Shown piece by piece: positions 1 to 64,000 of a stretch of DNA of 64,000 bases. The stretch is from Escherichia coli. Its GTDB lineage: Bacteria; Pseudomonadota; Gammaproteobacteria; Enterobacterales; Enterobacteriaceae. How positions within the stretch are numbered: the stretch's first letter is position 1; the number at the start of each line of letters is the position of its first letter. The stretch is taken from the NCBI RefSeq assembly GCF_013122565.1, contig NZ_CP053258.1; one strand, given 5' to 3'. Position numbers and translations under genes: made by a program. Below the pieces are notes generated by a model. It ran no database searches and had not been told where the DNA came from. It was given only the letters and a program-made list of their open reading frames with translations.

Positions 1-286
1 TAACGAGATTGAAGATGTCGTCATGCAGCATCCTGGCGTACAAGAAGTCGCGGCTGTTGGCGTACCTTCCGGCTCCAGTGGTGAAGCGGTAAAAATCTTT
101 GTAGTGAAAAAAGATCCATCGCTTACCGAAGAGTCACTGGTGACTTTTTGCCGCCGTCAGCTCACGGGCTACAAAGTACCGAAGCTGGTGGAGTTTCGTG
201 ATGAGTTACCGAAATCTAACGTCGGAAAAATTTTGCGACGAGAATTACGTGACGAAGCGCGCGGCAAAGTGGACAATAAAGCCTGA
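1..286 (+). CDS. fadD: Long-chain-fatty-acid--CoA ligase, C-terminal end (5-prime truncated by window edge)
   Basis: Open frame from window start; C-terminus ...[20 protein letters not shown] typical of acyl-CoA synthetase; followed by rnd as in E. coli. Confidence 0.85.
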
Positions 287-304
287 GCGTTAAGTCAGTC
301 GTCA

Positions 305-331
305 GACGCCGGTTAATCCGGCGTTTTTTTT
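305..331 (+). terminator. Intrinsic terminator after fadD
   Basis: GC stem acgccgg/ccggcgt with 5-nt loop followed by T8 run. Confidence 0.6.
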
Positions 332-355
332 GACGCCCACTAAAGAGAATACAAT

Positions 356-1483
356 TTGAATTACCAAATGATTACCACGGACGATGCGCTGGCTTCTTTG
401 TGTGAAGCCGTCCGTGCCTTTCCGGCGATAGCCCTGGATACTGAATTTGTTCGTACGCGCACTTATTACCCGCAGCTGGGGTTGATTCAACTTTTCGATG
501 GCGAGCATCTGGCGCTAATTGATCCTCTCGGGATCACCGACTGGTCACCGCTGAAAGCGATCCTGCGCGATCCGTCCATCACAAAATTTCTCCATGCAGG
601 CAGTGAAGATCTGGAAGTGTTCCTCAATGTCTTTGGCGAATTACCACAACCCTTGATTGACACGCAAATCCTTGCTGCCTTCTGCGGACGCCCGATGTCA
701 TGGGGTTTCGCTTCCATGGTGGAAGAGTATTCCGGCGTTACGCTGGACAAGAGTGAATCGCGCACCGACTGGCTGGCCAGACCGCTGACCGAACGTCAGT
801 GTGAATACGCAGCGGCGGATGTCTGGTATCTGTTACCGATCACCGCCAAGCTTATGGTAGAAACGGAGGCCTCCGGCTGGCTACCTGCGGCGCTGGATGA
901 ATGCCGCCTGATGCAAATGCGTCGTCAGGAAGTCGTTGCGCCGGAAGATGCCTGGCGTGATATCACCAATGCCTGGCAGTTACGCACACGCCAACTGGCC
1001 TGTCTGCAACTGTTAGCCGACTGGCGACTGCGCAAGGCGCGAGAGCGCGATCTGGCGGTGAACTTTGTCGTGCGTGAAGAGCATTTGTGGTCGGTAGCGC
1101 GTTATATGCCGGGAAGTTTAGGCGAACTGGACAGCCTGGGTTTATCCGGTAGCGAAATCCGCTTTCACGGTAAAACGCTGCTGGCGCTGGTGGAAAAAGC
1201 GCAGACATTGCCGGAAGAGGCCTTACCGCAGCCGATGCTTAACCTGATGGACATGCCGGGTTATCGTAAAGCGTTTAAAGCGATTAAGTCGCTGATTACT
1301 GACGTGAGCGAAACGCACAAGATCAGCGCCGAATTGCTGGCATCGCGTCGGCAAATCAACCAACTGCTGAACTGGCACTGGAAACTGAAACCGCAGCACA
1401 ATTTGCCGGAGCTGATTTCCGGCTGGCGTGGTGAGCTGATGGCGGAAGCATTACACAATTTATTGCAGGAATATCCGCAGTAA
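356..1483 (+). CDS. rnd: Ribonuclease D
   Basis: 375-aa ORF, DEDDy exonuclease plus HRDC features; starts at TTG, consistent with the known UUG initiation of rnd. Confidence 0.92.
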   Translation: MNYQMITTDDALASLCEAVRAFPAIALDTEFVRTRTYYPQLGLIQLFDGEHLALIDPLGITDWSPLKAILRDPSITKFLHAGSEDLEVFLNVFGELPQPLIDTQILAAFCGRPMSWGFASMVEEYSGVTLDKSESRTDWLARPLTERQCEYAAADVWYLLPITAKLMVETEASGWLPAALDECRLMQMRRQEVVAPEDAWRDITNAWQLRTRQLACLQLLADWRLRKARERDLAVNFVVREEHLWSVARYMPGSLGELDSLGLSGSEIRFHGKTLLALVEKAQTLPEEALPQPMLNLMDMPGYRKAFKAIKSLITDVSETHKISAELLASRRQINQLLNWHWKLKPQHNLPELISGWRGELMAEALHNLLQEYPQ

Positions 1484-1489
1484 AATCTT

Positions 1490-1532
1490 CCGAAGCCGGA
1501 CTGGGCGCGCTCAGCGCCACATCCGGCTTCGG
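1490..1532. terminator. GC-rich stem-loop between convergent rnd and yeaX remnant
   Basis: ccgaagccgga ... tccggcttcgg inverted repeat with internal GC hairpin; no clean T-run. Confidence 0.35.
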
Positions 1533-1536
1533 CAAA

Positions 1537-2016
1537 CTACAAATCCAACACCAGGCGTTTACCCTTCGCACGCGAACAACAGATCAACATACTTTGCTGG
1601 CTGGCACGCTCTTCATCGCTAAAATACTGATCCCGATGGTCAGCTTCACCTTCCAGTATTGCCGTTTCGCAGGTTCCGCATACCCCTTCACGACATAAAC
1701 ATTCCACTTTCGCGGCTTTATTATTTTCAATAACCTGCAAAATAGTCATCTCTTCCGGCACCACAAACTCTTTTCCGGAACGGGCAAGCACCAGGGTAAA
1801 TGCATCGCCGGTTTTGTCTTCGATAGCAAATTGCTCAAAGTGCAGCGTATCGGCGGCGATGTCCAGACGCGCAGCTTCACTTCTTACCGCTTCAATTAGC
1901 GCCTCGGGGCCACAGGTATAAACGTGTGTGCCAGGTTCGATATCCGCCATTGACATCCTCCACGTCCTGAAGGACGAGGAGGATGTCAATGGCAGGGTAT
2001 GAGTTGTATATTGCAT
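1537..2016 (-). pseudogene. yeaX: 3-prime remnant of yeaX-type oxidoreductase (end of NAD-binding domain plus 2Fe-2S ferredoxin domain); N-terminal two thirds missing
   Basis: 159-aa ORF with CGP motif and CxxGxCGTC...C ferredoxin motif; full-length class is about 320 aa; N-terminus of the ORF is translated palindrome (PLTSSSSFRTWRMSM). Confidence 0.6.
1947..1992. repeat. 46-bp near-perfect palindrome (22-bp arms, 1 mismatch, 2-nt centre)
   Basis: ccattgacatcctccacgtcct-ga-aggacgaggaggatgtcaatgg read directly and checked against its reverse complement. Confidence 0.85.
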
Positions 2017-2138
2017 TTAACGAATTAATTATTTTTGTGTTATATAAATTAAACAATTAAGAATTCGGAAAGCCATAAAACACGAAACGGAAACAATAAA
2101 AGGTGAAATGACGCAGGTTATTAACTGCAAAGAACGAA

Positions 2139-2163
2139 TAAAAAAACCGCGTCAGTGACGCGG
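2139..2163 (-). terminator. Intrinsic terminator downstream of dmlA
   Basis: On minus strand: stem ccgcgtc/gacgcgg followed by T7. Confidence 0.6.
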
Positions 2164-2184
2164 TTCAAATAAACTGGTTTGACC

Positions 2185-3270
2185 TTAACGCAAAATAATT
2201 TTGCAAATCGCGTCGGCAACCTGTGGCGTGGTGGCACTGCCTTTCATATCCGGTGTTTTCGGCCCGTGAGCAATCACTTCTTCAATCGCTGCCAGAATAC
2301 CGTTATGCGCTTGCTGGAAACGCTCATCGCCATTGCCGAGAAAATCGAGCATCATTGCACCGGCCCAAATTGTGGCGATAGGGTTAGCAATATTTTTCCC
2401 GTAGATATCCGGCGCGGAACCGTGGACAGGCTCGAAGAGCGACGGGAAAGTGCGTTCCGGATTCAGGTTGGCGGATGGGGCAATGCCAATGGTGCCGGTG
2501 CAGGCCGGGCCAAGATCGGAAAGGATATCGCCAAACAAATTGGACGCCACTACCACATCGAAGCGTTCCGGCTGCATCACAAAACGCGCGCAGAGAATAT
2601 CAATATGCTGCTTGTCCCACCGGATCTCCGGATAATTCTCGGCCATTGCTTCCACTCGCTCATCCCAGTACGGCATGCTGATGGCTAAACCGTTCGATTT
2701 AGTGGCAGAAGTTAGTGTCTTACGTGGGCGGCTTTGCGCAAGTTCGAAGGCATAACGCAAAATGCGATCGACACCACGACGCGTAAATACCGATTCCTGA
2801 ATGACGACTTCATGCTCTGTACCTTCATTCACTCTACCGCCGAGCGAGGAATATTCGCCTTCGGTGTTTTCCCTGACCACGTAAAAATCGATGTCGCCAG
2901 GCTGTTTTCCCGCCAGCGGGCAGGGAACGCCAGGAAAGAGACGAACCGGGCGCAGATTGACGTACTGGTCGAATTCACGACGAAATTTCAGCAGCGAACC
3001 CCACAACGAAATATGGTCCGGAACGGTATCCGGCCAGCCGACGGCACCAAAATAGATGGCGTCGAAACGGCTAAGTTGCTCATGCCAGTCGTCCGGCATC
3101 ATTTTACCGTGATGGCTGTAATACTCGCAGCTCGCCCACTCCATTTGCTCAAAACTCAAGGCGAAGCCCCAGCGCTCAGCGGCAGCCTGTAACACGCGAA
3201 TCCCTTCAGGAAGGACTTCTTTGCCAATCCCGTCTCCCGGGATCGCAGCAATACGCATCGTTTTCATCAT
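2185..3270 (-). CDS. dmlA: D-malate / tartrate dehydrogenase (decarboxylating), isocitrate-isopropylmalate DH family
   Basis: 361-aa ORF; divergent from LysR regulator as at K-12 yeaU-yeaT. Confidence 0.9.
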   Translation of the reverse strand: MMKTMRIAAIPGDGIGKEVLPEGIRVLQAAAERWGFALSFEQMEWASCEYYSHHGKMMPDDWHEQLSRFDAIYFGAVGWPDTVPDHISLWGSLLKFRREFDQYVNLRPVRLFPGVPCPLAGKQPGDIDFYVVRENTEGEYSSLGGRVNEGTEHEVVIQESVFTRRGVDRILRYAFELAQSRPRKTLTSATKSNGLAISMPYWDERVEAMAENYPEIRWDKQHIDILCARFVMQPERFDVVVASNLFGDILSDLGPACTGTIGIAPSANLNPERTFPSLFEPVHGSAPDIYGKNIANPIATIWAGAMMLDFLGNGDERFQQAHNGILAAIEEVIAHGPKTPDMKGSATTPQVADAICKIILR

Positions 3271-3372
3271 TGGGTTCTCACTTCCTGACCATCAAAATTG
3301 ACAACATCACCATCCTATAATTGACTGAAAAGGAATTAATCCCCGTAACTGGTGAAACATAAAACACGAATC

Positions 3373-4296
3373 ATGAATAATTTACCGCTGCTGAATGATT
3401 TGCGCGTCTTTATGCTGGTGGCTCGCCGGGCTGGTTTTGCCGCCGTGGCGGAAGAACTGGGCGTTTCACCGGCGTTCGTCAGCAAGCGCATCGCCTTGCT
3501 GGAGCAAACGCTAAACGTGGTGTTGTTACACCGCACCACCCGCCGCGTCACCATTACCGAAGAAGGAGAGCGGATTTATGAATGGGCGCAGCGGATTTTG
3601 CAGGATGTCGGTCAGATGATGGACGAACTTTCTGACGTGCGTCAGGTGCCACAGGGGATGCTGCGTATTATCAGCAGCTTTGGTTTTGGACGACAGGTGG
3701 TGGCTCCGGCGTTATCAGCGCTGGCGAAGGCGTATCCGCAACTGGAATTACGTTTTGATGTGGAAGACCGGCTGGTCGATTTGGTCAATGAAGGTGTCGA
3801 TCTCGATATTCGCATTGGCGATGACATCGCCCCTAATTTAATCGCCCGCAAACTGGCGACCAATTACCGCATTCTCTGCGCGTCGCCGGAATTTATTGCG
3901 CAACATGGCGCGCCGAAACATTTAACCGATCTTTCTGCATTGCCGTGCCTGGTCATTAAAGAGCGCGATCATCCTTTTGGTGTCTGGCAATTACGCAATA
4001 AAGAAGGCCACCATGCGATTAAAGTCACCGGCCCACTGTCGTCTAATCATGGAGAAATTGTCCATCAGTGGTGTCTCGATGGGCAGGGGATTGCTCTGCG
4101 CTCCTGGTGGGATGTTAGCGAAAACATTGCCAGTGGTCATTTAGTGCAAGTGCTACCGGAATATTACCAGCCAGCGAACGTCTGGGCCGTTTATGTTTCA
4201 AGGCTGGCGACGTCAGCGAAAGTGCGGATAACGGTAGAATTTTTACGCCAGTATTTTGCCGAGCACTACCCGAATTTTTCACTGGAGCATGCCTGA
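3373..4296 (+). CDS. dmlR: LysR-family transcriptional regulator
   Basis: 307 aa from MNNLPLLNDLRVF; N-terminal HTH, LysR substrate domain. Confidence 0.9.
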   Translation: MNNLPLLNDLRVFMLVARRAGFAAVAEELGVSPAFVSKRIALLEQTLNVVLLHRTTRRVTITEEGERIYEWAQRILQDVGQMMDELSDVRQVPQGMLRIISSFGFGRQVVAPALSALAKAYPQLELRFDVEDRLVDLVNEGVDLDIRIGDDIAPNLIARKLATNYRILCASPEFIAQHGAPKHLTDLSALPCLVIKERDHPFGVWQLRNKEGHHAIKVTGPLSSNHGEIVHQWCLDGQGIALRSWWDVSENIASGHLVQVLPEYYQPANVWAVYVSRLATSAKVRITVEFLRQYFAEHYPNFSLEHA

Positions 4297-4353
4297 TTAA
4301 TGATTCAATTATCGGGTTGATATCAGGTTAAAACCTGATTTTCTCCTTTCTAA

Positions 4354-5061
<708 letters not shown>

Positions 5062-5144
5062 TGCTTTCAGCCCGCGTTGTCGCGGGCTTCCCATCTGTAA
5101 TTCTCCCTGATTCTTCTTTGATACGGTGCTAAAAAGTAACCAAT

Positions 5145-5167
5145 AAATGGTATTTAAAATGCAAATT
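5145..5167 (+). promoter_or_regulatory. Putative NsrR operator upstream of yeaR-yoaG
   Basis: aaatggtatttaaaatgcaaatt contains the TGCATTTTAAATAC core of the NsrR inverted repeat (on reverse complement). Confidence 0.45.
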
Positions 5168-5233
5168 ATCAGGCGTACCCTGAAACGGCTGGAATAAACC
5201 GTTTTCAGCGCATTCACCGAAGGAGGGAAAAGG

Positions 5234-5593
5234 ATGCTGCAAATCCCACAGAATTATATTCATACGCGCTCAACGCCTTTCTGGAATAAACAAACTGCGC
5301 CTGCCGGAATATTCGAACGTCATCTTGATAAAGGAACGCGCCCGGGGGTTTACCCACGCCTTTCCGTTATGCATGGGGCGGTCAAATATCTCGGCTACGC
5401 TGATGAACACAGTGCAGAGCCTGATCTGGTGATCCTTATCGAAGCGGGGCAGTTTGCGGTGTTCCCTCCAGAAAAGTGGCACAACATTGAAGCCATGACT
5501 GACGATACTTATTTCAACATTGACTTCTTCGTTGCTCCTGAAGTCCTGATGGAAGGCGCGCAACAACGGAAAGTCATTCATAACGGGAAATGA
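5234..5593 (+). CDS. yeaR: DUF1971 protein
   Basis: 119-aa ORF, position matches yeaR. Confidence 0.85.
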   Translation: MLQIPQNYIHTRSTPFWNKQTAPAGIFERHLDKGTRPGVYPRLSVMHGAVKYLGYADEHSAEPDLVILIEAGQFAVFPPEKWHNIEAMTDDTYFNIDFFVAPEVLMEGAQQRKVIHNGK

Positions 5594-5596
5594 ATC

Positions 5597-5779
5597 ATGG
5601 GCAAAGCAACGTATACCGTGACCGTCACCAATAACAGCAATGGCGTTTCTGTCGATTATGAAACAGAGACGCCGATGACTTTGCTGGTGCCAGAAGTGGC
5701 GGCTGAAGTGATAAAAGATCTGGTGAATACCGTGCGTTCTTATGACACGGAAAACGAACATGATGTTTGTGGTTGGTAA
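5597..5779 (+). CDS. yoaG: Small protein DUF1869
   Basis: 60-aa ORF 3 nt after yeaR. Confidence 0.85.
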   Translation: MGKATYTVTVTNNSNGVSVDYETETPMTLLVPEVAAEVIKDLVNTVRSYDTENEHDVCGW

Positions 5780-5926
5780 TTATCACTGATCGTTGATGGC
5801 GCAATTTCTGCGCCATCGCAAAAAAATCCTCCGTGATGCTCGTCACAAATCTTGCCCTCCCGATGTTGTGCTATGCTTTTTATCAGCGACTAACCCGCTA
5901 ATGCAAAACAGATAAGTGAGGAAACA

Positions 5927-6175
5927 ATGGGTATTCTGTCATGGATTATTTTTGGGCTTATTGCCGGTATTCTGGCGAAGTGGATCATGCCAGGTAAAGA
6001 TGGTGGTGGATTCTTTATGACTATCCTGCTGGGAATAGTCGGTGCCGTAGTCGGCGGATGGATCAGCACGCTGTTTGGCTTTGGTAAAGTCGATGGCTTC
6101 AATTTTGGCAGCTTCGTGGTTGCCGTTATTGGTGCGATTGTCGTGCTATTTATCTACAGGAAGATTAAAAGTTAA
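5927..6175 (+). CDS. yeaQ: Transglycosylase-associated (GlsB/YeaQ/YmgE) membrane protein
   Basis: 82 aa, Gly-rich TM helices. Confidence 0.88.
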   Translation: MGILSWIIFGLIAGILAKWIMPGKDGGGFFMTILLGIVGAVVGGWISTLFGFGKVDGFNFGSFVVAVIGAIVVLFIYRKIKS

Positions 6176-6189
6176 CGCGTAAATTGCAC

Positions 6190-6223
6190 AAAGGCTGCAC
6201 ACAGGCAGCCTTTGCTATTTTTT
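6190..6223 (+). terminator. Intrinsic terminator after yeaQ
   Basis: aaaggctgc-acacag-gcagccttt followed by gctatttttt. Confidence 0.55.
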
Positions 6224-6233
6224 AGAGGTGACG

Positions 6234-6308
6234 TTACCACCATCCCAGCTCAGTGCCGAGTACGACAATAATCGCCACACCCATCATAATGATCGTTGTT
6301 TTTTTCAT
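6234..6308 (-). CDS. yoaJ: 24-aa small membrane protein
   Basis: Minus-strand translation MKKTTIIMMGVAIIVVLGTELGWW; below ORF-track length cutoff. Confidence 0.8.
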   Translation of the reverse strand: MKKTTIIMMGVAIIVVLGTELGWW

Positions 6309-6310
6309 CT

Positions 6311-6409
6311 TTATGCTCCCGGGGCAGCATAGCCGCCAATAAAAAACCATGCTAAAAATACGACCGCTGTAATGAAGATTACAACCGGAAAAATAATACC
6401 GATTCGCAT
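6311..6409 (-). CDS. yoaK: 32-aa small membrane protein
   Basis: Minus-strand translation MRIGIIFPVVIFITAVVFLAWFFIGGYAAPGA, immediately upstream of yoaJ. Confidence 0.8.
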   Translation of the reverse strand: MRIGIIFPVVIFITAVVFLAWFFIGGYAAPGA

Positions 6410-6441
6410 GTTATCACCAATCAAAAGGATGTGAATACGCC

Positions 6442-7467
6442 TCAGGAATGTAGCGCTGGATGCGCGACAAAAGGTGTTTTCTGTTTGTGTTTTTTCTCCT
6501 GATACATCGCGATATCGGCAGCATGCAGGGCACTGTCTGCATCGGTTGTTTCAGGATCGACTTCTACTATGCCAAGACTGGCACCAGGATAATACAAATC
6601 AACATCACCTAAGTGATATTCTCCGCGTATTTGCTGCTGAATACGTTCTCGCAGCGACGAAATATCCGCATTCTCGTTGTTCAGTGAAACAACCAAAAAC
6701 TCATCACCGCCGAGACGACCAATAACTTCGCCATTTTGCTGGAGCGTATTAAGGCGCTCGCCAACCTGAATGAGGAACAAATCACCACTATTATGACCAA
6801 AACGATCGTTGATTAATTTGAAGTTATCCAGATCGATAAACGCGATCATTATCTTATGGTTAAGATGCCGGGCGAGGGAAAACAGCGTCGTCAGATTTTC
6901 AAAAATCGCCCGCCGATTCGGTAGCCCGGTTAACGAGTCGGTATACGATTGCGCAATCAGCGCAGCATTGGCTTCGCGCAGCTGTTCAACCAACGCCTCT
7001 TTTTGAATATATTGTGCAATCAGTCCGGCGAATAACTGTAAAACCTGTTCCGCGCGTTCACTCCACTGGCGCTTCTCACTGCTGGCGGCGCAAAGCGTGC
7101 CATAGAATGATCCATCCGGTAAGTGAATTGGCGTGCTCAGAAATGTGGTGATGCCAAGATTGCGTGCCGCAATACAGTCGCCCCAACGGTCAGGGACTTC
7201 ATCGCTGAAAAAGCAGTTTTCATCAATGGCGCGTTTGCATAACGAGTAATCCCACGAGACGGTAAAATTCTCCGGGATGTGCATTTTCTGGCTGTTACGG
7301 GCAAACATAATATGCTGCAGGCGCGCTTCGACATCCACTTTGGTCAGGTAGGTTGATTCCATATCAGTGACCATTTCCAGCATCTCCAGAAGCTGTCGGA
7401 CCAGACTTTCCAGTGACTGTTCTTTGGCAAGGGATTGCGAGACGCGGTCGATGATCTGATCTGACAC
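6442..7467 (-). CDS. dgcP: Diguanylate cyclase (GAF-like N-domain plus GGDEF)
   Basis: GGDEF motif (RLGGDEF); 341 aa from GTG start preceded by ggag. Confidence 0.88.
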   Translation of the reverse strand: MSDQIIDRVSQSLAKEQSLESLVRQLLEMLEMVTDMESTYLTKVDVEARLQHIMFARNSQKMHIPENFTVSWDYSLCKRAIDENCFFSDEVPDRWGDCIAARNLGITTFLSTPIHLPDGSFYGTLCAASSEKRQWSERAEQVLQLFAGLIAQYIQKEALVEQLREANAALIAQSYTDSLTGLPNRRAIFENLTTLFSLARHLNHKIMIAFIDLDNFKLINDRFGHNSGDLFLIQVGERLNTLQQNGEVIGRLGGDEFLVVSLNNENADISSLRERIQQQIRGEYHLGDVDLYYPGASLGIVEVDPETTDADSALHAADIAMYQEKKHKQKTPFVAHPALHS

Positions 7468-7649
7468 GAAACAACTCCAGGATACGGCGGGTAAATGCTG
7501 ATTATTTAATCTTTGCAGGCATGATAAAACATCATCAACAAAGATGAAACAATGCGTAATATGATTTGAGTGAATGTAATAAAAATAGTGCTGCAAAACA
7601 AAACGATACCGCGATACTCTAAGTCTGGATAAATATGTGAGATCAATAA

Positions 7650-7904
7650 ATGAAAATTATCAGTTTTGTTCTGCCTTGCTTGCTGGTCCTGGCTGGTTGT
7701 TCAACCCCTTCTCAGCCAGAAGCACCCAAACCGCCGCAGATTGGTATGGCAAATCCGGCGTCGGTCTATTGCCAGCAGAAGGGCGGGACGCTCATTCCAG
7801 TGCGGACAGCGCAAGGGGTCAGCAACAATTGCAAATTACCGGGCGGTGAAACGATTGATGAATGGGCATTGTGGCGACGGGACCATCCGGCTGGTGAAAA
7901 ATAA
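7650..7904 (+). CDS. yoaF: Lipoprotein DUF333
   Basis: 84 aa, signal peptide with lipobox LAGC. Confidence 0.85.
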   Translation: MKIISFVLPCLLVLAGCSTPSQPEAPKPPQIGMANPASVYCQQKGGTLIPVRTAQGVSNNCKLPGGETIDEWALWRRDHPAGEK

Positions 7905-7925
7905 CCGCCGGATGCTGTACTAAAA

Positions 7926-8273
7926 TCACAAGCTACGTAGCCAGTCGGCCAGCACCAGCGCATGGTTCTGCGTGGTGTTTTTGGCTGAGTAGAGCAGGGT
8001 CAGCGGCTGTTTTTTGGCGATGTCCGCCAGCCGCTTTCCTTCTTGCTCGTGTTGCGCCAGTTCTGCAAGATATTGCTCGCGAAAGGTTGCAAAATCGACG
8101 ACTTCGCCGTGAAAGGCTTTGCGCAGTTCCGTTGACGGTGTGATTTCTTTATCCCACTCATCAAGGGCTAAATCGGTTTTTTTGATACCGCGCGGCCAGA
8201 GGCGGTCGACCAGTACGCGATAACCATCGCTCTGTTCAGCCGGATCATAAACGCGTTTGCACTGAATATTCAT
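7926..8273 (-). CDS. yeaO: DUF488 protein
   Basis: 115 aa from MNIQCKRVYD. Confidence 0.85.
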   Translation of the reverse strand: MNIQCKRVYDPAEQSDGYRVLVDRLWPRGIKKTDLALDEWDKEITPSTELRKAFHGEVVDFATFREQYLAELAQHEQEGKRLADIAKKQPLTLLYSAKNTTQNHALVLADWLRSL

Positions 8274-8327
8274 CGTGTTTGTTCTCCCTTTCACGCATGA
8301 TTTGTCACGTCACTATAGCACCGGATA

Positions 8328-9509
8328 TTAGCGAATTTCTTTGTCTCTCCCGGCGCAAAGTCCGAAAATCGCCATCAGTAGTGACAGTATTGCAACACCC
8401 ATCAGTGGTGCGGACCAGTCACCGATAGCATCGTGTATTTTCCCCATCAGCGGCGGCCCACAGGCTGCCAGCAAATACCCGACGGATTGTGCCATCCCCG
8501 AGAGTGCCGCCGCCTGATGCGCAGAACTAGCCCGCAGACCAATGAACGTCAATCCCAGTATCATTGCTGCGCCGGAACCAAAGCCGAAAAGCAGAGTCCA
8601 GGTGATCGCGTGCGCTGGCATAAAGCAGAGCCCAACCGCGCCCACTGCGCACATCAAGGCAACGAACGCTGCAATACCACGCTGATCTTTCACATGATGT
8701 AAGAAAAGAGGGATCAGCAAACCGGGCGCTGCTGTGGCTAGTTGCAGCAAACCATGCAGTGAACCCGCCTGTGCTTCGCTATAGCCGTGACTGATGAGGA
8801 TCGCCGGAAGCCAGCCAATAATCACGTAATAGACCAGTGAGTTGATCCCAAGAAACAATGTTACCTGCCAGGCAAGCGGCGAACGCCAGATACCCCGAGT
8901 ATGTAAGGCGCGTGAAGTACTCAAATTTGCATGTTGTTGGCTTCGCCACTGTGGCAGCCATAAAAAAAGAGCCAGCAGAGGAAAACACATCAGCATGAGC
9001 AAGGCGCCTTGCCAGCCAAAACCGTTCAAAGCCAGCGGCACTACCATAGCCGATCCCAGGGCCGCCGCAGCTCCCATTGTCAGGGAATATGCGCCGGTAA
9101 GTCTGGCGACGGAATGAGGGAAATCGCGTTTAATTAATCCTGGCAGTAAGACATTACCTAATGCAATCCCACCACCAATGACCGCTGTACCGCCAAATAA
9201 TAAGTAAGGCGAAGGGAGAGAGCGAATTGCGATACCTGCACAGATCAAAAGTAACGCGGCAAACAGGCTACGTTCCATACCAAAACGTCGCGCCACCGGG
9301 GCAGCCAGAGGTGAGATTAGCGCAAAGGCCAATAATGGCAGGGTGGTTAATAAGCCGGTTTGCGCCGTCGTCAGCGAGTAAGCGGAACGAATCGTATCGA
9401 GTAACGGTGCTGCGCCGGTGAAGGTGACGCGTAATGTTGTGGCAATCATTAGAATGCCAGCGATAAGGACAATCCTGTTTTTGCCGCTTAATGAAGTTGA
9501 ACAGGTCAT
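8328..9509 (-). CDS. yeaN: MFS transporter
   Basis: 393-aa multi-TM ORF; convergent neighbour AraC regulator. Confidence 0.88.
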   Translation of the reverse strand: MTCSTSLSGKNRIVLIAGILMIATTLRVTFTGAAPLLDTIRSAYSLTTAQTGLLTTLPLLAFALISPLAAPVARRFGMERSLFAALLLICAGIAIRSLPSPYLLFGGTAVIGGGIALGNVLLPGLIKRDFPHSVARLTGAYSLTMGAAAALGSAMVVPLALNGFGWQGALLMLMCFPLLALFLWLPQWRSQQHANLSTSRALHTRGIWRSPLAWQVTLFLGINSLVYYVIIGWLPAILISHGYSEAQAGSLHGLLQLATAAPGLLIPLFLHHVKDQRGIAAFVALMCAVGAVGLCFMPAHAITWTLLFGFGSGAAMILGLTFIGLRASSAHQAAALSGMAQSVGYLLAACGPPLMGKIHDAIGDWSAPLMGVAILSLLMAIFGLCAGRDKEIR

Positions 9510-9605
9510 ATGCTTCTCATTGTTACAAACGAGGCTGTACCTTACCGTTTTTATTGTTATGTTGAATCAAGCTAAAATGACAAATTATCGCTAAATTCGG
9601 ACAAA

Positions 9606-10427
9606 ATGATGCACAGGTTGAATCTCAATGGCTATGAACCCGACCGACACCATGAAGCCGCGGTCGCATTTTGTATTCACGCCGGAACGGATGAGTTAAC
9701 CAGTCCTGTACATCAGCACCGCAAAGGACAGCTGATACTGGCATTACATGGTGCAATTACCTGTACGGTGGAAAATGCTTTGTGGATGGTGCCGCCACAA
9801 TATGCGGTTTGGATACCGGGCGGGGTGGAACATAGTAATCAAGTGACAGCTAACGCTGAACTCTGTTTTCTGTTTATCGAACCCAGCGCAGTGACAATGC
9901 CGACAACATGTTGCACATTGAAAATATCGCCCTTATGCCGGGAATTAATTTTAACTCTGGCAAACAGGACGACGACTCAGCGTGCTGAGCCGATGACCCG
10001 CAGATTAATTCAGGTCCTGTTTGATGAACTCCCTCAGCAGCCACAACAACAGCTGCACCTACCCGTTTCTTCTCATCCTAAAATCCGCGCGATGGTGGAG
10101 ATGATGGCGAAAGAGCCCGTCGAGTGGGGGTCATTGGGGCAATGGGCTGGCTTTTTTGCGATGAGTGAACGCAATCTTGCCCGACTGATAGTAAAAGAGA
10201 CGGGGTTGAGTTTTCGCCAGTGGCGACAGCAGTTACAGCTGATTATGGCGCTTCAGGGATTAGTGAAAGGCGATACTGTACAGAAAGTTGCTCATACGCT
10301 GGGGTATGATTCAACAACGGCCTTTATTACTATGTTTAAGAAAGGCCTGGGGCAAACGCCAGGCCGATATATTGCGGGATTAACTACTGTTTCCCCACAA
10401 TCAGCGAAACCAGACCCGCGGCAATAA
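9606..10427 (+). CDS. nimR: AraC-family regulator (cupin plus HTH)
   Basis: 273 aa, C-terminal AraC HTH. Confidence 0.88.
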
Positions 10428-10830
10428 GCGGGCCAACCGGTACGCCGCGAAACAGCGCTACGCCTAAAACAGTGCCCACCAGCAGCCCAGCAACCAGTTG
10501 CGGCTGGCTGCCCATTAACGTCACGCCGCGCCCACCCAGCCAGGAGACAATAACGCCTACTGCAATTGCCACCAGCGATTTCCAGTTCAGAAACGAGTGA
10601 ATCAAGGTTGAGGGCGGTAGCGTCCCGCTGGCGATGGGGGCCATAACGCCAATCGTCAGAATGATTATCCCGATACTTAGCCCCTGTTTTTCAATCCACG
10701 GGAAAAAGGTGCTTAACGGTGTGACGCGGACAATGATCAACACCAGAATTGAAACGGCGACAGTGGTGTTATGACTGATAAAGCCCAGCGCAGCTAACCC
10801 GAGCAGGATCAGCAAAGTGACATCAAACAT
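10384..10830 (-). CDS. yeaL: DUF441 membrane protein
   Basis: 148-aa hydrophobic ORF. Confidence 0.85.
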
Positions 10831-10999
10831 CGTGGTTTCCTTGCCAAAAAATAATAAGCCTGCTTACTTTACGCTTGCTGCAGGAAGGAAGTAGAAAATC
10901 TTTACGTTTTTTGCATAAAAAATCAGGCGAACTGTCATCAAACTGCCATTTGTGCACGCTAACAATAACGTGAAAACAGCTATCTCCCGGGGGCATGCT

Positions 11000-11104
11000 A
11001 TGAACGATCAAATGTTCGTCGAGACACTGATTATCACGTCATCGTTTTTTGCCATTGCGGTTGTGCTGGTTTTGTCCGTTCTGCTTATTGAACGGACAGG
11101 CTAG
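11000..11104 (+). CDS. yoaI: 34-aa small membrane protein
   Basis: Translation [34 protein letters not shown]; not in ORF track. Confidence 0.7.
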
Positions 11105-11608
11105 TTACGCAGTGCGGCGGAAATTGATCAGTTCTGGTTGCGCAATGCGCAAATAATCCGCGGTTTTCAAAATAACGGATTTATCCAGCATGCCTGCATT
11201 GAAGGCGATTTCATCAAATCGTTCGAAGAGTAGGGGGTCGGCAACCAGTTTGAGTTTTGGATGGAAGCTGAAAGGGGGGATCGCGCCGAAGACACAGCCT
11301 GTGAGTTCATCGACTTCCGCCGGGCTGGCCAACGAAGCGCGTAATCCGCCTATATGGCTGGCGAGTTGGCTCAGATCGGCCTGTTGATCGGCAGCGAGGA
11401 TCGCCAGAACATGTTGATTTACGCCATTGCCTTTGACTTTACATACCAGTGCCTTAGCCCCCTGGCCTAAAGCGGTGCCACGAATTTCTGACACCGCTTC
11501 GCATTTACCTACCGCTTCATGGGTAACGACGCGGAAGTCAGCACCTTCTTGTGATAATAAAGCGATTAACCGCTGATGCGTCACGCTTCCTTTAGCCATT
11601 TCAGTCAT
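11105..11608 (-). CDS. yeaK: YbaK/ProX-type aminoacyl-tRNA deacylase
   Basis: 167-aa ORF. Confidence 0.88.
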   Translation of the reverse strand: MTEMAKGSVTHQRLIALLSQEGADFRVVTHEAVGKCEAVSEIRGTALGQGAKALVCKVKGNGVNQHVLAILAADQQADLSQLASHIGGLRASLASPAEVDELTGCVFGAIPPFSFHPKLKLVADPLLFERFDEIAFNAGMLDKSVILKTADYLRIAQPELINFRRTA

Positions 11609-11650
11609 TTCACGCTCCTGAGATTACAAGCAAACAACCACAGAAGATTA

Positions 11651-13141
11651 TCATGAACGGCTGTTTTTGTTCTGCTTATTGACATATAAACGCTCATCGG
11701 AAGCTTTATACGCATCATGTAACGTATCGTTTTCTTTCATCGCGTAAATACCGGAAGAGAAGCCAATCTCTTTCTGCGGCGCGATATGTTGCAGACGTTT
11801 TTCGATACGTTCAGGCAGTTGTGCTGCAATTTGCGGCGTCGAATCGACAAGAATGATGCAGAATTCATCGCCACCGAGTCGGATGGCATAATCACTTTTA
11901 CGAATCGACAGTTTAATCGCCTGAGCTAATAACGTAATCGCTAAATCCCCCTCCTGATGACCGAGGGTGTCATTTATTTGCTTTAACTTGTCCATGTCAA
12001 TTGCAATAAACATCACCGAAGAACCGGATTGCACCAGTTTTTGCAACCGCTGCTCCAGTTCAGGGGTTAAAATTTTGCGATTATAGAGTCCAGTCATCGC
12101 ATCACTAATATTTTCTCGCGACACATTTTGGTATAAACGGAAGTGCATCCGCACCATATTCAGCAAAATTAACGCCGTCAAAATCCAGAACAGAACGCTT
12201 TTCCACGAAGACGTGATAAAGTAAAGAATATCAATGGATAACGAGACACGAATGCCGCCCGGTAAGTCATGGACGTAACTGACATACTGGAACAGATTAT
12301 CTTCGCTCTGGTTGATGATAATGTCGCGCCCCGAATCTGTATCGGTTAGCGTGACATTGAGAAAACGCCAGAGGAGAGGGCGGTCATGAGTGTAAAAGAT
12401 ATTCCGCAGATTGTTTTTGTTAATATCCAGCAGCACAATCCCTTTTAGCTGCCCTGCAACATACACCGGCGTCAGCAAACTCATCACGTTCTGTTTAGTA
12501 CGCTGATCCTGGTAAATGCTCGACAATACGGTACGCCCGGTAAATACCTTTTCAATATCTTTGCGATCGATGCCAATACTTCCTGACTGCAGGAAGGACC
12601 AGTTATTCATCGCAAAGTATTCAACATTAACCGGCTCATAAAAATAGACATAGCGGTCATTGAGATCGAGATAATAGTGAAATTTCTCTTCGGCCATCCC
12701 AAGACCTGAACCGTAATCATCCTGGTGGCGGTTGCCTTCCACTGCCTGATCAAAAGCGGGTAATAGTGCTGCAGCTTCCACAATTGTGTCGCAGTCAGTG
12801 GATGCGGTTTGTAGTGTGCCGCGTAAGCCCGGGTATTTATGGGCAGTCAGGTTTAAGCCATGGGTATTATTGGCAGACTCAAAAGCCTCGCAGATGGCGC
12901 GCCGCTGTTCTGGCGACACTTCCGACTGCTCAGCAGCGAGAGCGCGCATCACATGCGCGGCAATACTCTGATTCTGATACTTATCATAAAGAAAGGAGGA
13001 GTCTGCTTTCTGCACGATATAGCGCAGATAGGCACTCATTGCTCTGTCGCTGGCGACAAGTTCAAAAATAAGGAAGGAAGATGTCAGCACAATGACACTT
13101 GCGGCGATAAAATGCCGGAGCATTCTATGGTGCAATTTCAT
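11651..13141 (-). CDS. dgcJ: Membrane diguanylate cyclase (GGDEF)
   Basis: 496 aa from MKLHHRMLRH; C-terminal GGDEF (RLGGDEF). Confidence 0.88.
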   Translation of the reverse strand: MKLHHRMLRHFIAASVIVLTSSFLIFELVASDRAMSAYLRYIVQKADSSFLYDKYQNQSIAAHVMRALAAEQSEVSPEQRRAICEAFESANNTHGLNLTAHKYPGLRGTLQTASTDCDTIVEAAALLPAFDQAVEGNRHQDDYGSGLGMAEEKFHYYLDLNDRYVYFYEPVNVEYFAMNNWSFLQSGSIGIDRKDIEKVFTGRTVLSSIYQDQRTKQNVMSLLTPVYVAGQLKGIVLLDINKNNLRNIFYTHDRPLLWRFLNVTLTDTDSGRDIIINQSEDNLFQYVSYVHDLPGGIRVSLSIDILYFITSSWKSVLFWILTALILLNMVRMHFRLYQNVSRENISDAMTGLYNRKILTPELEQRLQKLVQSGSSVMFIAIDMDKLKQINDTLGHQEGDLAITLLAQAIKLSIRKSDYAIRLGGDEFCIILVDSTPQIAAQLPERIEKRLQHIAPQKEIGFSSGIYAMKENDTLHDAYKASDERLYVNKQNKNSRS

Positions 13142-13321
13142 GATAAATGGCACTCCTTCGGTTAGTGAAACGAGAAAACCAGATAAAGTTCGATTGCGGC
13201 CTGGCACAGGGGCGCTAATTATACTCATCTCTGCGCCGCTGGGGAGGGGAAATTTAGGGGTAATAGTAATAAATTGTATGCAAAAGCCACGCAAAAAGCA
13301 TGGCTCTGAATATTTTTGCAC

Positions 13322-14797
13322 TTAAATATGATGAATAATCACTTTGTTGCCCCCCTCGCTTTTCGCTTCGCGTAAGGCTTTATCTGCTTCCGTCATGACA
13401 AGCGAGATATTACGCGTGTCACCCGTTGAAAAAACCGTGCCAATACTGATGGTCATTTGTTCAGGAACATCATATCTGTTACTAAAGCCGGTCAGGAGTT
13501 CGACATTTTTACGCATACGTTCCGCAATGATTTTTGCCTGGGCACTATTGAGTTCGGTAAATAGCAAGCCAAACACCTCACCCTCCAGTCGCGCTAAAAT
13601 ATCATCGGGGCGGATGCTTTGCTGGATAATATCGACAATTGAAACCAGCACTTTATCACCCACACGATGTCCCCATTGGGCATTGATACGTTTGAACTGA
13701 TTAATATCAACCAGCATGACACAGAAGTCCTTAACAACAGGTCGCGACAATAATGACTCTACGCTGTTGAAAAAGTAGCGCCGATTATAAATATTGGTCA
13801 GCACATCATGAACTGCCAGTTTGCTGGAGAGTTGCAGTTCCTGAAAAATGTTATAAATCAGAAAAGACACAACAAACAGTTTACTGGAGACTTCAATCCC
13901 GCGACTGATATACCAGATGGTGTAATTATACTCATCCAGAGTCAGTAGAAGTAAGTTACAGCATAGCGATGCCAGACATAATAATGCTATTAACGGCCAT
14001 AGTTCGCTGGCTAATCGTGTACGCATGATAATAAAGAACAGTAAAAATGCCCACAAACAAACCAATATTTTTGTATAGTTGATTCCCCAGGTCGCAGTAT
14101 GGTTGTCCGGACAGTAATCGACGACATACAAAGAATAGTCAGCGTTATAACTGCTCAGATTGTGTGCCAGAAGGGGAAAAACTAAAAAAGGGATCAGCGC
14201 CAGCAACAGGATTGCCATTTTTTTCTTATTGTTGTCAAGGATGTTGTCTTTTCCATAACAAAAGAGCGCCAGCGAGGTTAAACAAATAAAACTGAGTTGG
14301 CGGAAAATATAGAAAATAGAAACATCATTCGACTTTGTCTGAATCAGTGTACTGTCGCTGATAGGTTTATGGATAACAACAATAGTTTCAACTAAATAGA
14401 TAAGGCCACTTAAAAACGCAAGACTTAAAATGAGTGTTGGTAGAATTTGTTTGTTAGTGAAATATTTCATTAACATGAAAAGAAAAATGATGGCGTTAAG
14501 GAAAAACAAAGCCACAACGACCATCAGATAATTCATCTGTGGGATGAGTTTTACATTCGTGTTTTCGTTATATAAGGTGGTGATGCAAAATAAAATTAAC
14601 GTCAGCAATAAACTGAAAATAAAAAAGCTTTGAGCTTTTAATTTTTGTGTACCCATAGAAACCATAAAAAGGAGAGCAATATGAGTGCTGGATTTTATTG
14701 ATGGCAGAGATATATAGTTTTGACCAGGATCAATTTTCGTTAACGATAAAAAATATTTAAAGAATAACCCCAGGGAAATACGTGTTGACCGAATCAT
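13322..14797 (-). CDS. cdgI: Membrane GGDEF-domain protein, degenerate active site
   Basis: 491 aa; very AT-rich; multi-TM N-terminus; GGDEF-like domain with EGEVF in place of GGDEF. Confidence 0.88.
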   Translation of the reverse strand: MIRSTRISLGLFFKYFLSLTKIDPGQNYISLPSIKSSTHIALLFMVSMGTQKLKAQSFFIFSLLLTLILFCITTLYNENTNVKLIPQMNYLMVVVALFFLNAIIFLFMLMKYFTNKQILPTLILSLAFLSGLIYLVETIVVIHKPISDSTLIQTKSNDVSIFYIFRQLSFICLTSLALFCYGKDNILDNNKKKMAILLLALIPFLVFPLLAHNLSSYNADYSLYVVDYCPDNHTATWGINYTKILVCLWAFLLFFIIMRTRLASELWPLIALLCLASLCCNLLLLTLDEYNYTIWYISRGIEVSSKLFVVSFLIYNIFQELQLSSKLAVHDVLTNIYNRRYFFNSVESLLSRPVVKDFCVMLVDINQFKRINAQWGHRVGDKVLVSIVDIIQQSIRPDDILARLEGEVFGLLFTELNSAQAKIIAERMRKNVELLTGFSNRYDVPEQMTISIGTVFSTGDTRNISLVMTEADKALREAKSEGGNKVIIHHI

Positions 14798-14943
14798 TTT
14801 TCCGAATGATTGTTTTCTGGAACTAAATTGTGTAAAGGTTATGCTGTCATATTTAAAACGATTGTAAGCTAATGTATGTAATAAATGAGATAATTTACAG
14901 TGAGCTAAAAATCAGCCAGGCGATAATGACCCGGCTGATAGTT

Positions 14944-16239
<1,296 letters not shown>

Positions 16240-16339
16240 CTACATTTGCCAACTGTATGCTACGCCTGTGTTGCCGCTTCTCTGGCCCACGGTTCGCTGT
16301 CGTTGTAGGCCCGGTAGCATGTATACCGGGCCAGGGTTG

Positions 16340-18274
16340 TTAAGACGATTTACGTACGCGCAAATACCATTCGCACAGTAAACGCACCTGTTTACGGGTG
16401 TAGCCTTTTTCCATCATACGGTCGACAAAGTCGTCATGTTTCTTCTGCTCGTCGGTTGACGTTTTGGCGTTAAACGAAATAACCGGCAACAGCTCCTCGG
16501 TATTGGAGAACATTTTCTTCTCGATAACCGTGCGCAGTTTTTCATAGCTGGTCCAGTTCGGATTGCGTCCGCTGTTATTCGCTCTGGCGCGCAGTACGAA
16601 GTTAACAATCTCGTTGCGGAAATCTTTTGGATTACTGATCCCCGCCGGTTTCTCGATTTTCTCCAGCTCGGCGTTAAGAGACTCGCGGTCAAACAGCTGC
16701 CCGGTATCCGGATCGCGATACTCCTGATCCTGAATCCAGAAATCCGCGTAGGTAACATAACGGTCGAAAATGTTTTGCCCATATTCGGAATAGGATTCAA
16801 GGTAGGCCGTCTGGATCTCTTTGCCGATAAACTCGGCATATTTCGGGATCAGATAACCTTTCAGGAACTCCAGATAGCGTTCTGCCTGCTCTTGCGGGAA
16901 CTGCTCGCGCTCGATCTGCTGTTCCAGGACGTAGAACAGATGGACCGGGTTTGCCGCCACTTCTACATGATCGAAGTTGAACACGCGGGAGAGGATCTTA
17001 AACGCAAAACGCGTCGACAGACCGTTCATCCCTTCATCGACACCGGCATAGTCACGATATTCCTGATACGACTTGGCTTTGGGATCGGTGTCTTTCAGAC
17101 TTTCGCCATCATAAACCCGCATCTTTGAATAAATGCTGGAGTTTTCTGGCTCTTTCAGGCGCGAAAGAATGGAAAAACGTGACAGTGTTTCGAGCGTGCC
17201 AGGGGCGCAGGGGGCGTGAGTCAATTCACTGTGATTAAGCAATTTCTCGTAGATTTTGATCTCTTCGGAAATGCGCAAGCAATACGGCACCTTTACGATG
17301 TAAACACGATCGAGGAAGGCTTCGTTGTTTTTGTTATTACGGAAAGTGACCCATTCGGATTCGTTCGAGTGGGCGAGAATAATCCCGTTGAACGGCAGGG
17401 CGGAGATACCTTCCGTCCCGTTGTAGTTACCTTCCTGAGTGGCGGTTAACAGCGGATGCAGCACTTTTATCGGTGCTTTAAACATCTCAACGAATTCCAT
17501 GATCCCCTGATTGGCGCGGCATAGTGCACCGGAATAGCCATAGGCGTCCGGGTCATTCTGCGCGTAGTGTTCGAGTTTACGAATATCGACTTTCCCAACC
17601 AGCGCGGAGATGTCCTGGTTGTTCTCATCACCGGGTTCCGTTTTGGCGATGGCAATTTGTTGCAGAATTGACGGCCAGACCTTCACTACCCGGAACTTAG
17701 TGATATCGCCACCAAATTCATGCAGGCGTTTTGCCGCCCACGGCGACATGATGGTGCCGAGATAACGGCGAGGAATGCCATACTCTTTTTCCAGAATCTG
17801 CGCATCTTCCTGCGGATTGAAAAGACAGAACGGATGATCGTTGACCGGGCTACGCTCACCGTTGGCGCTCAATACATAAATCGGTACGAGCTGCATTAAT
17901 GATTTCAGTCGCTCAGCAAGCGATGATTTACCCCCACCCACAGGCCCCAGCAGATACAGGATTTGTTTCTTCTCTTCCAGCCCCTGAGCCGCGTGTTTCA
18001 GATAAGAGACAATCTGTTCAATCGCGTCTTCCATGCCGTAAAACTCTTCAAATGCCGGATAACGTGCAATGACCCGGTTAGAAAAGAGTCGAGAAAGTCT
18101 GGGTTCCTGGGCTGTATCGACCATGACAGGCTCACCGATAGCCATCAATAGCCGCTCAGCCGCGTTGGCATAAGCACTGCGATCTTGCCGACAAGTGGTA
18201 AGAAACTCCTGCAGTGTGAACTCTTCGTCCTTGGCAGCTTCATATCGCTGGCGATAGTGATCGAATATATTCAT
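16340..18274 (-). CDS. yeaG: PrkA-family serine protein kinase
   Basis: 644 aa; P-loop GPVGGGKSS. Confidence 0.9.
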   Translation of the reverse strand: MNIFDHYRQRYEAAKDEEFTLQEFLTTCRQDRSAYANAAERLLMAIGEPVMVDTAQEPRLSRLFSNRVIARYPAFEEFYGMEDAIEQIVSYLKHAAQGLEEKKQILYLLGPVGGGKSSLAERLKSLMQLVPIYVLSANGERSPVNDHPFCLFNPQEDAQILEKEYGIPRRYLGTIMSPWAAKRLHEFGGDITKFRVVKVWPSILQQIAIAKTEPGDENNQDISALVGKVDIRKLEHYAQNDPDAYGYSGALCRANQGIMEFVEMFKAPIKVLHPLLTATQEGNYNGTEGISALPFNGIILAHSNESEWVTFRNNKNNEAFLDRVYIVKVPYCLRISEEIKIYEKLLNHSELTHAPCAPGTLETLSRFSILSRLKEPENSSIYSKMRVYDGESLKDTDPKAKSYQEYRDYAGVDEGMNGLSTRFAFKILSRVFNFDHVEVAANPVHLFYVLEQQIEREQFPQEQAERYLEFLKGYLIPKYAEFIGKEIQTAYLESYSEYGQNIFDRYVTYADFWIQDQEYRDPDTGQLFDRESLNAELEKIEKPAGISNPKDFRNEIVNFVLRARANNSGRNPNWTSYEKLRTVIEKKMFSNTEELLPVISFNAKTSTDEQKKHDDFVDRMMEKGYTRKQVRLLCEWYLRVRKSS

Positions 18275-18376
18275 GGTATGCCGTCCTTTCGTTTTTTAGC
18301 ACAGGTTAAGAGCCGTTCATATGAATAGTAGAGGCTCCCGGAAGAGGTAAACTGAACGACGTCTCTTGCTAAAACA

Positions 18377-18393
18377 CAGCAACTCTCATGCCA
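18377..18393 (-). promoter_or_regulatory. Putative sigma54 (-24/-12) promoter for yeaG
   Basis: Minus-strand TGGCATgagagTTGCTG; GG and GC 10 nt apart, about 100 bp upstream of yeaG start. Confidence 0.4.
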
Positions 18394-18709
18394 TTTTATC
18401 GACGATGAGAACAACGTGCCCGGTGATACACCTTCAAAATTAAGCGTAGATGGCAAATGGAAAACTTGCCTGCACGGCTTTCTTAATTTCAATGGCATAT
18501 CAACAACTCATCCATAAATTTTGCATAATTAATGTAAAGACCAGGCTCGCCAGTAACGCTAAATTCATTTGGCTGTAAGCGCGGTGTCATCCGCGTCAGG
18601 AAAATTAAACAGTTACTTTAAAAAATGAAAACGTAAAAAGGTTGGGTTTCGATGTATTGACGGGTAAACTTTGTCGCCCGCTAAACATTTGTTTAAGGAA
18701 TGATTAATT

Positions 18710-19456
18710 GTGACCAAACTCAAACTTCTGGCACTTGGAGTGCTTATCGCAACGTCTGCAGGCGTAGCGCACGCTGAAGGTAAATTTTCCCTGGGCGCAG
18801 GCGTAGGTGTCGTTGAACACCCATATAAAGATTACGATACCGATGTGTACCCAGTACCGGTAATCAACTATGAAGGCGATAACTTCTGGTTCCGTGGCTT
18901 AGGTGGTGGTTACTACCTGTGGAATGACGCAACGGATAAACTTTCAATTACCGCTTACTGGTCGCCGCTTTACTTCAAAGCTAAAGACAGTGGCAATCAC
19001 CAAATGCGTCACCTGGATGACCGTAAGAGCACCATGATGGCTGGTCTGTCTTATGCTCACTTTACCCAGTACGGTTACCTGCGTACCACCCTGGCTGGCG
19101 ATACCCTGGATAACAGCAACGGCATCGTCTGGGATATGGCCTGGTTGTATCGTTACACCAACGGTGGCCTGACCGTGACTCCGGGTATTGGTGTGCAGTG
19201 GAACAGCGAAAATCAGAACGAATACTATTATGGCGTATCGCGCAAAGAGTCCGCTCGCAGCGGTCTGCGTGGCTATAACCCGAACGACAGCTGGAGCCCT
19301 TACCTGGAGCTGAGCGCCAGCTACAACTTCCTCGGCGACTGGAGTGTTTACGGTACCGCGCGCTACACCCGTCTGTCTGATGAAGTTACTGACAGCCCGA
19401 TGGTGGATAAATCCTGGACTGGCCTGATTTCTACCGGGATCACCTACAAATTCTGA
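18710..19456 (+). CDS. mipA: MltA-interacting outer-membrane protein
   Basis: 248 aa, GTG start, signal peptide, beta-barrel-like. Confidence 0.9.
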   Translation: MTKLKLLALGVLIATSAGVAHAEGKFSLGAGVGVVEHPYKDYDTDVYPVPVINYEGDNFWFRGLGGGYYLWNDATDKLSITAYWSPLYFKAKDSGNHQMRHLDDRKSTMMAGLSYAHFTQYGYLRTTLAGDTLDNSNGIVWDMAWLYRYTNGGLTVTPGIGVQWNSENQNEYYYGVSRKESARSGLRGYNPNDSWSPYLELSASYNFLGDWSVYGTARYTRLSDEVTDSPMVDKSWTGLISTGITYKF

Positions 19457-19486
19457 TAATGCATCTTTCCAGGGCATTTTGTGCAT

Positions 19487-19514
19487 AAAAACAGGGCGTG
19501 ATGCCCTGTTTTGC
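19487..19514 (+). terminator. Intrinsic terminator after mipA
   Basis: cagggc-gtgat-gccctg followed by ttttgc. Confidence 0.55.
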
Positions 19515-19545
19515 ATTACGGTGGTGCAATACCTGGGAGGAAACA

Positions 19546-20400
19546 ATGCAACAAAAAATGATTCAATTTAGTGGCGATGTCTCACTGCCAGCCATAGGGC
19601 AGGGAACATGGTATATGGGCGAAGATGCCAGTCATCGCAAAACAGAAGTTGCTGCACTACGCGCGGGCATTGAACTCGGTTTAACCCTCATTGATACCGC
19701 CGAAATGTATGCCGATGGCGGTGCCGAAAAGGTGGTTGGGGAAGCATTAACCGGTCTGCGAGAGAAGGTCTTTCTCGTCTCTAAAGTCTATCCGTGGAAT
19801 GCTGGCGGGCAAAAAGCGATAAATGCATGCGAAGCCAGTTTACGCCGTCTCAATACTGATTATCTCGATCTCTACTTATTACACTGGTCTGGCAGTTTCA
19901 CTTTTGAAGAGACTGTCGCAGCGATGGAAAAATTGATCGCTCAGGGAAAAATCCGCCGCTGGGGCGTTTCTAACCTTGATTATGCCGATATGCAGGAACT
20001 CTGGCAGCTGCCGGGGGGAAATCAGTGTGCCACTAATCAGGTGCTTTACCATCTCGGTTCACGAGGGATTGAGTACGATCTACTCCCCTGGTGCCAGCAA
20101 CAACAGATGACGGTGATGGCTTACAGTCCATTAGCCCAGGCCGGGCGGTTGCGCAATGGGCTGTTAAAAAACGCGGTAGTCAACGAAATTGCACATGCTC
20201 ACAATATCAGCGCGGCACAAGTATTGTTGGCGTGGGTAATCAGCCATCAGGGTGTGATGGCGATTCCAAAAGCGGCCACGATTGCCCATGTCCAACAAAA
20301 TGCGGCTGTGCTTGAGGTCGAACTTTCTTCAGCGGAATTAGCTATGTTGGATAAGGCATATCCGGCACCAAAAGGAAAAACTGCGCTGGATATGGTGTGA
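19546..20400 (+). CDS. yeaE: Aldo-keto reductase
   Basis: 284 aa from MQQKMIQF. Confidence 0.88.
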   Translation: MQQKMIQFSGDVSLPAIGQGTWYMGEDASHRKTEVAALRAGIELGLTLIDTAEMYADGGAEKVVGEALTGLREKVFLVSKVYPWNAGGQKAINACEASLRRLNTDYLDLYLLHWSGSFTFEETVAAMEKLIAQGKIRRWGVSNLDYADMQELWQLPGGNQCATNQVLYHLGSRGIEYDLLPWCQQQQMTVMAYSPLAQAGRLRNGLLKNAVVNEIAHAHNISAAQVLLAWVISHQGVMAIPKAATIAHVQQNAAVLEVELSSAELAMLDKAYPAPKGKTALDMV

Positions 20401-20450
20401 TGTTGATGCGTGCCGGATGCATCGCACCCGGCACACAACATTAACGCAAA

Positions 20451-21335
20451 TTAACGTTTGGTAACGCGAATGGATTGCGCCAGATGTGCAGGTTTTTCTT
20501 TGGTCACTTTTTGCGTTTCTGAAGCGTAAGCCGTTTCTACACAAACAAAGGTCTTGTAGCCATCGTCCGGCATGTCGCCCATGCTAACTGAAAGCGCCGG
20601 TCCCGGGTTCCAGCCGACAACGTTCAGATGATGCTGGTGGCCTACGGCGATAATACGATTCAGCGCTTCATCATTAATTACGCTGCAATCTTGCGGATTC
20701 AGATACACGCGATCGGTACGGTCAGGGAAGGTCTGAATACCGTCGGTCAGTACATCTTCTTTCGCGTCATTTACTTTATCAATGAAGCGATCGCCCAGCC
20801 CACTGACGCTTACCTTAGCGATATCACCCACGTTAAAGTAGGTATGCAGGGCAGAGGTGGTTTCAAATTCGCCATGAGATTCAAGATCGATTTCACAGGT
20901 TTTACCCACGCGGAAATGCGCTAACAGCGTAAAGTCGTGCGGCCAGAATTTTTTCGTCTCGTCGCTTTGTGTCAATTCAAAAGTCAGCGCTACGCCATCA
21001 GCATCTTCATAATGTGATTTCAGCGTCCACGGCAGGTTGCGGGCAAAACCGTGCGCAGGCAGACCTTGTTCTGCAGCCGGACCAAACCACGGCCAGCAAA
21101 CCGGTACGCCACCGCGAATAGCGACGCCATTTTTGAACGGTGTGTTGTTGCTCAACCACAGAACTTCTTCTTCACTCGCAGGTTTCCACGAGAGAAGGTG
21201 TGCGCCCTGTAATGCAAAAGAGGCTTTTACCTGGGGATGATCGACCACAATGAGGTCCAGTTCATCCAGTTTACGACGGGAGAGGACAGGGGAGATTTGT
21301 TCGATGACCGGAAGGGCAAAAATTTTATTAATCAT
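20451..21335 (-). CDS. yeaD: Aldose 1-epimerase-family protein (glucose-6-phosphate 1-epimerase-like)
   Basis: 294 aa from MINKIFALP; downstream of gapA. Confidence 0.88.
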   Translation of the reverse strand: MINKIFALPVIEQISPVLSRRKLDELDLIVVDHPQVKASFALQGAHLLSWKPASEEEVLWLSNNTPFKNGVAIRGGVPVCWPWFGPAAEQGLPAHGFARNLPWTLKSHYEDADGVALTFELTQSDETKKFWPHDFTLLAHFRVGKTCEIDLESHGEFETTSALHTYFNVGDIAKVSVSGLGDRFIDKVNDAKEDVLTDGIQTFPDRTDRVYLNPQDCSVINDEALNRIIAVGHQHHLNVVGWNPGPALSVSMGDMPDDGYKTFVCVETAYASETQKVTKEKPAHLAQSIRVTKR

Positions 21336-21365
21336 GACGCAGTCCTTTAACTTCATTTTATCAGG

Positions 21366-21397
21366 TAAAAAAAAGAGCGACCGAAGTCGCTCTTTTT
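21366..21397 (-). terminator. Intrinsic terminator after gapA
   Basis: A8-agagcgac-cgaa-gtcgctct-T5; T-run follows hairpin on minus strand. Confidence 0.65.
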
Positions 21398-21418
21398 AGA
21401 TCACAGTGTCATCTCAAC

Positions 21419-22426
<1,008 letters not shown>

Positions 22427-22755
22427 CTATTTGTTAGTGAATAAAAGGTTGCCTGTAAAATTACAAAAACCTTACGCAGCGTCAAGCGGAATCGTGTCAA
22501 TCATTGCGACAAATCAATCCTGTGCCTAAGCATTACGCGACTGACTCGCCTCACTCTTCCTTTGGGCTTGAGACCACATGGGGTCGGCGCCCCGAATTTT
22601 AAAGGGCAATTACGATAAAAATGTGATTTTCATCACGATTTAGGTGCAGCCATTTCGTCGAGATCAAGTTTAGGACAAAATTTTACCAGTTGGTGTTAAT
22701 GTTTTGTTAGAATCAGTCACGTAATGTGAGCACGATTAAAGTGAGATGTGAGCAA

Positions 22756-23169
22756 ATGGCTAATAAACCTTCGGCAGAAGAACTGAAAAAAAATTTGTCC
22801 GAGATGCAGTTTTACGTGACGCAGAATCATGGGACAGAGCCGCCATTTACGGGTCGTTTACTGCATAACAAGCGTGACGGCGTATATCACTGTTTGATCT
22901 GCGATGCCCCGCTGTTTCATTCCCAAACCAAGTATGATTCCGGCTGTGGCTGGCCCAGTTTCTACGAACCGGTGAGTGAAGAATCCATTCGTTATATCAA
23001 AGACTTGTCACATGGAATGCAGCGCATAGAAATTCGTTGCGGTAACTGTGATGCCCATCTGGGGCATGTCTTTCCCGACGGGCCGCAGCCAACGGGCGAA
23101 CGTTATTGTGTTAACTCTGCCTCTTTACGCTTTACCGATGGCGAAAACGGCGAAGAAATCAACGGTTGA
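22756..23169 (+). CDS. msrB: Peptide methionine-R-sulfoxide reductase
   Basis: 137 aa with CxxC...CxxC zinc site. Confidence 0.9.
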
Positions 23170-23210
23170 AAAAACGATTCAGCAACTTATTCCACAGGAG
23201 CGGAAAAATT

Positions 23211-23483
23211 ATGAATCTTGATGACATTATCAACAGCATGACGCCTGAGGTATACCAGCGTTTGTCGACCGCCGTTGAACTGGGGAAATGGCCTGATGGC
23301 GTTGCGTTGACCGAGGAACAAAAAGAGAACTGCCTGCAACTGGTGATGCTGTGGCAAGCCCGCCATAATACCGAAGCACAGCATATGACAATTGACACAA
23401 ATGGTCAGATGGTCATGAAGAGCAAACAGCAGTTAAAAGAAGATTTTGGTATCTCAGCAAAGCCTATTGCCATGTTTAAGTGA
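23211..23483 (+). CDS. yeaC: DUF1315 protein
   Basis: 90 aa from MNLDDIINSM. Confidence 0.85.
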   Translation: MNLDDIINSMTPEVYQRLSTAVELGKWPDGVALTEEQKENCLQLVMLWQARHNTEAQHMTIDTNGQMVMKSKQQLKEDFGISAKPIAMFK

Positions 23484-23592
23484 ATGAGTTATCTAGTATT
23501 TAAGCCTGTTATTAAGGGAGGGCAAATATACTTGTTCGGACGTCGTGTTTTAGCTGCAAGTAGGTTAAATGCAACACTGACAAGTATTATCT

Positions 23593-23623
23593 GGCCTACA
23601 ATGTCATTGAGGAAATGTAGGCC
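23593..23623. repeat. Hairpin (REP-like fragment) in yeaC-pncA intergenic junction
   Basis: ggcctaca-N15-tgtaggcc. Confidence 0.4.
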
Positions 23624-23643
23624 AGAGATGAATTCAACTAAAA

Positions 23644-24285
23644 TTACCCCTGCGTCTCTTCCCAGTCTGCCAGCGTATATAGCGTTGCCCCAGCTGCTGA
23701 CATTTCCATAAACGCGTGCGCACTGTCCTGTGGCTGGATATTCACCCCACGACAGCCATCGATAATCACGTTTACCTTATAACCTAACTGTAACGCGTCC
23801 AGCACGGTAAACTTCACGCAATAGTCAGTCGCCAGGCCCATAACGATCAATTCATCGATTTCATGATCGCGTAACCAGTCATCAAGCGAGGTTTTCTGCC
23901 GACGGCCGTTATCAAAAAAGGCACTGTAACTGTCAACTAAAGGATTTTCGCCTTTATGGAACACCGCTGCGATCGCTTTTTGGTTCAGTAACGGATGTAA
24001 TTGTGCGCCTTCACTGTTCTGCACACAGTGATCTGGCCAGAAGGTTTGTGGCAAACCGTCGAGTTGGCCTGGCGTATAAGGCTCTACACCGTGCTGACTG
24101 GCAAAACTGCCGTGATTCGCCGGGTGCCAGTCCTGACTGGCGATAACCGCTTCACCGCGCGACTGGCACCAGTCAATCAGGCGGTTAGCGACATCCACCG
24201 TACTGTCACCTTCCGGCACGGCGAGCGCGCCACCAGCACAGAAATCATTTTGTAAATCGACCAGTAACAGGGCGCGAGGGGGCAT
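23644..24285 (-). CDS. pncA: Nicotinamidase / pyrazinamidase
   Basis: 213 aa from MPPRALLLVDLQNDF. Confidence 0.9.
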   Translation of the reverse strand: MPPRALLLVDLQNDFCAGGALAVPEGDSTVDVANRLIDWCQSRGEAVIASQDWHPANHGSFASQHGVEPYTPGQLDGLPQTFWPDHCVQNSEGAQLHPLLNQKAIAAVFHKGENPLVDSYSAFFDNGRRQKTSLDDWLRDHEIDELIVMGLATDYCVKFTVLDALQLGYKVNVIIDGCRGVNIQPQDSAHAFMEMSAAGATLYTLADWEETQG

Positions 24286-24295
24286 TGCAGTCTCC

Positions 24296-25312
24296 TTAAT
24301 CATCCGGCGTCAGTTCGCCGCGCAGGTTTTGGCTCATGGCCTTGCGAATGGTTTCAGTATCCAGTTCCTGGCTAAGCAGGTAATGCAGTTTGGTTAGCGT
24401 GGCTTCTACAGTCATATCTGCACCGCCAATTACGCCGGCATGGGCGAGGGCGTTACCGGTGGCATAACCACCCATGTTCACTTTACCGGACATACATTGT
24501 GTCAGGTTGACCACCACAATACCGCGATCGCTGGCTTCTTGTAATTCCTGCAGGAAGGCTTTGTTTTGTGGCGCATTACCCACGCCATAGGAGCGCAGAA
24601 TCAATGCTTTCACCGGTTGGCGCAGAAAATTGCGCACGACGTCAGCAGAAATCCCCGGATAAATCGTCACTACGCCAATTGGTTGCGGGGTGATTGGATG
24701 AACGATCAATTCCCCATCACCGTGCGGGGCGGGTGGCGTATTCAAACGACGAATATGGATACCTGCTTCCAGTAACGGAGGAAGGTTTGGAGAGGCAAAC
24801 GCATCAAAACCATCGGCATGGGCTTTGGTAGTGCGGTTGCCGCGATACAGTCGGTTATTAAAAAAGAGTGTTACTTCGTTGATCGGATAATTCGCCGCAA
24901 CGTACAACGCATTCAGCAGATTAATTTGTCCGTCAGAGCGTAGCTCAGCCAGCGGGATTTGTGACCCTGTCACAATGACCGGTTTACCGAGATTCTCGAG
25001 CATGAACGACAGCGCAGAGGCGGTATACGCCATCGTGTCGGTACCGTGTAGAATGACAAAACCATCATAGTCGTCATAGTGCGCTTTAATATCTTCAGCA
25101 ATATGCTGCCAGTCTTCCGGCGTCATATCTGAAGAATCCATCAGTGGCGTATATTCATGAATGGTGAAATCTGGCATCTCCGGGCGATGGAATTCCGGCA
25201 TCAGCGCCAGTTGGCGTTGTAGATGACCTGACACCGGTATATAACCCTGCTCGGAACGCTGCATCCCGATGGTCCCGCCCGTGTAGGCAACGTAAATTGA
25301 TTTCTTTTGCAT
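24296..25312 (-). CDS. ansA: Cytoplasmic L-asparaginase I
   Basis: 338 aa MQKKSIYVAYTGGTIGM... Confidence 0.92.
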   Translation of the reverse strand: MQKKSIYVAYTGGTIGMQRSEQGYIPVSGHLQRQLALMPEFHRPEMPDFTIHEYTPLMDSSDMTPEDWQHIAEDIKAHYDDYDGFVILHGTDTMAYTASALSFMLENLGKPVIVTGSQIPLAELRSDGQINLLNALYVAANYPINEVTLFFNNRLYRGNRTTKAHADGFDAFASPNLPPLLEAGIHIRRLNTPPAPHGDGELIVHPITPQPIGVVTIYPGISADVVRNFLRQPVKALILRSYGVGNAPQNKAFLQELQEASDRGIVVVNLTQCMSGKVNMGGYATGNALAHAGVIGGADMTVEATLTKLHYLLSQELDTETIRKAMSQNLRGELTPDD

Positions 25313-25390
25313 GATATTGATATGAATGATATCGAAAGAGCAAAAGTATATACGTGAGGGGCAGCGAGCGCACCTGGATACTCTGTGGAT

Positions 25391-25440
25391 ATGAGAAAAG
25401 TCCGGCAGGACGGAGGGATTAGTGTCCCGCCGGAGAAAAG
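25391..25440 (-). terminator. Stem-loop downstream of the extra lipoprotein gene
   Basis: Minus strand: tccggcgggac-12 nt loop-gtcctgccgga then cttttctc. Confidence 0.4.
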
Positions 25441-25443
25441 TGG

Positions 25444-26166
25444 TTAATCCTGCAACGCATAGGTTACGGTCGTGACTACGCGTACCGTTTTATTAATCGC
25501 CGTAGGATCATCTTCATCACTGCCACTGGCAAAGATCTGGAATACGCCTTGTGAGGCATCGCTAATTGACCCCACCTGGCTACCTGAGTCCGTTGCAAAT
25601 TGTAGTGCGGCGTTGCGTGCATCTTTGGTGGCGGCAGCAATCATCTCAGCGCGCAGTGCGCCAATACCATTAAAGCGATAGGCGACTTTGCTCTCAGCGA
25701 TAGCGCCATCTGTAGCGACTTGCAGTTCGTTTAATTTCGCGACGACTTTTTCGACAGCAGCAACATTATGGGTTTTTATCGTCACTGACCCGTCTGCGTT
25801 ATAGCGTGGCATTGTGGGATCATCTTTCAGATAGAAGGAATCTGTTCGCTTGCTTGTCCATTGGCCCAGGATTATCTCTTTCTCGTTAATCCCCTGAGCA
25901 TTGAGTTCGGCAACAATTTTTTTCTGCGCGTCTTCCAGTTTCGGGAACAGTTCGCCGGGAACATTACCTTTAAAGTTAAGCGCAATTATTAATTCTGCCG
26001 TATCTGCGCGAACTTCTTTTTCAGAAAGCCCGCGCACATTGACATAACGGTTGTTGGTTTTTAAATGTTTAACACCATCGCCAACAAAATAACCACAGGC
26101 GCTAATCCCCAGTCCGAGGACGATAGCGGCAATTAAAGAGGGGGCCTTGTTCACTGATGACTCCAT
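25444..26166 (-). CDS. Predicted lipoprotein, SIMPL/DUF541-like (BP26/YggE-type) domain; no K-12 counterpart at this position
   Basis: 240 aa from MESSVNKAPSLIAAIVLGLGISA|C (lipobox ISAC); SIMPL-like pattern VNVRG...ADTAEL..., C-terminal KTVRVVTTVTYAL; ORF stays open upstream to a GTG at 26256, so the start is uncertain. Confidence 0.7.
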   Translation of the reverse strand: MESSVNKAPSLIAAIVLGLGISACGYFVGDGVKHLKTNNRYVNVRGLSEKEVRADTAELIIALNFKGNVPGELFPKLEDAQKKIVAELNAQGINEKEIILGQWTSKRTDSFYLKDDPTMPRYNADGSVTIKTHNVAAVEKVVAKLNELQVATDGAIAESKVAYRFNGIGALRAEMIAAATKDARNAALQFATDSGSQVGSISDASQGVFQIFASGSDEDDPTAINKTVRVVTTVTYALQD

Positions 26167-26269
26167 ATCAGATGCTAAATGAGCAAGGGAATGTAGTGGA
26201 GAGAGGGAGTGAAAGACAGTCCGATTCAGGAGTGTGGCCGACAGCATATCGGCCACATTTTTGCAGGAT

Positions 26270-28126
26270 TTAACGCACGTTGGCGCAGGTCAGGCAAAAC
26301 GCATAACGGTTTTGTGGGTCGTTAAACGCCGCCAGCTTGTCGCTTTCACTTTTAACGGTAGAGGCTACCGAGGCCAGCGGTGCAGGTAACATGGCCTGGA
26401 ACGCATCTGGCAACATTGCCCGGACAGAACCAGACATGTTGTCCATCACTTTGTCGAAGAAGGTCGGTTCATCAACGTAGTATTCCAGATGCCACTGTTT
26501 CACTTTTGCCAGCTCTGCTGCTTTGGCGACCGCATCATCGAAATCCCCGAGACTATCGACCAGCCCGTTAGCTTTTGCGTCCTGACCGGTCCAGACGTGG
26601 CCCTGGGCGATTTTATCAATCTGCTCCGGCGTCGAATGACGCGCATCAGCAACCAGCGTGATAAAGCGTTTATAGCCATTCTCAATGCTTAACTGCATCA
26701 TCTGCTGCGCTTCCGGCGGCAGTGCCCTGGTGATAGAAACATCCGCCAGCGGTGAAGTTGAGACACCATCAGTATGAACACCAATCGAATCCAGACTATT
26801 TTCTACGGTGGTGATCACGCCGAAGATACCGATAGAACCGGTCAGGGTGCTGGGGTTAGCCACAATGTAATTAGCTGGCGTGGAAATCCAGTAACCACCA
26901 GATGCCGCCATGCCGCCCATCGATACAACCACAGGCTTACCCGCAGCCCGGGCTGCTGCCAGTTCAGCGCGAATCACTTCAGACGCGGTAACGCTGCCGC
27001 CTGGGCTATTAACACGCAGAACAATCGCTTTCACTTTCGGGTCAAGGCGAGCGTCGCGGATTTGTGCCGCAGTGGTATCACCGCCAACATTCCCCTGAGT
27101 TTCCTCGCCATCCATAATTGCGCCATTAGCGAAGACGACACCGATGCTGTCACCGGTATCTGCTGGCGTTTTCAATGCGTAATCGTAATAACTGATGGCG
27201 CGATAATTTTTATCAGTCTTACTCCAGCCGAACTCTTTGGTCAGAGCTTTTTCGATTTCGGCACTCGATGCCAGTGCATCGACCAGCTTGTTTTCCAGCG
27301 CATATTTCGCGGTATCGCCACCGGTTTTGGTTAAACCTTCAAGCAACCCTTGCGCGCCAGGAAATACCTGCTGAGCAGGGATCTGCCGGTTAGCGGCAAC
27401 AGTATTCAGATAGTTTTGCCACAGCTCACCAATCCAGCGGCTGTCAGCTTCGCGGGCTGCCGGTGACATATCATCACGAATAAACGGTTCAACGGCAGAT
27501 TTATACGTACCCACGCGGAACACATGGGTGGAAACTTTCAGCTTATCCAGCAACGATTTGTAGTACAGACCGTTGGTGGCAAAGCCGTGTAGATCAACCA
27601 CGCCTTGCGGAGACAGCCAAATTTTATTGGCGAAACTGGCGAGATAATATTGCCCCTGGCTGTAGTTCTCGCCAACGGCATAAACCGGTTTCCCGCTGTC
27701 ACGAAACTCTTTCAGGGCTTTGCCGATGTACTGCATAGACGGCTGGTCGCCGCCTGCGAAGTTTTTCAGATCCATCACGATACCGGTGATATTGCGGTCG
27801 TCCTTCGCCTGGCGAATGGTGTTGACGATATCAAACAGTGAGTTTTCCTGCAGACGATCGGAACTGGCACCAAGTAGTTGGCGGCTTAATTTACTAAACC
27901 GCTGAGAACTGTCGGGTTTATCGACGATTACACCAGAAATGTCCAGCAGCAGTGCACCACGACTGGCCGTTTCTTTCGAATCACCACCACTGACCTGCAT
28001 CCAGATCCCCACACCAACCAGCACGAGAAAAATAAAGAACAGGTTAAGTACCATTTCACGGACGAAATTCAGCAGACGCCACGTCCATTTAAAAAATCCG
28101 GCAATAAATCGCCAAAGGGTTCGCAT
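26270..28126 (-). CDS. sppA: Signal peptide peptidase A (protease IV)
   Basis: 618 aa from [12 protein letters not shown]. Confidence 0.9.
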
Positions 28127-28286
28127 GTATTCTCCCAACTTAAGGTCACACCTGTCACAGGCGCAATAGATGTGGTTATCGTAATGACCCAACCGACACT
28201 TGTCAGCAGGAATTGCGGACTGTGCTGTAACAAAATCCACTCTCGTGTTAATTTTGTGAATAAATATCATGACAGGAGTTAATCAA

Positions 28287-28838
28287 ATGGATGCACTCGA
28301 ACTATTGATCAATCGCCGTAGCGCCTCCCGCCTGGCTGAACCCGCGCCAACGGGTGAACAACTGCAAAACATCCTGCGTGCGGGTATGCGCGCGCCGGAC
28401 CATAAGTCCATGCAACCGTGGCATTTTTTTGTGATTGAAGGGGAAGGACGCGAGCGTTTCAGCGCCGCACTGGAACAGGGGGCGATTGCTGCCGGTAGTG
28501 ATGACAAAGCTATCGACAAAGCCCGTAATGCGCCGTTCCGCGCACCGCTCATCATCACGGTGGTGGCGAAATGCGAAGAAAATCATAAAGTCCCGCGATG
28601 GGAACAGGAAATGTCTGCCGGATGCGCGGTCATGGCGATGCAAATGGCAGCCGTTGCCCAGGGGTTTGGCGGCATCTGGCGCAGTGGCGCATTAACTGAA
28701 AGCCCGGTAGTGCGTGAAGCATTCGGTTGCCGTGAGCAGGATAAAATTGTCGGTTTTCTCTACCTCGGTACGCCGCAGTTGAAAGCATCTACGTCGATAA
28801 ACGTCCCGGACCCGACGCCGTTTGTGACTTATTTCTGA
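28287..28838 (+). CDS. ydjA: NAD(P)H nitroreductase
   Basis: 183 aa from [12 protein letters not shown]. Confidence 0.88.
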
Positions 28839-28954
28839 TAATTGTCGCGAAACTGTCTGGATTGTGAGCAAAGGCGCAGGAATTCAGACACTCTCACTTA
28901 TCACTTCACGGAATGAGGGTTACCATACCCGGATTGCATTGACAGGAGATGTCC

Positions 28955-29998
28955 ATGAGCGAGAACTCGATTCGTTTGACCCAATACAGCCACGGAGCTG
29001 GTTGCGGCTGTAAAATTTCCCCAAAAGTGTTGGAAACCATCCTGCACAGTGAGCAGGCGAAGTTTGTTGATCCGAATTTGCTTGTGGGTAATGAAACCCG
29101 CGACGATGCGGCGGTGTACGATCTGGGCAATGGCACCAGCGTTATCAGTACCACCGACTTCTTTATGCCGATCGTTGATAATCCTTTCGATTTTGGCCGC
29201 ATTGCGGCGACTAACGCCATCAGCGATATCTTCGCGATGGGGGGCAAACCGATTATGGCGATTGCGATCCTCGGCTGGCCGATTAACAAACTTTCCCCGG
29301 AAATTGCCCGCAAAGTAACCGAAGGTGGACGCTATGCATGCCGTCAGGCGGGTATTGCGCTGGCTGGCGGTCACTCCATCGATGCGCCGGAGCCGATTTT
29401 TGGTCTGGCGGTAACGGGGATCGTACCGACCGAGCGGGTGAAGAAAAACAGTACCGCACAAGCCGGATGCAAACTGTTCCTGACGAAACCGCTGGGGATC
29501 GGCGTTCTTACCACGGCTGAGAAAAAATCACTGTTGAAACCAGAACATCAGGGACTGGCGACGGAAGTGATGTGCCGGATGAACATCGCAGGCGCGTCCT
29601 TTGCCAACATTGAAGGCGTAAAAGCGATGACCGACGTAACGGGCTTTGGCCTGCTGGGCCATTTGAGCGAAATGTGTCAGGGCGCAGGTGTGCAGGCGCG
29701 CGTTGACTATGACGCGATCCCAAAATTGCCGGGGGTTGAAGAGTACATTAAGTTGGGCGCAGTGCCTGGCGGCACCGAACGTAACTTTGCCAGCTACGGT
29801 CATCTGATGGGTGAAATGCCGCGTGAAGTGCGCGATTTGCTGTGCGATCCGCAAACTTCTGGCGGTTTGCTGCTGGCGGTCATGCCGGAAGCAGAAAATG
29901 AGGTTAAAGCTACAGCCGCCGAGTTTGGCATTGAACTGACGGCGATTGGCGAACTGGTGCCAGCGCGCGGCGGTCGTGCCATGGTTGAGATCCGTTAA
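28955..29998 (+). CDS. selD: Selenide, water dikinase (selenophosphate synthetase)
   Basis: 347 aa [23 protein letters not shown]. Confidence 0.92.
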
Positions 29999-30002
29999 TT
30001 CA

Positions 30003-31964
30003 ATGCGGTTGTTTATTGCCGAAAAACCGAGTCTGGCGCGTGCCATTGCTGATGTCCTGCCCAAACCGCACCGGAAAGGCGATGGCTTTATTGAGTGCGG
30101 TAATGGTCAGGTGGTGACCTGGTGTATCGGTCACCTGCTTGAGCAGGCGCAGCCAGACGCCTACGACAGCCGCTATGCGCGCTGGAATCTTGCGGATTTG
30201 CCGATTGTCCCGGAAAAGTGGCAATTACAGCCCCGACCCTCCGTGACCAAACAACTTAATGTCATCAAACGCTTTTTGCATGAAGCCAGCGAAATCGTTC
30301 ATGCCGGGGACCCGGATCGTGAAGGGCAATTGCTGGTGGATGAAGTGCTGGACTATCTGCAACTGGCACCGGAAAAGCGCCAGCAGGTGCAGCGTTGCTT
30401 GATAAACGACCTGAACCCGCAGGCGGTTGAGCGGGCGATCGACCGTCTTCGTTCCAACAGTGAGTTTGTACCGCTGTGCGTTTCTGCGCTGGCGCGAGCG
30501 CGTGCCGACTGGCTGTACGGCATCAATATGACCCGTGCGTATACCATTCTCGGTCGCAATGCCGGTTATCAGGGCGTACTTTCCGTGGGACGCGTGCAGA
30601 CACCCGTGCTCGGGCTGGTGGTGCGCCGCGATGAAGAGATTGAAAACTTCGTGGCGAAAGACTTCTTTGAAGTCAAAGCACATATCGTGACACCTGCCGA
30701 TGAGCGGTTTACCGCTATCTGGCAACCGAGCGAAGCGTGTGAACCGTACCAGGATGAAGAAGGGCGCTTGTTACATCGTCCACTGGCGGAGCATGTGGTT
30801 AACCGCATTAGTGGTCAACCGGCTATTGTCACCAGCTATAACGATAAACGGGAATCAGAATCCGCGCCGCTGCCTTTTTCGCTTTCGGCGTTGCAGATTG
30901 AAGCGGCAAAACGCTTTGGTCTGAGCGCGCAGAACGTGCTTGATATCTGCCAGAAGCTGTACGAAACGCACAAGCTAATCACTTATCCGCGTTCCGATTG
31001 TCGCTATTTGCCAGAAGAACATTTTGCCGGACGCCACGCGGTGATGAATGCCATCAGCGTTCATGCACCGGGCTTGTTACCGCAGCCGGTGGTAGATCCG
31101 AATATGCGCAACCGCTGTTGGGATGACAAAAAGGTCGATGCGCACCACGCCATCATCCCGACCGCACGGAGTTCTGCGATCAACCTGACGGAGAACGAAG
31201 CGAAGGTCTATAACCTGATTGCCCGTCAGTACTTGATGCAGTTCTGCCCGGATGCGGTCTTCCGCAAGTGTGTTATCGAACTGGACATTGCCAAAGGCAA
31301 ATTTGTCGCTAAAGCCCGTTTTCTTGCTGAAGCAGGCTGGCGCACGCTGTTAGGCAGCAAAGAGCGCGATGAAGAAAACGACGGCACGCCATTGCCTGTG
31401 GTGGCGAAAGGCGATGAGTTGCTGTGTGAAAAAGGTGAAGTGGTAGAGCGGCAAACCCAGCCGCCGCGCCATTTTACCGATGCAACACTGCTTTCGGCGA
31501 TGACCGGGATCGCGCGCTTTGTACAGGACAAAGATCTGAAAAAGATCCTCCGTGCTACCGATGGTCTGGGGACAGAAGCAACGCGTGCCGGGATTATTGA
31601 ACTGCTGTTCAAGCGTGGCTTCCTGACCAAAAAAGGGCGCTATATCCACTCTACCGACGCCGGAAAAGCGTTATTCCATTCGCTGCCGGAGATGGCGACG
31701 CGACCGGACATGACCGCTCACTGGGAATCGGTGCTGACGCAAATCAGCGAAAAGCAGTGTCGCTACCAGGACTTTATGCAGCCGCTGGTGGGGACGCTAT
31801 ATCAGCTTATTGATCAAGCCAAACGTACTCCGGTGCGGCAGTTTCGCGGCATTGTGGCTCCGGGCAGTGGTGGCAGTGCTGATAAGAAAAAGGCTGCAAC
31901 GCGTAAACGTAGTGCGAAAAAAAGTCCGCCAGCAGATGAAGCCGGAAGCGGGGCGATAGCGTAA
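30003..31964 (+). CDS. topB: DNA topoisomerase III
   Basis: 653 aa [20 protein letters not shown], Toprim and topo IA domains. Confidence 0.92.
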
Positions 31965-32091
31965 GCAAGCGAATCTTTCGTGCTATTCGAGTCATATTCT
32001 GAAATATCCAGCGGATCAAGAAAATTCGTTGGATATTTTTTTCGCATGGATAAAATTATCGCCTCTAAAGTATGTAATAACAGGGAATGTG

Positions 32092-33123
32092 ATGAAAAAA
32101 GTTTTATTACAAAACCATCCAGGGAGTGAAAAGTATTCTTTTAACGGCTGGGAAATATTTAATATTAATTTAGACCAGGTGATTAAAGAAAATAAACCTA
32201 TGCTGCTTTGTAAGTGGGGGTTTTATATAACCTGTACTTTCGCTGCACTGTTAGTTTGTGCAGGCCTTACAGCAAATGGTTTAAGTGATAAAGGCAAAGT
32301 GACCGCTGGCTATGCTTTTCTTTATCTTTTAATTATGGCGGCTTTGGTTATTCGAGCTGGCTTCAGGGCAAAAAAAGAACAGTTACACTATTATAAGGCA
32401 AAGGGTATTGAGCCGCTGAGTGAAGAAAAGTTGCAGGCATTGCGGCTGATTGCACCCAATCGCTTCTATAACCAACAGTGGTCTGAATCGCTTGAATTTT
32501 GGCCACGGAAGCCTGCATTGGGAACGGATACTTTTCGCTATCATGTTTTACGTTTTGAGTCTGTCGGAGTGACTCGCCAGCGTCGCAAGTCTTTGGATGA
32601 CAGCTGGGGGATAGTCGATAGCCAAAGTTATATCGCTTTAATGGAATATTTTCTTTCAGGTGAGCATGGCTCAAATGCATTTAAAGAACACATGGAAGAA
32701 AATCCGCAAGAAGTGATTGCGATGTTAAGTAAAGTTAAGGATTTTCCTGAGGATTATCTTTATGACTGTACCATCCGTCGAATTGATAAGTCATCTCCAC
32801 GCTTGATATGGGCTGCCGAGATAGCATGGATAATAGGCTTAACCTGCTCGACATACCAGAATGGAACGATTGAGGAAGATCTGGCCTGGCACTATATTTT
32901 GGCTGCCTCGAAAAAAGCCTATGAACTCTTTGAGAGCGAAGAAGAGTTCCATCGAAACAGTTTGATGGGGTCATGGTACTGGCATGCTTTCTGCTATCGA
33001 ATGAAACTCATGGACGCTGAGCTGGAAGAAGGTCATCTCTACGACGTGGAAATTCTGGAACATTACCGAAAGAAGTGTCGTTGGCCCATTAAAAACCTTC
33101 CCTGGGGCACATCCTCAAACTGA
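32092..33123 (+). CDS. ynjI: DUF1266 inner-membrane protein
   Basis: AT-rich ORF; start ATG at 32092 or GTG at 32089. Confidence 0.8.
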   Translation: MKKVLLQNHPGSEKYSFNGWEIFNINLDQVIKENKPMLLCKWGFYITCTFAALLVCAGLTANGLSDKGKVTAGYAFLYLLIMAALVIRAGFRAKKEQLHYYKAKGIEPLSEEKLQALRLIAPNRFYNQQWSESLEFWPRKPALGTDTFRYHVLRFESVGVTRQRRKSLDDSWGIVDSQSYIALMEYFLSGEHGSNAFKEHMEENPQEVIAMLSKVKDFPEDYLYDCTIRRIDKSSPRLIWAAEIAWIIGLTCSTYQNGTIEEDLAWHYILAASKKAYELFESEEEFHRNSLMGSWYWHAFCYRMKLMDAELEEGHLYDVEILEHYRKKCRWPIKNLPWGTSSN

Positions 33124-33129
33124 CCTCTT

Positions 33130-33225
33130 TGCCGGGGGCGCTGCGCTTGCCCGGCCTACATTAGAGCGTAACTGCAATGAATCGTGCCCATTTGTAGGCT
33201 GATAAGCGTAGCGCCATCAGGCATT
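33130..33225. repeat. REP (BIME) element
   Basis: gcccggcctaca ... tgtaggctgataagcgtagcgccatcaggc, classic REP consensus. Confidence 0.7.
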
Positions 33226-33231
33226 TACAAC

Positions 33232-34575
33232 TTAAATCACACCCTGCGCCAGCATCGCATCGGCAACCTTCACAAAACCGGCAATGTTCGCGCCCTGCAC
33301 GTAGTTGGTTTGCTCACCTTCACCACCATGCTCAACACAGGCATGGTGGATATCCAGCATGATGTGATGCAAACGTGCGTCAACTTTCTCGGCTTTCCAG
33401 CCCAGGCGCGCAGCGTTTTGCGCCATTTCAAGGCCTGACGTTGCTACACCGCCAGCATTAGCCGCTTTACCCGGTGCAAACAGTACGCCTGCCTGCTGGA
33501 ACAGTTCAGTCGCTTCGATGGTGGTCGGCATATTTGCCCCTTCGGCGACGGCTTTAACGCCATTGGCGATAAGCTGATGCGCGGCGTCAACATCCAGTTC
33601 GTTCTGGGTGGCGCAAGGCAGGGCGATATCAACCGGTACAGACCACGGCTGTTGGCCTTCGAGATAGACCAGACCAAATTCTTTGGCGTAATCTGCCACT
33701 CGACCATCGCGGCTGGCTTTGATTTCGATAAGACGTGCCAGTTTCTCTTTCGTGAATCCGCTTTCATCAACTACAGTGCCGCTGGAGTCTGACGCAGTGA
33801 TCACACGAGCACCAAATTCCATCGCTTTTTCGATAGCGTACTGGGCGACGTTGCCGGAGCCAGAAACGGAAACGCGCATCCCTTCAAAACCCATACCGTG
33901 GCGTTTTAGCATTGCTTCTGTGAAATAAACCAGACCGTAGCCGGTAGCTTCCGGGCGAATAAGACTACCGCCAAATGAAAGGCCCTTACCGGTGAAGACG
34001 CAGGCGGTATTGTTGGAGAGCTTTTTCATCATCCCCGCCATAAAGCCGACTTCACGACCACCAACCCCGATATCACCTGCCGGAACGTCGGTATCCGCGC
34101 CCAGGTGACGATACAGTTCAGTCATCAGCGCCTGGCAAAAACGCATCACTTCACCTTCACTTTTTCCTTTCGGATCGAAATCGCTGCCGCCTTTACCACC
34201 GCCCATCGGCAGAGTAGTCAGGGCATTTTTGAAGGTTTGTTCGAAGCCGAGGAATTTAAGAATGGAGAGGTTAACTGACGGATGGAAGCGCATACCGCCT
34301 TTGTACGGGCCGATGGCAGAGCTGAACTGCACACGCCATGCACGGTTGACCTGTACCTGATTGCGATCATCAACCCATACCACGCGAAACTGGATCACGC
34401 GCTCCGGTTCAACCAGACGCTCCAGTAATGACATCTGGCGATATTTTGGATTTTGTTCAAGAAAAGGCCAGAGTGTGGTCATTACTTCACGAACGGCTTG
34501 CGCGAACTCGGTTTGATTCGGGTCGCGCTTTTGGACATGGTTGAGGAATGACTCCAGAGAATATGTCTGATCCAT
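33232..34575 (-). CDS. gdhA: NADP-specific glutamate dehydrogenase
   Basis: 447 aa MDQTYSLESFLNHVQKRDP... Confidence 0.95.
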   Translation of the reverse strand: MDQTYSLESFLNHVQKRDPNQTEFAQAVREVMTTLWPFLEQNPKYRQMSLLERLVEPERVIQFRVVWVDDRNQVQVNRAWRVQFSSAIGPYKGGMRFHPSVNLSILKFLGFEQTFKNALTTLPMGGGKGGSDFDPKGKSEGEVMRFCQALMTELYRHLGADTDVPAGDIGVGGREVGFMAGMMKKLSNNTACVFTGKGLSFGGSLIRPEATGYGLVYFTEAMLKRHGMGFEGMRVSVSGSGNVAQYAIEKAMEFGARVITASDSSGTVVDESGFTKEKLARLIEIKASRDGRVADYAKEFGLVYLEGQQPWSVPVDIALPCATQNELDVDAAHQLIANGVKAVAEGANMPTTIEATELFQQAGVLFAPGKAANAGGVATSGLEMAQNAARLGWKAEKVDARLHHIMLDIHHACVEHGGEGEQTNYVQGANIAGFVKVADAMLAQGVI

Positions 34576-34810
34576 AGATATAAAACCCTTATATATTAAT
34601 ACGATTGTGCTTATGTTGTTTATGTCATGTGCTTTTGCAGTTTTCGACTATACCATCAAGAATGTGACGGTAAGCAAGAAAAAAATGACCCAGGAAAGCA
34701 AATTAATAACGAGAGTAATCTCATAACCAAATGCGATAACTCAGACGCTAAAGTTTTGCCGCCCGGCTACCGTTATCAGTAGCAGAGACAATAACGTTAA
34801 GGAGTTCCCT

Positions 34811-35083
34811 GTGAGTCGAGCATTGTTCGCCGTAGTATTAGCATTTCCATTTATTGCACTGGCTAACCCGCATTATCGTCCGGACGTGGAGGTTAACGTA
34901 CCGCCAGAAGTGTTCAGTTCAGGCGGGCAGTCAGCGCAGCCCTGTACTCAGTGCTGCGTTTATCAGGATAAAAATTATTCTGAAGGAGCGGTAATTAAAG
35001 CCGAGGGAATACTGCTGCAATGCCAGCGTGATGACAAAACCCTTAGCACTAATCCGCTGGTCTGGCGGCGCGTAAAGCCATAA
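34811..35083 (+). CDS. ynjH: DUF1496 secreted protein
   Basis: 90 aa with signal peptide. Confidence 0.8.
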   Translation: MSRALFAVVLAFPFIALANPHYRPDVEVNVPPEVFSSGGQSAQPCTQCCVYQDKNYSEGAVIKAEGILLQCQRDDKTLSTNPLVWRRVKP

Positions 35084-35456
35084 ATGCCTCTAATAGTGGA
35101 ATGTCAGCAGGGGCCAGCGGATATTGCAGCGCCTCTTCAGGTGAGCACCAGACCAGCGCCTGATGTTCATGTGCCTGTAACGTCCCGTGGAAGTCGGGTA
35201 CGTGCCAGGCATGAAGATGGATAATCCGCCCCGAAACTTCTCGCTGATGGCTGGCAACATACTCACCCACAGTTGCTTCGATGCCCAGTTCTTCGTTTAA
35301 CTCACGCACCAGCGCCTGCTGCTGGCTTTCATCCAGCTCGACTTTACCACCGGCAAACTCCCATAATCCCGCCTGATCGCTCTGGGCGGATCGTTGCGCG
35401 AGTAAAATTTTGCCATCACGTTCAATGATGGCGGCAACAACTTCAATCATTTTCAT
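35049..35456 (-). CDS. nudG: Nudix hydrolase (CTP pyrophosphohydrolase)
   Basis: 135 aa, Nudix box GGKVELDESQQQALVRELNEELG. Confidence 0.88.
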   Translation of the reverse strand: MKMIEVVAAIIERDGKILLAQRSAQSDQAGLWEFAGGKVELDESQQQALVRELNEELGIEATVGEYVASHQREVSGRIIHLHAWHVPDFHGTLQAHEHQALVWCSPEEALQYPLAPADIPLLEAFMALRAARPAD

Positions 35457-35542
35457 AAATTACACACGGGCAGATAAGCGAAAAATGCCATAATATCCGC
35501 ACTGTTGCTCAATCAGAAAGGCTTTATATTTAAGGAGTGCCT

Positions 35543-36163
35543 GTGCTAGACCGCCATCTTCATCCCCGGATTAAACCGTTGTTGCATCAGTGCGTGCGGG
35601 TTCTTGATAAACCGGGCATTACGCCAGATGGTTTAACATTAGTGGGATTTGCCATCGGCGTGCTGGCTCTGCCGTTTCTGGCTCTGGGCTGGTATCTGGC
35701 GGCGCTAGTCGTCATTTTGTTGAATCGTCTGCTTGATGGTCTGGATGGCGCACTGGCGCGGCGCAGAGGGCTTACCGACGCGGGCGGCTTTCTCGATATT
35801 TCTCTCGATTTTCTCTTTTACGCGCTGGTGCCGTTTGGTTTTATTCTTGCTGCACCGGAGCAAAATGCGCTGGCAGGCGGCTGGCTGCTGTTTGCGTTTA
35901 TCGGCACGGGCAGCAGTTTTCTCGCTTTTGCTGCGCTGGCGGCGAAACATCAGATTGATAATCCCGGTTATGCGCATAAATCGTTTTATTATCTGGGCGG
36001 GTTAACCGAAGGCAGCGAGACGATTTTGCTATTTGTTCTGAGTTGCCTCTTTCCGACGTGTTTTCCGTGGTTTGCATGGGTATTTGGTGCGTTGTGCTGG
36101 ATGACGACCTTTACGCGGGTGTGGAGTGGGTATCTGACGCTGAAGTCGCTCCAGCGTCAGTAA
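35543..36163 (+). CDS. ynjF: CDP-alcohol phosphatidyltransferase-family membrane protein
   Basis: 206 aa from GTG 5 nt after taaggag SD; motif DGxxAR...G. Confidence 0.85.
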   Translation: MLDRHLHPRIKPLLHQCVRVLDKPGITPDGLTLVGFAIGVLALPFLALGWYLAALVVILLNRLLDGLDGALARRRGLTDAGGFLDISLDFLFYALVPFGFILAAPEQNALAGGWLLFAFIGTGSSFLAFAALAAKHQIDNPGYAHKSFYYLGGLTEGSETILLFVLSCLFPTCFPWFAWVFGALCWMTTFTRVWSGYLTLKSLQRQ

Positions 36164-36171
36164 TTGCAATG

Positions 36172-37479
36172 TTATTTGCTGCTGTCCGGGCCGCGTTCAC
36201 CGGTTGCAACCGGATTTTTTGGATCGCTGCTCCATTCGTACCAGCCGCCGTCGTAAACGGAGACGTTATTCCAGCCCATTGCTCGTGCGTACATAAAGGT
36301 TTCGGACGCGCGCCAGCCGGTGCCGCAGTAGAATGAAACTTGCTGATCTGGTTTGATATTCCATGCTTTCCACATAGCCGTAATATCATCGGCGCTGCGC
36401 ATGGTGCCATCCGGGTTATGGAAATCTTCCATATGCGTCGAGTCGCTACCAGCGTGTCCCCAACGTGCTCCGGCTATTTCACCTTTTGGTTTAATATAGC
36501 TGTAACCGCTGGTCGTACCGATAAATTCTGGCCACGAACGAATGCTCACCAGCGATGAATCCTGGCGATGCAGCAGTCCACGCGCCTGTTCCATATCAAG
36601 CATCAGTTGCGGTTGTGCCGGGATCTTCACGCCGAAATCCGGTTCCGCTTTCACTTTCGGTGGCGTTCCTCGCTCAACAGGCAGTCCCGCGTCGGACCAG
36701 GTTTGCCAGCCGCCATCCAGCAGGCGCACATCTTTCACGCCGGCATAAAGCATAATCTGCGCCACACGCGCTGCAGCGTATACGTCACGCCCATACAGAA
36801 TGACCGTGGTGTCATGGCGAATGCCGTGTTTTGCCAGCATCGCTTTTAGTTGTGCATCAGAAACTTTGTTCCACAGCGGTTCGCTTTCCACTTCGTTGGT
36901 ATCGATGTAGTCAGCACCGGGAATATGGCTGATAAGGTAAAGCTTAGGAGCGCCCCAGGCCGCTTCAATGACTTTCCAGTCACCGGCAGGTTTCGCCGTA
37001 ACCTCTTTACCTTGTTGCAGGTCGTGCAGCCATTGCGGATAAACCAGCTGCTCAAAGTGCGGCAGTTTTTGTAGACGGGAAGGTTCGCTTAGCGCGTCAC
37101 TCAGAATGGAGATATGCGTAAAACCTGCTTTTTGCAGTCGCGTTTTGACGGCGTCGACATCTTTGTCATTACCGTACAGCGCCACCGGGGCATCGGCTTT
37201 CAGGTTATGTTGCTTGATCCACGCGTTGAGCTGTTCGGTGCTCATTTTGTCAAGCCAGCTAGCAGAGAGGTTTAAGGCGGCAGGTTCATGACCAGAAGGG
37301 CCATTTAAGGTTTGTGGCCAGCCGTTATAAAACGCGCTGGGGCGAGTATCTATCGCTTTGCCATTTTGTTGTTGAAGCTGGTCAAGTGTAAGAGGCTTCG
37401 CCAGTTCAGCGGCCCACGAAGAAGCGCAAGCCAGCCCTAAAGCCATTGCCAGCGCGGTCATTTGAGAAACACGTTTCAT
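36172..37479 (-). CDS. ynjE: Periplasmic thiosulfate sulfurtransferase (multi-rhodanese)
   Basis: 435 aa, signal peptide, rhodanese active-site Cys (CGTGWR). Confidence 0.88.
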   Translation of the reverse strand: MKRVSQMTALAMALGLACASSWAAELAKPLTLDQLQQQNGKAIDTRPSAFYNGWPQTLNGPSGHEPAALNLSASWLDKMSTEQLNAWIKQHNLKADAPVALYGNDKDVDAVKTRLQKAGFTHISILSDALSEPSRLQKLPHFEQLVYPQWLHDLQQGKEVTAKPAGDWKVIEAAWGAPKLYLISHIPGADYIDTNEVESEPLWNKVSDAQLKAMLAKHGIRHDTTVILYGRDVYAAARVAQIMLYAGVKDVRLLDGGWQTWSDAGLPVERGTPPKVKAEPDFGVKIPAQPQLMLDMEQARGLLHRQDSSLVSIRSWPEFIGTTSGYSYIKPKGEIAGARWGHAGSDSTHMEDFHNPDGTMRSADDITAMWKAWNIKPDQQVSFYCGTGWRASETFMYARAMGWNNVSVYDGGWYEWSSDPKNPVATGERGPDSSK

Positions 37480-37545
37480 CGAAAATCCCGACATTGTAGT
37501 TTTGAGTGCGCCATTCTGAACTGACGCATTGAGAAAAACTTTGCG

Positions 37546-38199
37546 TTATCGCAGTTTGTTGTAATTTTCTGACCACTGCGCCATATCCAGAACAGAACTA
37601 TCAGCAGGAACATCCTGGAGATCGTGCGTTACCTGAACGACGGGGATCGCCAGGGCGCGAACTTCGCTGAACACCCACTGGCGAAAATTATCGCGCAGAG
37701 CCACATCAAGACGGCTGAATGGCTCATCCAGGAGTAACGCTTTTGGCTGGGCGAGAAGGGCGCGTAGTAGAGCAACGCGCGCTCGCTGACCGCCAGACAA
37801 AGTGGCAGGATCCTGATGGAAAGCTCCGTCAAGGCCTGAACGCTCAAGTGCATCATTCACGGCATTACGTCGGGCATTCCCTTTAAGTGTCGCCGGTAGC
37901 GCCAGCAGTAAATTTTGCCCGACGCTGAACTGGTCAAATAACAGTGCATCCTGGAAAAGAATGCCAATCTGACGCTGTGCGGTGGGTAGCATGTCAATCC
38001 GTTGCTCATTGAGCCATAGCTCACCTGTACAAGAAAACTGTCCAGCCAGTGCACCAATCATCCATGAAAACAGAGTGGATTTTCCACAGCCAGACGGCCC
38101 CATTAACGTGACGATGTCACCTTTATCAACTGTAAAGTTAACGTTTGTCAGCAAGCGGCTTTCTGGTAAACGTAGCGAAACATTTTTCACGCAGAGCAT
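37546..38199 (-). CDS. ynjD: ABC transporter ATP-binding protein
   Basis: 217 aa, Walker A GPSGCGKST, signature LSGGQ. Confidence 0.88.
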   Translation of the reverse strand: MLCVKNVSLRLPESRLLTNVNFTVDKGDIVTLMGPSGCGKSTLFSWMIGALAGQFSCTGELWLNEQRIDMLPTAQRQIGILFQDALLFDQFSVGQNLLLALPATLKGNARRNAVNDALERSGLDGAFHQDPATLSGGQRARVALLRALLAQPKALLLDEPFSRLDVALRDNFRQWVFSEVRALAIPVVQVTHDLQDVPADSSVLDMAQWSENYNKLR

Positions 38200-39734
38200 T
38201 AGCGGAGTCCTTGTCTGACATAACCTACCCATTTTGCGACTAACGCGGTCAGGGCAAAAATAATAAGCGGTAACAACTGTTGCCATAAAGCCTGGGCGGC
38301 GAGAATACCGTTGCTGCCGCCGCTGCTTAATGCCACCGCCTCAGTGGTGAGCGTCGGAAAACGCCCCGCGCCCAGCCACAGCGTCGGCATATACTGCGCA
38401 ATACTGACTGAAAATCCCACCGCGAAGGCAATCAGCGTAGGGCGTAGCATAAGCGGACATTTCACGTAAAAGAAGATTTTGGCCCGCGACCAGCCCAGTG
38501 TTTGCGCAATCAAAATTAACCGTGAATCAATGCGCTGCCAGGCGGGTTGCAGGATAAACAGCATCCACGGCATTACCCACAGCAGATGCCCCCAGACCAC
38601 CGCCGTCCAGCTTCCATCCAGGTTCAGCCATAGCGCCAGCGTGTACTGGCCCGCCACCAGTGGCAGAGCGGGTAATAAAATGGGCAACCATAGCCACAAC
38701 TGGCGACGCTGTGGCCCCCATTCCAGCCACAGCAGTAACAGGAGCAAAGCGATGAATGTCGCCACCAGCCCAATTGTCAGGCTGTTGATGAGCGCTTCAC
38801 TATTGATCGTCGACTGATCCGCGAGGATCGCCAGCAGAACCACACACAGCACACCGGTTAAGGGTAAAAAAATCGCCAGCGTAGTGCCTGGTAATAAAGG
38901 TGTGGCAGGCTTGCGAATGCCATCTACGCGGGGAATAGTGCGCCGCCAGCTGCGCCATAGCAGATAGCTCAGCAAAACGTAGGCGGCGAGTAACAGCATC
39001 AGCAGCAGACTGGCGAGTGCGCCTTTCGTTTGGTGATCCGCGTCGCCCTGAGTTAACCACTGCCAGCTAATTACTGCCAGCGTCGGTGGATTACCTGGCC
39101 CAAGAATAATCGCCACATCCACGACCGAAAGCGACCAGGCAACAATCGCCAGCATCGCCATTGCCAGCGCGGGCGCGATGGAGGGCAACAGCAGCCAGTT
39201 CAAACATTGCCAGCGGCTGTAGCCCAGCGAATCCAGCACAATGAGTTGCTGCAACAGCCGTTTTTCGCTCAATACTGCCGCTAAGATCCACAGCAGAAAT
39301 GCGCTTTCTTTCACTGCAAGGGTGAGGCCCAGACCGATGCCAAATCGGTCCATTGGCGGAGTGAAATACGGGAAATAGTCATAAAGCAGCCCTCCGTCAG
39401 CAAAGAGCAGAAGGGCGCTGGTGGCAAAAGCCACATGGGGAATGGCGAGCAGCCACGGCAGACGGGCACACATACGCTGCCATTTCGGCCCAGGCCACAG
39501 CGCCACAATCACCAGCAGAGCAATCAACAACGCCCCCACCGCCGCGATGGTTGTCGACACCAGCGTTGCCAGTAATGCCTGCGGTAACTGTGGATCGGCA
39601 AATAACGCCTGCCAGTGTGTCAACGACAAAGCAGGCGATATCAGCGTGAGAGCTGCCGGGATCAGCGGTGCATAAATCACCGCCACCATCGCCCACAGCA
39701 AAAAGATTAATGCGTACCGTAACGGTGTAGCCAT
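38199..39734 (-). CDS. ynjC: ABC transporter permease (fused two-domain)
   Basis: 511-aa multi-TM ORF overlapping ynjD start. Confidence 0.88.
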   Translation of the reverse strand: MATPLRYALIFLLWAMVAVIYAPLIPAALTLISPALSLTHWQALFADPQLPQALLATLVSTTIAAVGALLIALLVIVALWPGPKWQRMCARLPWLLAIPHVAFATSALLLFADGGLLYDYFPYFTPPMDRFGIGLGLTLAVKESAFLLWILAAVLSEKRLLQQLIVLDSLGYSRWQCLNWLLLPSIAPALAMAMLAIVAWSLSVVDVAIILGPGNPPTLAVISWQWLTQGDADHQTKGALASLLLMLLLAAYVLLSYLLWRSWRRTIPRVDGIRKPATPLLPGTTLAIFLPLTGVLCVVLLAILADQSTINSEALINSLTIGLVATFIALLLLLLWLEWGPQRRQLWLWLPILLPALPLVAGQYTLALWLNLDGSWTAVVWGHLLWVMPWMLFILQPAWQRIDSRLILIAQTLGWSRAKIFFYVKCPLMLRPTLIAFAVGFSVSIAQYMPTLWLGAGRFPTLTTEAVALSSGGSNGILAAQALWQQLLPLIIFALTALVAKWVGYVRQGLR

Positions 39735-40873
39735 TCTTGTTCCAGCGCATTTACCCAACCTGCGTGCGGTTCAGCCAGTACCGGCGGCAGATCTTGCGGC
39801 ATTCTTGATTGCAATGTTTCGCGCTGCCCATCAGGCAGTTTTTGCGGATCGAGAACAGAAGGATCGCCCCAGACAGCGGGATCTGCTTTACGCAATTGCG
39901 CATCGGGTGAGAGCAAGAAATTGGCAACTACCTTCGCCGCAGCACTGGCATTCGCGTTGGCAGGAATGGTGACGAAATGCACGTTGCCAATCATCCCCTC
40001 GCGAAAGCCAAAACTGTAACTGCTTGCAGGCAAATCGCCGCTGGCGATTTTTTGCTGCGCATGCGCGGGGTTAAAGGTCAGCGACAGGCGCAATGTGCCG
40101 GCTTTCAGCAGAGCATCCATCCGCGCGGGCGAAGGCGGGAAATCCTTTCCTTCGCGCCACAAATACGGATGCAGCGCATCAAGATATTGCCACAAGGGAG
40201 CAGTGACACGGGCGAAAGTCGCATCGTCCGGCGCTTCTTTTAATGCGGCGGGATCGGGCGTCAGCATAATCAGCAACTGTTCAAGAAACGCCGTGCCGGT
40301 AAAGTCCGGTGGGCGCGGATAGGTAACCGTGCCGGGATTGGCTTTAGCAAACTCCAGTAAGGCTTGCGGCGTTTGTGGTGGCTGTGGCGTAACATCGCGG
40401 CGGGCGATAAATGTCAGTTGTGCGCCCCCCCAGGGCGATTCAGCCCCTTCTGTAGGCACTGAAAAATCTTCCCGCACCGGCAGCCGTGTGTCGACATAGC
40501 GCCAGTTGGGCAGAGTCTCCGCCCAGCCCGTTTGTAATAAATTGGCCTCTTTTAAGGTGCGGAAGTTTTCGCCGTTCACCCAGAGCAGATCCACCGAGCC
40601 GCCCGTTTTACGTCCGGCTGCGGCTTCGGTCTGAATGCGCTTCACCGCGTCTGCGGCATCCGCCAGACGGACAATCTTCAGGTTTATAGCGTAATGGGTT
40701 TTAATCTCGCCGCTAACCCAGTCGAGATAGCGGTTAATTGCGGTATCGCCGCCCCAGGCGTTAAACCAGACGGTTTGCCCTTTGGCCTCATTTTTAATTT
40801 CCTGCCAGTCACTGGCATGTGTTGCCAGAGAAAACAGCGATAACAATCCCAGCAACCACCCACAATGGCGCAT
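39707..40873 (-). CDS. ynjB: ABC transporter periplasmic binding protein
   Basis: 388 aa with signal peptide. Confidence 0.88.
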   Translation of the reverse strand: MRHCGWLLGLLSLFSLATHASDWQEIKNEAKGQTVWFNAWGGDTAINRYLDWVSGEIKTHYAINLKIVRLADAADAVKRIQTEAAAGRKTGGSVDLLWVNGENFRTLKEANLLQTGWAETLPNWRYVDTRLPVREDFSVPTEGAESPWGGAQLTFIARRDVTPQPPQTPQALLEFAKANPGTVTYPRPPDFTGTAFLEQLLIMLTPDPAALKEAPDDATFARVTAPLWQYLDALHPYLWREGKDFPPSPARMDALLKAGTLRLSLTFNPAHAQQKIASGDLPASSYSFGFREGMIGNVHFVTIPANANASAAAKVVANFLLSPDAQLRKADPAVWGDPSVLDPQKLPDGQRETLQSRMPQDLPPVLAEPHAGWVNALEQEWLHRYGTH

Positions 40874-40882
40874 CATCTCTCC

Positions 40883-41431
40883 TTAAGAACGTTTTTCAGG
40901 AATACGGCACAGCCCCTGAGCGGGAATGTCCATGGCAGAATTAAAACGGGCTGACAGATTTTGCAGGCCGATCAATGCCGTCAGTTCGGTGAGCGCCTGA
41001 GCGTCAAAATGCGCAGCCAGTCGGGTGCGCAGGGCATCATCGACCGTAGGCGGTGTGACGCTTGCGGCTTCGGCGTACTCCAGCGCCAGCCGTTCTTCAT
41101 CGCTGAAGAGCGGGCTTTGCCGCCAGTCAGCCACTGCCAGCAGTTTATCGCTGCTGCCGGTGCGCTCGGCGACTTTCATACTGGTGATATCCACACAAAA
41201 CTCACACAGGCACATTTGCGCAATGCGCGCGCTGACAAGCGATCGTACTACCGGATCGAGCGGTGAGCGTTTGCGCTCCAGCCAGCCAACAAACATCGAC
41301 ACCAGATAAAAGATAAACGGGATCCGCCCCCACCAGCGAATGGGGCTTAGCACCTCGCCGTAATGGCGACGATGCAGCCACGCCTGCGGACGTAAAATGA
41401 AAGGAATTTTGCTAAGCGGCGGTAAACCCAT
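40883..41431 (-). CDS. ynjA: Carboxymuconolactone decarboxylase / AhpD-like protein
   Basis: 182-aa ORF. Confidence 0.85.
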   Translation of the reverse strand: MGLPPLSKIPFILRPQAWLHRRHYGEVLSPIRWWGRIPFIFYLVSMFVGWLERKRSPLDPVVRSLVSARIAQMCLCEFCVDITSMKVAERTGSSDKLLAVADWRQSPLFSDEERLALEYAEAASVTPPTVDDALRTRLAAHFDAQALTELTALIGLQNLSARFNSAMDIPAQGLCRIPEKRS

Positions 41432-42138
41432 CAGGCATTCCTCTTCTGGCGCTCAAGCCATATTTTCTTCGCCATAAAAATCACCACGGTCAGGGCAAAC
41501 AGAATAAACAGTCCGGTGACAAACCAGAAGGTACCGCCTGTTAACATGCTGCCCGCCCAGGAATAAACAATAGTCGCCGGTAACTGACCAAGCCCGGTGG
41601 CGATAAAAAACGAGCGAAAACGGATTGAAGTCAGACCGGCAGCATAGCTGATTGGATCGAAAGGGACAAAAGGCAATAACCGACAGACCAGGATGGTGTG
41701 TTTGCCGTAGCGAGTGAAAAAGCCGTCCATACTGTCAAGTACTGTTTTGCCGGTTAATTTTTCCACCACTTCGCGGCCCATCACTCTGGCGATAAAAAAG
41801 CACAGTGCCGCGCCGGCCATCGAACTGGTCCACGACAGCAAGCCGCCCCAGAACGCGCCAAATAGCGACGCATTGGCAAAGGTGATCAAAAACGCAGGTA
41901 GCGGTGCAGCAATGGCCTGTAAAATCATCAACAAGAACGAGACAACTGCCGCCAGTGCGCCGTAAGACTGAATAAAGCGTTCTATACCCTGTTGGTCCAC
42001 GGCGGCAAACGCCGCAACGCTGCGATTGATAAACTCATGGACGCCGGGAAGCAGCGCCCATGCCAGCAGCATAGCGAACAACAGGATGATGAGGGTTATA
42101 CGGTAGTACCAGATTTTACGCGATTGCATATTCATCAT
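41431..42138 (-). CDS. ydjZ: DedA/TVP38-family membrane protein
   Basis: 235-aa multi-TM ORF. Confidence 0.85.
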   Translation of the reverse strand: MMNMQSRKIWYYRITLIILLFAMLLAWALLPGVHEFINRSVAAFAAVDQQGIERFIQSYGALAAVVSFLLMILQAIAAPLPAFLITFANASLFGAFWGGLLSWTSSMAGAALCFFIARVMGREVVEKLTGKTVLDSMDGFFTRYGKHTILVCRLLPFVPFDPISYAAGLTSIRFRSFFIATGLGQLPATIVYSWAGSMLTGGTFWFVTGLFILFALTVVIFMAKKIWLERQKRNA

Positions 42139-42152
42139 CCTTTATCCTGGCT

Positions 42153-42830
42153 TTATTCGGTGATTTTAAAGGTAACCGTTGCCAGCGTGTTATCCGCCGG
42201 GAGAACCGAGGCATTGCCTTTGAATTTAACTTCACCTCGTTTTTCAACTGCACCATAAGTGTATGTTGCATTGCTGACGATGCCGACCGGGCAGCTATCC
42301 AGACACACCAGGCAGCCCGTTTTCTTCTCTTCTGCTGCCGTTAAATTACCGCCAAAGCGCATGTCCAGTTTCTTGCCATTACTGTCAACAATCACTTCAT
42401 CGAAGGAATACGTTTTTGCCGCCCCTTGCCAGTTGACCGAAATATCCAGTTTGCTGCCTGTGACATGAGTCGTTTCTTTATTATCCATCGTCATGTTTTC
42501 GCCCGGTGTACCACCTGCCTCTTTCAGGGCTTCATAAAATGCTTTCGGGGTCGCATAACCCATAAACAGCGATTTATGTCCGTTGGAGCCATCTTTAAAC
42601 ACAATACCGTGACGAGTGTCGTCGGTGAGGAAACGACCATTAATTTGCACCAGCATGGTTACCGTATGGTTATTGGCATCGACGCGCAGCGGTTGGCTGT
42701 TCGAAAGTCCGTCGTATTCCACTTTTGCCGCCGCATTCTCTTTTTGATCGCAGCCGCTAAGCCCAGCAACAGCCAGTAAGCAGAGTGCAGTCAGTCCTTT
42801 TTTCCATGACACTGAATAATGTTGCAACAT
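42153..42830 (-). CDS. ydjY: Lipoprotein with Cys cluster (CxxCxxxCP)
   Basis: 225 aa from MLQHYSV; lipobox LSGC; CLVCLDSCP. Confidence 0.85.
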   Translation of the reverse strand: MLQHYSVSWKKGLTALCLLAVAGLSGCDQKENAAAKVEYDGLSNSQPLRVDANNHTVTMLVQINGRFLTDDTRHGIVFKDGSNGHKSLFMGYATPKAFYEALKEAGGTPGENMTMDNKETTHVTGSKLDISVNWQGAAKTYSFDEVIVDSNGKKLDMRFGGNLTAAEEKKTGCLVCLDSCPVGIVSNATYTYGAVEKRGEVKFKGNASVLPADNTLATVTFKITE

Positions 42831-42834
42831 CGTT

Positions 42835-43545
42835 CTATCCTTCATTTTTTGGGTGAGTAAGTGGGTTGCGGCGCGAAGCAGACAGATCCACATGTTTGTG
42901 TCGGGCGTAGAGTTTTGCGAGCTGGACGAGAATAAACAGCGCCAGGCCCGCCAGACAGAGTTGTAAAATAAAGCGCAGCGTAATGCCTTCATTGGCGAGA
43001 TCGCTTGCCATCACGGTATAAATAACAATACCGGGCAGGGTCGTGAGTGCCGAAATAAGGGTATAAGGCCAGAAGGCGATTGTGGTTAATCCGTAAGCGT
43101 AATTTTGAATATTGTAAGGAAACAACGGGATTAAGCGGGTCAGAATAAGAAAATCAATACCGTTACGCGCAATGCCTTTTTCAATGGCCTGGAAGGTATG
43201 GCTATGGCCAACGTATTTCAGCAGTAAATCACGTCCCAGCCAGCGCGCCAGCAGGAATGAGCACGAGGAGGCCAGCGTGGCGGCAATTAATGAGAGTAGT
43301 GTCCCTAAGAGCGGGCCAAAAACTATTCCTCCAGCGATCACCAGTATGCTTCCTGGTAACAGAAAGAGGGTGGCAATGATGAATAACAGAATATAGAGGC
43401 TATAACCGAACAATCCGCTCTGGCGGATGAGTGTCTGTAAGTGGGGTAAATCGGTGAGCAGATCGAATAAACCGAAAGCGTGGATAGCGTAAATGACCAG
43501 CGCAAAAATAAGACAGGCAAAAAGAAATTTACGCTCAGCGTTCAT
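42835..43545 (-). CDS. ydjX: DedA/TVP38-family membrane protein
   Basis: 236 aa from MNAERKFLFACLIF. Confidence 0.85.
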   Translation of the reverse strand: MNAERKFLFACLIFALVIYAIHAFGLFDLLTDLPHLQTLIRQSGLFGYSLYILLFIIATLFLLPGSILVIAGGIVFGPLLGTLLSLIAATLASSCSFLLARWLGRDLLLKYVGHSHTFQAIEKGIARNGIDFLILTRLIPLFPYNIQNYAYGLTTIAFWPYTLISALTTLPGIVIYTVMASDLANEGITLRFILQLCLAGLALFILVQLAKLYARHKHVDLSASRRNPLTHPKNEG

Positions 43546-43711
43546 CGTGGAGTTTCCTATATCAAACTTGATAATAGAGAAGTGGTCAGACAACTAAAAA
43601 CGCAGTGACGGTATAACAAAGGACGGCAGGCAACAAATCATTACTGACAGTTTGTTGATTTTTCTCAAGGTTAATTCTCCTGACCCAGTTTGAGCCAGGA
43701 GAGCTGCTAAA

Positions 43712-44518
43712 TTAGCGGCGGAAGGTCGCCCAGACGGGGGCGTGATCGGACGGTTTTTCCATGCTGCGAATTTCATAGTCGATGCCGGTTTCTACGCAAC
43801 ATTCTGCCAGCGGTTGGCTGGCGAGCAGCAGGTCGATGCGCAGACCACGGTTATCGTCAAAACCTTTTGAGCGGTAATCAAACCATGAGAAACGATCTGC
43901 TGTTTGCGGATTCGCATGGCGGAAGGTATCGACCAACCCCCAGCTCATCAGTCTCTCCATCCATTCGCGCTCTTCCGGCAGGAAAGAGCATTTACCGGTA
44001 CGCAGCCAGCGCTTACGGTTTTCTTCGCCAATGCCGATATCCAGATCTGTAGGGCTGATATTCATATCGCCCATAATCAGTACCGGATTATCACGTTTGA
44101 GTTCGGTTTCCAGATAGTTTTGCAGATTCTGATAAAACTGCGCCTTTGCCGGGAATTTTATCGGATGGTCGCGGCTTTCACCCTGCGGGAAGTAACCGTT
44201 GATCACGGTGACATTGCCCAGCGGCGAGGGGATTTCCGCCATAATAATCCGCCGTTGCGCCTCTTCGTCGTCACCGGGAAAGCCGCGACGCACGGCAATC
44301 GGCGTCTCTTTGGTCAGCAGCGCCACGCCATAATGGCCTTTCTGCCCGTGATAAAACACGTTGTAGCCAAGCTTCGCCACCTCTTCGAGCGGAAACATAT
44401 CGTCATGAACTTTTGTCTCCTGCAGGCCAATCACATCCGGCTGGTGCTTTTCGACGATGGCTTCAAGCTGGTGGGGTCTGGCGCGCAGGCCGTTGATATT
44501 AAAAGAGACAAATTTCAT
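43712..44518 (-). CDS. xthA: Exodeoxyribonuclease III
   Basis: 268 aa [19 protein letters not shown]... Confidence 0.95.
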
Positions 44519-44875
44519 AGTCGCTGCCATTTATTCAGATAAAGAGTGCGTGGATGGTAGCAGAATTTCGCTGTGCTTACCGCCTGTTGTTAAGTGATTT
44601 GATCGATGGTTGTTAATGATGTCAACGATGGCGCAAAAAATGCCCGCTTTTGGTGCGCGCTGCGTCAGAATGGCGCAGTAATTTCCAGTAAATTTCGTCA
44701 ATGATCACAATTCCAGAATTATATTTTACTTTTGCATAACATTGCGTTTTTTATTCTTTTTATCCATCCACATCACAAACGTATTCACTTTATATGCACT
44801 TTTAGTGCATATCGTCCGGTTGTAACTCCTTGATTAACAGTTAATCGCTCCCTTTTATGCACTTTTATCACTGGC

Positions 44876-44891
44876 TGGCACGAACCCTGCA
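44876..44891 (+). promoter_or_regulatory. sigma54 (-24/-12) promoter of ast operon
   Basis: TGGCACgaaccCTGCA about 75 bp upstream of astC start. Confidence 0.55.
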
Positions 44892-44927
44892 ATCTACATT
44901 TACAGCGCAATCATTACTTATTATTAA

Positions 44928-50991
<6,064 letters not shown>

Positions 50992-51320
50992 TACTTACCC
51001 GCAGAAATCTTTCTGCGGGTATTAAGTTACCTTCTTATAAATTAATACAGATTAATCCTGGTTATTTGCTTTATTTATCACCAGTCATCCGGTATAGTTC
51101 TTCATAATCTCTGCAAAATCATGGTGTTGTAATATTCTCTTATCACTCTCCATCAAATTTTCTTTTTTTCTCCATAATTGGCGCAAAAGTGTTTTTTACA
51201 CTTTCATTGTTTTACCGTTGCTCTGATTAATTGACGCTAAAGTCAGTAAAGTTAATCTCGTCAACACGGCACGCTACTTAAGAAAGCCGTAATAAATAAC
51301 TGAAAGGAAGGATATAGAAT

Positions 51321-51806
51321 ATGCGTAAATTAACTGCACTGTTTGTTGCCTCTACCCTGGCTCTTGGCGCGGCTAACCTGGCCCATGCCGCAGACACCAC
51401 TACCGCAGCACCGGCTGACGCGAAGCCGATGATGCACCATAAAGGCAAGTTCGGTCCGCATCAGGACATGATGTTCAAAGACCTGAACCTGACCGACGCG
51501 CAAAAACAGCAGATCCGCGAAATCATGAAAGGCCAGCGTGACCAGATGAAACGTCCGCCGCTGGAAGAACGCCGCGCAATGCATGACATCATTGCCAGCG
51601 ATACCTTCGATAAAGCAAAAGCTGAAGCGCAGATCGCAAAAATGGAAGAACAGCGCAAAGCTAACATGCTGGCGCACATGGAAACCCAGAACAAAATTTA
51701 CAACATCCTGACGCCGGAACAGAAAAAGCAATTTAATGCTAATTTTGAGAAGCGTCTGACAGAACGTCCAGCGGCAAAAGGTAAAATGCCTGCAACTGCT
51801 GAATAA
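51321..51806 (+). CDS. spy: Periplasmic ATP-independent chaperone Spy
   Basis: 161 aa MRKLTALFVASTLALGAANLAHA... Confidence 0.95.
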   Translation: MRKLTALFVASTLALGAANLAHAADTTTAAPADAKPMMHHKGKFGPHQDMMFKDLNLTDAQKQQIREIMKGQRDQMKRPPLEERRAMHDIIASDTFDKAKAEAQIAKMEEQRKANMLAHMETQNKIYNILTPEQKKQFNANFEKRLTERPAAKGKMPATAE

Positions 51807-51829
51807 TCTTTCAGCCAAAAAACTTAAGA

Positions 51830-51890
51830 CCGCCGGTCTTGTCCACTACCTTGCAGTAATGCGGTGGACAGGATCGGCGGTTTTCTTTTC
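51830..51890 (+). terminator. Intrinsic terminator after spy
   Basis: Long stem ccgccggtcttgtccac / gtggacaggatcggcgg followed by ttttcttttc. Confidence 0.6.
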
Positions 51891-51930
51891 TCTTCTCAAA
51901 TAGTTGTAAAAAAAGCCTGATCGCCACTAA

Positions 51931-53431
<1,501 letters not shown>

Positions 53432-53444
53432 TGTTGACTCCGAA

Positions 53445-53460
53445 TGCTGGTTATCTATCC
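53445..53460. promoter_or_regulatory. LexA box (SOS operator) upstream of cho
   Basis: CTGGTTATCTATCCAG fits CTG-N10-CAG with AT-rich centre, 14 bp upstream of cho start. Confidence 0.5.
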
Positions 53461-53509
53461 AGTGTAACAGGCGGGGAGCGATTAAAAAAGAGGCGGGTCG
53501 ATGACAAAG

Positions 53510-53620
53510 GTTACACCGTCAGACGTGCTACGCCTGTCAGGCCTATTCGACTCATGCAATGTATTGAATTTGCATAGTTTTGTGGGGCGAATAAGGCGTT
53601 CACGCCGCATCCGGCGTGAA
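53510..53620. repeat. REP/BIME element between cho and nadE
   Basis: cgcctgtcaggcc ... ggcgttcacgccgcatccggcg, REP-like palindromic units. Confidence 0.6.
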
Positions 53621-53660
53621 CAAATTACTCTTTTTCGCACAAACCAGTATGTGCAAATTA

Positions 53661-54488
53661 TTACTTTTTCCAGAAATCATCGAAAACGGTAATTGGCGGA
53701 CGGCGTTTGTGTTCGGTTTTCAGATACCAGTTCTCTATTGTTCTGGCGACCTGTTCAGGTAGGTTTTTCCCTTCCAGATAGTCGTCGATATTGTCATAGG
53801 TCACGCCGAGTGCCACTTCATCTGGCAGAGAAGGGCGATCATCTTCCAGATCGGCAGTTGGGGCTTTCTTATAAAGGTGTTCCGGGCAACCTAATGCCGC
53901 CAGTAACTGTTTACCCTGACGTTTGTTGAGACGATACAGTGGATTAATGTCCGTACCGCCGTCACCATATTTAGTGAAGAATCCGGTAATGGCTTCTGCT
54001 GCATGATCGGTGCCCACCACGACACCGCTGGTCATACCCGCAATGCTATATTGTGCTTTCATCCGCTCACGCGCTTTTTCATTGCCACGGACAAAATCGC
54101 TCAGTTCAATTCCTGCTTCCCGCAATGCCTGCTCGCTGGCCAATACCGCGCCCTTGATATTAACGGTTAATACGCGATCCGGTTGAATAAAGGCAATGGC
54201 ATCCTGGCAATCTTGTTCGTCGGCCTGAACACCATAGGGCAGGCGTACGGCAATAAATTGCAGTGATTCGTTGCCGGTTTCCTGGCGCAGCTCATTAATC
54301 GCCATCTGGCACAGCTTTCCGGCAAGCGTGGAGTCCTGACCGCCGCTGATCCCTAGCACCAGTGATTTAATGAACGGATAAGTTTGCAGGTAGCTTTTCA
54401 GAAAATCGACACTACGACGAATTTCCTCTTCAGCATTAATCTGCGGTTTTGCGCCCAGCGCCTTTATTATTTGTTGTTGCAATGTCAT
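53661..54488 (-). CDS. nadE: NH3-dependent NAD+ synthetase
   Basis: 275 aa, PP-loop SGGQDS. Confidence 0.92.
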
Positions 54489-54689
54489 TGAACCCCTCCA
54501 GACAGAAAAGACAAAACTTCCTTAAAGCTAACCCGTTGCTACTGAAACGACAAGCGACAGCGGGTTGAATGGTGGTTAAAACGTCATACAGGAATCCTCT
54601 GAAAGCGGAGCCGTTTCGTTCACGGGCTTGAAAAAGCGCCCAATGTATTCCAGGCTTATCTAACACGCTGATAAACAAGAGGACGGAAT

Positions 54690-55028
54690 ATGAACAAGAA
54701 TATGGCAGGAATTCTGAGTGCAGCGGCGGTATTAACCATGCTGGCGGGTTGTACGGCTTATGATCGTACCAAAGACCAGTTTGTACAGCCTGTGGTGAAA
54801 GACGTCAAAAAAGGCATGAGCCGGGCGCAGGTTGCACAAATTGCGGGTAAACCTTCGTCTGAAGTGAGCATGATCCATGCTCGTGGTACTTGCCAGACCT
54901 ACATCCTGGGTCAACGTGATGGTAAAGCAGAAACCTACTTTGTCGCGTTAGATGATACCGGACATGTCATCAACTCCGGTTATCAAACCTGTGCTGAATA
55001 CGACACTGATCCACAGGCTGCGAAGTAA
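54690..55028 (+). CDS. osmE: Osmotically inducible lipoprotein E
   Basis: 112 aa, lipobox LAGC. Confidence 0.9.
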
Positions 55029-55060
55029 TCACTTCGTCTGACAGCTTGAGTAACAACGGA

Positions 55061-55087
55061 AACCGGCCATTGCGCCGGTTTTTTTTG
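55061..55087 (+). terminator. Intrinsic terminator after osmE
   Basis: aaccggc-cattgc-gccggtt followed by T8. Confidence 0.65.
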
Positions 55088-55326
55088 GCCTGTGTTCTTA
55101 ATTATCTTCGCGAATTATTTGCCCGAAATGTGAAGAGGGTCATAACCACAGGTCAAGCAGAGACAATTTATAAGGTCAAAGAAATACTATTGCTCAGGTC
55201 TATACCGTATACTCCTTTCAGCCACAAAAAAAGTCATGTTGGTTTCGCAAGTTACCCAGAGCATGGAAGCAGGTTAAGGCTTGCGGAGTGTCTGGCTGAC
55301 AGATAATCGTCGATGAGGGCAGTTTT

Positions 55327-55647
55327 ATGGAAAAGAAACACATTTATCTGTTTTGTTCTGCGGGCATGTCTACCTCTTTACTGGTATCAAAAATGCGCGC
55401 ACAGGCAGAAAAATATGAAGTTCCGGTCATTATTGAAGCATTTCCGGAAACACTGGCTGGTGAAAAAGGTCAGAATGCCGATGTCGTGTTATTAGGGCCG
55501 CAGATTGCTTATATGTTGCCCGAAATCCAGCGTTTGTTACCCAACAAACCGGTTGAAGTAATTGACTCGCTGCTTTATGGCAAAGTCGATGGTTTAGGCG
55601 TGCTTAAGGCTGCGGTTGCAGCGATTAAAAAAGCCGCAGCAAATTAA
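55327..55647 (+). CDS. chbB: PTS chitobiose EIIB
   Basis: 106 aa, active-site Cys near N-terminus ([11 protein letters not shown]). Confidence 0.9.
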
Positions 55648-55731
55648 TTTATTTTAAATTTTCCCGTCAAAGAGTTATTTCATAAATCAATACCGCAATA
55701 TTTAAATTGCGGTTTTTAAGGGTATTTTTCT

Positions 55732-57090
55732 ATGAGTAATGTTATTGCATCGCTTGAAAAGGTACTCCTCCCTTTTGCAGTTAAAATAGGAAAGCAGCCA
55801 CACGTTAATGCAATCAAAAATGGCTTTATTCGCTTAATGCCGTTAACCCTTGCGGGGGCCATGTTTGTATTAATTAACAACGTTTTTCTAAGCTTTGGGG
55901 AGGGGTCGTTTTTTTATTCTTTAGGTATTCGCCTCGACGCCTCAACCATTGAAACACTTAATGGTCTGAAAGGTATTGGCGGCAACGTATATAACGGAAC
56001 ATTAGGGATAATGTCTTTAATGGCACCGTTCTTCATTGGTATGGCGCTGGCAGAAGAGCGTAAAGTCGATGCGCTGGCGGCTGGGTTGTTATCCGTTGCA
56101 GCATTTATGACCGTCACCCCATATAGTGTCGGTGAGGCCTATGCGGTTGGCGCAAACTGGTTAGGTGGGGCGAATATCATCTCCGGGATTATTATTGGCC
56201 TGGTGGTGGCAGAAATGTTTACCTTTATTGTCCGCCGCAATTGGGTGATTAAATTGCCCGACAGCGTACCTGCTTCAGTATCGCGTTCCTTCTCGGCATT
56301 AATTCCCGGCTTTATTATTCTTTCCGTGATGGGGATTATTGCCTGGGCGTTGAATACCTGGGGCACCAACTTCCATCAGATCATTATGGATACCATCTCA
56401 ACCCCACTGGCATCGTTGGGTAGTGTGGTGGGCTGGGCCTATGTGATCTTTGTTCCACTGCTCTGGTTCTTCGGTATTCATGGTGCGCTGGCGCTGACCG
56501 CACTGGACAACGGCATTATGACGCCTTGGGCGCTGGAAAATATCGCGACCTATCAGCAATATGGTTCCGTCGAAGCGGCGCTGGCAGCCGGTAAGACCTT
56601 CCATATCTGGGCCAAGCCGATGCTGGACTCCTTTATTTTTCTTGGGGGCAGTGGTGCGACTTTAGGCCTGATCCTGGCTATCTTTATCGCCTCTCGCCGT
56701 GCTGATTATCGTCAGGTGGCAAAACTGGCGCTGCCGTCCGGCATCTTCCAGATTAACGAACCGATTCTGTTTGGTTTGCCAATTATCATGAACCCGGTGA
56801 TGTTTATCCCGTTTGTACTGGTACAACCGATTCTGGCGGCAATCACCCTGGCAGCGTACTACATGGGCATTATTCCTCCGGTGACCAATATTGCACCGTG
56901 GACCATGCCAACCGGTCTGGGAGCCTTCTTTAACACCAACGGTAGCGTCGCCGCATTGCTGGTCGCACTCTTCAACCTTGGCATCGCAACGTTAATTTAT
57001 CTGCCCTTTGTTGTGGTGGCTAACAAAGCACAAAATGCGATTGATAAAGAAGAGAGCGAAGAAGATATCGCTAACGCCCTGAAATTTTAA
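55732..57090 (+). CDS. chbC: PTS chitobiose EIIC permease
   Basis: 452-aa multi-TM. Confidence 0.9.
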
Positions 57091-57140
57091 TCGATGCCGG
57101 TACGGGTAACGCTGTACCGGGAATAAATGAGGAACGATAT

Positions 57141-57491
57141 ATGATGGATCTTGACAATATTCCTGATACGCAAACAGAAGCTGAAGAGCTGGAAGAAGTG
57201 GTGATGGGGCTTATCATCAACTCCGGACAAGCGCGCAGCCTGGCGTATGCCGCACTGAAACAGGCGAAGCAGGGCGATTTTGCCGCAGCAAAAGCCATGA
57301 TGGATCAGTCACGGATGGCATTGAATGAAGCGCATCTGGTACAGACGAAACTGATTGAAGGCGATGCGGGCGAAGGTAAGATGAAAGTGAGTCTGGTGCT
57401 GGTCCACGCTCAGGATCATTTAATGACGTCTATGCTTGCGCGTGAACTGATTACTGAATTAATTGAGCTTCATGAAAAACTGAAGGCATAA
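57141..57491 (+). CDS. chbA: PTS chitobiose EIIA
   Basis: 116 aa. Confidence 0.9.
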
Positions 57492-57498
57492 GGAGTCG

Positions 57499-58341
57499 AT
57501 GATGCAGCCAGTGATTAACGCGCCGGAAATTGCCACTGCCCGGGAACAGCAGTTGTTTAATGGCAAAAACTTCCATGTGTTTATCTATAACAAAACTGAG
57601 AGTATCAGCGGACTGCATCAGCACGACTATTATGAATTTACTCTGGTATTAACCGGGCGTTATTTCCAGGAGATTAACGGTAAGCGCGTTTTACTGGAAC
57701 GGGGCGATTTTGTTTTTATTCCGTTAGGTTCGCACCATCAAAGCTTTTATGAGTTTGGTGCCACGCGCATATTGAACGTTGGGATCAGTAAACGCTTTTT
57801 TGAGCAGCATTACCTGCCGTTGTTGCCTTATTGCTTTGTAGCTTCGCAGGTATACCGGACCAATAACGCTTTTCTCACCTATATGGAAACAGTGATTTCT
57901 TCATTGAATTTCCGCGAAACAGGGCTGGAAGAGTTTGTTGAGATGGTTACTTTTTATGTCATTAACCGTTTACGTCATTACCGCGAAGAACAGGTGATTG
58001 ATGATGTACCGCAGTGGCTGAAAAGTACGGTAGAAAAGATGCATGATAAAGAGCAGTTTAGTGAATCGGCGCTGGAGAATATGGTGACGTTGTCAGCCAA
58101 ATCACAGGAATATTTGACGCGAGCGACCCAACGATATTATGGCAAAACGCCAATGCAGATTATTAATGAAATCCGTATTAATTTTGCCAAAAAACAACTG
58201 GAAATGACTAACTATTCAGTGACGGACATTGCGTTTGAGGCCGGTTATAGTAGCCCGAGTTTGTTTATTAAAACGTTTAAGAAATTAACGTCCTTTACGC
58301 CTAAGAGCTATCGTAAGAAATTGACTGAATTTAATCAGTAA
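57499..58341 (+). CDS. chbR: AraC-family dual regulator of chb operon
   Basis: 280 aa, cupin plus AraC HTH. Confidence 0.9.
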
Positions 58342-58444
58342 GTCGTTATACCTGACAATTCACATATCTGTCCTGTTGCTGGATTATTTATGTCCGGGGG
58401 GCAGATATGCAAGATATCAGTATTCTGTACTGAAGGGAGAAATT

Positions 58445-59797
58445 ATGAGCCAGAAATTAAAAGTCGTCACTATTGGTGGCGGGAGCAGCTATACCCCGGA
58501 GTTACTGGAAGGATTTATTAAGCGATACCACGAATTGCCGGTCAGCGAATTATGGCTGGTGGATGTCGAAGGTGGTAAAGCTAAACTGGATATTATTTTT
58601 GATCTCTGCCAACGGATGATTGATAACGCTGGCGTCCCGATTAAGCTTTATAAAACGCTGGATCGCCGCGAAGCATTGAAAGATGCTGATTTCGTTACTA
58701 CCCAACTGCGCGTTGGCCAATTACCGGCGCGCGAACTGGATGAACGTATTCCATTAAGTCATGGTTATCTTGGTCAGGAAACCAACGGCGCGGGCGGTCT
58801 GTTTAAAGGTCTGCGTACCATTCCGGTGATTTTTGACATCGTAAAAGATGTCGAAGAACTTTGTCCGAATGCATGGGTGATTAACTTCACTAACCCGGCG
58901 GGAATGGTCACTGAAGCCGTTTATCGTCATACCGGATTTAAACGCTTTATCGGCGTGTGTAATATTCCGATCGGCATGAAGATGTTTATTCGCGATGTTC
59001 TGATGCTGAAAGACAGCGATGATTTATCTATCGATCTGTTCGGCCTCAACCATATGGTATTCATTAAGGATGTGCTGGTAAATGGCAAATCTCGCTTTGC
59101 CGAATTACTTGATGGTGTGGCATCCGGGCAGTTAAAAGCATCTGGCGTTAAAAATATTTTCGATCTGCCATTTAGCGAAGGCTTAATTCGTTCTCTGAAT
59201 CTGTTGCCGTGTTCTTATTTGCTTTATTACTTCAAGCAAAAAGAGATGTTGGCTATTGAAATGGGCGAATACTACAAAGGTGGCGCACGAGCGCAGGTAG
59301 TACAGAAAGTCGAGAAACAACTTTTTGAGCTGTATAAAAACCCGGAGTTGAAAGTTAAGCCGAAAGAACTGGAACAGCGCGGTGGGGCTTATTACTCTGA
59401 TGCAGCGTGCGAAGTGATCAACGCTATCTACAACGACAAGCAAGCAGAACATTACGTTAATATCCCGCATCATGGGCATATTGATAATATTCCGGCAGAC
59501 TGGGCGGTAGAAATGACCTGTAAGCTGGGGCGCGATGGCGCGACGCCACATCCGCGCATTACGCATTTCGATGATAAAGTGATGGGGCTGATTCACACCA
59601 TTAAAGGCTTCGAGATTGCTGCCAGCAACGCCGCACTTAGCGGAGAATTTAACGATGTGTTACTGGCGCTAAACCTTAGTCCGTTGGTGCATTCCGATCG
59701 CGATGCTGAGCTGCTGGCACGCGAGATGATTCTGGCGCACGAGAAATGGCTGCCAAATTTTGCCGACTGCATCGCAGAGCTTAAAAAAGCACATTAA
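58445..59797 (+). CDS. chbF: Phospho-chitobiase (family 4 glycosidase)
   Basis: 450 aa from MSQKLKVVTIGGGSSYTPE (NAD-binding). Confidence 0.9.
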   Translation: MSQKLKVVTIGGGSSYTPELLEGFIKRYHELPVSELWLVDVEGGKAKLDIIFDLCQRMIDNAGVPIKLYKTLDRREALKDADFVTTQLRVGQLPARELDERIPLSHGYLGQETNGAGGLFKGLRTIPVIFDIVKDVEELCPNAWVINFTNPAGMVTEAVYRHTGFKRFIGVCNIPIGMKMFIRDVLMLKDSDDLSIDLFGLNHMVFIKDVLVNGKSRFAELLDGVASGQLKASGVKNIFDLPFSEGLIRSLNLLPCSYLLYYFKQKEMLAIEMGEYYKGGARAQVVQKVEKQLFELYKNPELKVKPKELEQRGGAYYSDAACEVINAIYNDKQAEHYVNIPHHGHIDNIPADWAVEMTCKLGRDGATPHPRITHFDDKVMGLIHTIKGFEIAASNAALSGEFNDVLLALNLSPLVHSDRDAELLAREMILAHEKWLPNFADCIAELKKAH

Positions 59798-60559
<762 letters not shown>

Positions 60560-60574
60560 GTGAGGATGTTTGCC

Positions 60575-60790
60575 AGATGCGGCGTGAACCTTGCATCCGG
60601 CGATTAATTCCTACAAAGGCGGCGTAACTGCGCCGCTTGAGACTGCTGACAAACGCAAAACTGCCTGATGCGCTTCGCTTATCAGGCCTACGCGTTTCCT
60701 GCAATATATTGAATTTGCACAGTTTTGTAGGCCGGATAAGGCGTTCACGTCGCATCCGGCATAAACAAAGCGCACTATGTAAATCATTTG
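60575..60790. repeat. BIME: cluster of REP units between chbG and katE
   Basis: gcctgatgcgcttcgcttatcaggcctac and tgtaggccggataaggcgttcacgtcgcatccggc. Confidence 0.7.
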
Positions 60791-60812
60791 AGGCGGCGCA
60801 ACTGCGCCGCCT
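60785..60812 (-). terminator. GC hairpin immediately downstream of katE stop
   Basis: Minus strand ggcggcgc-agtt-gcgccgcc then tcaaatgattt. Confidence 0.45.
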
Positions 60813-60816
60813 TCCA

Positions 60817-63078
60817 TCAGGCAGGAATTTTGTCAATCTTAGGAATGCGTGACCACACGCGGTGTGCTGCCATCAGCGTTAGCAGTTCATCCATAAAACT
60901 ACCGTCAGCGCTGTCAGCTTCCACAATCCCTTCTTCACCCTGGTCAGCGACCTCGATTGTTGCTTTAAACTTGCGCGCGTCTCCCGCAAGCGCAATCGGT
61001 TTAAGGTGTTTGTAGGCTTCCATCAGGTAGTAGTTGGCATCGCCGTTGTCAGCGATATCCGCGATATTGCCGCAAGGGACAATGACCGCATCGACCGTCA
61101 GCGAAGGTGCACCGGCAAAGGTAGCGGCTATAGGCAACACCGTACCGTCATCCGCAGTCACTTCACCCATTCGGGAGTAGAGCAGTTTGGCATGAACGCC
61201 TTTGGCCTTCAGCGCCTTGAGAATGGCCAGAAGGTCTGCCGATCTCACCTCATCATTAAGCAAAATCGCTACCACGCGACCTTTCACATCACCGTCAGGA
61301 ATGGCGTACAAACTTAAGGATGGATCCTTTTTCAGACCGTTGACGTCCGGAGGCGGGGTGATATTCAGCTGGTCGTCCGTCAGCTCGATACCGAGATTTT
61401 TCGCCACCGCCTGGGCCAGAGTGAGATCAATATGCGCCAGCTGGTCAACAACGCGCTCACGAATATACGGACGAACGACTTTGCTTAACTCAAAACTGAA
61501 ACCATCGACAATATGGCGCTGCTCGAATGGCGTCTGACTTAGCCAGAACAGACGCGGATGGGAATAATATTCGCCAAACGATGGACTGCGCTCGCGAACT
61601 TTATTTCCTTCCACGCGTTCCTGATATGATTCAAAACCGCCGCGTTTCGGCCCCGGCGGTGTTTCGCGCGGCCAGTTATCGTTGATCGAGTTCGGTTCGT
61701 AATTCGCCGGGTTAGTGTCGATCCCCATACGATGCATGCCGTCACGCTGGAAGTTGTGGTAAGGGCAGGTCGGGCGGTTAATCGGAATTTCATGGAAATT
61801 CGGCCCACCAAGACGACTGATTTGTGTATCGGTATAGGAGAACAAACGTCCCTGCAACAGCGGATCGTTGGTGAAGTCCAGTCCCGGCACGATATGCCCA
61901 GGATGGAAAGCTGCCTGTTCGTTTTCAGCAAAGAAGTTATCCGGGTTGCGATTGAGCACCATTTTGCCGACACGCTGAACGGGCACCAGTTCTTCCGGGA
62001 TAAGTTTGGTTGGATCAAGAAGGTCGAAGTCGAACTTGAATTCGTCTTCTTCAGGAATCAACTGGAAGCCCAGTTCGTATTCCGGAAAATCGCCTGCTTC
62101 AATGGCTTCCCACAACTCGCGGCGGTGGAAGTCCGGGTCACGTCCGGTGAGTTTTTGTGCTTCATCCCAAACGAGTGAGGCTTTACCTGCCAGTGGTTTC
62201 CAGTGGAAACGTACGAACGTTGCCTTCCCTTCGGCATTAATCAGGCGGAAGGTGTGAATACCGAAGCCTTCCATGGTGCGGTAACTGCGCGGGATCCCGC
62301 GATCCGACATCGCCCACATCACGTTGTGCAGAGTTTCAGGTTGCAGAGAAACGTAATCCCAGAAAGTATCGTGGGCGCTTTGCCCTTGTGGGATTGCCCA
62401 GTGTGGTTCTGGTTTTACCGCATGGACAAAATCAGGGAATTTATGCGCATCCTGAATAAAGAAGATCGGCGTGTTGTTACCAACAAGGTCAAAAATACCC
62501 TCTTCGGTATAGAACTTGGTGGCAAAACCACGGATATCTCGCACCGTGTCAGCAGAGCCTGCACCACCCTGAACGGTTGAAAAACGGACAAACACTGGAG
62601 TGATTTTATTCGGATCAGACAGGAAATCTGCTTTGGTGATATCGCTTAAGCTTTTATACGGCTGGAAATAACCATGAGCCGCAGATCCTCGCGCATGAAC
62701 AATACGCTCAGGGATACGTTCATGGTCAAAGTGAGTGATTTTCTCGCGCAGAATAAAATCTTCCAGCAGCGTTGGACCACGGTTACCGGCGCGCAGGGAG
62801 TTTTGATCATCGGCGATGCGCACACCCTGATTAGTGGTCAGCGCATAATTTTCACTGCCTTTGCGTACGTCTTCCAGAGAATTAAGTTTTTCGTTACGCG
62901 TATCAGGGGCTTTCAGACTCCCTGGGGCGGTAGGTTGTGCACCTGGCGGTGTTGGTTCAGCCGCTGGACGATGAGATCCGTCCTCAGGTGCCAGTGAGTC
63001 CATCCCCGGTTTCGCTTCGCTGGAATCGTGTAGTGGTGACTGGTGCTGATGTGGGTTCTTTTCGTTATGTTGCGACAT
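60817..63078 (-). CDS. katE: Catalase HPII
   Basis: 753 aa [19 protein letters not shown]..., large-subunit catalase. Confidence 0.95.
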
Positions 63079-63281
63079 TGAACTCGTCTCCTTAATTTAA
63101 TACTGAAAGGGCCGCTGTTTTGGTCAAAAAACTCTCTAACTATAGACCACCAGCCAGATCCCGCTTCGGAGACTATTCTGGAAACGGTGTTATGAAATAC
63201 ACGCAAAGCGGGACGTACAGGGGCTAGATCGGCTAAACTACAGTTTTTCTGATTTTTAATATGCGTTTAGTGAAGCCAGTA

Positions 63282-63524
63282 ATGAAGAAACCGCTCCGCC
63301 AGCAAAACCGCCAGATTATTAGCTATGTCCCACGCACGGAACCCGCGCCGCCAGAACATGCGATAAAGATGGATTCGTTTCGTGATGTCTGGATGCTGCG
63401 TGGCAAATATGTTGCGTTTGTACTGATGGGAGAGTCATTTCTGCGCTCACCGGCGTTTACTGTGCCTGAATCCGCCCAGCGTTGGGCAAATCAGATCCGC
63501 CAGGAAGGGGAAGTGACTGAGTAA
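63282..63524 (+). CDS. cedA: Cell division modulator CedA
   Basis: 80 aa MKKPLRQQNRQIISYVPRTEPAPPEH... Confidence 0.9.
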   Translation: MKKPLRQQNRQIISYVPRTEPAPPEHAIKMDSFRDVWMLRGKYVAFVLMGESFLRSPAFTVPESAQRWANQIRQEGEVTE

Positions 63525-63812
63525 GGATTACGTATCTCCCGGTTTTGCCGGGAGTTACATGACCTGAAATTTTGTATTTCATTGCTACATTCATTCAAAC
63601 CACCTGTAACAAAAAGCTGCCTTTGACGATCTATTGCTATAAATAAGTGATCTTTTTTCTTTAATTGCTTATTTATTTTAAAATGGTTAAGTTTTGCTAA
63701 TCATGATGAGCTATTTTTGATAGTTCATCCTGTGGCGTCGCTCTTAAACTTATATTGTAAATGACTTAGATTCAAATGAGATAATAATTTTGTTGACAAT
63801 ATGAGGCGGGAG

Positions 63813-64000
63813 ATGTTTTCTACAAACTTAATACAGAGTAATTATGGTGATTTAAATATTAAAAGCCTGGCTTTCGACTCTTTTAAAGAAAGGCTGCAGT
63901 CTACTATGACAGCACTCACTTTCTTTATATCAACGGGTCAATGTGACTGCGATGAAATAGCAGAATCAAACTTTAATTATATGATTGCCTATATGTCTAA
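63813..64000 (+). CDS. ydjO: Start of putative regulator YdjO (3-prime truncated by window edge)
   Basis: Open frame from ATG 63813 (or 63801) to window end, Cys-rich N-terminus, AT-rich upstream; assigned by position after cedA. Confidence 0.45.
   Translation, partial: MFSTNLIQSNYGDLNIKSLAFDSFKERLQSTMTALTFFISTGQCDCDEIAESNFNYMIAYMS

Follow-up and report, generated by a model that had tools for sequence, protein, structure and literature searches.

Why is the spacer between sppA and ansA several times longer in some Escherichia coli strains than in K-12, and what does the additional sequence encode? In the 64,000-nucleotide stretch of E. coli DNA analysed here (the window; contig NZ_CP053258.1 of assembly GCF_013122565.1) the two genes are separated by 957 bp, compared with 166 bp in MG1655 (b1766 ends at 1850693 and b1767 starts at 1850860) and likewise 166 bp in a K-12-like genome. 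The original prediction that an extra open reading frame lies between these genes and is missing from K-12 is thus confirmed. The frame is on the minus strand and is open without interruption from the stop codon at 25444-25446 to position 26256, with potential products in the ORF list of 270 residues from the first GTG, 240 residues from an ATG at 26166, and 236 residues from a GTG at 26154.

The 240-residue product was the one proposed at first, with no Shine-Dalgarno sequence evident before it, and both of these points need correction. E. albertii and E. fergusonii conserve the GTG at 26154 as their start codon, and an Escherichia-like lineage (L089) has an ATG there; in all three, the start codon is preceded by a conserved AAGGAA or AAGGAG. 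The ATG at 26166, by contrast, is an AAG in the first two. Because the conserved GTG lies behind a GGAG Shine-Dalgarno sequence (Table 1), the product is 236 residues long and not 240. PGAP annotates a coding sequence of identical extent in other genomes, and the product is identical in sequence to RefSeq protein WP_171459301.1. The features of the region are collected in Table 1.

Table 1. Features of the sppA-ansA region, in window coordinates
Feature	Coordinates	Strand	Evidence or remarks
ansA (asparaginase I, 338 aa)	24296..25312	-	Co-oriented downstream neighbour of the SIMPL gene
ansA-proximal intergenic segment	25313..25398	-	88-90% identity among SIMPL-plus and SIMPL-minus Escherichia haplotypes; absent from other genera
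Terminator-like hairpin 3' of the SIMPL stop	25392..25434	-	25401-25434 folds at -21.2 kcal/mol, z -6.76
Segment swapped in the K-12-type 'empty' haplotype	25399..26232		834 nt: leader, CDS and 5' part of the terminator; alignments
SIMPL-domain CDS	25444..26154	-	236 aa, GTG start, TAA stop 25444-25446; ORF list, PGAP, exact-sequence look-up, Pfam
SIMPL domain codons (residues 42-236)	25447..26031	-	Pfam, 58-sequence alignment, AlphaFold, Foldseek
N-terminal hydrophobic export/anchor segment, residues 4-26 (APSLIAAIVLGLGISACGYFVGD)	26077..26145	-	Hydropathy, lipobox rule, AlphaFold
Shine-Dalgarno GGAG	26161..26164	-	6 nt upstream of GTG 26154; overlaps ATG 26164-26166
Hairpin just 3' of the sppA stop	26233..26257	-	-19.7 kcal/mol, z -4.95 against shuffles; inverted repeat
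sppA (signal peptide peptidase, 618 aa)	26270..28126	-	Co-oriented upstream neighbour of the SIMPL gene

A full-length Pfam match, about 400 homologues and purifying selection show that this is a real gene, far beyond what chance would produce. It is an ordinary accessory gene that is known already, being annotated both by RefSeq and by the Sakai reference for O157:H7, and its importance extends little beyond annotation hygiene. What is added here is the corrected start and its Shine-Dalgarno sequence, the recognition that the gene is genus-specific, old and selected, the placement of its product in a C. jejuni-type subfamily and not with YggE, and the finding that its lipoprotein label is unproven. 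Taken together, the data are best explained if the window encodes at 25444-26154 (minus strand) an exported SIMPL protein of the C. jejuni SIMPL-like subfamily, and we consider this overall explanation probably correct.

The family assignment is secure. Pfam PF04402 (SIMPL/DUF541) matches residues 42-236 along the whole of the model (positions 1-205 of 205; i-Evalue 1.4e-16, 61.8 bits), in agreement with the family named in the original prediction. The AlphaFold model of the product (pLDDT 89.7) retrieves the C. jejuni structure 7C50 in Foldseek searches with E 4e-17, a TM-score of 0.80 and 32% identity, and Brucella BP26/Omp28 (4HVZ), an exported periplasmic protein of the same fold, with E 1e-11 and a TM-score of 0.53. 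The sequence itself finds PDB 10am (E 5e-27) and 7C50 (E 2e-25), and in profile searches these matches strengthen to E 5.9e-65 (positions 7-236) and E 1.8e-62, respectively. The predicted structure is therefore consistent with the SIMPL fold of the solved BP26 and cjSLP proteins. A 58-sequence alignment has invariant columns within the domain, where conservation is highest from M171 to G203 (MIAAATKDARNAALQFATDSGSQVGSISDASQG); elsewhere along the protein, residues R36, V38, V40, G42 and E45 are also conserved, and G21 and G25 in the N-terminal segment are nearly invariant.

The likeness to the C. jejuni SIMPL-like protein (7C50/7C51, and the full-length 'Periplasmic protein' 10am with nine chains) runs from end to end at 32% identity, and the two proteins have in common an N-terminal hydrophobic helix, the motif RxVxVxGLxE and the block ATxxARNAAxxFAxDSxSxxGxIxxASQG. 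This end-to-end homology, N-terminal helix included, assigns the product at the sequence level to the cjSLP-type membrane-anchored subfamily. BP26 is a distant relative with only 18% identity, a TM-score of about 0.5 and a profile match of E 3.7e-5; its signal peptide is cleaved and it forms a soluble 16-mer. We know of no biochemical function established for the SIMPL family so far. Literature searches on the C. jejuni structures 7C50 and 10am, and on the gene itself (WP accessions and ECs2473), recovered nothing on the former and no expression, localisation, phenotype or functional study of the latter. The neighbourhoods of four distant homologues (P0049, P0038, P0069 and P0013) contain no conserved partner gene, and PADLOC gave no defence-system match.

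Another E. coli member of this Pfam family is YggE (b2922, DUF541), and resemblance to YggE and BP26 had been suggested at the outset. The suggestion stands at the level of the Pfam family and, for BP26, as a distant fold match, but the product is not an orthologue of YggE: the NCBIfam equivalog model for YggE (NF008299, 'oxidative stress defense protein') scores only 16 bits (E 0.006) where the curated cut-off is 249, and a BLASTP comparison with MG1655 YggE detects no pairwise similarity (E = 35). The two genes also differ in that yggE is a core gene at another locus and the gene beside sppA is accessory. YggE has a cleaved signal peptide, so that its anchoring would be unlike that of the product described here. 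These differences, together with a profile alignment (hhalign) that reaches 25% probability over half of the protein, make it improbable that the product acts as a functional YggE paralogue in defence against periplasmic oxidative stress, for example from tellurite or peroxide, even though both proteins belong to one Pfam family and a protective effect of yggE expression against tellurite-generated oxidative stress is reported for E. coli (Acuna et al. 2009, as cited in PMC12489995). The role that we would favour, tentatively, is a non-enzymatic one, structural or protective, in the cell envelope, perhaps as a BP26-like oligomer; this is the weakest step of the explanation because no member of the subfamily has a demonstrated function.

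How the protein is held in the envelope depends on its N-terminal segment, which would provide Sec targeting and a membrane tether and place the SIMPL domain in the periplasm. Residues 7-25 have a mean Kyte-Doolittle hydropathy of 2.12, and AlphaFold predicts a single helix over residues 4-30. The original prediction described a lipoprotein signal peptide, and the Sakai orthologue ECs_2473 is likewise labelled 'putative lipoprotein'; in that case Lgt/Lsp would process the protein at L-G-I-S-A/C20 to give a lipid-anchored mature form, for which the Gly at +2 would predict sorting to the outer membrane. The E. coli allele does fit a lipobox. The Cys20 codon (26095-26097) lies within the lipobox-like string ISAC, and a hand-coded rule in the style of PROSITE PS51257, requiring that [LVI][ASTVI][GAS]C close a signal peptide whose n-region is basic, is matched by LGISA-C20 with K3 in the n-region. 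Moreover, the cysteine is kept in all four diverged Escherichia-lineage alleles despite protein divergence of up to 32%, which favours lipidation over a plain signal-anchor, and three of the four (E. coli, E. albertii and L089) pass the rule with Cys20 and Lys3. In E. fergusonii, however, the box reads ITVC, with a Val at -1 that falls outside the rule, and cysteine at this position is restricted to six Escherichia-lineage sequences among 110 full-length homologues. The other 104 have L, A, M, G or S or cannot be placed there, including P0009 and P0010, which are 65-67% identical to the product, and the N-terminal segment of the C. jejuni protein (PDB 10am) has neither Cys nor lipobox. The hydrophobic stretch and the predicted helix also continue past Cys20 and take in the conserved motif G-[YF]-F-[IV]-G (GYFVG, GxxxG-like). 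On balance we think it probable that the tether is a transmembrane signal-anchor that stays uncleaved, like the conserved N-terminal transmembrane helix found elsewhere in this family, and give a true lipoprotein a smaller though substantial chance. The widely copied label 'putative lipoprotein' is unproven.

The gene is present in 943 of 5426 complete E. coli genomes, including O157:H7, O145:H28 and O25b:H4-ST131 strains, and is missing from K-12 and from about 83% of the complete genomes; in 4473 of the 5426 the match is restricted to the first 86 nt beside ansA. The O157:H7 Sakai orthologue (ECs_2473, NP_310500.3) and the RefSeq alleles of EDL933 (WP_001030441.1) and ST131 (WP_001030438.1), both named 'SIMPL domain-containing protein', occupy the same locus between sppA and ansA and have the same 236-residue extent. 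At 97-99% nucleotide identity to the window these are allelic variants with no substantive difference. The coding sequence is intact, and not a pseudogene, in every SIMPL-positive genome listed (about 80 of the 943). Since it is intact in ST131 and O157:H7/O145:H28 and absent from laboratory strains, the gene is a cheap knockout candidate for envelope or stress phenotypes.

The order sppA-SIMPL-ansA recurs in E. albertii, E. fergusonii and L089, and the 90% protein cluster of the product also includes members from E. marmotae and Shigella flexneri. About 75 other species of Enterobacteriaceae lack the gene at this site (of 77 AnsA-seeded loci spanning it, L007-L086, 74 belong to other genera, and none of these has a SIMPL gene there), and the sppA-ansA gaps at AnsA-seeded loci of other genera are mostly 53-140 bp. 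This distribution points to an old, Escherichia-specific acquisition. Between species dN/dS is 0.06-0.14, which indicates purifying selection.

These observations leave little room for a recent horizontal import as a small genomic islet, or for a decaying non-functional ORF, either of which we consider extremely improbable. The GC content of the gene (48%, against 51-53% in the flanks) and its GC3 (46% against 53-56%) are slightly below those of its neighbours, and the nearest relatives outside Escherichia are proteins of 49-59% identity, mostly from metagenomic assemblies. But occupation of the same site in several Escherichia species together with the low dN/dS effectively refutes import and decay alike, the intact coding sequences speak against decay, and a search of the sppA-ansA interval for marks of a genomic island found no integrase, transposase or IS element, tRNA target or long target duplication, only short border repeats. 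These repeats (10-nt inverted, 25446-25455 and 26261-26270; 11-nt direct, 25305-25315 and 26259-26269) were considered as mobile-element ends and rejected, because neither E. albertii nor E. fergusonii conserves them and their frequency is, by our estimate, compatible with chance. The earlier view of a near-native composition and of an old accessory gene in place of a recent import is therefore upheld, with divergence that scales with that of the flanks. A further question is which haplotype is the older. The K-12 type has an unrelated 46-nt stretch where the window has 834 nt, and the flanking genes are 97-100% identical in the two, whereas identity is only 79-93% over the approximately 90 nt that border the indel on either side, which bears on how old the polymorphism is. 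Whether K-12 lost the gene or preserves a pre-insertion state is judged here by phylogenetic parsimony. By that argument the gene quite likely entered the spacer in a forerunner of the whole genus and subsequently disappeared, apparently in one old event, leaving an 'empty' haplotype that is now dominant in E. coli.

The reverse history, in which the 166-bp spacer is ancestral and the cassette arrived later, moving between Escherichia species and E. coli lineages by homologous recombination in the conserved sppA and ansA flanks, is unlikely, although it has several points in its favour. The K-12-type spacer retains a U-tract after its GTGGCC hairpin, as does E. fergusonii; its motif (AATCCTCTTCCCGC...ATATTTCCTT) is similar to the sppA terminators of Citrobacter and Enterobacter; the 46-nt filler shows no clean deletion junction; and the flanks are clearly recombining. 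A late insertion accounts poorly, however, for four diverged lineages that have the cassette at one and the same site and for cassette divergence that rises along with that of the flanks (dS against E. albertii of 1.29 for the SIMPL gene and 0.67-0.72 for the flanks, with all values against E. fergusonii saturated). Furthermore, the GTGGCC hairpin and the 86-nt ansA leader occur in both haplotypes and in no other genus, as expected if both descend from a cassette-bearing ancestor. When gap extension was made very cheap in a global alignment, the K-12 filler was spread over the coding sequence in blocks that are spurious; only the terminal blocks are homologous.

Hairpins lie on either side of the gene as originally described, and both fold far better than shuffled sequences (Table 1). 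The one next to sppA has its homologue in the sppA terminator of K-12 and of E. fergusonii, where the U-tract that follows the hairpin is retained. In the window there is no U-tract in the sppA sense, and the T-run (26258-26262) belongs to the plus strand, as had been noticed, the wrong way round for terminating sppA. A consensus scan of the region detected no sigma-70 promoter, inspection by eye of a conserved leader block (CTGAATCGGACTGTCTTTCAC) gave no convincing match to sigma-E or CpxR-like motifs, and an Rfam search of 25250-26350 at E <= 1 found no RNA family. With the U-tract lost and no consensus sigma-70 promoter detectable, read-through from sppA is a plausible source of transcripts in E. 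coli and E. albertii, and there is perhaps an even chance that the gene is transcribed at least partly in this way, with transcripts ending at the hairpin at 25401-25434. In E. fergusonii and L089 the upstream sppA terminator is intact, so at least there an internal promoter must exist that the consensus scan missed.

A broader but unlikely scenario would join several of these features: a C. jejuni-type SIMPL protein with a signal-anchor would have gained a cysteine, and with it a lipoprotein signal, in the Escherichia lineage; decay of the sppA U-tract would have coupled it transcriptionally to SppA in E. coli and E. albertii; and the result would be an ancient presence/absence polymorphism, with the cassette kept in B2 and E lineages such as ST131 and O157:H7 but gone from the K-12 type. 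If so, the cassette would mark a lineage-specific envelope function for host-associated or pathogenic lifestyles.

The only terminator-like match of the consensus scan, at 25605-25620 on the plus strand inside the coding sequence, was set aside since such matches occur at the frequency expected by chance. The hairpin beyond the SIMPL stop codon has an 11-bp stem and a 12-nt loop followed by CUUUUCUC, and went unreported by the consensus terminator scan because its loop exceeds 8 nt. A perfect 9-nt direct repeat, GAGAAAAGT, brackets this hairpin at 25393-25401 and 25433-25441.

The spacer between sppA and ansA is 957 bp in the window and 166 bp in E. coli K-12 MG1655 (b1766 ending at 1850693, b1767 beginning at 1850860), and a second, K-12-like genome likewise has 166 bp. 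The original prediction, that an extra ORF lies here between two genes that are nearly adjacent in K-12, is confirmed as an observation, and its interpretation was largely right, with three corrections concerning the start codon and Shine-Dalgarno sequence, the lipoprotein status, which is only putative, and orthology to YggE. The SIMPL gene is an accessory gene of a known family, annotated before and already known.

Features of the sppA-ansA region in the window
Feature	Coordinates	Strand	Details
sppA	26270-28126	minus	co-oriented with SIMPL gene and ansA; ORF list
Shared end, sppA side			sppA stop and GTGGCCGA...TCGGCCAC hairpin; alignment of haplotypes
sppA-side hairpin	26233-26257		-19.7 kcal/mol; z -4.95 versus shuffled sequence
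Conserved block, ~21 nt	26210-26232		sense CTGAATCGGACTGTCTTTCAC; just downstream of sppA hairpin
SIMPL gene	25444-26154	minus	236 aa
Direct repeat, perfect, 9 nt	25393-25401 and 25433-25441		GAGAAAAGT; brackets terminator hairpin 25401-25434
SIMPL downstream hairpin	25401-25434		-21.2 kcal/mol; z -6.76 versus shuffled sequence
Shared end, ansA side			last ~90 nt before ansA; alignment of haplotypes
ansA	24296-25312	minus	co-oriented with SIMPL gene and sppA; ORF list

In the ORF list the minus-strand frame opens at 26256 and closes with its TAA (25444-25446), and the product had been started at an ATG at 26166 (MESSVNK..., 240 aa). However, E. albertii and E. fergusonii both have AAG in place of this codon, and they have in common with the window a GTG four codons further on (26154 in the window), which follows, with a spacing of 6 nt, ATGGAG in the window and AAGGAG or AAGGAA in the other two. 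The more divergent L089, a metagenomic contig of an Escherichia-like lineage, has an ATG at the equivalent position with AAGGAA in front. Because the GTG and Shine-Dalgarno sequence are conserved and PGAP gives the same extent in other genomes (711 nt, 236 aa), the product is M-NKAPSLIAAIVLGLGISACGYFVG.... The Shine-Dalgarno sequence thought to be missing is GGAG at 26161-26164, overlapping the ATG first proposed.

Comparison of the interval with 5426 complete E. coli genomes finds it whole in 943, always in single copy and always chromosomal, with its gene annotated as 'SIMPL domain-containing protein'; among the carriers are O157:H7 (EDL933; also Sakai, where it is ECs_2473), O145:H28 and O25b:H4-ST131. 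In 4473 genomes the match is confined to 86 nt beside ansA at 80-90% identity. The window's exact product is WP_171459301.1 / QJU24010.1, which falls in a 90% cluster of 642 proteins, some of them labelled E. marmotae or Shigella flexneri. The order sppA-SIMPL-ansA recurs in E. albertii (SIMPL protein 86-87% identical), in E. fergusonii (69%) and on L089 (SIMPL 68%, SppA 90% and AnsA 99%). An AnsA-seeded scan of one genome per bacterial species returned 80 loci, 77 of them spanning sppA-ansA, and 74 of these, all from other genera, have no SIMPL homologue between the two genes; sppA adjoins ansA in Citrobacter, Salmonella, Enterobacter, Klebsiella, Kosakonia, Kluyvera, Cedecea, Erwinia and others, with gaps mostly of 53-140 bp. 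The nearest proteins outside Escherichia are 49-59% identical, mostly metagenomic, and homologues there lie in unrelated gene contexts. The shared order within Escherichia and its absence from these 74 loci argue that the SIMPL gene is an old, genus-specific acquisition.

The spacer has also taken other insertions in other genera (L011, L049, L063 and L078). In Citrobacter werkmanii (L011, 2278-4500) a 2.2-kb insert encodes, from its translations, an apparent AraC/GlxA-type regulator and a multi-pass membrane transporter, possibly EamA-type, and in Raoultella and one Klebsiella MAG the gaps are 400-750 bp.

The SIMPL gene has dN/dS values of 0.06, 0.12 and 0.14 against E. albertii, E. fergusonii and L089 (0.01-0.05 for sppA and ansA in the same comparisons) and is under purifying selection. 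Against E. albertii its dS (1.29) is comparable in magnitude with that of the flanks (0.67-0.72), and its GC content is 48% (GC3 46%) versus 51-53% (GC3 53-56%) for its neighbours, all of which fits the earlier view of an old accessory gene and not a recent import. In E. fergusonii (L005/L006, 2009-5843) SppA is 86.6% identical to that of the window, with sppA/ansA dS saturated at 1.7-2.9. This divergence is far above that usual between E. coli and E. fergusonii, and suggests that in one species or the other recombination has replaced the region with that of a more distant lineage.

Homology between the window and K-12 haplotypes is limited to the ends of the interval; where the window has 834 nt (25399-26232), K-12 has an unrelated 46 nt. 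Both shared ends are specific to Escherichia, other genera having different terminators and no 86-nt ansA leader, and the cassette is present in all sampled Escherichia species; secondary loss in the K-12 type is therefore the more parsimonious reading, and a probable one, and we consider it unlikely that the K-12 type instead preserves an allele from before the insertion. The empty haplotype looks like a single class across the 4473 genomes. Because identity between the window and K-12 falls to 79-93% in the approximately 90 nt that border the indel on either side, versus 97-100% in sppA and ansA, the presence/absence polymorphism itself is old.

The hairpins described on each side of the gene are both present and far stabler than shuffled sequences. 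In E. fergusonii and the K-12 type the sppA hairpin is followed in the sppA sense by a U-tract (AUUUUUUUG and AUUAUUUUUU), forming a predicted canonical intrinsic terminator. E. albertii and all the SIMPL-positive E. coli compared (the window, EDL933, Sakai, ST131 and TB06051) lack the U-tract (CAC/ACUCCUG) and retain only a 5' A-run, which explains why a T-run had been seen on the 'wrong' strand. As a consensus scan also finds no sigma-70 promoter in the 115-nt leader, it is reasonable to infer that the SIMPL gene would be transcribed by read-through from sppA. The upstream terminator is intact in E. fergusonii and L089, so at least there a promoter invisible to the scan must exist, perhaps at the block CTGAATCGGACTGTCTTTCAC. 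E. coli, E. albertii and E. fergusonii all retain this block, and L089 part of it (a CGGACT core), while the remaining leader has diverged; it matches no motif that we recognise, and is a candidate promoter or regulatory site. Downstream of the gene each lineage has its own hairpin and U-run. That of the window carries ACUUUUCUC in the sense strand on both sides of its stem, an arrangement that E. albertii and E. fergusonii lack; it might have arisen by a small duplication or mark where a palindromic unit was inserted.

The proposed SIMPL/DUF541 assignment holds, with a full-length match to Pfam SIMPL (PF04402; E 1.4e-16, positions 1-205 of 205). The suggested likeness to YggE does not extend to orthology: the product reaches 16 bits with the NCBIfam YggE equivalog, whose cut-off is 249, BLASTP against MG1655 YggE gives no significant match (E = 35), and a profile of 58 homologues aligns with only half of YggE at 25% probability. 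The true kin are a distinct subfamily. The profile aligns over the full length of two solved Campylobacter jejuni proteins, PDB 10am (231 aa, 9 chains, labelled 'Periplasmic protein'; E 5.9e-65) and 7C50/7C51 (labelled 'SIMPL-like protein'; E 1.8e-62), and Brucella BP26 (4HVZ) scores only E 3.7e-5; searching with the single sequence gives the C. jejuni pair E 5e-27 and 2e-25, in that order. An AlphaFold model on the 58-sequence alignment (mean pLDDT 89.7) matches 7C50 (E 4e-17, TM 0.80 on target, identity 32%) and BP26 (E 1e-11, identity 18%) in Foldseek, in a PDB copy of releases up to April 2026 from which 10am is absent. PADLOC has no match for the gene, and Rfam none in the sppA-ansA region.

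The E. coli N-terminus fits a PROSITE-style lipobox rule, with K3 leading into a hydrophobic core and then L-G-I-S-A-C20, as the earlier lipoprotein call implied, and the Sakai reference labels the gene 'putative lipoprotein'. However, among 110 full-length homologues the Cys20 position is L in 24, A in 23, M in 22, G in 12, S in 6, I in 2, T in 1 and C in 6 (14 were not placed by the search motif), the six with Cys are all Escherichia-lineage alleles, and the E. fergusonii box, ITVC, violates the -1 rule. Hydrophobicity also continues past the Cys into a near-invariant G-[YF]-F-[IV]-G (G21 and G25 at least 90% conserved), with a mean hydropathy of 2.12 over residues 7-25, and residues 4-30 are a single continuous helix in the model. 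The subfamily architecture is thus predicted to be a SIMPL domain in the periplasm, tethered by a transmembrane anchor at the N-terminus, and a signal-anchor is somewhat the likelier reading of this N-terminus. Since the Cys is kept in alleles differing by up to 32%, Escherichia may have turned the family anchor into a lipoprotein signal; lipidation of Cys20 is a lesser but real possibility.

The nine chains of 10am are of a full-length C. jejuni homologue including the hydrophobic N-terminus; a literature search found no paper describing the entry, which may give an account of oligomeric state in the subfamily. BP26 forms rings. With the GxxxG-like anchor motif these are weak hints, from which we tentatively suggest that the SIMPL protein could be a periplasmic protein, tethered to a membrane and possibly oligomeric, that serves the envelope in a structural or protective way and not as an enzyme. 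A literature search found no demonstrated activity for any member of the C. jejuni-type subfamily, and we know of none. In the wider family, E. coli expressing yggE is reportedly protected against the oxidative stress that tellurite generates (Acuna et al. 2009, as cited in PMC12489995), and BP26 is described in PMC7697752 as a periplasmic immunogen and reported adhesin.

Elsewhere in the window, pncA (23644-24303) directly adjoins yeaC and msrB (22726-23483; junction region 23166-24303), without the ~9-kb ydjE-ydjL block that K-12, Sakai, EDL933 and ST131 have between them and that E. fergusonii also lacks; this pncA-yeaC adjacency occurs in at least 1091 of the 5426 E. coli genomes. A group of E. 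coli isolates, mainly human and one canine (H35-H43 among the genome matches to 21500-26400, each matching in two pieces), carry an IS200/IS605-family tnpA within the gapA-msrB-yeaC-pncA-ansA-SIMPL stretch.

Follow-up and report, generated by a model that had tools for sequence, protein, structure and literature searches.

The stretch of DNA analysed here (hereafter the window) comprises 64 kb of the Escherichia coli contig NZ_CP053258.1, in which the gene ynjI lies between topB and gdhA, two genes that converge on its slot. The 5' neighbor topB (DNA topoisomerase III; 30003..31964, plus strand) and the 3' neighbor gdhA (NADP-specific glutamate dehydrogenase; 33232..34575, minus strand) are both GC-normal and were assigned from their open reading frames (ORFs) and from the annotation of near-identical loci and of a near-identical strain, respectively. 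The coding sequence of ynjI (32092..33123, plus strand; 343 amino acids and a stop codon) runs from an ATG at 32092 to a stop codon at 33121–33123, exactly the coordinates given in the preliminary description, which was made from the sequence alone. The same frame was annotated by RefSeq in a near-identical strain, and the predicted protein matched WP_171459303.1 at 100%. The earlier naming of the gene as ynjI was borne out by the NCBIfam equivalog NF008480/PRK11380 (473.9 bits, the curated cut-off being 386), in which residues 1–342 covered positions 1–346 of the 353 in the profile, and by the Pfam domain DUF1266; the order topB-ynjI-gdhA also matched the annotated locus of the K-12-derived strain MC1061. 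A spurious ORF or pseudogene was ruled out, as the frame was intact in every lineage, with dN/dS of at most 0.13 and a structural model of pLDDT 92. No RNA family was matched across 31800–33400.

Compared with YnjI of K-12 (b1762, 346 amino acids, DUF1266), the gene of the window has the same slot, strand, and start codon, and the proteins share one architecture and align without gaps over 342 residues. The C-terminus in the window is three residues shorter, however, and identity is only 66% for the protein and about 68% for DNA from codon 47 onward. The two genes represent different alleles, designated A (the common, K-12-type allele) and B (the window allele).

The hydropathy of YnjI agreed with the previous reading of a membrane protein, which is a prediction. 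The Kyte-Doolittle mean over 19 residues reached 1.6 solely at centres 46–55 and 77–84 and at none past residue 110, and these two segments would form a transmembrane hairpin (32200..32364, plus strand) consisting of TM1 (about residues 37–60), an 11-residue loop, and TM2 (about residues 72–91). The AlphaFold2 model was all-alpha (pLDDT 92.2, pTM 0.89), with helices at residues 36–60 and 66–104. Five K/R residues follow within 20 residues after TM2, and an N-in/C-in topology is predicted from the positive-inside rule. For YnjI of K-12, an inner-membrane location is given in the literature on the basis of a global topology study (PMC3950696). Ahead of the hairpin, codons 5–24 (LQNHPGSEKYSFNGWEIFN; 32104..32163, plus strand) encode a conserved family motif, of which Q7 and N8 were at least 90% conserved among 61 full-length relatives (19–32% identity); alleles A and B showed no non-synonymous difference in codons 1–24. 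A DUF1266 domain (PF06889; residues 167–338; 32590..33105, plus strand), predicted to be cytoplasmic, was recognized at E = 1.9e-19 (70.9 bits against a gathering threshold of 27) over the whole 175-position profile. A sequence search of solved structures gave no match below E = 0.49, and none of the PADLOC-DB 2.0 defence models matched YnjI at E up to 1.

The same Pfam family includes YbeR and YbeU of E. coli, soluble proteins of 235 amino acids from the hscC-djlC-djlB cluster, whose region is low in GC (0.42–0.48) like ynjI. Unlike YnjI, these proteins carry neither a membrane anchor nor the QNHPG N-terminus, and while ybeR-djlB and ybeU-djlC each overlap by 4 nt beside hscC, ynjI stands alone. 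In BLASTP searches, YnjI had no pairwise similarity to YbeU and YbeR (E above 1), and the contigs of five distant YnjI homologs held no conserved neighbor. Considering these two results, the J-protein/Hsp70 analogy has shared Pfam membership as its sole basis. By weak analogy with YbeR and YbeU, which are coupled to tail-anchored J-proteins, YnjI may be a membrane-tethered DUF1266 module at the cytoplasmic membrane face. A large RNase_H_2/AAA helicase was observed near distant YnjI homologs on two high-GC contigs, probably from related organisms. Another DUF1266 gene, RS03510 of strain 042, is strongly repressed by H-NS, and its locus tag suggests that it lies near the ybeR/ybeU cluster.

The region upstream of ynjI was 97.6% identical to that of K-12, and the core of the activator site and the two hexamers of the promoter are shared. 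The putative promoter is of the sigma-70 type (TTGGAT, 16 nt, TAAAAT; 32029..32056, plus strand), and its hexamers did not vary among the nine sequences compared, which represent three genera. A scan with the consensus promoter missed it, because its -35 hexamer matches only three of six consensus positions, and returned matches at chance level inside the gene. Further upstream, TATTCTGA (31995..32002, plus strand) matches the wwTTCykA centre of the activator site for BglJ-RcsB that was defined by mutagenesis in K-12 (PMC3950696), and the block AGTCAnATTCTGAAATATCCAG at this site was identical from E. coli through Pseudocitrobacter. From the centre of the core to the putative start site downstream, the distance is about 65 nt; in K-12, the corresponding distance is 65–68 nt (PMC3950696). 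In that strain the promoter is activated by BglJ-RcsB, expression rises strongly with constitutive bglJ and moderately in an hns stpA mutant, and basal expression is very low, an activator being required (PMC3950696). Given the conserved promoter and activator site, ynjI in the window is most likely near-silent, with a moderate part played by H-NS/StpA, and switched on by BglJ-RcsB, an analogy to H-NS and activation data that concern the K-12 allele only. Other AT-rich accessory genes silenced by H-NS, such as bgl and leuO-regulated loci, resemble ynjI in their AT-richness, patchiness, and low codon adaptation, and in an anti-silencing type of activation, as exerted on ynjI by BglJ-RcsB in K-12. 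Unlike these typical cases, ynjI is one gene, long resident in one slot, without mobility genes, with a published H-NS effect that is only moderate and a low GC content that looks stationary instead of transient.

REP elements are extragenic imperfect palindromes of about 30–35 nt that end in (C/A)GGCCTAC and often occur as inverted pairs. Where a REP element had been noticed after ynjI, we found two REP-like inverted units forming a BIME-like pair (33131..33223): REP1 at 33131–33160 (GCCGGGGGCGCTGCGCTTGCCCGGCCTACA) and REP2 at 33193–33223 (TGCCTGATGGCGCTACGCTTATCAGCCTACA on the minus strand). Both lie inside the 108-nt spacer between the stop codons of ynjI and gdhA, and the pair folds into a single, long hairpin (-47.7 kcal/mol, z = -4.2). 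The 14-nt 3' core CTTATCMGGCCTAC had five matches in the 64-kb window against 0.43 expected, one of them at 33146–33159, while a full-length REP consensus pattern had none, the internal spacing of that pattern being probably wrong. As an extragenic inverted pair, the units agree with the REP/BIME description. The spacer occurred at 1–6 places per genome (median 1), was found complete in 3,471 E. coli genomes, a number about equal to that of ynjI carriers, and was conserved into Pseudocitrobacter. K-12 shares the REP pair, with a 17-nt insert before REP1 that the window lacks. In strain S3, an IS621 was inserted in the spacer. The pair is likely to serve both ynjI and gdhA, which converge on it, as a bidirectional 3' hairpin, and termination and stabilisation of the ynjI transcript are its probable roles.

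The preliminary description had pictured ynjI as an AT-rich gene between GC-normal topB and gdhA, and our measurements agreed. The GC content of ynjI was 0.422 (0.413 in K-12), compared with 0.552 in topB, 0.533 in gdhA, and 0.513 ± 0.038 in the other 49 ORFs of the window (z = -2.4, third lowest of 50). At third codon positions (GC3) it was 0.416 against 0.543 ± 0.049 (z = -2.6), the lowest of the 50 ORFs, and at first positions (GC1) 0.48 against 0.58, indicating that amino-acid usage is shifted too. In a sliding window, GC was 0.54–0.56 in topB, fell to as low as 0.34 at 32000–32299, stayed at 0.39–0.46 until about 33050, and returned to 0.50–0.57 in gdhA. The rare codons reported for ynjI held up only in part. 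The adaptation index referenced to the window (0.629 vs. 0.710 ± 0.041, fourth lowest) and the CAI with Sharp-Li weights (0.227 vs. 0.32 ± 0.10) were low, but the seven classic rare codons (5.2% vs. 3.2 ± 1.9%) were not in significant excess (z = 1.1). The codon usage of ynjI is only mildly atypical.

This composition was not peculiar to the window. All syntenic copies of ynjI had a GC content of 0.39–0.44, against 0.52–0.61 in their flanks. Distant members of the YnjI family (22–32% identity) in high-GC hosts were encoded at a host-like GC of 0.70–0.74, so the protein itself does not force low GC, and amino-acid composition was ruled out as its cause. Polarised changes in ynjI numbered 59 from AT to GC and 48 from GC to AT (43 and 30 at third positions). 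The low GC looks near-stationary across the enterobacterial lineages, and since the counts lean slightly toward AT to GC, slow amelioration may be in progress. Its persistence could be due to weak expression without codon selection, or to H-NS silencing, acting on an originally foreign gene. Another explanation is that ynjI is a native, chronically silent gene at an AT-biased mutational equilibrium. The roughly balanced changes and the low adaptation index fit this idea, as do the very low basal expression and the need for an activator in K-12 (PMC3950696), and so does the GC3 of ynjI, which was 0.40–0.43 in both E. coli and Pseudocitrobacter-group hosts despite a flank GC3 of 0.59 and 0.66–0.67, respectively. 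Nevertheless, other ORFs of the window that are probably weakly expressed keep a GC3 near 0.5, GC1 is low as well, and the distribution of ynjI (see below) is much patchier than would be expected of an ordinary native gene. Such an equilibrium could also go together with an old foreign origin instead of replacing it. We regard it as unlikely, although still deserving some weight.

The phylogenetic distribution of ynjI proved to be very narrow and patchy. A scan of one genome per species, using two short peptide patterns, returned three ynjI loci among the representatives of 100,044 species, of which one was a contaminant; divergent or strain-variable copies could be missed with such short patterns and a single genome per species. 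Of the complete genomes of E. coli, 5,426 in all, a ynjI-like sequence was present in 3,501 and absent from 1,925 (35%). Based on the nucleotide identity matrix and a neighbor-joining (NJ) tree, the syntenic copies fell into clean A and B clades and two deeper syntenic lineages. As regards mobility, no integrase, transposase, tRNA, or direct-repeat border was found at ynjI, which is a single ORF between housekeeping genes. True plasmid or phage copies were likewise not found: the only "plasmid" match was a 4.8-Mb chromosome, the only "phage" match was a 1.9-kb unannotated fragment, which leaves no plasmid or phage vector for the allele among the matches.

Do these patterns indicate a recent horizontal acquisition, in which the low GC of a donor has not yet been ameliorated? 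The lowest GC3 of the window would suit this scenario, together with the absence of the gene from 35% of E. coli and from nearly all scanned species representatives, the partial repression of K-12 ynjI by H-NS/StpA (PMC3950696), and the host-like GC of the distant relatives, beside which the enterobacterial clade looks compositionally foreign. However, at least four deeply diverged lineages, spread over several genera, have the gene in this slot, always at a GC of 0.39–0.44. The A-type copies of E. coli and Pseudocitrobacter differ by a dS of 1.32–1.48, in step with selD, topB, and gdhA (1.3–1.9), which points to ancient residence; the polarised substitutions (59 vs. 48) are roughly balanced; and none of the integrase, tRNA, direct-repeat, plasmid, or phage traces of a recent arrival were found. 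A recent acquisition is largely refuted and improbable. The earlier suggestion that ynjI is old is sustained by its shared slot in four deeply diverged syntenic lineages and by the flank-like divergence of allele A. That it was horizontally acquired is true insofar as lateral exchange took place, with B as a xenologous replacement, but no island or carrier was identified, and the low GC does not mark a fresh arrival from outside.

The E. coli genomes fell into three classes at the topB-gdhA slot. Allele A was carried by about 3,487 genomes, with DNA about 70–71% identical to ynjI of the window, while allele B was found in 12 genomes (0.2% of complete E. coli) at 98.3–98.9% DNA identity. Most genomes without ynjI (1,495 of 1,925) shared one common topB-REP-gdhA junction, and the null haplotype had its own divergent topB 3' end. 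The slot therefore shows a three-state polymorphism (A, B, and null). In strain ET201, the ynjI allele was a B-A-B mosaic. Alleles A and B were 66% identical in protein, with 34% of the residues differing, whereas their flanks were about 98% identical (97.7% and 98.0% for the last 600 nt of topB and gdhA, respectively). Relative to the K-12-type sequence, the window differed at 8 of 392 sites upstream, 296 of 894 in the body, and 4 of 269 downstream; dense differences began abruptly at 32121 and ended abruptly at 33127, delimiting a divergent allelic tract (32121..33127) in which about 33% of the sites differ. This tract is the rare B allele, which must have been placed here by homologous recombination. 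The B alleles within E. coli were a dS of 0.044 apart, and thus the arrival of B cannot have been very recent.

Outside E. coli, the sequence nearest to the window allele was D782_2571 of strain FGI 57, an Enterobacteriaceae bacterium related to Pseudocitrobacter, whose selD, topB, and gdhA were 92–94% identical to those of P. vendiensis. D782_2571 occupies the same slot with the same REP pair and was 88% identical to the window allele in protein and, from codon 47, 89.6% in DNA. The flanks of FGI 57, in contrast, were only 81–83% identical to those of the window, and at synonymous sites ynjI was about three times less diverged (dS 0.40–0.44) than they were (1.05–1.33). Because the flanks are far more diverged than ynjI, the histories of the allele and of the chromosome differ. 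Likewise, since the closest relative of B lies in another genus and is three times nearer than the flanks at synonymous sites, a crossing of genera by homologous replacement is indicated. Together with the absence of the gene from 35% of E. coli, this proximity makes the distribution of ynjI incongruent with vertical descent. The dimorphism of A and B was also present in the Pseudocitrobacter group, and in the tree the B lineage was the outgroup to the A-type copies of K-12, Escherichia sp. MOD1-EC7003, and Pseudocitrobacter. As shown by the tree and the synonymous distances, the B lineage split from A before Escherichia and Pseudocitrobacter diverged and moved between these genera later. A donor of B was not found, and FGI 57, too, may have received the allele from elsewhere.

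The preliminary description had also offered fast evolution as a reason for the unusual appearance of ynjI, and change in place under positive or diversifying selection is indeed what the 34% residue difference between E. coli strains with 98% identical flanks might first suggest, as might a dN that exceeds the values of the neighboring genes two- to threefold. This explanation fails on several grounds. Synonymous sites of A and B are saturated within E. coli (pS 0.77–0.83), while the flank dS is 0.06–0.10, a difference beyond the reach of selection in place; in the Pseudocitrobacter group the dS is 1.55–1.87 for A versus B and 0.43–0.48 for the flanks, and between the two groups the flanks differ by 1.05–1.9. 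The dN/dS of ynjI was 0.08–0.13, and allele A, at a dS of 1.32 and a dN/dS of about 0.08 to its Pseudocitrobacter ortholog, evolves at the synonymous rate of its flanks. The B sequence recurs in a second genus with a DNA identity of 89.6%, and the tract has abrupt edges at conserved sequence. We consider fast evolution in place refuted, with hardly any probability left to it. The frame of ynjI is intact and purifying selection acts on it, and its 34% residue gap to K-12 ynjI reflects deep allelic ancestry rather than rapid change in place, a reading based on the saturated synonymous sites set against the low flank dS. Owing to this saturation, the data only set a bound on how deep the A/B split lies.

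Three deep haplotypes at one locus, the null type with its divergent topB 3' end among them, raise the possibility of a long-lived polymorphism balanced by frequency-dependent selection, with YnjI, for example, as the target of a phage or membrane toxin, or as protection against it. The sharing of alleles between genera would then be a side effect. The dS of 0.044 among the B alleles of E. coli, the mosaic of ET201, and the recurrence of the A/B dimorphism in the Pseudocitrobacter group would fit such selection. However, a share of just 0.2% of complete E. coli is odd for a balanced allele, and with E. coli and FGI 57 three times closer in B than in the flanks, retention across species does not by itself account for the data, which call for transfer. 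Neither a defence-model match nor a defence-island context was found in E. coli, and there was no overall signal of diversifying selection. This reading is very improbable. In a wider version, which we also doubt but hold to be somewhat less remote, the topB-gdhA slot would be a long-lived multi-allelic locus (A, B, null, and at least two deep lineages elsewhere) traded across genera by frequency-dependent selection, in which the membrane-anchored YnjI would be a specificity determinant in antagonism, such as the target of a phage or of a toxin acting on membranes or a protection from either, and the low GC would itself be selected for H-NS control.

Taken together, we favor, with a probability of roughly 0.6, the explanation that ynjI is an old accessory gene and that the window carries its rare B allele, introduced by cross-genus replacement, with the predicted architecture and regulation as proposed above. 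According to this explanation, ynjI would have been in the topB-gdhA slot before several enterobacterial genera diverged, and its low GC (0.39–0.44) would have been kept in all of them. Its product would be an inner-membrane protein in which a conserved N-terminal QNHPG motif is followed by a hairpin anchor of two helices and by an all-alpha DUF1266 domain facing the cytoplasm. The B allele, about 1.0 kb in length (32121–33127), would have been swapped in by homologous recombination, its edges being marked by the conserved 5' end of ynjI on one side and the REP pair on the other.

The gene itself is ordinary and annotated, and its AT-richness is a familiar mark of an H-NS-type accessory gene; what is new is the three states of the slot and the rare, divergent B allele. 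The locus is a clean natural case of the allelic replacement of a single gene, with breakpoints at conserved sequence, and could serve as a marker for recombination studies. It also calls for caution in pangenome pipelines, in which YnjI will be split into separate "genes" at 66% identity. A GC of about 0.42, kept across saturated synonymous divergence next to flanks with a GC3 of 0.59–0.67, is a small data point against equating low GC with recent acquisition. For work on DUF1266, YnjI offers a compact family that combines the QNHPG motif, a transmembrane hairpin, and the domain in a high-confidence model without a solved structural relative.

The selD-topB region preceding ynjI (32092-33123, + strand; gene order sppA-ydjA-selD-topB-ynjI-gdhA-ynjH-nudG-ynjF-ynjE) was 95-99% identical to 5,255 of the 5,426 complete E. 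coli genomes; the top match reached 98.6%. Sliding GC was 0.54-0.56 in topB, dipped to 0.34 at 32000-32299, ran at 0.39-0.46 across the ynjI frame and returned to 0.50-0.57 in gdhA. The compositional anomaly of the preliminary description, an AT-rich gene between GC-normal neighbors, was therefore real: whole-gene GC was 0.422, against 0.552 in topB and 0.533 in gdhA. Compared with the 49 other long ORFs of the window, ynjI had a low GC (0.513 ± 0.038 elsewhere; z = -2.4) and the lowest GC3 of all 50 (0.416 vs. 0.543 ± 0.049). Its window-referenced codon index (0.629 vs. 0.710 ± 0.041) and its CAI (0.227 vs. 0.32 ± 0.10, using Sharp-Li weights) were each the fourth lowest. The rare codons also ascribed to the gene did not stand out, since the seven classic ones made up 5.2% of ynjI and 3.2 ± 1.9% of the other ORFs (z = 1.1, not significant). 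Two more ORFs, at 13322-14797 (-) and 57499-58341 (+), matched ynjI in AT-richness, one for a 491-aa GGDEF-domain protein (GC 0.386, the window minimum) and the other for the ChbR regulator (0.415). The divergent gdhA-ynjH intergenic region (34400-34999) was AT-rich too (0.39-0.46), and is probably ordinary promoter DNA.

We found three states of the topB-gdhA slot in E. coli, which is the main new result. ynjI-like sequence was present in 3,501 of the 5,426 complete genomes, but 3,487 of these matches, representing the common K-12-type allele A, were only about 70-71% identical to the window copy at the DNA level. The window's version (allele B) occurred in only 12 genomes (98.3-98.9% identical). 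The A and B proteins shared 66% identity, gap-free over 342 residues. The remaining 1,925 genomes lacked ynjI; in 1,495 of them a 76-nt spacer holding a single REP separated topB from gdhA, and topB itself was divergent over its final ~250 nt. This junction was found in the B2 strains NRG 857C and BEN2908, among others. In ynjI-less S22EC (L003 4740-5001, corresponding to window ~31730-31964), identity at the topB 3' end was 88.6% in the final 600 nt and ~66% in the final 100 nt, TopB was two residues shorter, and the one REP of the spacer differed from the window's. The ynjI family itself is already known and annotated; in the searchable literature we found no description of this deep polymorphism, of its sharing across genera or of a stationary low GC. 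The finding is modest and well explained.

All close ynjI homologs found lay in the same slot: in a Hadza-gut metagenome contig (L004), Pseudocitrobacter vendiensis (L008), Escherichia sp. MOD1-EC7003 (L009), two short contigs from other genera (L006, L007) and Enterobacteriaceae bacterium FGI 57 (L013), whose selD, topB and gdhA were 92-94% identical to those of P. vendiensis. A 926-nt contig filed under "Bacillus coahuilensis m4-4" (L010, NZ_ABFU01000109.1) was 100% identical along its entire length to K-12-type ynjI and the REP spacer; it almost certainly reflects contamination of the draft assembly with E. coli DNA. In both the nucleotide identity matrix and the NJ tree, A and B formed a clade each, with two further lineages branching more deeply. 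By Nei-Gojobori estimates, A and B within E. coli were saturated in ynjI (pS 0.77-0.83) with flank dS of 0.06-0.10; within the Pseudocitrobacter group, A and B differed by dS 1.55-1.87 in ynjI and 0.43-0.48 in the flanks. Rapid evolution in place, by which B would have diverged where it stands, was ruled out by this synonymous saturation next to flanks that are 98% identical. Nor was the suggested fast evolution of ynjI supported: the gene was under purifying selection throughout (dN/dS 0.08-0.13), and A alleles of E. coli and the Pseudocitrobacter group differed by dS 1.32-1.48, with flanks at 1.3-1.9. Because its dS matches the flanks, allele A appears to have descended vertically in the two genera. 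In contrast, B of E. coli and B of FGI 57 differed by only 0.40-0.44 in ynjI, about three times less than the flanks (1.05-1.33); in pS the difference amounted to roughly eight standard errors. Allele B has therefore moved between genera after their split; simple retention of an ancestral polymorphism was ruled out by the same comparison. The view of ynjI as an old and laterally exchanged gene was supported. Since B alleles within E. coli differed by dS 0.044, the import was not very recent.

The divergent tract had sharp edges. Compared with a K-12-type strain, the window showed 8 differences in 392 positions at 31700-32091, 296 in 894 at 32230-33123 and 4 in 269 at 33132-33400; dense differences began at 32121 and ended at 33127, immediately before the first REP-like unit. 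The B carrier ET201 (L019 1363-1500, corresponding to window 32092-32229) was a B-A-B mosaic within codons 1-46, with an A-type patch at codons 25-36, so that recombination between the two alleles has taken place within E. coli. No ynjI carried by a plasmid or phage was found in plasmid and phage collections, which leaves homologous recombination of chromosomal DNA as the simplest mechanism; B would have entered by crossovers at the conserved ynjI 5' end and the REP pair. PLSDB NZ_OL790696.1, a 4.8-Mb E. coli replicon filed as a plasmid, is evidently a chromosome. At the ynjF 3' end (35917-36116), identity dropped to 0.79-0.89 against K-12-type and LHM10-1 loci and was 0.96-0.98 against S22EC, apparently a further short recombination tract whose history differed.

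The REP element reported after ynjI was confirmed as two inverted REP-like units (33131-33160 and 33193-33223) inside the 108-nt spacer 3' of the stop codon, together forming a single long hairpin (-47.7 kcal/mol, z = -4.2); the window held five occurrences of the REP 3' core, where chance would give 0.43. In the B-allele E. coli strain S3 (L020 2574-3554), an IS621 (IS110-family) transposase gene was inserted in this spacer (window 33124-33231). IS621 targets REP sequences, so its presence there would fit the REP assignment. The same convergent gdhA/ynjI spacer, which holds the REP pair without an obvious promoter role, gave a strong sigma-S RNA polymerase binding peak in K-12 by genomic SELEX (intensity 79.5; PMC5493296).

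The K-12 ynjI promoter is activated by BglJ-RcsB through a site centered 65-68 nt upstream of the start, whose mutation abolished activation, and expression rose moderately in an hns stpA mutant (PMC3950696). The window's upstream region was 97.6% identical to K-12, with TATTCTGA at 31995-32002 matching the published wwTTCykA core and a putative promoter, TTGGAT-16 nt-TAAAAT, at 32029-32056. That core and both promoter blocks were unchanged in nine sequences from three genera, and this sequence invariance argues for conserved, activator-dependent expression.

The name ynjI was correct: the 343-aa product, identical to WP_171459303.1, was a full-length match to the NCBIfam YnjI equivalog (474 bits; cut-off 386) and matched Pfam DUF1266 at residues 167-338 (E = 1.9e-19). 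Two hydrophobic helices (centers at residues 46-55 and 77-84) are separated by an 11-residue loop and followed by a cluster of five K/R, with no further hydrophobic helix downstream; from the positive-inside rule we infer a hairpin anchor of N-in/C-in topology, whose C-terminal domain would lie in the cytoplasm. When 1.84 billion representative proteins were searched exhaustively with HMMER, only 87 relatives reached E < 1e-3. Some 60 were full-length (330-400 aa, 19-32% identity) and had in common an almost invariant Q-N(-H-P-G) motif at the N-terminus, REQxxYY after the second helix, W130 and WGI. No conserved gene neighbors were found on the contigs of distant relatives. [quoted passage not shown] In MC1061 (L022 23267-28219), this cluster is low in GC (0.42-0.48) and both DUF1266 proteins are soluble. 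YnjI showed no pairwise similarity to YbeR or YbeU, and the Pfam-level tie is the sole functional lead. As a weak guess by analogy, YnjI may be a membrane-tethered DUF1266 module working on the cytoplasmic side of the inner membrane.

Finally, all syntenic ynjI copies had a GC of 0.39-0.44 between flanks of 0.52-0.61, both in hosts with a topB GC3 of 0.59 and in those with 0.66-0.67. Polarized changes in the A lineages were nearly balanced (AT>GC 59 and GC>AT 48 at all sites; 43 and 30 at third positions), so composition is near-stationary, with slow amelioration at most. Distant family members had the GC of their hosts, reaching 0.70-0.74 in high-GC contigs; the protein sequence therefore does not impose a low GC. 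Given its presence in every syntenic copy and its near-stationarity, low GC is a long-standing trait of ynjI across its enterobacterial clade and is compatible with an ancient foreign origin and AT-richness retained afterwards. It may persist because weak expression lifts selection on codons or, alternatively, may be tied to H-NS control.

Follow-up and report, generated by a model that had tools for sequence, protein, structure and literature searches.

The ydjXYZ-ynjABCD locus of Escherichia coli: a candidate anaerobic system for thiol-based chalcogen handling

The genes from ydjX to ynjF of Escherichia coli can tentatively be seen as one FNR-induced anaerobic system that works at the inner membrane and in the periplasm and comprises two modules, which are found jointly or separately in distant anaerobes as well. 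They lie in a stretch of 64,000 nucleotides (the window). Gene content, protein families, synteny across phyla, neighbourhoods with selenium genes, and gene fusions are observations; FNR control is taken from the literature. A possible function, suggested by sequence comparisons and put forward with reserve, would be to handle a chalcogen (probably selenium) by thiol chemistry at the inner membrane, with a coupled lipid head-group branch.

Gene order and transcription

The locus is the Escherichia ydjXYZ-ynjABCD operon plus ynjE and ynjF, with ydjX to ynjD intact on the minus strand. As an object it is already known from RefSeq, where the nearest E. coli genome has an identical gene annotation for ydjX to ynjF, and from the published FNR operon. 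The gene ydjX (42835..43545) codes for a DedA/TVP38 VTT-domain membrane protein of 236 aa, and is followed by ydjY (42153..42830; a lipoprotein of 225 aa with three invariant cysteines), ydjZ (41431..42138; a DedA/TVP38 membrane protein of 235 aa), ynjA (40883..41431; a CMD/AhpD-like protein), ynjB (39707..40873; a periplasmic substrate-binding protein), ynjC (38199..39734; a fused double permease of 511 aa), and ynjD (37546..38199; an ABC ATPase). With junctions of 4, 14, -1, 9, -28, and -1 nt, the seven co-directional, overlapping or abutting genes of the original prediction were confirmed. The exported triple-rhodanese protein is encoded by ynjE (36172..37479, minus strand) after a gap of 66 nt. 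The range 36172-43545 assigned to the prediction thus holds the eight genes ynjE through ydjX and excludes ynjF (35543..36163), the gene for a CDP-alcohol phosphatidyltransferase. This gene does not follow the operon, as had been proposed, but lies on the plus strand and converges with ynjE, their stop codons being 8 nt apart. A terminator-like hairpin (CCGGTTGCAACCGG plus a T-run; 36200..36213, plus strand) is located 3' of ynjF within the 3' end of ynjE, and ynjE-ynjF are among the overlapping convergent transcripts termed 'excludons' (PMC12288877). The locus is kept in 5392 of 5426 complete E. coli genomes; this retention and the partial synteny in other phyla show that the arrangement is not due to chance.

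Operon mapping, proposed earlier as a check, had already been published: ydjXYZ-ynjABCD is indeed a single FNR-activated unit in K-12, whereas ynjE has a separate FNR-dependent promoter (PMC3688515). Upstream of ydjX, the FNR-like palindrome TTGAGAAAAATCAA (43655..43668, minus strand) differs from TTGAT-N4-ATCAA by a single mismatch and agrees in position with the K-12 FNR site at -60.5 (PMC3688515). Its ATCAA half does not vary among E. albertii, Citrobacter, and the loci of Kluyvera and of the Salmonella type. In front of ynjE, a sigma-70-like promoter (TTCAGA-16-TACAAT; 37493..37520, minus strand), the sole promoter-like match in a scan of positions 35400-44000, is consistent with the separate K-12 promoter; no full FNR palindrome was found before ynjE at up to two mismatches. 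The tight or overlapping junctions, the retention in E. coli, FNR activation, and the FNR-like site shared across genera argue for one unit.

Protein families and their neighbourhoods in other phyla

Profile matches bear out the families named in the original prediction (DedA/TVP38, Cys-cluster lipoprotein, AhpD-like, ABC importer, rhodanese, and transferase). YdjX and YdjZ, which share 27% identity, match PF09335 with 93.1 and 87.1 bits, respectively (cutoff 33.9). YdjX has only 24% identity to the VTT partners of YdjY in other loci. The orthologue of the VTT protein found with YdjY in other phyla is YdjZ, which shares 51.5% identity with the VTT domain of a 390-aa protein beside YdjY in a Catonella MAG (L004/L039). 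We know of no DedA protein that transports ions; those characterised so far, UptA and PetA, are lipid flippases. A role in the uptake of selenite has been suggested for one DedA protein (Ledgham 2005, as cited in PMC2744661). YdjY matches the ydjY_domain profile (146 bits, cutoff 50) and occurs in about 95 of 100,044 species. Its motif CLVCLDSCP spans residues 173-181 with the invariant cysteines C173, C176, and C180, of which no selenocysteine variant was found.

YnjA is CMD/AhpD-like (PF02627, 36.5 bits, cutoff 23), carries the motif C-L-C-E-F-C, and reaches 101 bits against NF053654, 'YciW-related (seleno)protein', under the cutoff of 310. YnjB belongs to the substrate-binding family NF008633 (560 bits, cutoff 203). 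The folds nearest to its AF2 model (pLDDT 95) are the cluster-D binding proteins PhnS-like, PotD, FbpA, AfuA, and TbpA at 12-18% identity, and these neighbours of the modelled structure do not identify its ligand. YnjC has 12 hydrophobic segments, with PF00528 matching the C-terminal half; its Firmicute counterpart consists of two separate genes. YnjD matches PF00005 (103.5 bits). The importer thus resembles ThiBPQ, PhnSTUV, and FbpABC-type systems in its binding protein, fused 12-helix permease, and ATPase of the cluster-D fold class, but differs in staying under all equivalog cutoffs and in the low identity to solved binding proteins. Assignment as a sulfate/thiosulfate importer (CysT 25 bits vs 246-415; CysA 109 vs 502), a thiamine importer (ThiQ 131 vs 245), or a PhnSTUV-type system (PhnU2 35 vs 593) is not supported by the curated cutoffs, nor is that of YnjD as ThiQ, CysA, or PhnT2, whose cutoffs it does not reach. 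YnjE (PDB 3ipo/2wlr, 953 bits) contains three rhodanese stretches and is described as periplasmic, as the original prediction had it, with little sulfane sulfur added in vivo (PMC10215317). It is reported to be poorly active on thiosulfate and 3-mercaptopyruvate (Haenzelmann 2009, as cited in PMC10215317). PspE and Sud are likewise exported rhodaneses with an active-site cysteine, from which YnjE differs by its three domains and by this reportedly weak activity on standard donors. YnjF matches PF01066 (43.8 bits, cutoff 22); its best curated family, archaetidylinositol-phosphate synthase, scores under cutoff, and curated profile scores do not support it as a PssA or PgsA equivalog.

Co-occurrence was surveyed in 74 non-enterobacterial YdjY loci. 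Of these, 69 have a VTT gene close to YdjY (62 at no more than 1.5 kb), 23 a CCG-domain iron-sulfur/disulfide-reductase-type protein (PF02754), sometimes fused to VTT, 11 each a YnjB plus YnjC type importer or a rhodanese, and six each a YnjF-like transferase or a flippase-like LPG_synthase_TM protein. The radical-SAM protein ArsS is encoded less than 10 kb from YdjY in eight loci, and its partner transferase TIGR04283 is found in 18 of the 74. Firmicute YnjB-like proteins pass NF008633 with 381-509 bits (cutoff 203), and the Facklamia YdjY cluster carries a CcdA/DsbD-like protein and a ResA-like thioredoxin. Confinement of the genes' co-occurrence to Enterobacteriaceae had been named as evidence against the prediction; the genes do co-occur beyond this family, and the recurrence of part-combinations in Firmicutes, Campylobacterota, and Desulfobacterota upholds the view of one functional neighbourhood. 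YnjF-like genes abut YnjB in five Firmicute loci, and in a sixth (L040) such a gene belongs to a YdjY cluster without YnjB. One protein is a fusion of a CDP-OH-transferase with YnjB, and VTT-VTT-C_GCAxxG_C_C are encoded upstream of it. In the Salmonella-type loci, which lack YdjY, and in Kluyvera, a ynjA orthologue (57% identity) is co-transcribed with ynjF beside VTT-VTT-ynjBCD-ynjE. This shared operon and the fusion suggest that ynjF and ynjA belong to the putative system.

Selenium genes (SelD, YedF, or tRNA-Sec with SelA/SelB) occur less than 10 kb from YdjY in 11 of the 74 loci, representing perhaps 4-7 independent lineages. True SelD (338-358 bits, cutoff 125) lies beside YdjY in L029, L085, and L086, in L029 on the same strand after a gap of 51 nt. 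YedF was found in five Desulfobacterota loci, and tRNA-Sec 0.2-6 kb from YdjY in five Facklamia species, three of which have SelD-YedF-SelB, two of these also SelA, within 10 kb. Gemella sp. GH3 encodes both YdjY and SelD, and SelD is present in Gemelliphila asaccharolytica, a congener of the YdjY-bearing Gemelliphila palaticanis. The window also contains selD (28949..29998, plus strand; NF002098, 618.6 bits, cutoff 299), a nearby gene that is at most a putative member of the system. The start of ynjF is 5.5 kb away, and this closeness may be coincidental because five unrelated genes (topB, ynjI, gdhA, ynjH, and nudG) separate the two.

A proposed mechanism and its alternatives

The mechanism that we infer, including its substrate, the transport direction, and each of the biochemical steps, would combine module A (YdjY and its DedA/VTT partner YdjZ) with module B (a pair of VTT proteins, one small Cys-redox protein, here YnjA, as well as YnjF and YnjBCD, frequently joined by a rhodanese). 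The chalcogen, which would be thiol-reactive and most likely selenium, would be caught outside the inner membrane by the three cysteines of membrane-anchored YdjY and the active-site cysteine of exported YnjE. It would cross the membrane via YdjZ and YdjX, and the cytoplasmic CxxC protein YnjA would free or reduce it, for example for SelD. In parallel, a polar alcohol imported by YnjBCD may be joined to CDP-diacylglycerol by YnjF, yielding a lipid that the same VTT proteins take as carrier or co-substrate. High-affinity transporters for selenium are not known (PMC9312934). The presence of selenium genes in only 11 of 74 loci, the lack of YdjY in Salmonella-type loci, the lipid substrates of the characterised DedA proteins, and the missing selenocysteine variants of YdjY count against selenium. 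YdjY cannot be a general selenium route, since it is far rarer than selenium use, and pure selenium uptake leaves YnjF and YnjBCD unexplained. To our knowledge, classical screens for E. coli formate dehydrogenase mutants returned selA-D only.

Alternatively, though this is rather doubtful, the locus may serve a phospholipid head-group pathway without selenium, modelled on choline import with phosphatidylcholine synthase or on the pssA-petA-psd operon. YnjF would condense a polar alcohol imported by YnjBCD with CDP-diacylglycerol, YdjX/YdjZ would flip the lipid to the periplasmic leaflet, and YdjY and YnjE would read or modify its head group. The family of YnjF and its adjacency to YnjB fit this scheme, as do the six loci with LPG_synthase_TM and YnjB fusions to a CDP-OH transferase, an ICMT/PEMT-type methyltransferase, and a GT2 glycosyltransferase. 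Known DedA proteins move lipids, PetA shares an operon with a CDP-alcohol-type PssA, and there are proteins in which DedA is fused to a CDP-OH-transferase (PMC10193950). However, the scheme accounts neither for the Cys-redox proteins (YnjA, C_GCAxxG_C_C, CCG) and the rhodanese nor for the invariant YdjY cysteines and the selenium genes; most YdjY-VTT loci lack both YnjF and YnjBCD, importers of the YnjBCD type are also found on their own, with neither VTT nor YnjF, and no YnjF-dependent lipid has been reported. The periplasmic sulfur or redox trafficking originally suggested survives in its thiol chemistry, to which the YdjY cysteines, exported YnjE, and the Facklamia CcdA/DsbD and ResA proteins point, but not in its specificity for sulfur, given the weak donor activity of YnjE and the importer scores under cutoff. 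YdjY loci and YnjB fusions favour selenium genes and lipid head-group enzymes over sulfur.

Trafficking of sulfane sulfur, thiosulfate, or polysulfide, possibly feeding molybdenum cofactor synthesis in anaerobic respiration, is an unlikely function. FNR-activated YnjE is linked to molybdopterin synthesis (annotated 'molybdopterin synthase sulfurtransferase'), YdjY and YnjA are rich in cysteine, CCG domains are similar to the ones in heterodisulfide reductase, and in one Sulfurospirillum locus YdjY-VTT adjoins a Psr-like molybdoenzyme operon. Yet YnjE is periplasmic whereas synthesis of the cofactor is cytoplasmic, and sulfur-assimilation or Sox/Dsr genes are not recurrent near YdjY in the 74 loci. 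Quite improbable is arsenic or organoarsenical handling by a locus that would be a reduced form, of the salvage type, of the ArsS 'arsenosugar' neighbourhood and in which an arsenosugar-like alcohol would be imported and lipid-linked via YnjF, with As(III) on the YdjY cysteines. Three-cysteine sites are typical As(III) ligands. A Campylobacter concisus-type operon combines YdjY, two VTT proteins, and a YnjE-like triple rhodanese with ArsS (TIGR04167, 450 bits, cutoff 300), TIGR04282 fused to a kinase, and TIGR04283; the ArsS and TIGR04283 counts given above and a nucleoside hydrolase in Facklamia loci point the same way. However, ArsS, TIGR04282, TIGR04283, and the kinase are all absent from the window, the locus has no ars genes next to it, and the 'arsenosugar' names of TIGR04282/TIGR04283 stem from association, not assay. 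The ArsS family is often a selenoprotein, and the Facklamia ArsS lies within a selenocysteine-machinery island, which fits selenium at least equally. That the genes are mere neighbours in an operon of historical accident is already disfavoured and can hardly be credited: no strong single-mutant phenotype has been reported, the YnjB family occurs alone elsewhere, and YdjY is missing from Salmonella-type loci, but the overlaps suggest translational coupling, FNR co-regulates the genes (PMC3688515), and their combinations recur across three phyla with fusions joining parts.

Relation to known systems

The Bacillus subtilis pssA-petA(ybfM)-psd operon likewise places a DedA protein, the PE flippase PetA, beside a CDP-alcohol-type phospholipid synthase (PMC10193950). 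The E. coli locus differs by its two VTT paralogues, ABC importer, three-cysteine lipoprotein, rhodanese, and CxxC protein, and by a YnjF that is no PssA/PgsA equivalog and whose lipid product is a prediction. ArsS (TIGR04167), TIGR04282, and TIGR04283, now named for 'arsenosugar biosynthesis' and earlier 'rSAM/selenodomain-associated', share operons with YdjY, VTT, rhodanese, and CCG in Campylobacter, Facklamia, Syntrophus, and others. The window instead has YnjBCD, YnjF, and YnjA in place of these defining enzymes, and by its gene content the locus would be at most a reduced or salvage relative of that system, not a member. CcdA-ResA pathways resemble the Facklamia cluster in pairing a membrane electron conduit with a thioredoxin-like protein; a dedicated CcdA/ResA pair is absent from the E. 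coli ydjX to ynjF locus.

For the selenium reading, a close parallel is the candidate YedE/YedF-SelD trafficking system. Here, too, a thiol/rhodanese-like protein and a membrane protein lie beside SelD, and YedF and SelD adjoin YdjY-VTT in Desulfobacterota and Facklamia. The membrane part is however DedA/VTT, not YedE, and the link to selenium comes from neighbourhood only. Neither YdjY nor DedA nor these y-genes are named in a published comparison of selenium genes (PMC5322559). The relatives of this locus in distant anaerobes, placed beside genes of selenium metabolism and lipid head-group enzymes, thus provide a testable lead to its function.

Organization and FNR control of the locus

The locus consists of eight genes, ydjX, ydjY, ydjZ, ynjA, ynjB, ynjC, ynjD, and ynjE, all of which lie on the minus strand in the window, lack internal stops, and are separated, in this order, by 4, 14, -1, 9, -28, -1, and 66 nt. 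The RefSeq annotation of the matching stretch has the order xthA, ydjX to ynjE, ynjF on the opposite strand, nudG, ynjH, and gdhA. Of 5426 complete E. coli genomes, 5424 match the 10.5 kb around the locus, with at least 80% of this stretch covered in 5392. In itself, the locus is not new: it is an annotated operon of the E. coli core genome with published FNR regulation. The top identity of window positions 36000-46500 to the 5426 genomes is only 98.4%, which suggests that the window stems from a somewhat divergent Escherichia lineage.

The original prediction described two VTT/DedA membrane proteins, a YdjY-family lipoprotein with the motif CLVCLDSCP, a CMD/AhpD-like protein, a full importer, a triple rhodanese, and a CDP-alcohol phosphatidyltransferase, and this observation is confirmed. 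Its range, 36172-43545, encloses ynjE to ydjX; ynjF (35543-36163, plus strand) lies outside this range and on the opposite strand. The genes ynjF and ynjE converge (36163-36213) with their stop codons 8 nt apart, and a perfect hairpin with a T-run for the plus strand is located within the 3' end of ynjE, so that overlapping convergent transcripts are implied. The 3' ends of ynjH (plus strand) and nudG (minus strand) overlap by 35 nt (35049-35083), and both gene pairs are among the overlapping convergent transcripts of one paper (PMC12288877). Between positions 35400 and 44000 there are 27 terminator-like hairpins, mostly within coding sequence, compared to 10.9 expected from shuffled sequences.

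According to Myers et al. (2013; PMC3688515), ydjXYZ-ynjABCD form one operon that is directly activated by FNR from a site at -60.5, and ynjE is a separate FNR-activated unit with a site at -41.5. Upstream of ydjX, the first gene, the window contains the FNR palindrome TTGAGAAAAATCAA (43668-43655) with one mismatch. E. albertii, Citrobacter, Kluyvera, and a Salmonella-type locus have kept the ATCAA half of this palindrome as well as a TATAC block downstream of it. The palindrome occupies an activating position, in agreement with an FNR-activated operon, the binding and expression data being those for K-12 (PMC3688515). The sole sigma-70-like match of the region is found just upstream of ynjE. 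At up to two mismatches no full FNR palindrome precedes this gene, only TTGAG half-sites, and its FNR control therefore rests on the literature. In addition, ynjABCD are weakly induced by over-expression of BaeR.

Protein families encoded by the locus

YdjX and YdjZ belong to the VTT family (PF09335; 93.1 and 87.1 bits, cutoff 33.9) and contain three or four long hydrophobic stretches each. Lipid flipping or scrambling is known for the DedA-type proteins UptA, PetA, TMEM41B, and VMP1 (PMC10193950). Assignment of YdjX and YdjZ as UptA-type undecaprenyl-phosphate transporters was rejected (NF052604; 27.5 and 36.4 bits, cutoff 250). YdjY is a member of its own family (NF040466/PF27149; 146.4 bits, cutoff 50) and a predicted Sec-type lipoprotein, whose lipobox LSGC is followed by D. 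An alignment of 37 sequences has 32 invariant positions, among them R73, H74, and the three cysteines (C173, C176, and C180) of the motif G-C-x-x-C-x-D-S-C. A search for YdjY variants with selenocysteine (TGA) in place of these cysteines found none. The label "4Fe-4S ferredoxin" in older database entries does not hold for YdjY, which has only three cysteines in the motif and no match to Fer4 or any other Pfam family. Its E-values against polyferredoxin-type subunits in the PDB are 0.27-0.34, and PDB sequence searches with YdjY and with YnjB gave no useful match.

YnjA is a CMD/AhpD-like protein (PF02627; 36.5 bits, cutoff 23), and its CxxC motif, CEFC within MCLCEFCVD, is kept in the Salmonella-type orthologue. 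To the YciW-related (seleno)protein family NF053654 it shows a resemblance only (101.1 bits, cutoff 310). YnjBCD constitute a binding-protein-dependent ABC importer, with the binding protein (YnjB; NF008633, 560 bits), a two-half permease (YnjC; PF00528 and 12 hydrophobic segments), and the ATPase (YnjD; PF00005, 103.5 bits) encoded in a single operon. Neither the sulfate/thiosulfate importer CysPTWA (CysT 25 bits against 246-415, CysA 109 against 502) nor the thiamine importer ThiBPQ (ThiQ 131 bits against 245-298) fits these proteins. A Foldseek search with the YnjB model retrieved generic cluster-D binding proteins only, whose ligands are diverse (polyamines, iron, sugar phosphates, thiamine, and aminoethylphosphonate), and no ligand is called for YnjB. 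Riboswitches that might give a clue to the ligand were found neither in 14 related loci nor in the window.

YnjE is a rhodanese sulfurtransferase that comprises three rhodanese stretches, contains the active-site loop CGTGWR, and is identical to the solved YnjE structure (953 bits to 3ipo). In PMC10215317 the protein is described as exported and poorly active with thiosulfate and 3-mercaptopyruvate, and its substrate is called unclear. YnjF belongs to the CDP-alcohol phosphatidyltransferases (PF01066; 43.8 bits, cutoff 22) and has five hydrophobic segments. All named transferases considered for YnjF (PgsA, PIP synthase, archaetidylinositol-phosphate synthase, and Pcs) stayed below the equivalog cutoff; the best is archaetidylinositol-phosphate synthase with 62.5 bits (cutoff 180). 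Judged by these family scores, the locus belongs to none of the named equivalogs among importers or phospholipid synthases.

Gene neighborhoods in other bacteria

A scan with one genome per species found YdjY in approximately 95 of 100,044 species; homologues with 44-76% identity occur in Bacillota, Campylobacterota, and Desulfobacterota. In 74 non-enterobacterial loci, the neighbors within 10 kb of YdjY were scored against the E. coli proteins and recurrent partners. A VTT gene is present in 69 of these loci, in 62 of them within 1.5 kb, and the VTT protein beside YdjY shares 51.5% identity with YdjZ vs. 24% with YdjX; on this comparison, the VTT companion of YdjY in other organisms is the YdjZ orthologue and not YdjX. 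Further recurrent neighbors are a small membrane protein with three to four helices (31/74), a CCG-type protein that is at times fused to VTT (23/74), the transferase TIGR04283 (18/74), a kinase (13/74), a rhodanese (11/74), YnjB together with YnjC (11/74), the radical-SAM enzyme ArsS (8/74), and a YnjF-like protein (6/74). YnjA was found in none of the 74 loci. The Firmicute YnjB-like proteins score above the curated family cutoff, and the top-matching families of the YnjF-like proteins are those of YnjF itself. The original prediction had staked itself partly on co-occurrence of the genes outside the Enterobacteriaceae, and the YdjY loci provide it. Loci with ArsS and loci with YnjB do not overlap, but as chance alone would predict about 1.2 shared loci, the split is not significant and its reading as de novo versus salvage was discarded. 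In Sulfurospirillum arcachonense, an isochorismatase-family gene (L002, 11605-12165) lies two genes downstream of YdjY in a nif region; a review associates isochorismatase-like proteins with an unassigned SelD-dependent trait.

In a Salmonella-type locus (L091, 6593-13935) and in Kluyvera (L092, 6656-13908), the order is xthA, VTT, VTT, ynjB, ynjC, ynjD, and ynjE; YdjY is absent, and on the opposite strand a YnjA orthologue (57% identity) shares an operon with ynjF. The position of ydjY between the two VTT genes and that of ynjA in the main operon are thus specific to the Escherichia lineage. A metagenomic locus (L093) encodes a 591-amino-acid fusion of a CDP-alcohol transferase and a YnjB-type binding protein (P0313, 4891-6666) with VTT, VTT, and C_GCAxxG_C_C genes upstream, and in other YnjB fusions (P0312 in L094, 719-2470, and P0251) the partner is an ICMT/PEMT-type methyltransferase or a GT2 domain. 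Going by gene order, ynjF and ynjA belong to the system. From the Salmonella-type and Kluyvera loci and the YnjB fusions we see two putative modules: module A would consist of YdjY and YdjZ, and module B of the two VTT proteins, a small cysteine-redox protein, YnjF, and YnjBCD. The small protein of module B is apparently interchangeable among YnjA, C_GCAxxG_C_C, and CCG. In E. coli both modules are combined. More distant homologues of YnjB have neither VTT nor YnjF among their neighbors, and YnjBCD-type importers are found alone in other bacteria, so the importer family is broader than this system. One such binding protein (L096, 8001-14641), with neither VTT nor YnjF nearby, adjoins a DeoR-type regulator and glycerol-3-phosphate-dehydrogenase-like and glycerol-kinase-like genes, which as a single case is only a weak hint at a glycerol-containing ligand.

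In Campylobacter concisus-type operons, YdjY is followed by a small membrane protein, a fusion of the transferase TIGR04282 with a kinase, two VTT proteins, TIGR04283, a Fer4/CCG protein, and ArsS (450 bits, cutoff 300), and a YnjE-like triple rhodanese comes next. Facklamia lactis (L082, 1-18235) has the same set plus a nucleoside hydrolase, a CcdA/DsbD-like membrane protein, and a ResA-like thioredoxin; directly after this cluster come tRNA-Sec, SelD, YedF, SelB, and SelA. A tRNA-Sec is located 0.2-6 kb from YdjY in all five Facklamia loci (L082, L079, L084, L088, and L089), which look like "selenium islands." The L082 cluster also contains a PrdB-like reading frame that is apparently cut at a probable selenocysteine codon. 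In Desulfobacterota, a true SelD is found beside YdjY in three loci, in one of them on the same strand with a gap of 51 nt, and YedF in five. Altogether, selenium genes occur in 11 of the 74 YdjY loci, where chance would predict about half a locus for a single-copy gene, and the 11 loci represent few independent lineages, perhaps four to seven. SelD is also encoded by the YdjY-bearing Gemella sp. GH3 and by a congener of the YdjY-bearing Gemelliphila palaticanis. In the window, the selenophosphate synthetase gene selD (28949-29998, plus strand; 618.6 bits) is 5.5 kb away from ynjF, and topB, ynjI, gdhA, ynjH, and nudG lie in between; this closeness may be meaningful or coincidental. Searches of the 64-kb window (tblastn, E ≤ 1e-3) detected no ArsS, TIGR04282, TIGR04283, kinase, CCG, C_GCAxxG_C_C, or flippase-like protein, and the locus is not a member of the ArsS/TIGR04282/TIGR04283 system.

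Candidate functions

We tentatively favor a role in the handling of a chalcogen, most likely selenium, by a possible mechanism all of whose biochemical steps we infer. The chalcogen would be captured by the thiols of YdjY and YnjE on the outer side of the inner membrane, would then pass through YdjZ and YdjX, and in the cytoplasm would be handed on or reduced by YnjA; YnjBCD and YnjF would supply a lipid-linked partner. The strongest rival, itself doubtful, is a pathway of lipids alone that takes PssA-PetA as its model. YnjF, YnjBCD, and the VTT proteins fit it well, but for the thiol proteins and the selenium neighbors it offers no explanation. The original prediction suggested sulfur or redox trafficking in the periplasm. 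That interpretation is supported in part; its sulfur version is unlikely, however, as YnjE is a poor sulfurtransferase and YnjBCD are not of the sulfate/thiosulfate type. An arsenic-related role is very unlikely, and that the genes have no common function at all seems most improbable.

The chalcogen model can be narrowed to a dedicated route of selenium acquisition or trafficking. According to reviews, bacteria have no known high-affinity selenium transporter (PMC9312934). In PMC2744661 the "specific" selenite route of E. coli is presented as uncharacterised and a DedA protein is implicated in selenite uptake, and the families discussed here are not mentioned in the principal comparative survey of selenium genes (PMC5322559). 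YdjY-YdjZ, YnjE, YnjA, and possibly YnjBCD/YnjF might represent this never-identified pathway, FNR would switch it on when the selenocysteine-containing formate dehydrogenases are made, and in other anaerobes the module, with SelD, YedF, and the selenocysteine machinery encoded next to it, would serve an ArsS-type pathway. This narrower reading is rather unlikely.

Few multi-gene systems of E. coli K-12 still lack a function, and the locus is one of them. Of the eight DedA paralogues it encodes two, and it includes a protein fold that, to our knowledge, has no solved analogue. The comparative data replace the vague label "sulfur or redox" with concrete tests, namely uptake of nanomolar selenium, a YnjF-dependent lipid, and what YnjB and YdjY bind, and they make the old question of how bacteria obtain trace selenium directly accessible with existing strains. 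Should the selenium reading be true, a gap of long standing would be closed, as bacteria have no known high-affinity transporter for selenium.

Follow-up and report, generated by a model that had tools for sequence, protein, structure and literature searches.

To our knowledge, how REP and BIME elements spread has never been shown, and E. coli K-12 holds some 70–80 units of the type named BIME-1. A BIME-1 is defined as a z1 REP, an L linker with an IHF site and a y REP in a single copy, and the E. coli REP-associated Y1 transposase (TnpA-REP) cleaves BIMEs in vitro (Ton-Hoang 2012); gyrase binding is ascribed in the literature to BIME-2 and atypical BIMEs. Closely related to this description are the REPINs (RAYT/TnpA-REP), in which two inverted REPs and their spacer form one repeated, presumably mobile unit, and the MITEs, which are small and non-coding, are flanked by direct repeats of their target and occur as empty and filled sites. 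Published work on the IS200/IS605-type Y1 enzymes, relatives of the REP-associated transposase, describes no larger target duplications. In this study, we describe a BIME-1 unit of E. coli that is enclosed by two copies of a GC-rich hairpin between the genes chbG and katE and propose, with a probability of about 0.8, that the unit inserted at a pre-existing GC hairpin and duplicated it, next to a solitary degenerate REP. The arrangement differs from that of REPINs and IS200/IS605 elements, for which no target duplication has been described, in that a whole hairpin of 16–26 nt is repeated, and from that of MITEs, whose duplications are short and fixed by the transposase, in that the length of the repeat follows the palindromic target stem-loop.

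The window, as we call the whole 64,000-nucleotide stretch of an E. coli genome that was analysed, contains chbG, the last gene of the chb operon (59,810–60,559, plus strand, TAA stop at 60,557–60,559), and katE, which encodes catalase HPII (60,817–63,078, minus strand, TGA stop at 60,817–60,819); the coordinates of both come from the list of open reading frames and RefSeq annotation, in the case of chbG that of matching genomes. The two genes converge on a spacer of 257 bp, and ChbG homologues belong to the Pfam family YdjC. K-12 MG1655 has an identical architecture with 4 base differences over an alignment of 301 bp. Both strands of the spacer give strongly structured RNA (z = -5.3 and -6.5), and the locus is absent from the listings in the RepRanger supplement. 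Elsewhere in the window, three more REP-like sequences, one of Z type, one of Y type and one a weak match, lie isolated and unclustered at 33,194–33,222, 53,582–53,615 and 1,495–1,527, and the small RNA sroD is found at 245–330 with an Rfam match of 115 bits, well over the gathering score.

Seeded local alignment against the consensus sequences printed in Durrant 2024 (PMC11208160) resolved three REPs in the spacer, where the first-pass annotation of this DNA had claimed at least two. REP1 (60,572–60,601, plus strand) is a solitary, degenerate Y type that agrees with the published Y consensus at 29 of 35 positions; REP2 (60,663–60,691, plus strand) is a short Z (z1) type, agreeing with the published short Z at 29 of 30 positions as against 29 of 37 for the long Z; and REP3 (60,727–60,760, minus strand) is a Y type inverted relative to REP2, with agreement at 33 of 35 positions and a partial match to naRNA4. 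With such agreement these are real REPs, as had been supposed: imperfect palindromes in the 30–40-nt class that match the Y, Z1 or Z2 consensus, highly repeated and extragenic, lying here between two stop codons. REP2 and REP3 carry the GTAG/CTAC foot, the former ending in ...AGGCCTAC and the latter starting with GTAGGCCGG. REP1 does so only loosely, its CTAC tail (60,611–60,614) being set apart by an 8-nt stretch, GATTAATT (60,602–60,609), so that CTAC comes 9 nt beyond its last base. On the katE strand REP1 folds with -18.2 kcal/mol. It starts 12 nt past the chbG stop, a distance that falls within the range of up to 15 nt from a stop codon at which REPs are reported, according to the account of Liang 2015 given in PMC12306157, to lower translation of the upstream gene.

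REP2 and REP3 are joined by a 35-nt L linker (60,692–60,726), which is detected as the Rfam family ES036 (60,684–60,726; 52.8 bits against a gathering score of 37.6). The linker holds an IHF-consensus-like site, ATTCAATATATTG (60,702–60,714, minus strand), that agrees with WATCAANNNNTTR at 12 of 13 positions, where 0.12 matches were expected in shuffled sequence. With one y and one z1 REP inverted around an IHF-site linker as a single, non-tandem unit, REP2–linker–REP3 classifies on its sequence as a canonical BIME-1 (RIP/RIB), and no long-Z REP and no tandem array, the features of a BIME-2, were found in the spacer. Of the two binding partners that had been suggested for this region, gyrase or IHF, we would accordingly expect the latter, for which the 12-of-13 site makes occupancy plausible; gyrase would go with the BIME-2 features that are missing here.

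The repeated element is larger than the two REPs and their linker. A 106-nt core occurs in at least 40 places per genome in 5,425 of 5,426 complete E. coli genomes, and the motifs that flank it are repeated as well, the left one in a median of 8 and the right one in a median of 6 places per genome. Because the repetition extends to the DNA between the REPs and the hairpins, we define the complete BIME-1 unit as the 154 bp from 60,638 to 60,791 (plus strand; TGAGACTG...TTTGA), comprising a flank motif, Z1, the L linker, an inverted Y and a second flank motif; at least 83 metagenomic BIME-1 copies have the same length of 154 bp. This is an already known, ordinary element of E. coli, present also in K-12. 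It shares with other BIME-1 elements the inverted y and z1 REPs around an IHF-site linker, a single copy per locus, a length of about 140–154 bp, an extragenic position at gene 3′ ends and a presence or absence that varies between strains. It differs from them in nothing within the unit itself; what published accounts outside the original BIME papers do not describe is the sharp ends, each abutted by a duplicated local hairpin.

REP2 additionally contains ATCAGGCCTAC, the natural target of IS621 (Durrant 2024, PMC11208160), and would offer that element a landing site. At the same locus of strain STEC316, a frameshifted IS110-family element (1,314–2,491 of that contig) lies inside REP2, with a target equivalent to window positions 60,681–60,691; it is inserted directly after ...ATCAGGCCT, and its left end reads TGTATTATCCCTCCAGTGCAGAG... 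No Rfam family covers the IS110-type element itself. To the right of the element, the linker departs from its usual sequence (ACCAATAAACTGCAATACATTGAATTTATACGAC) and may have recombined with another BIME-1.

The 154-bp unit is bounded to the base by the two hairpins. Hairpin 1 (GGCGGCGTAACTGCGCCGCT, 60,618–60,637) and hairpin 2 (GGCGGCGCAACTGCGCCGCC, 60,792–60,811), which we read as the left and right copies of a 20-bp target duplication, stand in direct orientation 174 bp apart, a spacing equal to the 154 bp of the unit plus 20. When the alignment is anchored on the unit ends, the copies agree at 18 of 20 positions without a gap, which rules out an indel as the difference between them; the two mismatches are C-to-T changes that weaken the stem of hairpin 1. 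The predicted folds are -15.4 kcal/mol for hairpin 1 and -20.9 kcal/mol for hairpin 2 on the plus strand, and -12.5 and -19.8 kcal/mol on the minus strand. Hairpin 2 has a stem of 9 bp, which in its extended form ends 4 nt from the katE stop. The pattern GGCGGCGYAAYTGCGCCGC occurs at only these two sites in the 64 kb, where 0.15 matches were expected. The first-pass annotation had rightly picked out the two near-identical hairpins, setting hairpin 1 at about 60,624, a few bases to the right of where it lies. It had them flank the REP cluster as part of a typical BIME, which describes REP2–linker–REP3 well enough but not REP1, which lies outside, between chbG and hairpin 1, nor the hairpins, which are not parts of a BIME and are unique to this locus; and it missed both the target duplication that they form and the polymorphism of the locus.

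Three spacer alleles bear on the history of the insertion. The long allele described above is present in about 40% of E. coli genomes, and about 60% have a spacer of 46 bp with an unrelated hairpin, TAAGGTCACTCCCC...GGGGAGTGACCTTA. The 46-bp allele is also found in E. fergusonii and in two divergent Escherichia lineages, whose ChbG homologues are 85–90% identical and which are probably cryptic clades. We considered whether the 46-bp allele might be the empty site and ruled this out, as its hairpin (TAAGGTCAC...) is unrelated; the empty type is instead the form with a single GC hairpin. In one Escherichia lineage the hairpin of the 46-bp allele has undergone a compensatory change (4,260–4,305 of contig L052; TAAAGTCAC...GTGACTTTA versus TAAGGTCAC...GTGACCTTA), which suggests that this stem is under selection.

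The single-hairpin allele occurs in at least 7 genome records and has a spacer of 83 bp, with REP1 and one hairpin. What it lacks relative to the long allele is exactly the BIME-1 unit and one hairpin copy (174 bp), and its one hairpin is an exact chimera: the left part, with T at position 8 and the AACT loop, is that of hairpin 1, and the right part, with CCTCCC, is that of K-12 hairpin 2. Between the flanks of this allele and those of K-12 there are differences at 1 of 1,400 and 1 of 711 nucleotides. The best reading of the allele is that recombination between the hairpin copies recently removed the unit with precision, an event that the direct repeats would permit; that the allele represents the ancestral state before insertion is less likely, given the K-12-like flanks and the exact chimera.

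Comparison with related genera points to the origin of the hairpin. In Salmonella, Citrobacter koseri and C. amalonaticus this position is occupied by one hairpin, whose GCGGCGC/GCGCCGC stem is that of the E. coli GC hairpin; after it, on the chbG strand, comes a T-run that extends into the stop codon of katE. Enterobacter and Klebsiella have unrelated hairpins at the equivalent position. That the GC hairpin descends from a terminator of the chb operon and was then duplicated by the BIME-1 is moderately supported: the link consists of a 7-bp GC stem in common and of position, a match whose chance of arising by accident we estimate ourselves at about 1 in 100, both hairpins being GC-only, and most Escherichia lineages carry the 46-bp allele with its different hairpin rather than the GC-hairpin allele. 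The stretch TAATTCCT before hairpin 1 (60,602–60,617) is the same as the Salmonella chbG stop and its flank, at an equal distance from the hairpin, and may be an old chbG stop plus flank; the overlapping CCTACAAA may equally be the tail of a Y REP, REP1, displaced by GATTAATT.

In E. albertii an intact hairpin, the orthologue of hairpin 1, directly follows chbG, and the unit after it breaks off within the linker, where it is joined to GCCGCCTT, which is the 3′ half of the second hairpin copy; the locus has neither REP1 nor katE. Absence of katE from this position was seen in E. albertii (8,790–9,060 of contig L008 and 3,760–4,010 of L060), C. koseri (1,960–2,135 of L058) and a Klebsiella sp. 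(1,360–1,525 of L062). In each, chbG is followed by cedA, and C. koseri retains about 50 nt of the katE 3′ end.

Within E. coli the genes on either side form a mosaic relative to the spacer allele, with recombination breakpoints that seem to cluster at the spacer. The 3′ half of katE in the window (60,827–62,226) differs at 1 of 1,400 nucleotides from the short-allele strain VE-T9 and at 25 of 1,400 from the long-allele strain K-12, and STEC316 has the long-allele spacer next to a chbG that most resembles the gene of a short-allele strain. The last two codons and the stop of katE differ synonymously between the alleles (CCT GCC TGA in the long allele, 60,817–60,825; CCG GCG TAA in the short allele, 1,707–1,715 of contig L003), so that the allele boundary lies inside the end of the gene, and the long-allele end of katE, CTGCCTGATG, is identical to the start of REP2 as an inverted repeat. 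A further variant, in strain Z1323CEC0003, has a 40-bp tandem duplication (426–505 of contig L054; window 60,585–60,624) between the GCGGCGT of REP1 and that of hairpin 1, which repeats the 3′ half of REP1 plus TTAATTCCTACAAA.

The same footprint is found around BIME-1 units elsewhere. Between yqjG and yqjF, the same unit has on each side a copy of another hairpin, AACGAGGAG...CTCCTCGTT. We reduced the units on metagenome contigs, from a pattern-limited scan rather than a full census, to 14 distinct loci among the matches listed, all with the canonical 154-bp unit, and scored direct repeats in the 40 nt outside each unit end against 182 mismatched left/right control pairs. Among these matches, 9 of the 14 loci have a direct repeat at both ends, with scores of 10.5–23.5, all above the highest control score of 8.5. 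The repeats at these nine of the listed loci are locus-specific stem-loops of 16–26 nt situated 0–6 nt from the unit, often with an A-run before the left copy and a T-run after the right copy. The hairpin is one-sided or absent at the other 5 of the 14 listed loci, so the duplication either is not universal or decays. One-sided hairpins were seen at the metagenome loci L080, L074/L107, L073 and L067; L080 has its hairpin to the left of the unit and a T-run immediately to the right, which would fit an insertion between the stem and the T-run of a terminator with no duplication.

Single-hairpin, empty alleles are known at three loci, tkt, metE/ysgA and chbG/katE. At tkt the empty allele has one hairpin, reading AAAAAAAGGGCCGCTTTCGCGGCCCTTCTCAC, and in the filled allele the unit lies between two identical 20-bp copies of AGGGCCGCTTTCGCGGCCCT, a gain of 174 bp. 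At metE/ysgA the empty, single-hairpin form occurs in about 4,200 genomes, K-12 being among those checked, and the filled form on the metagenomic contig L085. These BIME-1 units present both parts of the MITE-type signature, a flanking direct repeat and single-copy empty sites.

In the range 1,816,100–1,816,399 of the K-12 genome (NC_000913.3), which covers the spacer, the only curated RNA 3′ end in three growth conditions (Adams 2021, supplementary file 1) is at 1,816,378 (LB, OD 2.0). It was measured in K-12, not in the strain of the window, and corresponds through the K-12 alignment to 60,567 on the minus strand, which places it 5 nt beyond the foot of REP1 and leaves 8 nt to the chbG stop; the katE-strand RNA ends in ...GCCGCAUCUGGCAAACA. 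No 3′ end was called at hairpin 2 or hairpin 1 in these read-thresholded K-12 data from three conditions, in two of which katE was weakly expressed, so that a minor end at hairpin 2 could lie below the threshold, and none on the chbG strand of the spacer, the chb operon being uninduced in those experiments. The katE 3′ UTR of K-12 appears to span the whole spacer and to end at REP1.

No U-run follows either hairpin on either strand, so neither copy is a canonical terminator, and a terminator scan of 60,300–61,100 returned 0 sites. On the katE strand hairpin 2 has the GC stem-loop of an intrinsic terminator but the tail UCAAAUGAUUU in place of a U-tract. With the T-run of the outgroup hairpins on the chbG strand, hairpin 2 is probably not the katE terminator for which the first-pass annotation took it, and mapped 3′ ends tell against that assignment in K-12; the idea that the structure stabilises upstream mRNA fits the published end, with REP1 as the element involved. 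Ends just past stable stem-loops that no U residues follow have been described for mRNAs terminated by Rho and trimmed by exonuclease, REPs being known protectors (Dar and Sorek 2018). The katE-strand end, 5 nt after REP1 and free of U residues, resembles these, with the difference that the katE transcript must first pass four other stem-loops. By analogy, katE transcripts would continue across hairpin 2, then the BIME-1, then hairpin 1, and the steady-state end 5 nt past REP1 would arise most simply from Rho-type termination downstream followed by 3′-to-5′ trimming back to the protective stem-loop.

Several other explanations of the paired hairpins have to be weighed against duplication by the BIME-1. 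They might be functional terminators of a typical BIME cluster, hairpin 2 serving katE and hairpin 1 serving chbG, and be alike because terminator-type stem-loops are alike. Like intrinsic terminators, they are stable GC-rich stem-loops (-12.5 to -20.9 kcal/mol) next to genes, each copy being the nearer one to one gene, with hairpin 2 ending only 4 nt past the katE stop; their Salmonella and Citrobacter counterpart is canonical, complete with its T-run; and REP and BIME elements do occur at the 3′ ends of transcription units. Identity at 18 of 20 positions that includes the loop, however, cannot arise by convergence, and the E. coli copies differ from intrinsic terminators in having neither a U-run nor a mapped 3′ end, the single Term-seq end being at REP1, while the scan found no site and the outgroup T-run belongs to the chbG strand rather than to that of katE. 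The very closeness of hairpin 2 to katE counts against it, as a hairpin 4 nt from a stop codon lies under the terminating ribosome. We consider this explanation improbable.

Still less probable is that the hairpins were doubled locally, or by unequal crossing-over, independently of the BIME-1, with the unit lying between the copies by chance or having inserted between hairpins already in tandem. Slippage-type events do take place here, as the 40-bp tandem duplication of Z1323CEC0003 illustrates, but here, as at 8 other loci whose hairpins are different, the edges of the repeats match the ends of the 154-bp unit to the base; empty sites hold one hairpin, not two, and adjacent double hairpins without a unit were not seen. 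Least of all do we credit the view that the GC hairpins belong to a dispersed repeat family, as a further REP type or as outer motifs of the BIME-1. They are palindromic, GC-rich and extragenic as REPs are, and hairpin 1 has GCGGCGT in common with the Y REP head. Yet alignment to the Y and Z consensus sequences gives them scores of at most 6, too low to be meaningful, they carry no GTAG/CTAC tag, and the hairpins that flank other BIME-1 units are different ones. The 43-nt stretch around hairpin 1 is present in 2,171 of 5,426 genomes, one time in each, with no second copy at an E-value of up to 10 in that set. When 100,044 species, each represented by one genome, were scanned for the exact pattern, 43 matches came up, nearly all in unrelated GC-rich organisms, and the sole enterobacterial one was the same locus in E. 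albertii. Judged by these comparisons of sequence, the hairpins are neither REPs nor a dispersed repeat family nor parts of the BIME.

We therefore return to insertion with duplication. A 154-bp unit, mobile now or once, would have inserted at a 20-bp GC-rich palindromic hairpin between chbG and katE, itself the probable descendant of the intrinsic chb-operon terminator that persists in Salmonella and Citrobacter, and the insertion would have duplicated the whole hairpin, leaving one copy on each side. If the insertion duplicated the hairpin, the two near-identical hairpins constitute a target-site duplication of the size of a structure. The unit would have brought with it a putative IHF site in its linker.

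The duplication pattern as such has good support from the loci compared above, and we know of no transposition mechanism that duplicates a whole hairpin. As a tentative generalization, which we hold to be rather less likely than otherwise, BIME-1 might be a MITE-like element of 154 bp with palindromic hairpins of the terminator type as its insertion sites, the duplication being a whole stem-loop of 16–26 bp and not a fixed stagger. To the flanking repeats and empty sites can be added loosely inverted consensus ends, TGAGACTGATGAC and TCAGATTGTTGAC, which agree at 10 of 13 positions when matched by eye. A duplication set by structure would imply symmetric breaks at both feet of a palindrome that is extruded or single-stranded, for which the REP-associated Y1 transposase or a host structure-specific nuclease are candidate cutters. 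TnpA-REP is a candidate for the enzyme that mobilises BIME-1 by association only.

In the REP and BIME literature outside the original BIME, RIP and RIB papers we found no mention of a hairpin-sized target duplication by BIME-1, which may thus be unreported, the BIME papers of the 1990s aside. For annotation, hairpin 2 should not be entered as the katE terminator, and the BIME-1 insertion seems to have split the chb-operon terminator and put it out of action. The duplication of the hairpin explains the precise BIME-1 excision seen in strain comparisons and, together with clean empty and filled alleles, provides mobilisation assays with a concrete target, palindromes of the terminator type, and a concrete product. 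If true, the MITE-like reading would explain both the presence of BIME-1 at the 3′ ends of transcription units and its precise loss.
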